Shown: piece by piece, positions 1-41,185 of the stretch
Position numbering within the stretch: the stretch's first letter is position 1
Layout: each line of letters begins with the position of its first letter
Assembly (NCBI GenBank): GCA_037446635.1
Contig: JBBIIG010000036.1
Coordinates: 1 to 41,185, forward strand
Reading direction: 5' to 3'
DNA length: 41,185 nt
From: a bacterium
GTDB taxonomy: Bacteria > Zhuqueibacterota > Zhuqueibacteria > Oceanimicrobiales > Oceanimicrobiaceae
Notes under the pieces: generated by a model
Told to the model about the DNA's origin: nothing
What the model saw: only the letters and a program-made list of their open reading frames with translations
Databases searched by the model: none
Made by a program: the position numbers and the translations under genes

Positions 1-660
1 AATCGGGTCGGCGATGATCACGATGTGCGCCTCCATGGTGCGGTTGTTGGCGTCGATGATGGAATCGAGGGTGGTGCTCTTGCCGGAGCCGGTGATGCCG
101 GTGATCAGCACCAGCCCGGATTTTTGATATTTCAAGCTCAAGGTTTTGGCCACCTCTTCGTGAAAAGCAAATTTGCTGAACGGGATGATTTGATCGTTGA
201 TGCGCCGCATATTCACCGCTAAATGCGTCAGGTCGAAATATATGCTGGCGCGAAAACGCGTCCACAGGTTTTTCTCTTTGTCGAAAACGCGATACGAGAT
301 ATCGAGAAAGCGCTGTTTGAAAAGCTGCTTGCGCTCGGATTCGGTGAGCAGGTTCAAAATCAGTACGTCGGTTTCGTTGATGGCGTACTCGCCGAGCGCC
401 GCGTCCGTGGCTTTGTTGCCAAAGACGCGAAACCAGATGAAATTGCGGCAGCCCGGCCCGCCGAGATCGATGTCCGACGCCTCCAACTGTTTCATGCGGA
501 TCAGAAAGCTATCAAAGTGCGTTTTGAGCGCGACCTTAACCTCATCGGGCTGATCCTCCAACAAATTGCTGATGAACAACCAGCGATTTTCGCCCAGCAG
601 ATGCGGGGGGATCGCTTGCGAAACTCTGGCGACGATATCTCGTGTCGTTTGAAAATCCAT
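1..660 (-). CDS. PilT/PilU-family type IV pilus ATPase, 5' part (runs off the left edge; missing from the ORF track)
   Basis: Manual translation from ATG at 660: MDFQTTRDIVARVSQAIPP...EASDIDLGGPG...RFRASIYFD...MRRI...SGLVLITGITGSGKSTTLDSIIDANNRTMEAHIVIIADPI. Contains ASDI, Walker A GxTGSGKST and the start of the Asp box; 220 open codons. Confidence 0.88.
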   Translation of the reverse strand, partial: MDFQTTRDIVARVSQAIPPHLLGENRWLFISNLLEDQPDEVKVALKTHFDSFLIRMKQLEASDIDLGGPGCRNFIWFRVFGNKATDAALGEYAINETDVLILNLLTESERKQLFKQRFLDISYRVFDKEKNLWTRFRASIYFDLTHLAVNMRRINDQIIPFSKFAFHEEVAKTLSLKYQKSGLVLITGITGSGKSTTLDSIIDANNRTMEAHIVIIADPI

Positions 661-722
661 GCGAATCTAAATTTAGTTTGTCCTCCTTTCCTTCCCCCAA
701 AGAAGGAGCGCGTTAGTTAAAA

Positions 723-763
723 GAAAATGCAAAAAAGCAAAATGAAAAATTTAAAGTGCAAAG
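723..763. repeat. Degenerate heptamer tandem array (AAAATGC-like)
   Basis: aaaatgc aaaaaagc aaaatga aaaattt aaagtgc aaa. Confidence 0.6.
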
Positions 764-768
764 GTATC

Positions 769-791
769 CTCGTTTCCACGCGTGGCAACGA
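769..791. repeat. Degenerate copy of the REP-like hairpin at 2803-2829
   Basis: ctcgtttccacg-cgtggcaacga versus ctcgttcccacg-ctctg-cgtgggaacg; the loop is deleted. Confidence 0.55.
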
Positions 792-830
792 ACGCTTTTG
801 CTCTGATTATTGACCTCAACCTGACTCTCA

Positions 831-870
831 CCTAAGAGGAAAGGGAACTAAAATCCCTTCTCCTCTTAGG
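831..870. repeat. Intergenic palindrome (REP-like, possible terminator or stabiliser after pilB)
   Basis: cctaagagga-aaggga ... tcccttc-tcctcttagg inverted arms. Confidence 0.7.
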
Positions 871-879
871 GGTCTGTGC

Positions 880-941
880 TTTTCACTATTCACTTTACCT
901 CTCAACCTCTGCCGTTTGCCTCTACCCTTTCACGTTCACCA
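880..941. repeat. Degenerate heptamer array starting at the pilB stop codon
   Basis: tttcact attcact ttacctc tcaacct ctgccgt ttgcctc taccctt tcacgtt. Confidence 0.55.
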
Positions 942-2762
942 TTCCATCGTCGCCGACACGATCTCCTGCATGGTGGTCATGCCGCGCTTGATGCGTTCCT
1001 TGCCGGAATCCCGCAGCGACATCATGCCGCGGGTCGCGGCCAGATTGCGAATCGCCTCTTCGTCGATGTCGTCTTTGGCGCCGAGAATTTCCCGCCGGAT
1101 CTCTTTGTTGAACAGCAGCGCCTCGCTGATGGCGATGCGGCCTTTGTAGCCCTCGTAGCAGGCGCCGCAGCCCACTGGCTCATAAAAAACTGTATCGGCG
1201 ATTTCCTGCTGTGTAAATCCCAAACGCAGCAGCAGCTCCGCATCGGGATTTTCTGTTGGGCGTTTGCACTCGTCGCACAGTTTGCGCACCAGACGCTGCG
1301 CCATCACCAGGTTGATGGCATTGGCGATCAAAAACGGCTCTACGCCAAGCATGTACAACCGGGAGATGGCGCTGGGCGCGTCGTTGGTGTGTAACGTTGA
1401 GAACGTTAGGTGCCCCGTGTTGGCCAATGATATTGCAATCTCCGCCGATTTCAGGTCGCGAATTTCTCCCACCATCACGATGTCCGGATCGTGGCGCAAA
1501 ATCGAGCGCAGCGCCTGATCGAAATTCAATTTGGGATTGAGCTTCACCTGCCGGCAGCCGGGCAGCAGGTATTCCACCGGCTCTTCGACGGTGAGCACGT
1601 TCAAGCTCGGATCCATCACATGATTGAGCGCCGCCACCAGCGTGGTGCTTTTGCCGCTGCCGGTGGGGCCGGTGAGAATCACCATGCCCTGCGGTTGCTC
1701 GATGGCTTTTTTGAAATCCAGCAGCGCCTGTTCGTGCAGCCCGAGCTTGTCGAGGTTGGTGATCACTTTGCGATCGTCTAAAATACGAATCACCACGCTC
1801 TCGAAGCGGCGCTCGAATTCCACGCCCACAATTGGAATCACCGACACCCGGAAGCGGATGTAGTAATTGTCAATCTTCCTTTGAATGTAGCCATCCTGCG
1901 CCGACGAACGGTCGAAGCGATCGATGTTGATGGCGCGGTCTTTGATCACCGCCACCACGGCCTCCGGTTTAATTTCCACTTGCGAGTACCAGCGCTGCAG
2001 TTTGCCATCGATGCGGAAGAAGAAATCGGTAACGTTGCCCTCTTTCGGGATAACGTGAATGTCACTGGCGCCTTTGCGCACCGCCTCCACCAACATGCCC
2101 TCGATTAAATTGACCAACCGGCTTTTGTTGATTTCCGCGTCCAGCGCTTCTTCATCGATTTGCCGGTTTTGATCGTCGAAGACTTCGACCTCCTGCGACT
2201 CCTCGAATATTTTTTGCAGGAACTCGTTGTTTGAATAAAAGATTTCGTGGATCAACTCTTCGATGCGCTCGACCGGCGCGTAGGCGATGTCCACGTCCGC
2301 TACTTCCAGCCGTTTGCCGTAATCATAAATTTCCTGATTGGTGGGGTCGCCGGTTACCAAAATCAGCACGTTCTTTTTGTACTCGTGCCATTTGTACGGC
2401 AGGATTTTCTTGTTGAGCAATTCGTTCGAGACGTCTTCCGGCATCGTGTAAATGATTTCTTTGATGAACTCGATGCGATCGCGATCGACGTTCTCTTTGG
2501 AGATGTCGATGATCTGAAAACCATACAGCTTCGCCATCTCCACGTAAATCGCATTGCGGTCGACGCCCAAATCCTGAATCAGGATGTCAATTAGCTTGCG
2601 CTTGGTCGAGCGCGGCTCCCGGCTCTGAATGTCCGCAGCCTTCTGGATCATCGCTTCCGTGATGATGCCGCGGTTGATGAGCGCTTCCGACAACCGCCCG
2701 AGTCCCTTGCTCTGCGGCTTGATGTTGATTTCTGCAGTGATGGTGCTTTTGTCGCGTATCAT
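936..2762 (-). CDS. pilB: Type IV pilus assembly ATPase PilB (GspE/PulE family)
   Basis: ASDIH, Walker A GPTGSGKST, Asp box TVEEPVE, LRHDPDIVMVGEIRD, TGHLTFSTLHTN, Zn-binding CDEC...CGAC; adjacent to pilC. Confidence 0.95.
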   Translation of the reverse strand: MIRDKSTITAEINIKPQSKGLGRLSEALINRGIITEAMIQKAADIQSREPRSTKRKLIDILIQDLGVDRNAIYVEMAKLYGFQIIDISKENVDRDRIEFIKEIIYTMPEDVSNELLNKKILPYKWHEYKKNVLILVTGDPTNQEIYDYGKRLEVADVDIAYAPVERIEELIHEIFYSNNEFLQKIFEESQEVEVFDDQNRQIDEEALDAEINKSRLVNLIEGMLVEAVRKGASDIHVIPKEGNVTDFFFRIDGKLQRWYSQVEIKPEAVVAVIKDRAINIDRFDRSSAQDGYIQRKIDNYYIRFRVSVIPIVGVEFERRFESVVIRILDDRKVITNLDKLGLHEQALLDFKKAIEQPQGMVILTGPTGSGKSTTLVAALNHVMDPSLNVLTVEEPVEYLLPGCRQVKLNPKLNFDQALRSILRHDPDIVMVGEIRDLKSAEIAISLANTGHLTFSTLHTNDAPSAISRLYMLGVEPFLIANAINLVMAQRLVRKLCDECKRPTENPDAELLLRLGFTQQEIADTVFYEPVGCGACYEGYKGRIAISEALLFNKEIRREILGAKDDIDEEAIRNLAATRGMMSLRDSGKERIKRGMTTMQEIVSATMEW

Positions 2763-2802
2763 AGTTTGTTCAAAAAGCTACATTAAAACGATTACTCATT
2801 TA

Positions 2803-2829
2803 CTCGTTCCCACGCTCTGCGTGGGAACG
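2803..2829. repeat. REP-like perfect hairpin
   Basis: cgttcccacgc-tct-gcgtgggaacg, 11-bp stem with TCT loop. Confidence 0.8.
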
Positions 2830-2836
2830 GGGTCAA

Positions 2837-2884
2837 CGTCTGCCGTCTGCCGTCTGCCATTTGCCGTCTCACATCTCACATCTA
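2837..2884. repeat. Heptamer tandem array abutting the pilC stop
   Basis: cgtctgc cgtctgc cgtctgc catttgc cgtctca catctca catcta. Confidence 0.85.
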
Positions 2885-4225
2885 CCTATTCAACGGCGAC
2901 GGCGGACTGACAAACCCAATTTCTGAGGACACCAGCGTCAGTCCGACGATCAGCAGCGTGATGATAACCGAAATCACAATGTTTATAATATCCACCAGCG
3001 CTTTCATGCGGTGGCTGGTTTCTTTTTCATAGTAGTTGGCCAATTGCAGCGCGGCCTCTTTGAGCGTGCCGGACTCCTCGCCCGAGCGCAGCCGCCGCAC
3101 CGCGTTGAGGGTGAAGCAATTCGTTCGTCCTAAACACTCGACGAAACTTTTACCCTCCCGCAGCATCGCCGGAATCACCAGCGTGTTGATCTGCCGTTCG
3201 ATGTAGGCGTTGCGGCACGACTCCGCCGCGATGCGGATGGCGTTGATGTTTTCGCCTGAGGTGCTGTAAAGCGCCGAAAACACCCGCGCAAAAATCTCGA
3301 TGCTGATTTTGTGCAGCACCGGGCCCACCACCGGTATCTGAATGATGGTGCGATCGATAATGTAGCGCCCGCGTTCGGTGCGCGCCCATTGAATGAAGAA
3401 CCCCAGCGGGATGACGATCGCCGCGATCATCAGCACGTAATAATCCTGTAAAAACTCGCTGAAAGCGATGGTGGCTTTGGTCATCGGCGGAATTTCGATT
3501 TTAAATTTCACCAGCATCTTCGTCAGTTTCGGGAAGATGTACATCACATAAAAAATCGTGGCGGCGATCATCGACAGCACCACGACTACCGGCATCACTA
3601 AAATCGAGCGCAGGTTGCTTTTGAACTCGGCGTCGCGCTCCAAAAATTTGGCGGTGCTTTCGTAGATGGCGGCCATGTTGCCGCTGGTGGAAGCCACCGC
3701 CAACATGTGCGCGGTGAACCGTCCCAGCACTTCTTCGTGTTTGCCGTAAACCGTGTGGCCGTCGGCGCCCGACTTCAAATCTTTTTGGATGTCTTTGACG
3801 GTCTCGCGCAGCCGGCGGTTCTCGGTGTCGTTGCCGATCAGCGTGAGAATTTCGTCGTACGGAAATTTCTCCCGCAAAAGATCAGCGCAAATGCGAATGA
3901 ACAGCACCAAATCTTTGGTGGGAACTTTCAGCCGGAAGTCAAACAACTTTTTGCGGACATAAATCACCCGGTAGCCCATTTTGGTGAGGGCATTGAACAG
4001 CTCCTCGCGGGTGAAGGCCTTCTGCTCGCCAGTGATCGGCTTTTCCGATCCCCGCTGAACTTTGTACAGATAGACCGATTTTTTCTGCACCGCGTCGATG
4101 CGGATGCCTTTGGTTTTGCCCAGCTCTTTGATTTTGGACTTAACCGTTTTTTCATCCGGGCTGAACACCACCCCCTGGATGGGCTTGCCGCTGACGCTGA
4201 CTCCGACGTATCGATATTCTGGCAT
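2882..4225 (-). CDS. pilC: Type IV pilus inner-membrane platform protein PilC (GspF family)
   Basis: Start MPEYRYVG at ATG 4225 (the ORF-track extension to 4276 runs into a palindrome); two T2SSF domains, GEESGTL motif, three TM segments. Confidence 0.92.
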   Translation of the reverse strand: MPEYRYVGVSVSGKPIQGVVFSPDEKTVKSKIKELGKTKGIRIDAVQKKSVYLYKVQRGSEKPITGEQKAFTREELFNALTKMGYRVIYVRKKLFDFRLKVPTKDLVLFIRICADLLREKFPYDEILTLIGNDTENRRLRETVKDIQKDLKSGADGHTVYGKHEEVLGRFTAHMLAVASTSGNMAAIYESTAKFLERDAEFKSNLRSILVMPVVVVLSMIAATIFYVMYIFPKLTKMLVKFKIEIPPMTKATIAFSEFLQDYYVLMIAAIVIPLGFFIQWARTERGRYIIDRTIIQIPVVGPVLHKISIEIFARVFSALYSTSGENINAIRIAAESCRNAYIERQINTLVIPAMLREGKSFVECLGRTNCFTLNAVRRLRSGEESGTLKEAALQLANYYEKETSHRMKALVDIINIVISVIITLLIVGLTLVSSEIGFVSPPSPLNR

Positions 4226-4258
4226 AGCTTTATTTTGCTTGCATCGGGTTTTTAGAAA

Positions 4259-4358
4259 GATCAAACACCGTTTCAAACGGTGTTTGATCGGTAAACAATT
4301 TCTTCAAATCTCACAGCTAAATCAAAAGATCAGACACCGTTTTAAACGGTGTCTGATC
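4259..4358. repeat. Two copies of a 31-bp perfect palindrome (4259-4289, 4328-4358)
   Basis: gatcaaacaccgttt-c-aaacggtgtttgatc and gatcagacaccgttt-t-aaacggtgtctgatc. Confidence 0.9.
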
Positions 4359-4361
4359 CGT

Positions 4362-4395
4362 CTTGCAACTGTGTCAGCCTTGCGACTGTGTCAGC
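4362..4395. repeat. 17-bp tandem direct repeat downstream of the pilin gene
   Basis: cttgcaactgtgtcagc cttgcgactgtgtcagc. Confidence 0.75.
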
Positions 4396-4432
4396 AAGTA
4401 GATTGCGAGCCAACTTGCCGATCGGTGGTCTG

Positions 4433-4840
4433 TTACCTGTTAAGAATCACGGTTGAATCTATTGTTGCTGAGCTGGCATAAACCACAACCGTAAGCGGAG
4501 TTCCATCACCGTCGCCATCTTCTATTCCAACGCCCTGAATTGTGATTTGGCCGGCATTAGGAGAATTCGGCGTAACAGTGTAAGTGCCGTTGATAGTTGT
4601 GGCTGGAAAGTTGACCACACCAGTGCTGTCAAGCCCGGCCCAATCCCGGCCGCCGCCGCCCATTTGCGTGGGTTTCCGCCACCATTCTTGTGCTCGTGAT
4701 GCGATGGTCATGCAGTCCTGGGTGACAGCATCAAGATTGCCTTGCACCGCACCCGATTGGAACATGTTCAATCCCACAATGATGGCAATGCCAACGATAA
4801 TGGCGCCCAAGACAATCAGCAGAAGTTGTTGTTGACCCAT
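4433..4840 (-). CDS. Probable major type IV pilin with a non-canonical MGQQQLLL N-terminus
   Basis: MGQQQ followed by a 20-aa hydrophobic helix, an amphipathic helix and a small beta-rich head; strong RBS (GAGGAG); directly upstream of pilC-pilB. Confidence 0.8.
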   Translation of the reverse strand: MGQQQLLLIVLGAIIVGIAIIVGLNMFQSGAVQGNLDAVTQDCMTIASRAQEWWRKPTQMGGGGRDWAGLDSTGVVNFPATTINGTYTVTPNSPNAGQITIQGVGIEDGDGDGTPLTVVVYASSATIDSTVILNR

Positions 4841-5003
4841 GAGTGTTACTCCTCAGAATTAGGTTCCGTATTCAGTTAATTACCTGGTTGAGTTATGAAT
4901 TCCCCCGGATATGTCTTACATCACCTCCTTGCCGGCCCGGCGGCCGCCGGATGTTTATGGTTGCTTTCTTTATTCGATGTTTATCTTATTTGCTTGTTCG
5001 ATA

Positions 5004-5083
5004 ATTAACAATTCGCAATTGACAATTCACCATTGACAATTGTTAATTGTGAATTGCCAATTGCCAATTGCCAATTGTGAATT
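5004..5083. repeat. Inverted pair of ATTGNCA-type heptamer arrays (long imperfect hairpin)
   Basis: attaaca attcgca attgaca attcacc attgaca / attgtga attgcca attgcca attgcca attgtga. Confidence 0.85.
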
Positions 5084-5089
5084 CTGGAC

Positions 5090-5128
5090 AATCCCATAAA
5101 TCCGCTTTTGCTAAGGGGGACTTAGGGG
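5090..5128. repeat. Degenerate REP-like hairpin element at the pseudokinase stop
   Basis: aatcccataaatccgcttttgctaagggggacttagggg; imperfect inverted arms. Confidence 0.45.
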
Positions 5129-7639
5129 TCAATACGAATCTCTTGCCTGCGCAATTTGATAACTAAAATTCGAGAACAAGCTGCCTTCGAACGTCTTTTT
5201 CAACAGCGTCACCATTTGCTCGACGGATTGAAAGCGCTTGTCCGGATCCTTGGCCATGCACTTCATGATGAACGACTCGCAGAATTGCGGCAGTTGCTTG
5301 TTGATCCCCGAAGGCGGCGGGGGCGTCTTATTCAGAATTGCATGTGTCAAGTCGTCTATATTTCTACTTGCAAACGGATAAACTTGCGTTACGAGGTGAT
5401 ACAATAAAACGCCCAGTGAAAAAATATCGCTGCGGCTGTCGCCGGCGGCGCCGCGCGCCTGGCCCGCGCCGGCGCGGAGGCGTTCCGGCGCCATGTAAAA
5501 AAGCTGCTCGTGATCTTCTTTGAAATTTTCGAACTCGAAAAACAAGCTTTTGGGAATGTGGAAGTCCATGATTTTGACTTCATCGTTCACGCCCACGCGC
5601 ACGTTGTTGGGCTTCAAATTAAGATGGCAGAAGCCGAGGCGGTGGCTGAATTGCAGGCCTTTGCAAATCTGGTACATTAACTTGACCAGCCGCTCGGGGG
5701 TGTAGCCCTTGCCGCCTTTGAAAACGTCGATGAGCGGCACGCCCTCCACAAATTCCCGCGCCACGTAGGTCAGCCCCTGATCTTCATCCACTTCGTAAAT
5801 GGTGGTGATGTTGGGATGATTCATCTGCCCGAACGATTTGGCGATTTGATAAAACTCCATCTTCTGCTGGTTGTTGGGCGGCAGCGCGTTGAAGGCCTCC
5901 GACTGAATGACTTTTAAAATCACGAAGCGCTGCAGCACCGAATCTTTGGCTTTGAACACTTTCACCGCGCCTTTGTTGCCCACTTCCACCAGCAGATCGA
6001 ATCGCCCTAATCTTTTGATGAAGCCGAATTTGAGATCGTCGATGGGGTTGCGCCACGCCACTTCGCTGAGGCTGATGCTCTCTTTCAAATATTTGAGCTT
6101 GAACTGGCCGATGGTGTTCACCTTGAAGCGGTTGGAACTTTTGACTTCGCGATAAGCTTTGCTGCTCAGAAAAATGCGGTCGGTTTTCTGAAAGATCTTG
6201 CCGTATATGGTGCGGTCGTCGGCGGAGAGATCTTTGTCGCTGACGATGCCCACTTTCAAGCCGAGGCAGAGGTCTTTCAGCGCCTGCTCGTCGTCGCTGG
6301 CAAAATCCTGCCGCCCGTGATGAATGCCAATCGAAAGATGAATCTGCTCGTTGGGTTCGTTGACGAAATTGTTGCGGTTGAGGCGGTTCAAAATTTCCAC
6401 GGCGATGGCGACCGCCTCCAGCAGATCGCTGGAGAAATAAACCAGCCCGTTGGAAACGGCCCAGATGTGAAAAATTTTGTTGCGCTCCAGCACTTCGGTG
6501 AGCATGACGAACAGCTTGTTGCGCATTTGCTGCACCTGTTCCATGCCGAAATTCTGGCGCAGAAAATCATAGTTGGTGAGCTCGATCACGGTGATGATTT
6601 CGGCGTTCTCCGGAATGTTCAACACCGTGGCCTCGCCGGCGGGGGCGGAGAAGATGGCGGCCGCGCCCTGTTTTTCGAAATCCTCGTAGGTCAAAGTGGA
6701 ATGTGCGCCCGCGGCCCGCGCCGCCAGCGGCTCGAACGGGCTGAGCTTGTTGACGATGCTTTGCGCCGCGCTAATTTTTTTGCGGCCGGCGCCGCTCTTG
6801 ACGGTCGCTTCGCCGGCGCCGACGGCGGCCAGCTCAAATTCGGAGGCGCTTTCTTCCGCCATTTCCGACGGCGCCCAGAAATTCCAGTAATCCTTTTCCA
6901 ATAAAAATTTTTTGAGCTCGAGATAGAAACACAGCTCCTGCAAATCCTCGAAGCCGGCGCACTTATTGAGGTAGTCCAGCACCAGTTGCCGGTCGATGTA
7001 ACTGAACCGCGCTTGCTGGCTGCTTGATTCTGCATGAAAGGCTTTTTCGAGATAAGTGATGCAGAGGTATTTCAAAAGCATGGTATTGTTTTCCGTGACG
7101 TCGATTAATTTTTTCAGTTGCTGAATGGCCTCGTTAAAACTAGCCACGAACCAGCAACAGCGCAAAAACATGGTGAGCGCTTTCGGCTGGTAGCCGACTT
7201 TGTTCAAAAGTTTTGCGGTCACGTCTTTGCAGCGGTTGAAGTCTTTGTGTTTGAAATAAATGTCTCCCAGGCGCTCGGCCAGGGTCTCGAACATGGCACT
7301 GTCGTTTTTCAAAGCGATCTCATAAATTTCCACGGACTGGGCGTCTTCGCGGTTTTCGCCGAGCAGGGTCGTCGCCAGTGCGCTGTAAAGTTCTTTGTTG
7401 GTTTGATCGTACTGAATCGCTTTTTGAAAAATTTCAATGGCGCGTTTGTCGAAGCGCTTCAGGCCGATATAGGCCTTGCTCAAGTTGGTGTAGAGATGGC
7501 GATTCCCCACTTTGAGGTCGAGCAATTGGTGGTAGCGTTTCGCCGACTCAGCATAGAGTCCTTTCTCCAAATAGGCGTCTCCCAGCGCCAGGATCATCAG
7601 TATCAGATCTTTGTGTTTTTTTAGGTCGATTGCTGGCAT
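5129..7639 (-). CDS. TPR-like repeats + degenerate class III nucleotidyl-cyclase domain + Ser/Thr pseudokinase
   Basis: N-terminal helical repeats; cyclase-fold signature LSIGIHHG and IFLSSKAY...GQFKLK; kinase scaffold VILK, HPNI, YMAPE, SDIFSLG with HRD changed to HLN and DFG to DFH. Start is ATG 7639 or TTG 7654. Confidence 0.85.
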   Translation of the reverse strand: MPAIDLKKHKDLILMILALGDAYLEKGLYAESAKRYHQLLDLKVGNRHLYTNLSKAYIGLKRFDKRAIEIFQKAIQYDQTNKELYSALATTLLGENREDAQSVEIYEIALKNDSAMFETLAERLGDIYFKHKDFNRCKDVTAKLLNKVGYQPKALTMFLRCCWFVASFNEAIQQLKKLIDVTENNTMLLKYLCITYLEKAFHAESSSQQARFSYIDRQLVLDYLNKCAGFEDLQELCFYLELKKFLLEKDYWNFWAPSEMAEESASEFELAAVGAGEATVKSGAGRKKISAAQSIVNKLSPFEPLAARAAGAHSTLTYEDFEKQGAAAIFSAPAGEATVLNIPENAEIITVIELTNYDFLRQNFGMEQVQQMRNKLFVMLTEVLERNKIFHIWAVSNGLVYFSSDLLEAVAIAVEILNRLNRNNFVNEPNEQIHLSIGIHHGRQDFASDDEQALKDLCLGLKVGIVSDKDLSADDRTIYGKIFQKTDRIFLSSKAYREVKSSNRFKVNTIGQFKLKYLKESISLSEVAWRNPIDDLKFGFIKRLGRFDLLVEVGNKGAVKVFKAKDSVLQRFVILKVIQSEAFNALPPNNQQKMEFYQIAKSFGQMNHPNITTIYEVDEDQGLTYVAREFVEGVPLIDVFKGGKGYTPERLVKLMYQICKGLQFSHRLGFCHLNLKPNNVRVGVNDEVKIMDFHIPKSLFFEFENFKEDHEQLFYMAPERLRAGAGQARGAAGDSRSDIFSLGVLLYHLVTQVYPFASRNIDDLTHAILNKTPPPPSGINKQLPQFCESFIMKCMAKDPDKRFQSVEQMVTLLKKTFEGSLFSNFSYQIAQARDSY

Positions 7640-7667
7640 GTTCGTCAGTTTCAAATGTCTCGAGTAC

Positions 7668-7740
7668 TAAGGCATAAGGCATAAGGTATGGGGAAATAAA
7701 GGAGATGCAACCCACTATATTTCCTTATACCTTATACCCC
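7668..7740. repeat. Inverted heptamer arrays (TAAGGCA/TACCTTA) forming a hairpin
   Basis: taaggca taaggca taaggta tggggaaata ... tatttcctta tacctta tacccc. Confidence 0.8.
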
Positions 7741-7742
7741 GC

Positions 7743-8135
7743 TCATCCTCGCAATAGTTTGATCTCCCTGTCAACCGCCTTTTCAATGAGCTTGATGGCT
7801 TCCGCGTCCTTTCGGCCCTCGATGATATAATATTTGGCCACGTCGGTTAGAATTTCGTCTCGCCACTCGAAGGGAATTTTGAGACGAATGATGATTTCGA
7901 AAATTTTCAGCGCCTTCTTATCGCGGCGATTTTCCAAATAATAAATTTTCGCCAGTTTGCGATAGAGGCTGATCTTCTCCGGGTTTTGTTCGATCAAGTA
8001 CTCAAAAATTTTTCGCGCCCGCCGCAGTTGGCCGCGCCACAGAAAAAAGTCGCCGCGCAGCTCCGGCGAAAACCACACCACGCCAATGCTGAGAAACACC
8101 GCCAAAAAAACGATGGGTACGATGATGAGCGTCAT
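7743..8135 (-). CDS. Small membrane-anchored TPR-like protein
   Basis: N-terminal TM helix followed by helical repeats; ATGA overlap with the PP2C stop at 8132-8135. Confidence 0.8.
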   Translation of the reverse strand: MTLIIVPIVFLAVFLSIGVVWFSPELRGDFFLWRGQLRRARKIFEYLIEQNPEKISLYRKLAKIYYLENRRDKKALKIFEIIIRLKIPFEWRDEILTDVAKYYIIEGRKDAEAIKLIEKAVDREIKLLRG

Positions 8136-9478
8136 TCTCTCTTAGCCACATCTGGCAATTGCAGCCCGGCGGTTTTCCTGATGACGTTGTTGGAGGAATC
8201 GATCAAGAAGATCGAGAACGTCCCCTGAATGAGATCGTGGCCATCTTGGGAAAATGGCGACATGAGATCGAGGACGGCGGCGCGCTCGTCCAGGCGAGCG
8301 GCGTCGTAGTCGCGTTTGCTGTTAAAAAAAACGATCGCCAGTTGCGCGTCTGCGCTCACCGCCGAGCGCAGGATGACCGGCGGCGCGCTTGCTGCGGGCT
8401 GGCTGCCGTTTTTAAAACTCGCGGTTTGCTCCGCTCCCGGATGTTGAACCGCCGCCTCGGAAACCGGCGGCGCCGGCTGCAGGTTCATCCCCAGCAAAAA
8501 GCAGAACACCGCCGTCACTAAGATGGCCGCTGCGAAAATGAATCTCTGATGCATCATATTCAACATTTGAGTTTTGTTGGTAATGGACAGTTTAGTGGAA
8601 CCGTATTTTTCTAAGATAAATTTGTCTTCTTTGATGACGATTTTTTCGTCTTCCTCAGCGATGGTGGCAGAGACGCCCACTTGCCGCGTCTCGGCGCTGT
8701 TCTGGTGGATTTGCGCCAGCGCCGCCGTGATGTTGTCGGTGCCGTCGCGCTTTTTGGCCTTTTCGATCAGCTTTTTGACGACGCCCTCCAACGAATCGCG
8801 ATTCGTGAGGAGCATTTTTTTGATATCCTCGCAAGTTAGCGAGCCGTGCATGCCGTCGGTGGAGAGGAGGTAGATATCGTCCTTTTTGAACTTTTCGCAA
8901 TGGATATCCACGCGCACGGTGGGGCTGGTGCCGAGGGCGCGGGTGATGACGTTTTTTTGCTGAAAGGTTTCGATCTCCTCCTCATTGAGCTCGTTGTCTT
9001 CGATGAGTTCGTTGAGCCAGGAGTGGTCTTCGGTGAGCTGCACCACTTCGCCGTCGCTGAAACGGAAAATGCGGCTGTCGCCCACGTGCACCATGGTGGC
9101 AAAAACGTCATCGAAGGTGATGGCCACGACGGTGGTGCCCATCCCGCGCAGCTTGGGAATTTTTGTCGCGATGCTGAAGAGGCGACGGTTGGCCAGCCGC
9201 ACCGCGACAATCAATCGTTTGGACGACATGGCGAGGCCGGGATCGAGATCTGGGGCGAGCTTGAGAATCAACTCGTCCTTCAAGCCGTGAAACACGTCCT
9301 TGATGGTTTCGACGGCGATCTTGCTGGCGAGGCCGCCGGCAACCTGGCCGCCCATGCCGTCGCACACGATGAGCAGCCGCTCGTCTTTAGACACGTAGTA
9401 GCTGTCCTCGTTGGCCTTTCGCACCGCGCCCACATCGCTCAACGCCGCGGTTGAAATTTTCAGTTCAGAGTTTTTCAT
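8132..9478 (-). CDS. PP2C/PPM Ser/Thr phosphatase (Stp1/PrpC type) with TM helix and C-terminal extracytoplasmic domain
   Basis: DVG..RKANED, VCDGMGG, HVGDSR, TEDHS, LSTDGM, DNIT are all intact; TM segment FIFAAAILVTAVFCFLLG. Confidence 0.92.
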   Translation of the reverse strand: MKNSELKISTAALSDVGAVRKANEDSYYVSKDERLLIVCDGMGGQVAGGLASKIAVETIKDVFHGLKDELILKLAPDLDPGLAMSSKRLIVAVRLANRRLFSIATKIPKLRGMGTTVVAITFDDVFATMVHVGDSRIFRFSDGEVVQLTEDHSWLNELIEDNELNEEEIETFQQKNVITRALGTSPTVRVDIHCEKFKKDDIYLLSTDGMHGSLTCEDIKKMLLTNRDSLEGVVKKLIEKAKKRDGTDNITAALAQIHQNSAETRQVGVSATIAEEDEKIVIKEDKFILEKYGSTKLSITNKTQMLNMMHQRFIFAAAILVTAVFCFLLGMNLQPAPPVSEAAVQHPGAEQTASFKNGSQPAASAPPVILRSAVSADAQLAIVFFNSKRDYDAARLDERAAVLDLMSPFSQDGHDLIQGTFSIFLIDSSNNVIRKTAGLQLPDVAKRE

Positions 9479-9481
9479 GAA

Positions 9482-12154
9482 TTATGCACGCGCCAAGTCC
9501 CGCCGTTTTTTGCGGAGAAAATAGTTGCCGGCCAACACGGCGGCCATCAGCAGGATGGCGCCGATCATGGCGGCGTAGTAGATGCGAATGTCCTGACGTT
9601 TCGGGACGACGCTGTTGGTGTTCTTGCTGTTGCCAAATATTTGCGTCCAAATCGGCACCGGGCTGGCGGTCACGGAATTGCTGGCCAATTTGTAAACCTG
9701 GCCGTCGGCTTTGAAAACCGCGATATCCAGGCGGTGATCGTGGTCGAGATCGGCGATAAGCGGCGGCCCGATGAGGCTGGCGCCCTCCATGCCGTTTTTC
9801 CACAACATGTCGCCGGTCGCCCCTTCGATGATGTAGAGTTGTCCGCTGATATCTGAAGTCACCACGTCCAGCGCGCCGTTTTTGTTGAAGTCGGCGAGGC
9901 TGGGAAACGTCGAGTAATAGGTATCGCTTTTTTCCCACAACATCATTTTGCGATCTTTGCCCTGGCCGTTGCCCTTGAAAGCGCGCAGCCGGCCGCCGGG
10001 CGTTCGCACCATCACGTCCAGCAGGTTGTCGCCGTCGAGGTCTCCCAACAGCAAATTTTGATTAAACTGATTTTCGACTCCATCGCTGGTATCGGGCAGG
10101 TCGTACCACAAGCGTTCGAGGGTGGCGCCATTCAAAGTCATCACCCCCCCTTGATGAGTGAGGACGACGATGTCTGGCGTGCGGTCGCCGTTGAGTTCGC
10201 CAATCGCCGTCGGGTGGCGAATTTGGTGAGTGAGTCCGAAGCTGCCGGTGGCTTTGCTGAATTCTTCGTTGATGTTGATCTCACCCAGGACTTTTTGGCT
10301 GCCGCCGTCGATGAAAACAATTTTGCCGGTTTCGGTGCCGACGATAATTTTGGGGGCGCCGTCGCCGTAAAGGTCGGCCGTGGAGACCACGCTGCGAATG
10401 GGGTCGTCGATTTCCAACTTAAGCCAGCGTGCGTTGCGCAGGCCCGAGTAGCCGATGTAAATGGCGTTGGCTTCCGAGGTGATGGCAATATCCTTCAGGC
10501 CGTCTTTGTTAAAATCACCCACGGCCGGCGGCGCAATCAACGGGCCGGCCAGAATGGGACTTTTCGAGATTTCGATCCCCAGGCGGCCGTCCAGGGCGCG
10601 CACCCGCAGGTCTTTGGAGACCACGATGATGTCCGGGCGGCCGTCGTTGTTCAAATCCTCAACGGTGATGGGCGCGCCCGCGCTGACCTGAAAATCGCTG
10701 ACCGTCCACGCCGGTTTCTGAGCCTGGCCGTCGAAACAACTCAGGGCGCCGTTGGCATCGGCGTAGATAAAATCCATGAAGCGATCGCCATTAAAATCGG
10801 CGATGGCCGGCGCGCTGAGCGGCAGCGCGTTTCCCGAGCTGTCTGCCGCGGTTTTGCCGGCGCTGGAAAGCCAGACGGTCTGGCTGATCATCAGCGGTTC
10901 GGGTTTGTCGGCGATTAAATTTCTGGTGGTGAGCGCCTGCAAAAAAACCAGCGCGCCGAGGGCCAGCAGCGCCAGGGAATAAAACCCAATTAATTTCAAA
11001 CGATGCCGAACATGCCAGGGGCCGGCCTTGCGCGGAAAAGAGAAATCCCAGTCGCCCTCGGCAACCATGCGCAGGATGTGGCTTTGGCGGTCGCTGACGA
11101 TTTCAATTTCGTCGCCGGGCTGGATTTCGACATTGTCCGACGGCTCGAGCTTACGCTGATTGAGATACGTGCGGCTTTTGCTGCGTTTATCTAAAAGAAT
11201 GTATTTGCCGTTGCGATAGGAGATGGTGGCGTGCCGCCGGGAAACGCTTTGATCGATTTTGCCGCGGGAGTTTTTTTTGATGACGATGTCGTTCACTTTG
11301 CGGTCGCGGCCGATGCGCGTGTCCGGGTAGCGCAGGCGAAATTTTCTGCCGAGGTAATAACCGTTGATTCCAATCAGATAATGAATTCGGGCCGGGGTCT
11401 GCTCGTGAATGGCAGGCGGCTCGCTCAAATCCTGAACTCGCCGGCCGTTGCTCTCCGCGGCCAACTTGGGAGGGGCATCCAAGGGCGGCCGTGTTATGTT
11501 TTCGGTATCGAAATCGAGGATGGCCTCTTTGCGATTGTTGCTTTCCACGAACGTCAGTTGTGGATTCGTACTGGCGGGCGGCTTGGTTTCCAAATAGGTG
11601 AGCGTTGCTTCCGCGCGCGGCGCGGGGATGAAATCCGCCGGCGCCTCCTCGTCGGAGGCGCCGTTGTTTTCAACATCGAAATCGGCTTTTTTGTCGAAGG
11701 CCTGGTCGTCATCCTTGAGCCACGAATTCAAATTCGTCAAGTTTGGCACGCCAGCCATGCGCTGCTCCCATTTTCGGGAGTCGTGTTCCACGCCTTCGTC
11801 TGCTGCCAATCCGCTTCCCGGGTAAGACTCGGTGATGAAGCGGCTTTTGGTTTCTCCCTTGGGATTCAAAAAGGTCAATTTGTGAATTCCCAGACCCACC
11901 TCGTCGTGGTCATGAATCGAGGTTCTGCCGGAAATTTTTCTGCCGTTGACAAAAGTGCCGTTTTGGCTCTGCAAATCGCGCACGTAATATTCGCCGTTCT
12001 GTTTTTCGAATTGCAAGTGAAAGAACGAGACTTTATCGTCCTCGACGAGAATATCGTTTCCCTGCTCGGAGCCAACGGTGAACGCGAGCACATCTTCCGG
12101 TATGGAGATTTTCTTCACCAGAAGCTGGTTTTTTTTAATGATAATTTTAGGCAT
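9482..12154 (-). CDS. Two FHA domains + TM + FG-GAP/VCBS beta-propeller + C-terminal TM anchor
   Basis: FHA1 (VSFFH, DLQSQNGTFVNG); FHA2 (IGRD, VSRRHA); repeated D(F/L)NGDGxxDI motifs; two hydrophobic helices, the last followed by RKKRR. Confidence 0.88.
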   Translation of the reverse strand: MPKIIIKKNQLLVKKISIPEDVLAFTVGSEQGNDILVEDDKVSFFHLQFEKQNGEYYVRDLQSQNGTFVNGRKISGRTSIHDHDEVGLGIHKLTFLNPKGETKSRFITESYPGSGLAADEGVEHDSRKWEQRMAGVPNLTNLNSWLKDDDQAFDKKADFDVENNGASDEEAPADFIPAPRAEATLTYLETKPPASTNPQLTFVESNNRKEAILDFDTENITRPPLDAPPKLAAESNGRRVQDLSEPPAIHEQTPARIHYLIGINGYYLGRKFRLRYPDTRIGRDRKVNDIVIKKNSRGKIDQSVSRRHATISYRNGKYILLDKRSKSRTYLNQRKLEPSDNVEIQPGDEIEIVSDRQSHILRMVAEGDWDFSFPRKAGPWHVRHRLKLIGFYSLALLALGALVFLQALTTRNLIADKPEPLMISQTVWLSSAGKTAADSSGNALPLSAPAIADFNGDRFMDFIYADANGALSCFDGQAQKPAWTVSDFQVSAGAPITVEDLNNDGRPDIIVVSKDLRVRALDGRLGIEISKSPILAGPLIAPPAVGDFNKDGLKDIAITSEANAIYIGYSGLRNARWLKLEIDDPIRSVVSTADLYGDGAPKIIVGTETGKIVFIDGGSQKVLGEININEEFSKATGSFGLTHQIRHPTAIGELNGDRTPDIVVLTHQGGVMTLNGATLERLWYDLPDTSDGVENQFNQNLLLGDLDGDNLLDVMVRTPGGRLRAFKGNGQGKDRKMMLWEKSDTYYSTFPSLADFNKNGALDVVTSDISGQLYIIEGATGDMLWKNGMEGASLIGPPLIADLDHDHRLDIAVFKADGQVYKLASNSVTASPVPIWTQIFGNSKNTNSVVPKRQDIRIYYAAMIGAILLMAAVLAGNYFLRKKRRDLARA

Positions 12155-12163
12155 GACGCCGGA

Positions 12164-14779
12164 TTAGTTTGACGGATAGAGTTTAAATTCCAAAGCATTC
12201 GCTTCACCGGCGCGCGCTAACAGAGTTTTGAACAGCGCGCGGTATCCCGTCTTCTTGACGGTGAACACGTAATTGTCTGCGGGCAATTGGCCAAGGCCCT
12301 CGCCGCGCGCATCCGTGCGCGTGAAAAAAATATCGATGGTACGAGGCGTCTCTAAATAGTTGTAATAAATTTCCACCTCCGGAATCGCCAATCCGGAGAG
12401 GGCGTCCACCACTTTGATTTCAATTGCGGCGCGCAGCGGTTCCATCGCCACCTGCACCAGCTGCTCGTCCGCGCCAATTTGCACTTCGGTGCGCTGGTAG
12501 CCGTCTTTCTGCAGCACGGCGGTATGCGGGTAAGCCGACAGCGTCATCTCAAATGGGGTCGTGCGGCTGGCGCGCAAAACGTTGTTGCTGCCGCGGCGCA
12601 AGATCACCAACTGCGCCCCGAGGTCCCGGCGGCTGGGGTCGCCCTCGTCGTAGGCGCGAAACTGCACGTTGCGCGACAACACCGCGGAGACGCTGCCGCG
12701 GAAATTTTTATCCACCTGCACGCTCACCCGCTGCGAAATGAAATTGCGTTTGCGCAGCTCGAGGTCGTGTTTGCCGGCGGAGAGCACCAGCGGCGGCCCG
12801 CCGCTGACGCCGAGAACGGTGTTGGTTTTTACATCGACGATTTCAACGCCGGTGGGCACGGTTTCAAAAACCACCGGCTTGCGAAAAATGCCTTTTATCG
12901 AATAGACGGTGATTGCGTCGTTTAAAATTTTCATTTCCCAGAAACGGCGGTCTTCCACCACGTCGAAACCCTCTAACGTGTTGAGACTGTAGCCGCTCAA
13001 GCGCTGGAATCCTTCATACTCCATCTCGATGGAAATGGGGTTGCCCACTTCCCAGGTGACGGCGCAGGGAGTTTTTTGCGTGTAGCGGATACCGTTGATA
13101 AACACCGCGGCGTTGGGTGGATCCGAATCGAGTTGAATATCCGTATTGAAGCGGAAGAGGTAACTGGTCTGGCTGCCGTTTTGCGCTTCCCCCTGAACCC
13201 GGATGGCGCCTTCGCGCGGCACAAAAAGCGATTTCACGATGGGCTTGTAGCCGGCAAGCTGCAATTCCAATTTGTGGACACCGGGCGCGATCTTATCGAG
13301 GGCCACTGGCGACCGTCCGGAAATTTCCTGGTCGTCGATAAAAACCTGCGCGTTGGGAGGCACGGTGACGATTTCGATGGCCGGCGGAAACAGGCGATCG
13401 TACATCCACACGCCAGCGCGCGTCCAGCCTTTCATAGTGTCGAGCACGCCAAAGGCGGCGACGCCGGCCAGCAGCGCCGCCCCGAATTGAATCAATCGGC
13501 GCTTGTTGTTGCGGGCGGAGATGCGGATCACGTCGATGACGGTTTTCATATTATCTTCGTCGTCGCCATCACCATCGCCGTATTCGGCGGTGACGATGGG
13601 CCTGAGATTTTCGGTGCGGATGATGTTCGCCGTGCGGCTGATGCTGGCGGTGCGATTGGCCGGTGTGAACAGCGGCTGTGAAATTTCCGTCGAAGTCGGT
13701 TCGGGAAGGGTATCTCCGCCCCAACGATTTGAAATCGTCGGACTGGAGGGGGCGGAGGGCTCCGAAGTCGGCGACAGGTCATCCAGGCGATCCATGTAGG
13801 GCGTCGCCGCCATCGGCGCAGGTTGGATGCCGCCGGGGGTGACGGTTTCGTTTTGAAAGAGCTCGTTGACAAAATCGGCCAAGCTGTCCATCAACTCGCC
13901 GCTGATGTCGCATGAAATCAAATATTGATAGAGATCGATGTACATGTGATTGGCGCTCTGGTAGCGCTTGCTGAGATCGATTTCCAGCGCGCGTGCGAAA
14001 ATTTTTTCCAGAGCTGAAGGCAACTTTTTCCCTTTCAAAGCTTTTTTAAGCCATTTGGGATTTTTACCGGCAGCGATCACCTCTTCCTGCGAGTTGAACA
14101 GCCGCTCGCCGAACAGAATTTCGTACAACACCAAACCCAGAGCAAACAGGTCGGAGCGATGGTCGGGGTGATTGCCCATGATCAACTGTTCGGGGGACAT
14201 GTAGGGGATTTTTCCGCGTAATTTGGTGTCGCGCTTTTCTTTGGTTTGATGGCGCTTCACTGAGGCGATTCCGAAGTCGATGAGCTTCACGCCGCCGAAG
14301 CGGGAGATCATGATATTGGAGGGGGAGATATCCTGGTGCACGAGATTGAGGGCTTTGTTGGTGAAGGCGTCGCGGCGGTGGTGGGCGTAGTCCAGCGCCA
14401 TGCAGACCTCCGCGATGACGTAAACCGCCAACGGTGCGGGAAATTTCAAGCCGCGTTTTTTGATGACGCGCAGGACTTTTTCCAGGTCCTTGCCGTCGAT
14501 GTATTCCATTATAATATACAGACGGCCGTCGGAGGTCTTTTTCAGTTCATAAATGTGAACGATGTTGTTGTGATTGAGCTTGGCGATGTTCAGCGCTTCT
14601 TCTTCGAACATGTCCAGGTATTTTGGATCTTCGAGCAGGGAGGGCGCGATTTCTTTGATGGCCACCGGCTTGTTCAGTTTATTATCAACGCCGTAATAGA
14701 CAATTCCAAAACCGCCTTGTTTGATTTCGTGAATGATCTCATATTTATCGTCGAGGATTTTTCTGTTTAGAAGAGCCAT
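12164..14779 (-). CDS. Hanks-type Ser/Thr kinase with TM helix and extracytoplasmic PEGA-like repeats
   Basis: GGFGIVY, VAIK, FEEEA, HQDISPSN, DFG, YMSPE; PEGA-like TVPPNAQVFIDD and SDPPNAAVFING; ATG 14779 preceded by GAGG. Confidence 0.92.
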   Translation of the reverse strand: MALLNRKILDDKYEIIHEIKQGGFGIVYYGVDNKLNKPVAIKEIAPSLLEDPKYLDMFEEEALNIAKLNHNNIVHIYELKKTSDGRLYIIMEYIDGKDLEKVLRVIKKRGLKFPAPLAVYVIAEVCMALDYAHHRRDAFTNKALNLVHQDISPSNIMISRFGGVKLIDFGIASVKRHQTKEKRDTKLRGKIPYMSPEQLIMGNHPDHRSDLFALGLVLYEILFGERLFNSQEEVIAAGKNPKWLKKALKGKKLPSALEKIFARALEIDLSKRYQSANHMYIDLYQYLISCDISGELMDSLADFVNELFQNETVTPGGIQPAPMAATPYMDRLDDLSPTSEPSAPSSPTISNRWGGDTLPEPTSTEISQPLFTPANRTASISRTANIIRTENLRPIVTAEYGDGDGDDEDNMKTVIDVIRISARNNKRRLIQFGAALLAGVAAFGVLDTMKGWTRAGVWMYDRLFPPAIEIVTVPPNAQVFIDDQEISGRSPVALDKIAPGVHKLELQLAGYKPIVKSLFVPREGAIRVQGEAQNGSQTSYLFRFNTDIQLDSDPPNAAVFINGIRYTQKTPCAVTWEVGNPISIEMEYEGFQRLSGYSLNTLEGFDVVEDRRFWEMKILNDAITVYSIKGIFRKPVVFETVPTGVEIVDVKTNTVLGVSGGPPLVLSAGKHDLELRKRNFISQRVSVQVDKNFRGSVSAVLSRNVQFRAYDEGDPSRRDLGAQLVILRRGSNNVLRASRTTPFEMTLSAYPHTAVLQKDGYQRTEVQIGADEQLVQVAMEPLRAAIEIKVVDALSGLAIPEVEIYYNYLETPRTIDIFFTRTDARGEGLGQLPADNYVFTVKKTGYRALFKTLLARAGEANALEFKLYPSN

Positions 14780-14856
14780 CGTAGATGCTGACCTCAGGTT
14801 GCGTATGAATTGATCGCGGAGTAGTAGCACGACCTGCCTATAATGCGCGTGCCGAA

Positions 14857-14872
14857 AGCAACCGCTATGCCA
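14857..14872 (-). promoter_or_regulatory. Sigma-54 (-24/-12) promoter for the kinase operon
   Basis: Minus strand TGGCATAGCGGTTGCT matches TGGCAC-N5-TTGC(A/T) with exact spacing, about 80 nt upstream of the kinase ATG. Confidence 0.75.
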
Positions 14873-15008
14873 TGCCGGCAGCCCACACTTTTGTCTTCAA
14901 TATATCCTCTTGCAATTACGTGCGTTAAGTTTAAGTTGCGTATTTCATAATGAAAAATTCTCATTGTGCCGTTTTGATTCACTTGTCCGAAATTTGAACA
15001 AAACGAGT

Positions 15009-15155
15009 TAGCCTGAATAATTCACGAAGCGCCTGTCATTCAGGAGGAATCCTTTTAGCAAACAGTAGGATAGCGCAATAAAAAGACTCCTCCTGAGTGA
15101 CATAACGATTCTCGACACTCAACTTAAATTATGAATTCATGAATTAATCAGGTTA
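15009..15155. mobile_element. MITE-like element of about 147 bp with 20-bp imperfect terminal inverted repeats and an internal hairpin
   Basis: tagcctgaataattcacgaa ... ttcatgaattaatcaggtta (17/20 complementary); inner arms tgtcattcaggaggaatcctttt / aaaaagactcctcctgagtgaca. Confidence 0.65.
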
Positions 15156-15221
15156 GAAGAAGCGGCTAAAAAATTTCGGGGCAAAGGCATCCCAGGCAGG
15201 GCTACTATTTCTTTTTTTTTA

Positions 15222-15250
15222 TTGCATTTGAGTCGGGATTATCATATCTT
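15222..15250 (+). promoter_or_regulatory. Putative sigma-70 promoter of the rsb-mla operon
   Basis: TTGCAT-17 nt-TATCTT preceded by a T-tract. Confidence 0.5.
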
Positions 15251-15296
15251 TTTATTCACATTTTTGCCCGTAAAACCTGAGACTCATCTATTGCAC

Positions 15297-16625
15297 ATGG
15301 CAAAACTGCATCCAAAGGCAAGCGAATCCCCACGACTGAATCGAGTTGAGGAAGCGACAACTTTGCGCCGCAAAGTTGATGAGCTGCGCAGTCTTATCGA
15401 GGTCAGCATCATCATCAATTCGGCCAGCGATCTGGACGAGCTGATTACGCTGGTGATGGAAAAAGCCCAGAGCGTGATGAAAGCGGAAGCCAGCTCGGTG
15501 ATGTTGATTAACGAAGAAAAGAACATTTTGGAATGCACCTTTGCCCGCGGCGAAGTGGGCGCGCAGATTCAAAATAAAATTCAATTGCAGATTGGAGAGG
15601 GGATAGCGGGCTGGGTGGCCAAACACGGGCAGCCGCTCATCGTTCCAGACGTTTCGGTGGATCCCCGTTTCGCCTCGAAAGTGGATGACTCTACCGGTTT
15701 CCAGACCCGCACCATTCTCGCCGCGCCGCTGATGGTGAAAGATAAAATCATCGGCGTCGCCGAAGTCATTAACCGTATGGACGGCGAGGCCTTCAACGAA
15801 GACAACCTCGAGCTCTTTTCCACCTTTTGCCGGCAAGTGGCTATGGCCATTGAAAACGCCCGCATGTATCAGTTAAAAATGGAAAAGCAAAAAATCGAGC
15901 AGCAGTTGGAAGCGGCGAAAACCATTCAGCAGAGTTTTATGCCGCAAACCTTTCCCGACGGCCCCGACAAAAAATTTTCCATTGCTGGCAGAAGCCTGCC
16001 CGCCGTCTCCATCGGCGGCGATTTTTTTGATATTATCGAATTCGACAACAACCACATCGGCATTGCGGTGGGCGATGTGACCGGCAAAGGCATTCCGGCG
16101 GCGTTATACATGGCGCGCTTCGTGAGCGATTTTCGGATTTATTCTCGCAATAACCTCAACCCGTTGCCGGTGCTCAAAGCCTTAAATGACAATTTGGTCG
16201 AACGCAGCCGCCGCGGTATGTTTGTAACTTTCCAATACGGAATTTTGAACGTGGTAACGGGCGAATTTATTTACGCCAATGCCGGTCACATTCCGTTCAT
16301 TCGCATCCATGGCCGCACGCACACCATCGAGTTGCTCAAAGAAGCCAAGAGCATTCCGTTGGGGATTTTGCCGGAAATCAACCTTAAAGAAGAGACCGTT
16401 CAATTAGCCCAAGGCGATGTGGTCGTTTCCATCACCGACGGCATTATCGAGGCCAAGAATAAAGCGGGAGGGGTGTACTCGTTGGAGCGGACGCTGGACA
16501 TTCTTTCGGAAAACAACCGCTCGGTGCAGGAGCTGGTGGATGACTTGCTGAAGTCGGTGCAGGACTTTGCAATTGGCGTTGAGCAGTACGATGACCTGAC
16601 GGTTTTGGCGCTGAAGTGGCGGTGA
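15297..16625 (+). CDS. rsbU: GAF + SpoIIE/RsbU-family PP2C phosphatase
   Basis: GAF domain, then GGDFFD, GDVTGKGIPAA, NAGH, TDGIIEA, DDLT; the ORF track's TTG at 15222 is the putative -35 box, so ATG 15297 is used. Confidence 0.9.
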   Translation: MAKLHPKASESPRLNRVEEATTLRRKVDELRSLIEVSIIINSASDLDELITLVMEKAQSVMKAEASSVMLINEEKNILECTFARGEVGAQIQNKIQLQIGEGIAGWVAKHGQPLIVPDVSVDPRFASKVDDSTGFQTRTILAAPLMVKDKIIGVAEVINRMDGEAFNEDNLELFSTFCRQVAMAIENARMYQLKMEKQKIEQQLEAAKTIQQSFMPQTFPDGPDKKFSIAGRSLPAVSIGGDFFDIIEFDNNHIGIAVGDVTGKGIPAALYMARFVSDFRIYSRNNLNPLPVLKALNDNLVERSRRGMFVTFQYGILNVVTGEFIYANAGHIPFIRIHGRTHTIELLKEAKSIPLGILPEINLKEETVQLAQGDVVVSITDGIIEAKNKAGGVYSLERTLDILSENNRSVQELVDDLLKSVQDFAIGVEQYDDLTVLALKWR

Positions 16626-16655
16626 CGCCGTCGAGCTGGTTTAGGGAGAAACGAG

Positions 16656-17075
16656 GTGAATGAGATTGAGCTGCGATTACCGAGCGATCCCAAACTGTTA
16701 AAGATTGTTCGCGCCAGCGTTTCCATTTTGTGCGAGCTTTGCGCTTTAGCCGATGACGAGAGAAACGCGGTGACGCTGGCAGTGGATGAAGCGGTGGCCA
16801 ACATCATCAAACATACTTATAACGGCGCGAACGATAAACCGATCTTGATTTCATTTCGAGTCTGCGAAGATTCTTTGCAAGTGGTTTTGCGCGATTTCGG
16901 CGATAAGCTGGATTTGAGCAAAATCAAAGCGCGCGATTTGGATGACATCCGCCCCGGCGGGCTGGGCGTTCATTTCATCAAGAGCGCGATGGATGAAGTG
17001 GATTATGACAACACGTTGGAAGTCGGCAACCAATTGACGCTGACCAAATACTTATCCCCCAAGAAGGAGAAATAA
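16656..17075 (+). CDS. rsbW: RsbW/SpoIIAB-like anti-sigma Ser kinase (HATPase_c)
   Basis: LAVDEAVANIIKH (N box), DFG, PGGLGV (G box); GTG start. Confidence 0.88.
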   Translation: MNEIELRLPSDPKLLKIVRASVSILCELCALADDERNAVTLAVDEAVANIIKHTYNGANDKPILISFRVCEDSLQVVLRDFGDKLDLSKIKARDLDDIRPGGLGVHFIKSAMDEVDYDNTLEVGNQLTLTKYLSPKKEK

Positions 17076-17407
17076 TGGAAGTTCGAGTCACCGATCACGA
17101 TTCCATCAAAATTGTGGAGGTAGAGGGCGAAGTCGATCTCTATTCTTCGCCGCAATTGCGAAAGATACTGATTGACTTGACCAAAGAGGAGCGCAAATCC
17201 ATTTTAGTGGAGCTCGGCAAAGTTAAATACATGGACAGCTCCGGCATCGCCACGTTGGTGGAGGCGCTGCAGCAAATCAGCAAATACAGCGGCAAGTTGA
17301 AATTAGCCAACCTGCGCGACGCCGTGCGCGATGTGTTCGAGCTCAGCCGGCTGGACAAAGTGTTCGACATTTACCCAACCATTGACGACGCCTTAAAAGC
17401 ATTTTGA
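17075..17407 (+). CDS. rsbV: STAS-domain protein (RsbV/SpoIIAA-like; positionally MlaB-like)
   Basis: GEVDLYSSPQLR, YMDSSGIATLV with the phospho-acceptor Ser; start overlaps the rsbW stop. Confidence 0.88.
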   Translation: MEVRVTDHDSIKIVEVEGEVDLYSSPQLRKILIDLTKEERKSILVELGKVKYMDSSGIATLVEALQQISKYSGKLKLANLRDAVRDVFELSRLDKVFDIYPTIDDALKAF

Positions 17408-17410
17408 AAG

Positions 17411-18214
17411 ATGGATTTCGTACTCAGAATTTTTAGCGGCATCGGCCGCGCCGCCTTTAATTTTCTCACTCAGATCAGCCGCATCTCGTCGCTGATGGGG
17501 CAGACCTTTTACTGGACCTTTGCCGCGCCGCTCAAAGGCCAGAAATTAGGCGTGCGCAGCACTATCGAACAGATGGTGCGCATCGGCTACGAGTCGATTC
17601 CAATCGTCGGGTTGATTTCGTTTTTCGTCGGGCTGATCATCGCCATGCAATCGGCCTATCAGCTGGCGCAATTTGGCGCCACCATTTACGTGGCGAATTT
17701 GGTGGCGGTCTCCATCGTGCGGGAATTGTCGCCGCTGCTGACGGCGATCATTGTCACTGGCCGCAACGGCTCTGCCATCACCGCGGAGATCGGCACCATG
17801 AAAGTCTCGGAAGAGATCGACGCTTTGCGCACCATGGGCTTCAACCCCGTCAAATTTTTAGTGGTGCCGCGCACCATCGCGATGTTGATCATGCTGCCCG
17901 CGCTGACCATTTTAGGAAATTTTATCGGCATCTTCGGCGGCTACACCATCGCCATGGCCACCCTCGATATCACCAGCACCCGCTACATCAATCAAACCAT
18001 CTCGGCGCTGGTTTTCAAAGACCTGTTTAGCGGGCTGGTCAAGAGCTTCTTTTTTGCGGTGATCATCGCCACCATCGGCAACTACGAGGGCTTCAACGTC
18101 GAAGGCGGGGCCGAAGGCGTGGGGAAGTCCACCACCAAGTCGGTGGTCACGTCGATTTTTTTGATCATCGCCGCCGACGTGTTTTTCACGGCGCTGTTTT
18201 ATTCAACCTTTTGA
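17411..18214 (+). CDS. mlaE: MlaE/YrbE-family ABC permease
   Basis: RELSPLLTAIIVTGRNGSAITAEIGTMKVSEEIDAL, GGAEGVGKSTT. Confidence 0.93.
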   Translation: MDFVLRIFSGIGRAAFNFLTQISRISSLMGQTFYWTFAAPLKGQKLGVRSTIEQMVRIGYESIPIVGLISFFVGLIIAMQSAYQLAQFGATIYVANLVAVSIVRELSPLLTAIIVTGRNGSAITAEIGTMKVSEEIDALRTMGFNPVKFLVVPRTIAMLIMLPALTILGNFIGIFGGYTIAMATLDITSTRYINQTISALVFKDLFSGLVKSFFFAVIIATIGNYEGFNVEGGAEGVGKSTTKSVVTSIFLIIAADVFFTALFYSTF

Positions 18215-18217
18215 GTT

Positions 18218-19009
18218 ATGCAGGAACCCATCATTCAGGTTAGGGATTTGGTTGTCAAATATGGCAACCGCACCGTCCTCGACGGCATCAATTTGGACAT
18301 CTATAAAGGCGAGTCCATCGCCATTTTGGGAAAATCCGGCTGCGGCAAAAGCACGCTGCTGCGTCACATGATTGGTCTCTCCAAACCCACCAGCGGCCAA
18401 ATTCTCATCCGGGGAAAAGACATCATCCCCATGAAGGAGGAGGAAAAGATTGAGATTCTAAAGAAGGTCGGCATGTTGTTTCAATCGGCCGCGCTGTTCA
18501 ACTCCATGAGCGTGGGCGACAACGTGGCGCTGCCGCTGCGGGAACACACCTCGCTGGAAGAAAGCACCATGCGCATCATGATCAACATGAAATTGGATTC
18601 CGTGGGCTTGGGGGGATTTTATGATTACAAGCCCTCCCAGCTTTCCGGCGGTATGAAAAAGCGCGCGGGGCTGGCGCGGGCGCTGGCGATGGATCCGGAG
18701 ATTCTCTTTTGCGATGAACCTTCGGCCGGCTTGGATCCGGTGGTGGCGGCCGGCATCGACAACTTGATTTTGAAACTCAAGAAAGCATTCAAAATGACCA
18801 TCATCGTCGTCACCCACGAGCTGGCGTCGGTGGAGATTATCGCCGATCGCGTGGCCATGATGCACCAGGGCAAAATTTTAGCGGTGGGAACGAAAGAGGA
18901 GTTGCTGGCGAGCGAGCATCCGGTCATCCGGCAATTTTTTAACCGCGAGCCGGACGATGAGACCACCGACAAGGATAAAGTTTTGAGCGCGTTGATCAGC
19001 GAGAATTAA
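18218..19009 (+). CDS. mlaF: MlaF/Mkl-family ABC ATPase
   Basis: GKSGCGKST, LFQSAALF, LSGGMKKR, CDEPSAGLDP, VTHE. Confidence 0.93.
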   Translation: MQEPIIQVRDLVVKYGNRTVLDGINLDIYKGESIAILGKSGCGKSTLLRHMIGLSKPTSGQILIRGKDIIPMKEEEKIEILKKVGMLFQSAALFNSMSVGDNVALPLREHTSLEESTMRIMINMKLDSVGLGGFYDYKPSQLSGGMKKRAGLARALAMDPEILFCDEPSAGLDPVVAAGIDNLILKLKKAFKMTIIVVTHELASVEIIADRVAMMHQGKILAVGTKEELLASEHPVIRQFFNREPDDETTDKDKVLSALISEN

Positions 19010-19023
19010 CATCAGGAGCAGCT

Positions 19024-19917
19024 ATGGAAAAATCCAACGAAATTAAAGCCGGCGCGACCATTGTGGTCAGCGCGATCATCTTAGTGGCTTTTTTGATCGT
19101 CATTTTTGGAGTCGATTTCGGCGAGCAAACCAAAGAATATCAAACCTACTTGAATTATATCGGCGGCATCCAGCAGGGCTCGCTGGTTAAGTACGGCGGC
19201 ATGGATGTGGGTTCGGTTACCGAAATTGCCCTGCCGGAGGGCGACAACATTCAGATTCGGCTCAAAATAAAAATCGACGACAAAACCCCGGTGCGGATCG
19301 ACTCCAAGGCGTTTGTGACCTCCATCGGCATCATGGCGGATCAGCATATCGAAATTTCCGCCGGTTCGCTCGATTCGCCGCTGCTGCCGGCTGGCAGCGT
19401 CATTCAAAGCAAAGAGGTGCTGGGATTCGCGCAGATGGCCGAGCCATTAGGTGAGTTGAACGAGCAGGTGCAGGAACTTCTCACGCGGGTGAGCGACGTG
19501 TTCAACGAACAAAACCGCGAACACATCGGCAACGTGCTCGCCAACTTCGACAATATCATGACCCAGGGGCAGAAGCAATTTTTGAGCGTCGTGCAAAACC
19601 TCGACAATCTCACCGCCCACATGGCCAGCATCAGCGAAGATTTAAACGAGCTAATGGATAAAAACAAAGGCAACTTTGATCAGACCCTCGGACATTTGCA
19701 AAAAACCACCGAGGAAACCACCAAGCTCATCACCGATATTCGTCAGACCATGAGGACTCTCGAGAATATTTTGTCGGCCAATACCACCAGCATTGTTGAT
19801 ATCATGGAAAATTTTCAATATGCATCGCAAAATATGGAGGAGTTTACTCGTACCGTCAAAGAGCGGCCGTGGCTGCTCATTCGCAAGGACGCGCCGCCGG
19901 AGAGAAAGCTGCCTTAA
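19024..19917 (+). CDS. mlaD: MlaD/MCE-domain protein with long coiled coil
   Basis: N-terminal TM, GSLVKYGGMDVGSV MCE motif, helical tail ending ERPWLLIR. Confidence 0.9.
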   Translation: MEKSNEIKAGATIVVSAIILVAFLIVIFGVDFGEQTKEYQTYLNYIGGIQQGSLVKYGGMDVGSVTEIALPEGDNIQIRLKIKIDDKTPVRIDSKAFVTSIGIMADQHIEISAGSLDSPLLPAGSVIQSKEVLGFAQMAEPLGELNEQVQELLTRVSDVFNEQNREHIGNVLANFDNIMTQGQKQFLSVVQNLDNLTAHMASISEDLNELMDKNKGNFDQTLGHLQKTTEETTKLITDIRQTMRTLENILSANTTSIVDIMENFQYASQNMEEFTRTVKERPWLLIRKDAPPERKLP

Positions 19918-19927
19918 ATGTCTGTGA

Positions 19928-19960
19928 GCAGTTGGCGACGGCAGTAGCCTACTGCCTACT
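19928..19960. repeat. Short inverted heptamer array after mlaD
   Basis: gcagttg gcgacg gcagtag / cctactg cctacta. Confidence 0.5.
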
Positions 19961-19990
19961 AATTTTATAGAGTAAATTTGAGGATGAAGG

Positions 19991-20593
19991 ATGAAACAAC
20001 TCACCTGGGTCATGGCATGTTCGTTGTTGTCGATGATGTGCGCGTGCGGCAGTGTGCCGCCCACTTATTATTATAAAATCGATTACGAGGTGGCGCACGC
20101 GCAGAACAGCGCCGTCCATCCCGTAACCATCGGCGTGAGCCAGTTTGGGGCGGATGTGCTTTACGAAAGCGACAAGATCGTTTATCGCGATTCGCCGTAC
20201 GAAGTACAGTTTTATCACTACCGCCGCTGGATCGCGCCGCCGAAACAGATCGTGACCGAAAAAACCTATCAGCAGTTTCGCGCCTCGGGCATGTTTCAAC
20301 GTGTAGTGCGCCTCCCCTCGACGTTTCAAATCGATTATGTTTTGAAAGGCCGAATCACAGCTTTTGAAGAGTGGGACGAAGGGCAATCGTGGTATGGTGT
20401 GGTGACCATTGAATTTCAACTGCACTCGCCCAACAGCAACGAAGTGGTGTGGGAAGACGTCATCTCCGAGAGAACCGCCTCTGGCAAAAAAGAACCCGCC
20501 GAAGTGGTCAAAGCCATCAGCGAAAGCCTCAACAAAGTCGTCGCGCGCTCGATAAACGAAATTAGCGCGTACCTGCTTTCGAGTCAAAACTAA
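19991..20593 (+). CDS. PqiC/ABC_trans_aux-family outer-membrane lipoprotein
   Basis: Lipobox-like MMCAC-G followed by PPTYYY; IVYR, RWIAPP, LKGRITAFEE; follows the MCE gene. Confidence 0.82.
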   Translation: MKQLTWVMACSLLSMMCACGSVPPTYYYKIDYEVAHAQNSAVHPVTIGVSQFGADVLYESDKIVYRDSPYEVQFYHYRRWIAPPKQIVTEKTYQQFRASGMFQRVVRLPSTFQIDYVLKGRITAFEEWDEGQSWYGVVTIEFQLHSPNSNEVVWEDVISERTASGKKEPAEVVKAISESLNKVVARSINEISAYLLSSQN

Positions 20594-20741
20594 ATGAGCA
20601 GTAATAAAGTCGAGTTTGCTTTGAGGGCGGAAGGTTCCTGAGAAATTTGTACTTTGAATTCTTCGTGCTCTTCGTGGTAGCGCGAAGTCGTATTGTCATT
20701 CGAGCGCTGCATCTTTTAGGGGAAAATAGGGGAGAAAGATT

Positions 20742-22094
20742 ATGTTATCTTCTTTTGAGATACTGGTCGTCGAAGATAATGATATCGTGCGTGAGACTCT
20801 TGAGCTTTTGTTCAAAAAATCGGGTTACGGCGCCAGCGCCGTTGAAAGCGGCCCACGCGCGTTGGAGTTGATGAAGCAGCGCTACTTCGATTTGGTCGTT
20901 ACCGATTATTTGATGGAGCCCATCGACGGCATCGAGCTGACTCGCGAGATCAAAAAGAATTGGCCGGCAACCGACGTGTTGATGATCACCGCTTACGGCA
21001 CCATCCCCAAAGGCGTGGAAGCGATGCAGTCGGGCGCCGCCGATTATATCACGAAGCCGTTTCAAAACTCCGAGCTGCTCGCGCGCATCTCCCGGCTCAA
21101 AGAAACACGGGGAATCGAAGAGCAGCGCCGCATCATGCAGGGCGAAATTCGCAACGTCGCGGAGTTTGATGCCATTATTGGTTGTTCGGACGAGATCATG
21201 CAGGTTCTGTCGTTGGTGCTTCGAGTCGCGCCCACCAACTCACCGGTGCTGATTTCCGGGGAGAGCGGCACCGGCAAAGAACTCATCGCGCAGGCCATTC
21301 ACGTGCGCAGTAACCGTAGCCAGGGCCCGTTTATCACCGTCAATTGCGGCGGCATTTCCGAATCCCTGCAGGAAAGCGAGCTGTTCGGGCATGTCAAAGG
21401 CGCGTTCACCGGCGCCGTCAGCGATAAAATGGGATTACTGGAGGCCGCTCACGGCGGGACGCTGTTTCTGGACGAGATCGCGGAATTGACCGCCTCGGCG
21501 CAAGTGGCGATGCTGCGCTTTCTGCAAAACAACGAGATCCGAAAAGTCGGCGATCACACCATCCGCACCGCCGACGTGCGCTTGATTGCGGCCACCAACA
21601 AAGACCTGCAGCAGCAAACAAAGCGCGGCCGCTTTCGCGAGGATCTGTTTTATCGCATCAATGTTTTTCCCATCTCGGCGCCGCCGCTGCGCCAGCGCAA
21701 AGAAGATATTCCGCTTTTGATCAATCATTTTCTCAACCTCCATGGTAAGTTAACTACCGAGCGTTCCGTGACCAAAATTTCGAAACGGGCGCTGGCTATG
21801 CTGATGAATTACCACTGGCCGGGAAATATTCGCGAGCTGGAAAATGTCGTGCGCCGGGCGATCTCCCTGAGCGACGTGGATGAGATCACGCCCACCGTTC
21901 TGCCAGATGAAATTTGCGACCGCGAAAAAAATAGCGCGCTGGAGCCCGCGCGCGGCAACGGTAAACTGGCGGAAATTGAAATGGCGGTTATTTTAAAAAC
22001 TTTGGAGGAGATGAAAGGCAATCGCAAGAAAACGGCCGAGCGGTTAGGAATTTCCACCACCACCCTGTGGCGAAAACTCAAGCGCCGTTCTTGA
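20742..22094 (+). CDS. NtrC/AtoC-family sigma-54-dependent response regulator
   Basis: Receiver domain; GESGTGKE, ESELFGH, GAFTGA, LFLDEI, WPGNIREL; Fis-type HTH. Confidence 0.95.
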   Translation: MLSSFEILVVEDNDIVRETLELLFKKSGYGASAVESGPRALELMKQRYFDLVVTDYLMEPIDGIELTREIKKNWPATDVLMITAYGTIPKGVEAMQSGAADYITKPFQNSELLARISRLKETRGIEEQRRIMQGEIRNVAEFDAIIGCSDEIMQVLSLVLRVAPTNSPVLISGESGTGKELIAQAIHVRSNRSQGPFITVNCGGISESLQESELFGHVKGAFTGAVSDKMGLLEAAHGGTLFLDEIAELTASAQVAMLRFLQNNEIRKVGDHTIRTADVRLIAATNKDLQQQTKRGRFREDLFYRINVFPISAPPLRQRKEDIPLLINHFLNLHGKLTTERSVTKISKRALAMLMNYHWPGNIRELENVVRRAISLSDVDEITPTVLPDEICDREKNSALEPARGNGKLAEIEMAVILKTLEEMKGNRKKTAERLGISTTTLWRKLKRRS

Positions 22095-22180
22095 ACCCCA
22101 CATTCATACTTTGACTCTAACCGAGATAGCTGAAACGACGTTCTGCCTGGTTTTGTTAGAATTTTTGAAAGGAGGAGGCG

Positions 22181-22882
22181 ATGGCAGAGAAGTCCGTTAC
22201 CAATAATCCGATTTTTTTAAAAGGGTTGATCATCGTTTTGTTGGTGGTTATTGCGGCAGCGGTTCTGTACCGGGTGTACTTGGTTGAGCCGGTTCCCAAT
22301 GATTCAAAATTAGCTGGGTTGGAAAAAACTTTGCAGGACATCCGGGCGGCCATGAACGTCGATACCGTCCGCCAGTACAACATTCAGAAAGTGATGAAAA
22401 TCATCAGCCGCTACAATCAGAGTTTGCCCTCCAGCGTCAAGTACGAAATCGCGGAGGAAATTTTTGAGATGAGCGTCAAGTACACCAATTTAGACGTGGA
22501 ATTGCTGTGCGCCGCCATCACCCAGGAAAGCGCCGCCACCTGGTCGCCGGAGATTGTCTCCGCGTCCGGGGCCATGGGCTTGATGCAAATTCTGCCCATC
22601 ACCGCGATTTGGATCGCCCATTACGAAGGCATCACCTGGACCTCACCGGAGGATGTCCTGTTCAATCCGATTTATAACATTCGTATCGGCAGCCGGTTTC
22701 TTTCGGCACTGATTGATCGCTACGGTTTGGAGGGAGGGCTGGCGGCTTTCAACGGTGGAGAAAAACGCGCCGCCATTTGGTTGGAAAACAACAAAGCCGA
22801 TGGCGTGCTATCGGTTGAGACCAGCAATTTCATCGCGTTGGTTCTCGCGCTTCAGAATGAATTTAAATCCATGACTCTTTAA
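22181..22882 (+). CDS. Membrane-anchored SLT-family lytic transglycosylase
   Basis: TM anchor; catalytic QES, GAMGLMQI, NIRIG, AAFNGG; strong RBS AAGGAGG. Confidence 0.88.
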   Translation: MAEKSVTNNPIFLKGLIIVLLVVIAAAVLYRVYLVEPVPNDSKLAGLEKTLQDIRAAMNVDTVRQYNIQKVMKIISRYNQSLPSSVKYEIAEEIFEMSVKYTNLDVELLCAAITQESAATWSPEIVSASGAMGLMQILPITAIWIAHYEGITWTSPEDVLFNPIYNIRIGSRFLSALIDRYGLEGGLAAFNGGEKRAAIWLENNKADGVLSVETSNFIALVLALQNEFKSMTL

Positions 22883-22925
22883 TTCACTACTTGACATTTT
22901 GAGTAGTTTGTTTTTAATTCGATTC

Positions 22926-23738
22926 ATGCCAGCCTCAAAGGTCAAATCTACCAAGAAGAGAGAATCCAGAGTTGCAGGAATGCTGGACGTTCTCTATCGC
23001 ATCGGAGGTTATCTCCAAGCTTCCTCTGAACCGCGCGACCTTGCAGAAAAAATGTATAAGCTAATTGGCCGCGTGATCCCGTGCGAGCTGTTTGCCGTTG
23101 CTTTATATGAACCGCACTCCGATGAATTGGATTTTGTTTTTATTGCCGCAGCGGGCAAGAAAAATTCTCACGCTTTGCGGATATCCGCTCCGGCTCTGAT
23201 TCGCGACGCGATTTTGAAAAAGAAATTAGTTGTCAAAAACCGACTCGCGGGGAACGCGAAGACCATCAGCCAGTACGTCAACCAGAACGGTTTTGCGAGG
23301 CCGTCCGGCTCGCTCATTGTCAGCCCGATTTTATGCAATGGCGGCGCGGGGGGCGTTTTATGCGTGGAAAGTCGCCGCCGCAACGCCTTTTCACCGGAGG
23401 TTTGCAAGTGGTTCGCTATCATTTGCAGCCAAATCGGCGGCGTGTTTGGGCAAACGATCGACGATTCTCAAAATGGCGATCGCGCCAGTGCGGCTCTTTC
23501 TGAATGCCGCCAGTTTCTTGAAATGGCGCGAAAAATCGGCCATGAAATGAACCAGCCTTTAACCGGCATTTCCGGTTATTGCACCCTGATGATGGAGGAG
23601 TGCGACGAGGGCGATCCTATCTATCGCGATCTCCAACAAATCCAACAACAAACCAAGCGGCTCGAGCAACTGATTTTTGAGTTTCAAACTTTATCGCGAA
23701 CCATCTCCCCAAAAGAATCGGAAACCAGCACCGAATAA
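22926..23738 (+). CDS. GAF + HisKA protein lacking a HATPase domain
   Basis: GAF-like domain, then H-box GHEMNQPLTGISGY; the protein ends about 65 aa later. Start uncertain. Confidence 0.75.
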   Translation: MPASKVKSTKKRESRVAGMLDVLYRIGGYLQASSEPRDLAEKMYKLIGRVIPCELFAVALYEPHSDELDFVFIAAAGKKNSHALRISAPALIRDAILKKKLVVKNRLAGNAKTISQYVNQNGFARPSGSLIVSPILCNGGAGGVLCVESRRRNAFSPEVCKWFAIICSQIGGVFGQTIDDSQNGDRASAALSECRQFLEMARKIGHEMNQPLTGISGYCTLMMEECDEGDPIYRDLQQIQQQTKRLEQLIFEFQTLSRTISPKESETSTE

Positions 23739-23759
23739 CCCTGCATACAAAAATTCAAC

Positions 23760-24905
23760 ATGGTCGAAACTTCCAAAAAAATTTTGATCGTCGATGACGA
23801 GGACGTCATCCGTGATGTTTGCCGGCGCAGCCTTGAAAAGCCGGGCTATTCAGTCGAGACGGCGGAGAACGGCGTGATCGCTCTGGAAAAAATGCGCGCG
23901 GCCAGTATTGACATCGTTTTTAGCGACATCAAAATGCCCATCATGACCGGCGTCGAGTTGTTGGAGGCCATCAAGCGCGACTACCCCCACACCGAAGTCA
24001 TCATGATGACCGCTTTTGCCACGGTGGAGAACGCCATTGCGGCCATGAAAAAGGGCGCGTACGATTTCATTCTCAAACCCATCAAGCCGGATCAAATCCG
24101 CATGGCCGCGGAGAAGTGTTTCGAGAAAATTCAGTTAAGCGAGGAAAACAAAGCGCTGCGCTCCGCCAACCAAAAGCTGCTGGAACTGCAAACGGTAAAA
24201 GACAAATTCGTCGCCATCACCAGCCATGAGCTGAGAACTCCCGTGAGCCACTTGAAGGGCTATTTCGGAATTCTGAACGACGAGTTGTATCAGCAATTGT
24301 CCGATGAAGAAAAGAGCCAGTGCAGGCAGGTCATTTTTGACGCCATCAGAGACCTTGAGCTTATTGTCGCGCAAATGCACGATCTGACGCTCGAAGGCGC
24401 CTCCAGCCAACTGCGCGGCGAGCTTTTCGACGTCAACGAGATTATCGAAAAGGCGGTCAACGATTTTCAAATTGTCGCGCGTCTCCGTCAGCAAACGCTC
24501 ACATGTAAAAAGAACCGCACCAATTTGGTGATTCTTGGCGAGCGCAGAAAGATAAAAGGCATCGTACAGGAGCTGATTCAGAACGCCATTAAATTTACCC
24601 CCGACGGCGGCAAAATTGTGGTGAGCGTTCGGCGCGACAGCGACTTTTGCGTCATCAGCGTGAAGGACAACGGCATCGGCATCGACCCGGCGGAACACGG
24701 TAAGATTTTTGAAAAGTTTTATGAGGTGCAGGACAGCCGCTATCACAGCACCAGCAAGAGCGGCTTCATGGGCGGCGGGTTGGGGTTAGGGTTGTCTTCG
24801 GTGCGCGCCATGGCCATCGCCCACGGCGGCGGCGTGAAAGTCAAAAGCGAAAAAGAAAAAGGCGCGGAGTTTTTGATTTATCTGCCAATTGCCCATCAAA
24901 GCTAA
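23760..24905 (+). CDS. Hybrid receiver-histidine kinase
   Basis: ILIVDDE...DIKMP receiver; SHELRTP, NAIKFT, DNGIGI, GLGLGL. Confidence 0.92.
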   Translation: MVETSKKILIVDDEDVIRDVCRRSLEKPGYSVETAENGVIALEKMRAASIDIVFSDIKMPIMTGVELLEAIKRDYPHTEVIMMTAFATVENAIAAMKKGAYDFILKPIKPDQIRMAAEKCFEKIQLSEENKALRSANQKLLELQTVKDKFVAITSHELRTPVSHLKGYFGILNDELYQQLSDEEKSQCRQVIFDAIRDLELIVAQMHDLTLEGASSQLRGELFDVNEIIEKAVNDFQIVARLRQQTLTCKKNRTNLVILGERRKIKGIVQELIQNAIKFTPDGGKIVVSVRRDSDFCVISVKDNGIGIDPAEHGKIFEKFYEVQDSRYHSTSKSGFMGGGLGLGLSSVRAMAIAHGGGVKVKSEKEKGAEFLIYLPIAHQS

Positions 24906-25114
24906 TTCTCACCTCATGCTAATAATGCTATTAAAATTGCGTCTGCGATTGCAAAGATTTCAAAGTAAAGAAATCGAACCCGAACATTGCTGTTGAGCAT
25001 TTTAAAGATAGCAACCGGTGAACTTATATCCATCCTCCCAAAATTTAATATCACCTACGATAATTTCTAGAGCCACCTTAAAAAACTTCAATTCGAATAG
25101 TCTCGCAGTTTAGA

Positions 25115-26164
25115 CTACCCAAAAATCTTGGGATCCGTGGCGTTGGCAAGAGCTTCTTCGCGGGAGATTTTGCCCTGCTCGAGGTAGGTTTTAAGGGCCT
25201 GATCCATGGTCTGCATGCCGTAGGCGCCGCCGGTTTGGATGGCGGAAAAAATCTGGTGGGTCTTTTCTTCGCGGATAAGATTGCGCACCGCCGCGGTGGC
25301 AATCATAATTTCGTGCGCGGCCACGCGACCGTTGCCGTCTTTGGTGGGCAGCAGCCGCTGCGCCACAATGCCCTGCACGGCGTTGGCAAACATGGCGCGG
25401 ATTTGTCCCTGCTGCTCCGCGGGAAAAACATCGACGATGCGGTTGACGGTTTCCGCTGCGCTCATGGTGTGCAGAGTGGCGAAGACGAGGTGGCCGGTTT
25501 CGGCGGCGGTGAGCGCCAGCGAGATGGTTTCGAGGTCGCGCATTTCGCCAACCAGAATGACGTCCGGATCTTCCCGCAGCGCGCTGCGCAGCGCGTTGGC
25601 GAACGAGTGCGTGTGCTGTCCCAGCTCGCGCTGATTGATCAAACAATTTTTGCTGTGGTGCACGTACTCGACGGGGTCTTCAATGGTGAGAATATGCTCG
25701 CGCCGCTCTTTGTTGATGTGATCCAACATCGCCGCCAGCGTGGTCGATTTTCCGGAACCAGTAGGGCCGGTGACCAGCACGATACCTTTTTTGTTATAAC
25801 AAAGCTGGATGATGCCTTTCGGAACCTTCAGTTCTTCCAAAGTTCGCACGCGCTCCGGAATGGTGCGAAACGCCGCGGCCTCGCCGCGCAATTGAAAATA
25901 CAAGTTGGTGCGAAAGCGCGCCACGTTGGGAACGGGATACGCAAAATCGAGCTCGAGGTTTTCTTGTAACGTTTTGCGCTGGCGGTCAGTGAGAATTTCA
26001 TTGAACAGGGAACGCAGACCCTCGCTGGTAATTTTCGCCCCCTCGATTCGCCGCAGGGTGCCGTGAATTCGCAAAATCGGCGGCCCGCCGGCGCTGAGGT
26101 GGATATCGGACGCGTCTTTTTGCACCGCGTAGGTCAGGAGTTTGTCAAGGTCGTCTTTTCGCAT
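25115..26164 (-). CDS. pilT: Type IV pilus retraction ATPase PilT
   Basis: ASDIHL, GPTGSGKST, TIEDPVE, LREDPD, GEMRD, TGHLV, AVRNLIRE; ATG at 26164 (the ORF-track extension enters a repeat). Confidence 0.96.
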   Translation of the reverse strand: MRKDDLDKLLTYAVQKDASDIHLSAGGPPILRIHGTLRRIEGAKITSEGLRSLFNEILTDRQRKTLQENLELDFAYPVPNVARFRTNLYFQLRGEAAAFRTIPERVRTLEELKVPKGIIQLCYNKKGIVLVTGPTGSGKSTTLAAMLDHINKERREHILTIEDPVEYVHHSKNCLINQRELGQHTHSFANALRSALREDPDVILVGEMRDLETISLALTAAETGHLVFATLHTMSAAETVNRIVDVFPAEQQGQIRAMFANAVQGIVAQRLLPTKDGNGRVAAHEIMIATAAVRNLIREEKTHQIFSAIQTGGAYGMQTMDQALKTYLEQGKISREEALANATDPKIFG

Positions 26165-26178
26165 AAATCCTTTTGGGT

Positions 26179-26250
26179 TGTAACTCAAAGCTCTGCTTTT
26201 CCGCAAAGCGGATCGGTATCCGAGAGAGCAAACCAGAGGTTTGCATTACA
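26179..26250. repeat. 72-bp REPIN/MITE-like element, copy 1
   Basis: tgtaactcaaagc...gcaaaccagaggtttgcattaca; near-identical inverted copy at 38573-38645. Confidence 0.9.
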
Positions 26251-26253
26251 GAA

Positions 26254-28050
26254 TCACGGCGTCGTCATCAAACGCGGCGTAATGAAAATCAGCAAATCCG
26301 TCTGCCGCACCGTTTTCGTTTTGTGACGGAACAGGTTGCCGATCAGCGGCACGTCGCCGAGCAGCCACACCTTATTCGTTTTATCAGTAACGCCTTCCTT
26401 AATTAATCCGCCGATCACCATGGTGTCATTGCTTTTTAAATTGACCACGGTTTCCACTTCGCGTTTGGAGGTGATGGGGGCGCTGTTTTCGCCGGCCACC
26501 ACTTGGCCGGTAATTTCTTCAATCACCGGATTGACGAACAAAGTGATGGTTTGATCTTCCGCCACGTGCGGCGTCACCCGCAGCGAAATGTTGACGTCGC
26601 GATATTCGAAGGTGACCACGTCGCCCTGCCCGCCGACGCCGCGGTTGATTTGCGGAATCGGCACGTTGGTGCCGACGCTGATGATCGCCTCCTGATTGTC
26701 CATCGCTAAGATGCGGGGGTTGGAAACCAGTTTGGAGTTGGTGTGAGATTGCAGAAAATCCAGCACCGCGTTGTACTCGCCAAAATTGAGGGTGCCGAAA
26801 TTCACGGCGCCGCCGGTCAGCGGCACTTCCGCCGTGTATTGAAACGGCTTGCCGGAGGGCAACAGCACTTCCTTAAAAATACTGGCGTTGATGGTCTTCG
26901 ACCAATCGATGCCCAATTTTTGCTCGTCCTGCGGCGCAATCTCAATGAGTTTCGCTTCGATCATAATTTGCGGCGTCGGCACATCCAGCGCCGCCACCAT
27001 CGCCTCGATCTGCCGCAAGTTGGCGGGCATATCGGTTACCACCAAAATGCTGCTGCGATTTTTCTTGGCGGCGGTCTGCCCCGGCTCCAACCCCTGCGGC
27101 GGATGAAAATCCTGATTGAAAACCTGCAGCTTTGCTTTTTCCGAAAGCATTTGCGAAAGCGTCGTCTGCAAGTTGCTGGCGTCCACGTATTTCAGCCGAA
27201 ACACTTTCGTTTCCAACTCCAGCAGCTCGAACTTCTCGCGCGGCTTCACCACGATCACCTCGCCCTGCACCGAATAATCAAAGCCGTTGGCTTTGACGAT
27301 CATGTCCAACGCCTCTTTGATGGTGACATTGGAAAGGCTCACCGTCACCGGCCCGGTGACATCGCGGCTGGCGACAATGTTTAGATTGGTTTGCTTCGAG
27401 AGCAGTCGCAGCACGTTGGCGATCTCCGCGGCTTTGACATCCAGCGAAATGCGCTCCCGGCTTTGCAAAACAGTCGGCAAACTCTGCAAAGGAAAAATGT
27501 CCACCGCACCGTTGCGGCTGCTGTGCGACGGGAACGTTGCGTCGAATGCGGCGTCGCCCATGATCGTCGCTGAGCCGTTGGCGCTTCTGGGCGGCGGCGC
27601 CAACTCTTTCAGATCGATGGCAAGCAAGCCATCCATCTTTTGGGTGATCTCGTACTCCATGACGCGGGCCAGCGCAAAAGTAACTTTCAAGATCCGCGGC
27701 GATGATTGCCACGGTTTGGCTTCGACCTCCTGCACCACCCGACGGTCGATTTTAATTTTGTGTGTGGGCAAATCCAACTGGCAATCCCGCAAATAGATCG
27801 CCAATTGCGGCGGCGATTCCTGAAACTGGCTGACGTACTTTCCGGTGCCGGGGCACGCCAGCAAAATGCGGTACGCGCCGCCGAGGTTGAACATTTCGAT
27901 GGATTGTAATTTGCCGGTTTGCGCCCAGGCGTTGGCGGCAACCAAAAGGGTGACGGCTGCGGCGCCGAAAAAATGGCGAAACAAGCCAACCGCACCTCTG
28001 AAATTCGATCGGTGATTTTTTATTCGAAGCAAGGTTTTATTCATTGTCAT
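26254..28050 (-). CDS. pilQ: Type IV pilus secretin PilQ
   Basis: Signal-like N-terminus, AMIN-like domain, STN (ISLDVK..VLRLLS), PQIMIEAKLIE, LGDVPLIGNLFR, LLIFITP. Confidence 0.92.
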   Translation of the reverse strand: MTMNKTLLRIKNHRSNFRGAVGLFRHFFGAAAVTLLVAANAWAQTGKLQSIEMFNLGGAYRILLACPGTGKYVSQFQESPPQLAIYLRDCQLDLPTHKIKIDRRVVQEVEAKPWQSSPRILKVTFALARVMEYEITQKMDGLLAIDLKELAPPPRSANGSATIMGDAAFDATFPSHSSRNGAVDIFPLQSLPTVLQSRERISLDVKAAEIANVLRLLSKQTNLNIVASRDVTGPVTVSLSNVTIKEALDMIVKANGFDYSVQGEVIVVKPREKFELLELETKVFRLKYVDASNLQTTLSQMLSEKAKLQVFNQDFHPPQGLEPGQTAAKKNRSSILVVTDMPANLRQIEAMVAALDVPTPQIMIEAKLIEIAPQDEQKLGIDWSKTINASIFKEVLLPSGKPFQYTAEVPLTGGAVNFGTLNFGEYNAVLDFLQSHTNSKLVSNPRILAMDNQEAIISVGTNVPIPQINRGVGGQGDVVTFEYRDVNISLRVTPHVAEDQTITLFVNPVIEEITGQVVAGENSAPITSKREVETVVNLKSNDTMVIGGLIKEGVTDKTNKVWLLGDVPLIGNLFRHKTKTVRQTDLLIFITPRLMTTP

Positions 28051-28519
28051 CTCTCAGTATCAGCGTTATGATTTTGCCTTTCTTTTTGCACACCACCCGG
28101 TTTTTATCGATATCCAGAACTTTTAAGTCGCCGATTTGATCGCCCTCTTTCATGACGTTGTCGCCGATGAGAACGTAGGCCTCGCTGCCCTTCCAGATCA
28201 CACCGCGCATGACGAGAGCGCTGGAATCGCTTTGGGTGGTGTCCGCTTTCGCCAAACGATAGCTTTCCGAAAACGGATCCCGCCCCCACGCGGCGAATTC
28301 AACGCGCCTTTCTCCCATTCGTTTTCTGATCGCCGCTGGCTTTTTTTCCACAGTGCTTTTCGGCGCTTCCGATGTGGTGGCGGCCGCTGTTTGCTTTTGG
28401 TCATCCTGAGCTTGCGCCGGCTGGGATTTGCTGCACACAAATTGATTCACCACAAAATAGACGAGCACGGCCGCGGCCACAGCCATCAAAACTTTCTCAC
28501 GTTTCTTCAGCTCTGCCAT
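28037..28519 (-). CDS. PilP/GspC-like protein
   Basis: N-terminal TM, low-complexity linker, GRDPF motif, beta domain; located between pilO and pilQ. Confidence 0.7.
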   Translation of the reverse strand: MAELKKREKVLMAVAAAVLVYFVVNQFVCSKSQPAQAQDDQKQTAAATTSEAPKSTVEKKPAAIRKRMGERRVEFAAWGRDPFSESYRLAKADTTQSDSSALVMRGVIWKGSEAYVLIGDNVMKEGDQIGDLKVLDIDKNRVVCKKKGKIITLILRDDNE

Positions 28520-29103
28520 GATTTCTGATCCTTTTCAGCGGGCGTCTGGCTCAAAAACAGCGCCAGGTCAACGTTGATCAAAACCTGCGGGAAAACGCTT
28601 TCTTCATAAATCAGCGAAAAATCCCCGAGCGAAACAAAAAACGGCAGCGCCGCCAGCGTTTCGATGAAGCGGCCGAAGTTTTTATAGTAGCCGCGAATCT
28701 GAAAGTGGACGATCAGCTTGATGATTTCCGCGTCCTGATTTTCCGGCTGCTGCACCAGCGCATTGTATTCCGGAATGATGGACACGAAGGTCAGGCCGTG
28801 GGCCGCGCCCCGCGCCTTTATTTCTGCGATGAGTTTTGGCAAATCGTCCTTGGGACGAACGCGCGCCGTGGTTTTTGCCAGCTCGAGCTGCAATTTTTCG
28901 ATCTGGGTTTGCAGCGTGGAAACTTGCACGTCGGTCACCCGCAAGCTCTGCAATTGCATCATCAGCTCCTCGGTCTGTTCTTTGAGCGCCTGCGATTTGG
29001 AGAGATCGGGGCGATACAAAAAAACATACCAGCCGACGCTGGCGCCGATCAAAACGGCGAGCGTCGCCAAAAAAGGCTTGAGTAAATCCATGATGGGTTT
29101 CAT
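28507..29103 (-). CDS. pilO: PilO-family protein
   Basis: TM, coiled coil, GYYKNFGRFIETL ferredoxin-like core. Confidence 0.85.
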   Translation of the reverse strand: MKPIMDLLKPFLATLAVLIGASVGWYVFLYRPDLSKSQALKEQTEELMMQLQSLRVTDVQVSTLQTQIEKLQLELAKTTARVRPKDDLPKLIAEIKARGAAHGLTFVSIIPEYNALVQQPENQDAEIIKLIVHFQIRGYYKNFGRFIETLAALPFFVSLGDFSLIYEESVFPQVLINVDLALFLSQTPAEKDQKSWQS

Positions 29104-29108
29104 TGCGT

Positions 29109-31682
29109 TTACAGCTCACACTCCAAGGTGAATGCCAGGTTGCCGTCGTCCAGAATTTTCTGATGCAGCAGGCGCACGCTGTAAAAATAATTGGCGCGCT
29201 CGAGCTCGAGCAGAAACTTCGCCAGGTTGATCCCTTCCATGGAATTATTTTGAAACGCCACGCCTTCGAGAACGAGGATTTCCTGGGTGTATTCCTGCTT
29301 CTGTTCGTTTTGCGCGCTGCGGTAGCGCATCTGCAGCGAAGTCAACGTCATGTTGGGCGGCAGCAAATTGCTGACGGCCTTCAAATGGCTGTCGCCGTCC
29401 AACCGCACATCAATTCGACTTTTATATAAATCGGCGCGCGCGCGAATCTCATTAAGGGTTTTCTGCAATTCCAAAAATTTTTCGCGCTTGGGCTTCACCT
29501 CGCTGAACTCGGAATTGATGCGCTGGAATTCGCGGTGAATGTCCCGCAGCTCGAACTTGATCTCCTGGGAGAACCACGCCATCGTCAACGTCAAAATGAC
29601 GAACAGATAGCGCAGCATTTTTTTGAAATGTTGCAGGGCGTGCGCGCCTTTGAGTTTTTTCGGCAACAAGTTGAGCGACGTTTTGCGATCCAACGCCAGC
29701 CCCAGCGCCGTGGCGAAGCGCGGGCCTAAGCTAAACAGCTCTTTGCTGTTTGCAAATTTCCCCGCCAAGATCGCTCGAAAGGGATTGAGCCTCTGCACGT
29801 CGGCGCTCAACTCCTGGCTTAGTCTTTCCGGCAGATTTTTTAGAAACGCGCCGCCGCCGGTCAAATAAATTTTTTCCAAAGCAGAAGCGCCGAACTTCTC
29901 ATTTACAAAATCCATGGTGCGGCGAATTTCGTTGACGAGCCGTTCCAGAACCGGACCCATCATCACCATAATTTCTTTAACCGGCACCCCCTCTTTTGTC
30001 AGCAACTCTTCTTCGACGGCGACGACGCCGTAATGACGTTTCAGCTTTTCAGCCTTCTCTTTATTGATGACGATTTCCTGGCCTTCGACAAAAATCGAGC
30101 CGGTGAGCGCGTCGGTGAAATCGTCGCCGCCGGTGGCGATTTCGCGGGCGAACAGCATTTGTCCGCCTTTGATAAAAATGAAATGAGTGGCTTTGCCGCC
30201 AATGTCGATGATCGCATAATTTTTGGCAGGGTCCGATTTCACCGTCTCTTTGAACAGTTGATAGAGCGCCGCCGGCAGCGTGGAAATTTTGGCTGGCGCG
30301 ATTTGCGCGTGCTTTAAAATTTCGAGGTGGCCGGCGATGACGTTTTCCGGCACGGCTGTCACAAAGACGTCGTATTTGCCCTGCTGCTGAAAATTCTTTG
30401 GGTTGAGAATTTGATATTCAAAAACCGTGGATTCCATGGGGAAGGGAAAATCTTTACGGCAAGCCCAAGGCACGGCCTTCGCCAGCTCTTTGCGGGACAT
30501 TTTCGGAAGCTGGATATTTTGGAAAAACACTTCCAGTCCGGAAACCGCGCTGGTGGTCAAGGTGTTTTTGAACGATTTGAGTTTGAAATGGCGGCTAATC
30601 GCCTCGCCAATGATGCGGCGTTTCTCCTCCTCGGACGCCTCGACCGGCAAAGGCGGCAGCGGGCGGATGCCGCAATCCACCAGCGTCAACCCACGCACGC
30701 TTTTTTTAAGCACGATATATTTCATGGCGCTGGTTCCGATATCCAAACCCAGCAGCCGAGTGTTTTCGAACAACGACCACAGTGAAAAGTTGACGGAAAC
30801 AACCGTCGGCGTTGATTTGCTATTGGGCTGCGGCCGCGGCGCGCTCTGCTGTGCAGCGATTTTTGTCGTGCGGCGTTTCTGGAATTCGCTGGCTTTTGAT
30901 TCCACCGGCTTCGCAAAAATGCTCAGCGGCTCGTCGGCGACCTCCGGCTCGCGGTCGCGGACCGGTGCCGCCTGCGGCGAGGGCGCCGGCTCCTCGGCCT
31001 GAACCGTGAACGGAGGTTCGTCATCTTTCAACGCCGCTTCTTCTTCGGATGGTGAAATAAATGGCGGCGGTTCAACCTCTGAGTCCGGTTCGGTTTGCGG
31101 CTGCGGCGGCAGGATCAGCGGCTCCTCTATTTCGGCCGGCAGGCTTTGAAATTCCACTTGTGTTAGACTACGTTTTGGTTTGTGCGAGCCCTGTTCGCGC
31201 GGTTTTCCCTCTCCTAATTCCGCGGGCAGACTTTGAAATTCTACTTGGGTCTCCGCGTCACTGTTTTGCGAAAACGCTGCTTCGGGTTCCGGCAGCGAAA
31301 AATTTAAATTTAATTCAGCCAGCGTGCTTTCGTCGAACGTGGGCGGCATTTCCTGATCGCGAGTTGGCAGGCGGTTTTCTGGCTGCGCGGCTTCGGCGGC
31401 CAAATCTAGCGGCAGCTTCAGCGCGTCTTCGTTGATATCGAAGCCGGGCTCGGCGCCATTTGCAGGAGCGACGGTGGGCTCGGGTGGGGAGTTCGGTGAG
31501 CCCGCGGCTTGCCGCGAAAATTTGTCGGCCAGCAGCAGCGAGAGATCGAGCAAGTCCGTCATCGCTGCCTGCTCCTCGATCTCGTTGAAACGCGGCTTTC
31601 TTTTCAAATTGCCGTTCTTCGAGTTGGGCGAGACCGCGGGTTCAGCGTCTAAAAAATCAAAATCGAGATTTTCGGTTTTCAT
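29109..31682 (-). CDS. pilM: PilM-PilN fusion with an acidic Pro-rich N-terminal extension of about 300 aa
   Basis: LGLDIGTSAMK, IIDIGG, YLTGGGA (actin-like PilM), then LNLLP, TM, coiled coil and PilN core. Confidence 0.88.
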   Translation of the reverse strand: MKTENLDFDFLDAEPAVSPNSKNGNLKRKPRFNEIEEQAAMTDLLDLSLLLADKFSRQAAGSPNSPPEPTVAPANGAEPGFDINEDALKLPLDLAAEAAQPENRLPTRDQEMPPTFDESTLAELNLNFSLPEPEAAFSQNSDAETQVEFQSLPAELGEGKPREQGSHKPKRSLTQVEFQSLPAEIEEPLILPPQPQTEPDSEVEPPPFISPSEEEAALKDDEPPFTVQAEEPAPSPQAAPVRDREPEVADEPLSIFAKPVESKASEFQKRRTTKIAAQQSAPRPQPNSKSTPTVVSVNFSLWSLFENTRLLGLDIGTSAMKYIVLKKSVRGLTLVDCGIRPLPPLPVEASEEEKRRIIGEAISRHFKLKSFKNTLTTSAVSGLEVFFQNIQLPKMSRKELAKAVPWACRKDFPFPMESTVFEYQILNPKNFQQQGKYDVFVTAVPENVIAGHLEILKHAQIAPAKISTLPAALYQLFKETVKSDPAKNYAIIDIGGKATHFIFIKGGQMLFAREIATGGDDFTDALTGSIFVEGQEIVINKEKAEKLKRHYGVVAVEEELLTKEGVPVKEIMVMMGPVLERLVNEIRRTMDFVNEKFGASALEKIYLTGGGAFLKNLPERLSQELSADVQRLNPFRAILAGKFANSKELFSLGPRFATALGLALDRKTSLNLLPKKLKGAHALQHFKKMLRYLFVILTLTMAWFSQEIKFELRDIHREFQRINSEFSEVKPKREKFLELQKTLNEIRARADLYKSRIDVRLDGDSHLKAVSNLLPPNMTLTSLQMRYRSAQNEQKQEYTQEILVLEGVAFQNNSMEGINLAKFLLELERANYFYSVRLLHQKILDDGNLAFTLECEL

Positions 31683-31720
31683 TTAGATGATTAAAAACAT
31701 TCCCTGTTTTAAAACGCTGA

Positions 31721-32530
31721 TCAACTTATCGGCAGGAAATCGGCAGGGTTGAGGGGGATCTCACCATCGGAGTTTTGCCTAAGCTCTTGATATATGGCAT
31801 ATTCGGCGGGAACCTCGACTCCGATGGCGCGCAGTTCATCAACGTTTTTGAAAACGTTCGCCGGCTGGTCGTCAAAGACGATGCGGCCGCGGTGCAAAAT
31901 CAGCAGGCGATCGCAGGCGAGGGTTTCTTCGGGGAATTGGGTGACGAGCAGCGCGGCGACGCCTTTTGAATGCAGCTCGGAAAGCAAGCGCAACACCATT
32001 TTGCGGGTGGGAAGATCGAGGAGGGAAGTGGGTTCATCAAAGATCAAATATTGGGGAGACATGACCATGACCGCGGCCAGGGCCAGGCGCTGCATTTCGC
32101 CGCCGGAAAGCAGATGCGGCGGGTGGCGGCGGTAGCGTTCGAGATGGAACTGCGCCAGCATCTCGTCTACGCGCCGGTGCATCTCGTCGTGGGGCACGCC
32201 CAAATTCTCCAACCCAAACGCAATCTCCCGCTCCACGGTGGTGGAGACGATCTGATTTTCCGGATTTTGAAACACCATGCCAACGCGGCGGCGGATTTCC
32301 GGCAGATTGTCGGGGTCGCTGGTGGAGAGGCCGTCCACCAAAACTTCGCCGGCGGTGGGGAGAAGCAGGCCGTTGAGGCAGCGCGCCAGCGTGGTTTTGC
32401 CGGCGCCGTTGGCGCCCATCAAGCCCACCGCCTCGCCCTCGTGGATGGCGAAGGTGACGCTGTCCAGCACGCGGGTGGGCGGTTGGTCCGGGCGGGTGTA
32501 GTCAACCGTCACGTTGTTGATTTCGATCAT
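31721..32530 (-). CDS. ecfA: ECF transporter ATPase (EcfA1/CbiO)
   Basis: GANGAGKT, VFQNPENQIV..TVEREIAFGLEN, LSGGEMQR, FDEPTS. Confidence 0.88.
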   Translation of the reverse strand: MIEINNVTVDYTRPDQPPTRVLDSVTFAIHEGEAVGLMGANGAGKTTLARCLNGLLLPTAGEVLVDGLSTSDPDNLPEIRRRVGMVFQNPENQIVSTTVEREIAFGLENLGVPHDEMHRRVDEMLAQFHLERYRRHPPHLLSGGEMQRLALAAVMVMSPQYLIFDEPTSLLDLPTRKMVLRLLSELHSKGVAALLVTQFPEETLACDRLLILHRGRIVFDDQPANVFKNVDELRAIGVEVPAEYAIYQELRQNSDGEIPLNPADFLPIS

Positions 32531-32581
32531 GTCAAAACAGAAGCGGAATATTGGTGATGCGAGGCGGGGGAGCTTCGATCT

Positions 32582-33544
32582 TCAATCTTCCTGGATCACG
32601 GCCTCCAACCCCTTCCCCTCCAGCGCAGCCAAATCGCTATCCACCCGCGCCTGCGCTTTCAATTTTGGATTCAACTCGACGGCTTGTTTCAACGCCGCGA
32701 GCGCATCCGCCTTTTTGCCAGCGGCGAGACGAATCACCGCCAAGTCGTACCAGACCTCGGCGTTGTCCGGCGCTAACTTCGCCGCCCGTTCCTGATGGGG
32801 CAGCGCCTCTGCGAATTTTTTCTGGGTGAAGAGCGTCCAGCCTTCGTTCCAGGCGTAATTCATTTGTGCGATGTTCAGCAGCCGCCCCAATTCCTGAAAC
32901 GGCTCGGGATGATCATCCACGCGGATGTCGATGGCGCGGTCGGTGTAGCCGCCGTAGCCGGCGCCTTTCTTTACTACCAGCAATGCCGCGGATTGCTTGC
33001 CGCGGGCGTCGCCGCCTTTGGTTTCGCCGGCCAACAAAGCCGCGTACAGCCGCTCCGCCAATGTGCCGGTGGTTTCGAGGAAAGTTTTTTCCATTGCCAG
33101 CACGACGTCTTCACCGGCGAGAATGTTGCCCTGCGCCGCGTAGTTGCGGCCAGCGCGACCGCCAGCCCACGCTAAACAATTCTCGCCCGTGTAAGTTGCC
33201 GATTTGCCATCGGCGCTGACGATGCCAAACTGCCGGCGGGTGGGATTATCATCGATCCGCAACAGTATGTTCACGATTTCTTCGGGCGTCGCGCCTTTTT
33301 CCAAAAGTTCGAGTCCCCGCCAGCCAAAGGTGGTGTTGGCAAAGGACTGTGTCGCCACCGCGCCGACGTCCGCTTTGGCCCACGGCACGACATTGCCTAC
33401 CGCAAAAAATCGGGACGCCACGGCCACGCCCAATTCGCCGGTGACGGAGTCGCGACCAACGATAGAGAAGGTGGCGAGGTTTTCTTGAGCGTGTAAGAGG
33501 TGAAGGCTAAATAGAATGAGCAAAATGGAAAAGTTTTTACGCAT
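32582..33544 (-). CDS. Secreted DUF1028 (Ntn-hydrolase-like) protein with C-terminal TPR
   Basis: Signal peptide, then ATFSIVGRD..TGELGVAVAS, GAVATQS, QGNIL, GGDARGKQSAAL, DIRVDDH; TPR tail; start at 33544 or 33562. Confidence 0.88.
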   Translation of the reverse strand: MRKNFSILLILFSLHLLHAQENLATFSIVGRDSVTGELGVAVASRFFAVGNVVPWAKADVGAVATQSFANTTFGWRGLELLEKGATPEEIVNILLRIDDNPTRRQFGIVSADGKSATYTGENCLAWAGGRAGRNYAAQGNILAGEDVVLAMEKTFLETTGTLAERLYAALLAGETKGGDARGKQSAALLVVKKGAGYGGYTDRAIDIRVDDHPEPFQELGRLLNIAQMNYAWNEGWTLFTQKKFAEALPHQERAAKLAPDNAEVWYDLAVIRLAAGKKADALAALKQAVELNPKLKAQARVDSDLAALEGKGLEAVIQED

Positions 33545-33574
33545 CGTGGGTTTCCTCCCCATTAGACTATCGCA

Positions 33575-33628
33575 GCAATTTCAATCCGCAATTTTTAATC
33601 TTCAATTATCGATTTTCGATCATCAATC
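33575..33628. repeat. Heptamer array (AATCNTC-like) following the duplicated pfkA tail
   Basis: caatttc aatccgc aattttt aatcttc aattatc gattttc gatcatc aatc. Confidence 0.75.
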
Positions 33629-33673
33629 CTATTCATCCCCCAACGACGTCCCAATCGCCCGCAACTTGATTTG
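33629..33673 (-). pseudogene. Displaced duplicate of the pfkA 3' end
   Basis: Reads QIKLRAIGTSLGDE* versus ARAVGTSFGDE* in pfkA; 28/34 nt identity between 33629-33662 and 34321-34354. Confidence 0.85.
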
Positions 33674-34030
33674 CTACTTCCTCTTGGGCCTAATACGAAC
33701 CATCCCTGGGGAGATGACGCTGAAGGCATCCGGCATTTCGGCGTCACGTTCGCCTACTACCTTTGAAACAATACTGGCTTTCGTATCAGGCAACAAACCA
33801 GCAAGACGAATTAGAATGACGCCAAGATGCACCAAGCGTTGTCGATACACCAGTTCGCCATAATCTTTGTCTAGTGTGACAAGCAGTGCCTGATGGTCAT
33901 TAGCTCATTGAAGCACAATATTGTCAGCGATGCTTGGCTCCATTTCAGCAACGTAGAGCACGTCATGCCCATCCTGACGGAGTTGGTCGACAATCTGTTT
34001 ATCCACCCCTTCATCAGCCAAGAGATTCAT
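33674..34030 (-). pseudogene. DUF5615/PIN-like (VapC45-type) toxin with in-frame TGA at codon 42
   Basis: MNLLADEGV...GHDV...DNIVLQ*ANDHQALLVTLDKDYGELVY...GVILIRL...RPKRK*; TGA at 33905-33907; the frame continues to TAG at 33674. Confidence 0.88.
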
Positions 34031-34263
34031 GCAGCCTGCTCAGCAATTGGGTAAACCACATCAGCCCGCAGCGCTTGCGCGGCAAACTCAATAGCCGCAA
34101 GAATCGCCGGTCTGGTCAGCCGCGGATGGGCTTCCATAATTTGTTCAATGGTTTCACCTGCACCGAGTTTTTCCAAAATCAACTCAACCGTGATGCGTGT
34201 TCCGGCGACCACTGGCTTGCCCATCATGATATTCGGATGAGACTGTATCAGCTGATCTTTCAT
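34027..34263 (-). CDS. DUF433-family antitoxin
   Basis: PNIMMGKPVVAGTRITVELIL motif; RBS GGAGGT before ATG 34263; ATGA overlap with the toxin gene. Confidence 0.92.
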   Translation of the reverse strand: MKDQLIQSHPNIMMGKPVVAGTRITVELILEKLGAGETIEQIMEAHPRLTRPAILAAIEFAAQALRADVVYPIAEQAA

Positions 34264-34286
34264 TTTACACCTCCACGAAACAACCA

Positions 34287-34320
34287 CATCAATCCTCAAT
34301 CATCGAATTTTCAATCCAAA
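34287..34320. repeat. Heptamer array following the pfkA stop
   Basis: catc aatcctc aatcatc gaatttt caatcc; similar to 33575-33628. Confidence 0.7.
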
Positions 34321-35424
34321 TCACTCATCCCCGAACGACGTCCCTACCGCCCGCGCCGACTCAATTTCCTGGCAACCCACTGGCACCAGCCGCTGCTGCT
34401 TGATGGCTTCTTTAATGGGCACCGCAATAATCTCCGTGCCCCGCAGCGCCACCATGTGCCCGAACTGCCCCTTGGCCGCCAGCTCGCACGCCATGAATCC
34501 AAACTTGGTGGAGAGATTGCGGTCAAAAGGTGTGGGCGAGCCGCCGCGCTGCAAATGGCCCAACACGGTTACGCGCGTTTCGAGGCCGGTATCTTTGCTG
34601 ATGCGGTGCGCCACCAACTCGCCAATGCCACCGAGCCGTACGGCATCCGTGCGGCGGCGATCCATTTCTTTCACGACCATTTCGCCGTCCGCCGGTTTGG
34701 CGCCCTCCGCCACACAAACAATGCTGAAGCGCTTGCCGTGCAGGCTGCGGTCTTTAACTTTATTACAAATGCTTTCCCATTTAAATGGAATTTCCGGAAT
34801 GAGAATGATGTCGGCGCCGCCGGCCAGCCCCGCGCCCAACGCAATCCAGCCCGCGTAACGGCCCATCACTTCGATGACCATCACGCGGTGATGCGAGGAA
34901 GCCGTGGTGTGCAGCCGGTCGATGGCCTCGGTGGCGACATACAGCGCGGAGTCGTAACCGAACGTGATGTCGGTGGCGGAGAGATCGTTGTCGATGGTTT
35001 TGGGCACGCCGACAATATTGAGCCCCAATTGCGCGAGCTTGTTGCAGATATGCATAGTGCCGTCGCCGCCGATGGCCACCATGGCATCGAGGCCCCAGCG
35101 TTTGTAATTGCGCACGGCCCGCGACGATTCATCCGTGATTTTTACCTGGCCATCCAGTTCTTCAATGGGATAATGAAAGGGGTCGCCCTTGTTGGAGGTT
35201 CCTAAAATGGTGCCGCCTAAAGATAAAATTCCCGACACCTCGTGGTTGCTGAGCTCGTGCATACGGCCCTCTACCAGCCCCTCGAAGCCATCCTCAATGC
35301 CGATGACCGTGGCATCGTATTTTCCCATTGCCGACTTGGCCACCGCGCGAATCACCGCGTTCAACCCCGGACAGTCGCCGCCACCGGTGACAATTCCCAA
35401 TCGTTTGATTCCAATTTTCGCCAT
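34321..35424 (-). CDS. pfkA: 6-phosphofructokinase (group III / mixed-substrate type, probably ATP-dependent)
   Basis: TGGGDCPGLN, GGTILGTS, GGDGT (Gly at the ATP/PPi-determining site), PKTIDND, EVMGR, LGHLQRGG. Confidence 0.95.
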   Translation of the reverse strand: MAKIGIKRLGIVTGGGDCPGLNAVIRAVAKSAMGKYDATVIGIEDGFEGLVEGRMHELSNHEVSGILSLGGTILGTSNKGDPFHYPIEELDGQVKITDESSRAVRNYKRWGLDAMVAIGGDGTMHICNKLAQLGLNIVGVPKTIDNDLSATDITFGYDSALYVATEAIDRLHTTASSHHRVMVIEVMGRYAGWIALGAGLAGGADIILIPEIPFKWESICNKVKDRSLHGKRFSIVCVAEGAKPADGEMVVKEMDRRRTDAVRLGGIGELVAHRISKDTGLETRVTVLGHLQRGGSPTPFDRNLSTKFGFMACELAAKGQFGHMVALRGTEIIAVPIKEAIKQQRLVPVGCQEIESARAVGTSFGDE

Positions 35425-35452
35425 TTTGAACCCTTGCAGTAATAGTTGGCAA

Positions 35453-35481
35453 AAAATACTGATTCCGTGTTTGAAAGTCAA
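35453..35481 (-). promoter_or_regulatory. Putative sigma-70 promoter of pfkA
   Basis: TTGACT-17 nt-TATTTT on the minus strand, about 30 nt upstream of the ATG. Confidence 0.55.
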
Positions 35482-35491
35482 GGCGCAAGAA

Positions 35492-35523
35492 ACCTCAGGG
35501 CGATTCACGAATCGCCCCGAGGT
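35492..35523. repeat. REP-like palindrome in the pfkA/gcvP divergent region
   Basis: acctcagggcgattc-ac-gaatcgccccgaggt. Confidence 0.75.
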
Positions 35524-35638
35524 GATATTTTTATAGCCTTTTTGAATTTAATTTTGTAAAATTGCAGCGCGCTTTTCCGATGGTAGTACTGAAACTTACT
35601 TGACAACTAACTGCAAAACGTAAGGAACGAAAAGAAGT

Positions 35639-38542
35639 ATGAAACTCAACCTGCAACCCGCTGACTCGTTCACCAACCGACACATTGGCCCCAACCAACA
35701 AGAACTCGAGCAAATGCTCAAAGTTGTGGGCGCCGAGTCATTAGACACGCTAATTTACGAAACCCTCCCGGATGACATTCGCTTGCCGAAGCCGCTCGAC
35801 TTGCCCGCCGCGATGACGGAATTCGAGCTGCTGCAGAGCCTCAAAACCATCGCGCAGAAAAACAAAGTTTTCAAATCATACATTGGACTGGGATATTACG
35901 ACTGCGTTGTGCCCGCGGTGATTCAACGCAACATTTTTGAGAACCCCGGCTGGTACACCCAGTACACGCCCTATCAAGCCGAAATCTCGCAGGGGCGGCT
36001 GGAGGCGCTGCTGAATTTTCAAACCATGGTGATGGACTTGACCGGCATGGAGATCGCCAATGCCTCGCTGTTAGATGAAGCCACCGCCGCCGCCGAGGCC
36101 ATGACCATGCTGCACCGGCTGCGCAACAAGGAACTCGTCGCTCGCAACGCCAACGCTTTTTTTGTTTCGGATAAATGTTTCCCGCAGACTATCGACGTGC
36201 TGAAAACACGCGCTGAGCCGTTGGGCATCGAGTTGGTTTTTGGCGATGCGCAGCGGTTTCAATTCAACGAAAAAATTTACGGGGCCATCGTGCAGTATCC
36301 GGATGCCGAGGGCAGCGTGGTTGATTTTTCCGATTTCATCACTCGCGCCCACGTGGTGGGGGCGACGGTGACGATGGCAGTTGATTTATTGAGCTTGTGC
36401 CTGTTGACGCCGCCGGGAGAAATGGGCGCCGACGTGGTGGTCGGATCCTCCCAGCGTTTCGGCGTGCCAATGGGATATGGCGGGCCGCACGCGGCGTTTT
36501 TCGCCACCCGCGATGAATTCAAACGCCAGATGCCAGGGCGCATCATCGGCGTCTCGATCGATGCGCACGGCAATCGCGGCTACCGTATGGCGCTGCAAAC
36601 GCGCGAGCAGCACATTCGCCGCGAGAAAGCCACTTCCAATATTTGCACCGCACAAGCCCTGCTGGCGATCATGGCCGGCATGTATGCCGTCTATCACGGC
36701 CCCCGCCGGCTGCGCGCCATCGCGGAGCGTGTGCACGGCTTCGCCAAAATTTTGGAAATCGAATTGAAGAAGTTGGGCTTTCAACAGAAAAATCCGTTTT
36801 ACTTCGATACTCTCAAAATTCAACTGCCGCCGTTTGGCGGTCAAACCTCAGAAGGTCTGCGGGCGCTGGCCGAACCCGCCGGCGTCAATTTCCGATATAT
36901 CGATCGCTTGCATGTTGGAATCTCTTTGGATGAAACCACTCAGCCCGGCGACCTGCAAACGATTCTCGAACTGTTTGGCAAAACCACCGGCATCCCGGTG
37001 CAGCGCATCGATTTTGAGCGCCACGCTACGCATCTTGAAATGGATTACCCGGAAAACCTGCGGCGCAAAAGCGCTTACTTGCAGCATCCAGTTTTCAACT
37101 CGTATCATTCCGAAACCAAAATGATGCGCTACATCAAATCGCTGGAAAACAAAGACCTCTCGCTCACCACTTCAATGATTCCACTCGGTTCCTGCACCAT
37201 GAAACTCAACGCCGCGGCGGAGCTGCTGCCAGTGAGCTGGCCGGAATTCGTGAAATTGCACCCATTTGCGCCGGCAGAGCAGGCGCAGGGCTACGCGCAG
37301 ATCTTTTCGGAGTTAGAAAAAGCGCTGTGCGAAATCACCGGCCTGGCGGCGGTGTCGTTCCAACCGAACTCCGGCGCGCAGGGCGAGTACACCGGTCTGC
37401 AGGTCATTCGCGCGTATCACAAAGATCGCGGCGAGCCGAATCGCAACGTGGTGCTGATTCCGTCGTCGGCGCACGGCACCAATCCCGCCAGCGCGGTGAT
37501 GGCCGGCGCACAAGTGGTGATCGTCGCCTGCGATGAGCGCGGCAACATCGACGTGGAAGATTTGAAAGCCAAAGCCGGTCAGCACCAAAACCGGCTTGCG
37601 GCGCTGATGGTTACGTACCCTTCGACGCACGGGGTCTTTGAAACCAAAATTCGCGAAATCTGCCGCATCGTCCATGAGCAGGGCGGGCAGGTTTACATGG
37701 ATGGCGCGAATCTCAACGCGCAAGTAGGACTCACCAGTCCCGGCCTCATCGGCGCGGATGTGTGCCATTTGAATTTGCACAAAACTTTCAGCATTCCGCA
37801 CGGCGGTGGCGGTCCGGGCATGGGGCCGATTGCTGTGGCGAAACACCTCGCGCCTTTTTTGCCGAAGCATCCTCTGGCGCAGGTTGGCGGCGAAAAGGGC
37901 ATTCACGCGGTCGCTGCAACCCCGTGGGGCAGCGCCAGCATTCTTTTAATTTCGTATGCCTACATCAAAATGCTGGGCCGCGATGGCCTAACTGACGCCA
38001 CCCGCTATGCCATTCTCAACGCCAATTATATCAAAGCGAGATTGGAGAACGCCTACCCGGTTTTATATAAAGGAGAACGCGGCCGCGTGGCGCACGAGCT
38101 GATTTTCGATTTGCGGCCGCTGAAGGCCGCCAGCAATGTCGAAGTCGAAGACGTGGCGAAACGCTTGATGGACTACGGCTTCCACGCGCCGACGGTCTCG
38201 TTCCCTGTGCCCGGTACATTGATGGTGGAACCCACGGAAAGCGAATCGAAGGACGAGCTGGATCGCTTCTGCGATGCCATGCTCGCGATTCGACAAGAAA
38301 TTCAAGATATCGCCGAGGGCAAATCTGACAAAGCCGACAACCCGCTCAAAAACGCGCCGCATACGGCCGCTGCGGTTTTGGCCGATGACTGGAAGCATCC
38401 GTATTCGCGAGCCCAAGCCGCGTATCCGCTGCTGTATTTGAAATCGAACAAATTCTGGCCGCCAGTGGGTCGCATCGACAATGCTTACGGCGATCGCAAT
38501 TTGGTGTGCGCGTGTCCGCCGGTGGAGGCGTATCAGTCTTAA
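35639..38542 (+). CDS. gcvP: Glycine dehydrogenase (decarboxylating), single-chain P protein
   Basis: [39 protein letters not shown]-site [16 protein letters not shown]. Confidence 0.97.
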
Positions 38543-38572
38543 TCCCGGCCATCGTTGAAGGGCATGCGGGAT

Positions 38573-38645
38573 TGTAACGCAAACCTCTGGTTTGCGACTC
38601 TCGGATACCGATCCGCTTTGCGGAAAAGCCGCGCTTTGAGTTACA
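38573..38645. repeat. 73-bp REPIN/MITE-like element, copy 2 (inverted relative to copy 1)
   Basis: tgtaacgcaaacctctggtttgcg...gctttgagttaca. Confidence 0.9.
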
Positions 38646-38880
38646 TTGATCCGAGAGTGTCTTAAGGTTGTCGAAATTGAACAAGTAGTGAAAAAATTTA
38701 TCCTTGTTTTGACAACATTATTTTACTAAATTAGCCCGATTTTTTTTGATTGAAAGGAGAGGGAGGAACGAGGGCGCCTTTGAACGCCCTCATTTTGATT
38801 AAACGCCAACTCAGCCGCAAAGCCGCCAAACTCTCTTTTCCCTGCCTTTTTACAAATAGCGTCACAAAACCGGAGGGCGA

Positions 38881-40197
38881 TTGAGCAACTTATTCAAACA
38901 GTTCTTTGACATCCGCCGCGAGGAGTGGCCGAAGGCGATTCTCATGTCGCTCTATTTCTTTCTGGTGATCGCGACATTTCAAGCATTAAAGCCCATGAAG
39001 CGCGGCGCCTTCCTCAGCTACTACGGCGAAACCACCTTTGATTTTTTGGGAAGAATGTTCCGCGGCCCCGAAGCCGAACAGTTTGCCAAAGTGTTAAACA
39101 TGATTTTTGCCTATTTGATCGCCACTATCTTCACTCTAATGGTGAGAAGGCTCGCGCGCCAAAACCTGATTCTAATTTTTTGTGGCGTGTTTGCTCTTGC
39201 CTTTGCATTTTATGCCATCTTGCTCAGCAATCTGAGCGGCGGCGTGGTTTGGTCTTTCTATGTTTTCGGCGACATGTTCAACACTGCGATGGTAGCCCTG
39301 TTCTGGGCATTTATGAACGACACGGTGGTAGCGGATGAGGCCAAGCGCATTTACGGCATCGTAGGATTGGGGGGCGTCATCGGAGGGTTGGTAGGCAGCA
39401 CCATCGTCAAAGAATATGTCGAAGCCGTGGGGCGCGAGCCGATTTTGCTGATGTGCATTGCGCCGATGCTGGCCATTGCGGCCATTGGCTTCACCGTTAA
39501 TAAAATGGCGACAAAGAAGCAAATGATAGAGCAACCGCTAACAGCCACGGAACCCAAACCAAAAACCAATGCGGCCATCGAGGGCGCAAAGCTGGTGTTT
39601 TCATCTAAGTATTTGCTTGCCATTGCCGGAATTTTAGGGTTGTATGAGATCGTCTCCAACGTGGTTGATTTTCAGCTTTCGGCGAGCGTGGACAAATTTG
39701 TCAAAGGTGATCTGGAAAAAGATGCCTACTTCGGGCTAGTGGGGTATATCACCAACAGCGTGTCGATCATTGTGCAGTTATTTTTGACCAGCTTTATAAT
39801 GAAGCGGTTCGGCGTAGGTGTGGCTTTGTTATTTCTGCCAATCTCAATTCTGTTCGGATCGCTTGGTTTTTTGTTCGTTCCTACCCTGCTGTTCGCCACC
39901 ATGATGTCTGCGAGCGACAACAGCTTGAATTACTCCATTAACCAGTCTGCGAAAGAAGCCTTGTATGTTCCCACCACGAAAGATGAAAAATACAAAGCCA
40001 AGGCGTTTATTGATATGTTCGTGCAGCGCTTCGCGAAAGTGATTGCCGTGGTTGTGAATCTCGTGGTGGTTGCCTATGTGAGCATCGAGAACGTGCGCTG
40101 GCTGTCGTTGGTTGCAATTCTCGTCATCGTTTTTTGGATTGGCATCGCTCGCTTTGCCGGCAAGAAATTCGAGGAAATTGCACAGCCAGCAGTCTAA
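38881..40197 (+). CDS. NTT/TLC-family (Npt1/Npt2-like) MFS nucleotide carrier
   Basis: IRREEW start, LKPMKR, FWAF..D, EAKRIYG, YSINQSAKEALYVP, KYKAKAFIDMFVQRF; about 12 TMs; TTG start with GGAGG RBS. Confidence 0.82.
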   Translation: MSNLFKQFFDIRREEWPKAILMSLYFFLVIATFQALKPMKRGAFLSYYGETTFDFLGRMFRGPEAEQFAKVLNMIFAYLIATIFTLMVRRLARQNLILIFCGVFALAFAFYAILLSNLSGGVVWSFYVFGDMFNTAMVALFWAFMNDTVVADEAKRIYGIVGLGGVIGGLVGSTIVKEYVEAVGREPILLMCIAPMLAIAAIGFTVNKMATKKQMIEQPLTATEPKPKTNAAIEGAKLVFSSKYLLAIAGILGLYEIVSNVVDFQLSASVDKFVKGDLEKDAYFGLVGYITNSVSIIVQLFLTSFIMKRFGVGVALLFLPISILFGSLGFLFVPTLLFATMMSASDNSLNYSINQSAKEALYVPTTKDEKYKAKAFIDMFVQRFAKVIAVVVNLVVVAYVSIENVRWLSLVAILVIVFWIGIARFAGKKFEEIAQPAV

Positions 40198-40269
40198 CGT
40201 GGAAGATCGATGTCTTTTTGTTAGTTGAAATAGAAAAATAGATTGCAAACATAGAAAGGAGGATTTAAT

Positions 40270-41185
40270 ATGGGTATGTCATCGACATCTTTTGCCGCCA
40301 ACGCCGCGGACCTGCCGATGCAACGCAATTACTGGATTCACAGCAAACAATGGGATTTGACGTTCATCATTCTCAGCGCGGCGCTCATCGCCTTACCCCT
40401 GGTGATGAATCGATACCTGGGAATTTCCCGGCTGATGGTAGCATTTTCGGTCACCATCCTCATTGGCGGGCCGCACATGTACGCCACCTTCACCCGCACC
40501 TTGATGGAGAAAAAGTTCATCAAAAAACATCCGTTCATCATGATTGGGACGCTGCTGGTACCGGTGGGCGTTTTTGTGCTGGGGCTCAACGCGTTTATCG
40601 TGCTTTTGACCATCTTCTTTTTCTGGGCCTCGATTCATGTGCTGCACCAGGTGGTCTATCTCGTGGATTGCTATAATACTAAAAGCGCCAAAAGCCTGTC
40701 GCTGCAGTCCCGCTTAATTGATTACGCCGTGGTTCTCACCAGCCTCTATCCCATCGCTTTCAAACGAATGGTGGATGGCACCTTTGCGATTGGAAAAAAC
40801 AGCCTGCTGTTTCCCGATTTCCTGCGCCACGACTGGGTGTGGATGGCGTCGCTGTTTGTCTTTGTTTTGATGTTGATCCTATTTACCGCTAAAACCATCC
40901 GCGAGTATATGGACGGCACCATCCTCTGGCCGAAGGTGTTGTTGATTTACACCACGGCCTTTGCGGCGTTTTTGATTCCCACCTTCGACGATCTCGATGT
41001 AGCGTTTCAGGGCATGAACACCTGGCATTCGTTCCAGTATTTGGGGCTGACGTGGTATATCAATCGCTTGCGACTTGAACGCGGGGAAATTTCCACGGGC
41101 TTTGTGCAAAAAATTTCCCAAAAAAACTGGGCTTATTACGGAACGGTGGTGGCCATGACCTTAGGCGCGGGGGTGATCATTTTCG
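40270..41185 (+). CDS. Polytopic membrane protein with conserved-looking His motifs (runs off the right edge; missing from the ORF track)
   Basis: RBS AAGGAGG, ATG 40270, open to the window end: MGMSST..WIHSKQWDL..GGPHMYATFTR..WASIHVLHQ..NTWHSFQYLGLTW. Confidence 0.82.
   Translation, partial: MGMSSTSFAANAADLPMQRNYWIHSKQWDLTFIILSAALIALPLVMNRYLGISRLMVAFSVTILIGGPHMYATFTRTLMEKKFIKKHPFIMIGTLLVPVGVFVLGLNAFIVLLTIFFFWASIHVLHQVVYLVDCYNTKSAKSLSLQSRLIDYAVVLTSLYPIAFKRMVDGTFAIGKNSLLFPDFLRHDWVWMASLFVFVLMLILFTAKTIREYMDGTILWPKVLLIYTTAFAAFLIPTFDDLDVAFQGMNTWHSFQYLGLTWYINRLRLERGEISTGFVQKISQKNWAYYGTVVAMTLGAGVIIF

Follow-up and report, generated by a model that had tools for sequence, protein, structure and literature searches.

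Many chromosomal toxin-antitoxin (TA) modules lie between housekeeping genes without a mobile element, which raises the question of how they arrived there. The closest described process concerns restriction-modification (RM) genes, for which a study by Nobusato from 2000 is said to be a source on insertion with long target duplication. Furuta, Abe and Kobayashi (2010; PMC2853133) describe this mode for RM genes, whose enzymes are suspected of breaking DNA, and several of the traits reported there recur in our material: addictive genes without a mobility gene, long direct repeats of variable length (>30 bp) and a target left intact, the repeats often running across a start or stop codon. The species in that study are mostly naturally competent. 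By the definition used in that study, the repeat at the pfkA site treated here exceeds 30 bp and the insert, below 20 kb, carries no other mobile-element gene; its cargo does not consist of an R and an M gene. The differences are that the cargo is of the type II TA kind, that identity between the repeats is 80-98% and their differences lean towards silent sites, and that 14 sites occur in one genome, with stacking. Since the cargo is TA rather than RM, the DNA-break explanation offered for RM genes does not apply. In excerpt, a 2013 review ascribes the long-target-duplication mode to RM systems and not to TA systems (PMC3874152), and chromosomal TA modules as a group are described as highly mobile (PMC2701414). 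A search of titles and the opening parts of abstracts, with most subscription journals outside its scope, found no TA version of the gene-end footprint. The value of the present case lies in a cargo of TA type, in how many independent sites there are and in the evidence for both copies being functional alleles.

Other described systems share parts of this picture. The displacement of rhs C-termini or T6SS effectors (Kirchberger 2017, PMC5361080), proposed to occur by homology-facilitated illegitimate recombination, would likewise use a one-sided anchor and no integrase, push older material downstream and build stepwise arrays; there, however, a variable toxin domain is replaced in a specialised locus (PMC5361080), whereas here any housekeeping gene end serves and the protein is essentially unchanged. 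CIMEs are without recombination genes, sit at the 3' ends of protein genes and stack (PMC7563491), but they are reported to be derived from ICEs or IMEs and to occupy a small number of fixed att sites (PMC7563491), and within the limited flanks available here neither a parent element nor a fixed att sequence was found. Unconventional circularizable structures are recombinase-free segments that their flanking direct repeats allow to loop out as circles (PMC7843796); those repeats are long and near-identical and surround resistance genes (PMC7843796). The analysis of the present cases covered contigs. Pairs of DUF433 and PIN genes are predicted TA modules (PMC2701414, PMC5499597), and one of them, vapBC10 of Synechocystis, is reported to be functional (PMC3834315). 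The cargo at pfkA has the layout of this PIN-COG2442 (DUF433) type, in which DUF433 is followed by an overlapping PIN/Mut7-C-like gene (PMC3834315, PMC2701414, PMC5499597), with matches to PF04255 and PF18480 and an ATGA overlap between the genes; it differs in that the toxin is not intact, its gene being interrupted by a stop codon. An integron gene cassette was also considered and set aside, as no attC-like core pair is present at the pfkA site.

The locus lies in the window, by which we mean the whole 41,185-nt stretch of DNA that was analyzed. Its features are given here in the order of transcription.

34321..35424, minus strand: pfkA, an intact phosphofructokinase gene (PF00365; TIGR02483 PFK_mixed, the mixed-substrate subfamily)
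34321..34354, minus strand: tail 1, the final 34 nt of the working pfkA, with a TGA stop (from the sequence)
34289..34320, minus strand: degenerate heptamer array 1, inside the duplicated segment (period-7 score 13/21)
34270..34274, minus strand: GGAGG motif resembling a ribosome-binding site, 5' of DUF433 (read from the sequence)
34027..34263, minus strand: DUF433 (COG2442-type) predicted antitoxin, 78 aa, intact (PF04255, E 1e-20; role from PMC2701414 and PMC3834315)
33674..34030, minus strand: DUF5615 predicted PIN/Mut7-C-like toxin, pseudogene (PF18480, E 3e-22; in-frame TGA at 33905-33907)
33629..33662, minus strand: tail 2, an orphan copy of the pfkA 3' end with a TAG stop, probably reaching ~33673 (28/34 nt identical to tail 1)
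33575..33628, minus strand: degenerate heptamer array 2 (period-7 scan, score 15/21)
32582..33544, minus strand: DUF1028/TPR gene, the downstream flank (sequence, family match)

These coordinates bear out the arrangement given in the preliminary description, in which a pfkA end and its array are followed by DUF433, DUF5615, and a second pfkA end with an array of its own. A recount reproduces its figure of 28 identical positions out of 34 between the two tails, whose differences comprise two amino-acid changes, V>I and F>L, a synonymous one, and the stop, which is TGA in tail 1 and TAG in tail 2. Including ~30 nt of array past the stop, the repeat measures 67 nt at 81% identity (local E 3e-11), and it probably continues for another ~10 nt on the upstream side, beyond a 3-nt gap. 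With its two genes, the insert spans 692 bp; its GC content is 48.8%, whereas each flanking gene has 58.8% and the genome 52.6%, which agrees with the earlier account of an AT-rich cassette of about 0.7 kb, and the locus contains no recombinase-like match, as expected of the integrase-free unit proposed. The identification of the second gene as DUF5615 stands by its PF18480 match, but an in-frame TGA at codon 42 had been overlooked. This stop is absent from the open homologue in locus L320 (see below) and makes the toxin gene a pseudogene, which appears to have been inactivated later, after insertion. NCBIfam offers no name for the DUF433 or the DUF5615 gene of the cassette, and a PDB sequence search with DUF433 gave no meaningful match. 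The 57-nt spacer between pfkA and DUF433 holds array 1 and the GGAGG motif; a scan of this spacer found no promoter-like or terminator-like site, so read-through from pfkA is possible. As a rule for such cassettes, the suggested capture of host transcription is not supported, since 3 of the 14 sites described next have cargo that runs antisense to the host gene. Tandem Repeats Finder, at a score of 30, listed neither array of the pfkA locus, and two more heptamer arrays in the window (2837-2883 and 5003-5083) adjoin type IV pilus-like genes.

A scan of the genome for gene ends repeated downstream, which the preliminary description had proposed, yielded 14 sites, many of them bracketing small genes. 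Genes were called with a self-trained model and copies of their last codons were sought within 2.5-3 kb downstream, which gave matches for 22 of 2863 genes on the sense strand and for 2 of 2863 in a reverse-strand control; this contrast, together with the local E of 3e-11, excludes chance for the pfkA repeat. From the 22 matches we subtracted six paralogue pairs (C9, C7, C28:43791, C95, C32 and C21), one case adjoining an N gap (uvrA, C8) and two without cargo (C17 and C60), and added one from a search with internal segments, the matches of which were otherwise mostly due to paralogues or long tails. At the two sites without cargo (C17:5138-6442 and C60:17058-17924), the gene-end copies lie 60-120 nt downstream with no cargo between, and these are possibly cassettes stripped of their contents. 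Beside the N gap, the end of the uvrA-like gene (C8:50236-53400) occurs in several copies together with a REP-like spacer, which is either a tandem array or an artefact of assembly.

The 14 hosts are unrelated genes, each with an orphan copy of its 3' end 0.6-1.8 kb downstream: pfkA, glutamate dehydrogenase (gdhA), 3-hydroxyacyl-CoA dehydrogenase (hbd), hemB, malate dehydrogenase, nucleoside phosphorylase, lptD, an ABC permease, a DEAD/Hrq1 helicase, a type IIG RM gene, a disulphide oxidoreductase, a sulphate permease, an Fe-S protein and one unnamed gene. The coding repeats range from 27 to 335 nt, with whole repeats 80-98% identical and inserts of 573-1785 bp, and no boundary sequence common to the hosts is evident by eye. 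TA-type cargo is bracketed at 12 of the 14, namely ParE, BrnT/BrnA, UPF0150, TumE, DUF433/DUF5615, PemK-like, DUF4160/DUF2442 and DUF2283 genes, among which we take DUF4160, DUF2442 and DUF2283 to be TA families. Four of these 12 cassettes carry a broken toxin, so addiction is not what holds the cassettes at present. At the remaining two sites the cargo has no family match: behind hemB (L115:1629-2483) lies a 285-aa gene with a PIN-like start by eye, and behind nucleoside phosphorylase (L119:1003-1895) lie genes of 71 aa and 195 aa that look nucleotidyltransferase-like by eye, none with a Pfam or NCBIfam match. Both cargoes may represent new TA or defence genes.

Copies of 5' ends also bracket small genes in two cases (C5, 89 nt at 89%; C42, 100 nt at 72%), one of which encloses a DUF433/DUF5615 pair. 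Flanking repeats were found at 5 of 208 ordinary genes taken as a control, all REP-like or periodic by eye, and 29 of 40 TA modules in this genome, a set seeded with the bracketed ones, are unbracketed. No large serine recombinase domain was found in the genome, and its three tyrosine recombinases (XerC-, XerD- and IntI-like by inspection) are all away from the 14 sites; the gene at C9:96300-97304 is an integron-integrase-like tyrosine recombinase, again named by inspection. The genome has comEC and dprA. Genes resembling PilB, PilC, pilin, PilT, PilQ and PilM were recognized by inspection at 936-4840 and 25115-31682 of the window, and these type IV pilus-like genes possibly bear on natural competence.

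The divergence between the copies has the character of two working alleles. Across 15 pairs, third codon positions account for 127 of 183 differences (121 of 174 without a pair later judged a paralogue), where drift in a dead copy plus silent change in a live copy predicts a share of about one-half (p = 8e-8, sites treated as independent). There are 108 synonymous and 51 non-synonymous codon changes, and no copy has gained an internal stop. The third-position bias indicates that both copies derive from working alleles and, together with the finding that tail 2 and its array are of the type found at the working pfkA end of L032 (30/34 nt in the tail; 25/30 in the following 30 nt), upholds the earlier view of the tails as alleles of different lineages rather than a fresh duplication. 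Tail 1 matches the pfkA end of L031 at 31/34 nt, and two types of pfkA end circulate. Young pairs differ mostly at silent sites (2 of 2 for gdhA, 3 of 4 for L031); in the nucleoside phosphorylase (PNP) pair the single differing base is non-synonymous. As to polarity, comparison of both copies with outgroups gave no consistent direction: three of four outgroups lie nearer tail 1 for the ABC permease, and the helicase is mixed.

That the pfkA site might hold varying cargo in relatives had been anticipated, and L031, L032 and X1 do hold other or decayed inserts; L031 and L032 are the two nearest of the 79 metagenome loci compared. In L031 (92%), different cargo (an orphan gene, DUF2281 and PemK) is followed by an 87-nt copy of tail and array (83/87) and then by more small genes; a 64-aa orphan gene without a Pfam match occurs twice in this stack (L031:1229-1423 and 2546-2740). 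L032 (93%) has the same DUF433, a DUF5615 with an internal deletion and a tail copy that the contig end cuts off after 14 nt. In the X1/X2 contig, apparently one data set, the pfkA end shows 4 differences in 152 nt, the DUF1028 side is matched and 373 nt replace 695; X1 is the closest strain seen and has a tail-1-like pfkA end without the DUF433/DUF5615 cassette. The cargo behind pfkA therefore turns over, and X1 sits awkwardly with the idea that tail 1 arrived with the cassette unless there was further exchange.

The empty site with a single tail that had also been predicted did not appear, as no empty pfkA-DUF1028 allele was found among 29 GTDB relatives and 79 metagenome loci or in G001, G008 and G016. 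Within the fetched flank, which is short in several cases, pfkA is followed by neither a tail copy nor a DUF1028 gene in any of the 29 GTDB relatives (57-85% identity); the DUF1028 neighbour is likewise absent from the 79 metagenome pfkA loci, 49 of which extend 500 nt or more downstream. No pfkA match was obtained from G001, a genome of the same genus (74% complete), and a degenerate tail pattern gave 0 matches in the genome contigs, a set that may omit this genome and very near ones. A tail match in L077 (23/33) was taken as chance, as the protein is not conserved. At two sister sites, family-level relatives hold empty alleles with a single tail: G016, G007 and G012 at hbd, and G012 at gdhA. 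Other TA-like cargo, without a tail copy, is present at gdhA and hbd in G001 and G008. In G008, gdhA is directly followed by a homologue, 77% identical, of the antitoxin found here after gdhA tail 2, and this implies that the bracketed cassette was added here ahead of older cargo.

The footprint extends to other TA families and phyla. Of the DUF5615 loci in the family outside this genome, 7/26 have flanking repeats, four being clear gene tails (two on short contigs). Across the phylum, flanking repeats occur at 4/29 DUF4160, 8/24 BrnT and 0/27 HPr loci, and at least four of the 12 DUF4160 and BrnT cases are clear gene tails, the others being intergenic or ambiguous. Loci of the four-helix-bundle family PF05635, used as a non-TA comparison, have repeats in 5/22 cases, by eye mostly periodic or intergenic and not gene ends. 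Among DUF433 loci from many phyla, which are best hits rather than a random sample and include kin that are not independent, 16 of 71 usable loci have flanking repeats, ~8 of them at gene ends by inspection; the gene-end cases come from KSB1, Nitrospirales, Thermoanaerobaculia, Chloroflexi, Ignavibacteriota, Bacteroidota and Binatia. In L320, a 95%-identical DUF433 and an open DUF5615 lie behind a 224-nt, 92% copy of the 5' end of gyrA (gyrA by inspection), so the process is specific neither to pfkA nor to 3' ends. This near-identical cassette, and the 5'-end cases in the present genome, speak against the dedicated targeting of gene 3' ends that had been suggested. A DUF433 gene of Chloroflexi (L376) is accompanied by two stranded copies of the neighbour's 5' end and one of Bacteroidota (L384) by two of the neighbour's 3' end, a pattern that we read as repeated insertion at one site. 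In L375 (1356-1435), a DUF433 module is bracketed by a 79-nt identical tRNA-like copy.

We consider it somewhat probable that the TA cassette, bracketed by two pfkA-end alleles, was inserted by host recombination with a related lineage as the donor, and four other readings have to be weighed against this. An assembly artefact or a chance match is barely credible: the assembly is in 110 contigs and a similar uvrA case (C8) sits at an N gap, but the pfkA copies differ at 6/34 nt, the control gave 2/2863, and independent assemblies (L031, and L032 with the first 14 nt only at a contig end) carry tail copies behind pfkA, which largely refutes the artefact that the preliminary description had named as its possible undoing. 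Very unlikely, too, is a dedicated mobiliser acting in trans, be it an integron integrase, a reverse transcriptase or a nuclease working on heptamer or REP arrays. The genome has an IntI-like gene, ~200 period-7 and ~200 period-8 windows against 22-60 for other periods (N gaps inflate all of these), many of the former two in close pairs in intergenic DNA, and several copies start within ~15 nt of the last cargo stop. Period-7 arrays, however, reach the threshold at only 2/14 sites against a background of 137/2896 genes, which rules them out as a required part and goes against the involvement once proposed for them. Pairs of attC-like cores, sought with core motifs rather than a covariance model, are present at 2/14 sites, near background, and not at pfkA. 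The only reverse transcriptase in the genome is a 985-aa fusion at C27:438-5608, together with cas2, cas1 and a cas6-like gene; a TR/VR pair of a diversity-generating retroelement (DGR) was rejected, as the differences involve several bases and are not adenine-specific and the reverse transcriptase lies on another contig.

Remnants of integrase-driven islands, in which attP restored the gene end and the element decayed to a TA module, are an unlikely source, though less so than a mobiliser in trans. CIMEs do keep att sites, lack recombination genes and stack at protein-gene 3' ends (PMC7563491), the pfkA tail copies of three lineages begin within ~15 nt of one another, and one DUF433 locus (L375) is bracketed by a tRNA piece. 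Against such an origin stand the 14 unrelated targets in one genome with repeats of 27-335 nt, the 5'-end cases, the near-identical cassettes at the pfkA 3' and gyrA 5' ends, inserts of 0.6-1.8 kb without an integrase relic, and the lack of any tyrosine-recombinase-like match in L001-L123 and L279-L319, most of these loci being 1.5-4 kb long. The strongest competitor, which we nevertheless hold to be improbable, is a self-templated long target duplication by break repair, identical at first, with a later double crossover that moved the cassette and tail 2 between lineages or replaced tail 1 and so introduced the silent differences. It would fit the published RM repeats, which are near-identical (44/46 and 47/47; PMC2853133), the PNP pair one non-synonymous base apart, the tail 1 type without a cassette in X1, and the same cassette behind a TAG-type end resembling tail 2 in L032. 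Yet the youngest pairs, those of gdhA and L031, already differ mostly at silent sites, the bias extends across sites, and TA modules, unlike restriction enzymes, presumably offer no obvious DNA break.

On the reading that we prefer, insertion by host recombination from a related lineage, the incoming DNA would be a pfkA end with a TA pair behind it, and the shared gene end would anchor it by homology on one side, with RecA/DprA at work and probably following natural transformation. The donor's far end might then be rejoined where the paired stretch begins, or the donor DNA might enter as a small circle by a single crossover; either route would keep one gene whole and strand a second gene end past the cargo. 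The bias towards gene ends may follow from geometry and selection, with cargo in the adjacent intergenic space and a gene that must stay whole, and would need no targeting enzyme, and the second copy could then serve as a homology arm for more exchange and stacking. Counting against this explanation are the missing empty pfkA-DUF1028 allele, the unbracketed state of most TA modules and the cargo without a tail copy in G001 and G008. Homology-facilitated illegitimate recombination usually deletes recipient DNA instead of duplicating it. In the laboratory, such recombination is described as rare (PMC5361080).

A broader proposal, which we advance tentatively and with clearly less confidence than the account of the pfkA site, is that type II TA pairs may spread without an enzyme of their own, anchored on the end of a neighbour gene, entering as gene-end-plus-TA fragments or looped-out circles and resisting loss between the repeats for as long as the toxin is active. 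The footprints seen here carry insertion with long target duplication over from restriction-modification genes to TA modules, and their presence around TA cargo argues against a restriction-enzyme cut as a required trigger. The genome described here holds 14 such footprints of varied length and divergence, and the pattern recurs around DUF433 in several phyla. If the proposal is true, an enzyme-free route could explain a sizeable share of the "orphan" chromosomal TA modules across phyla, about one in ten of the loci sampled here.
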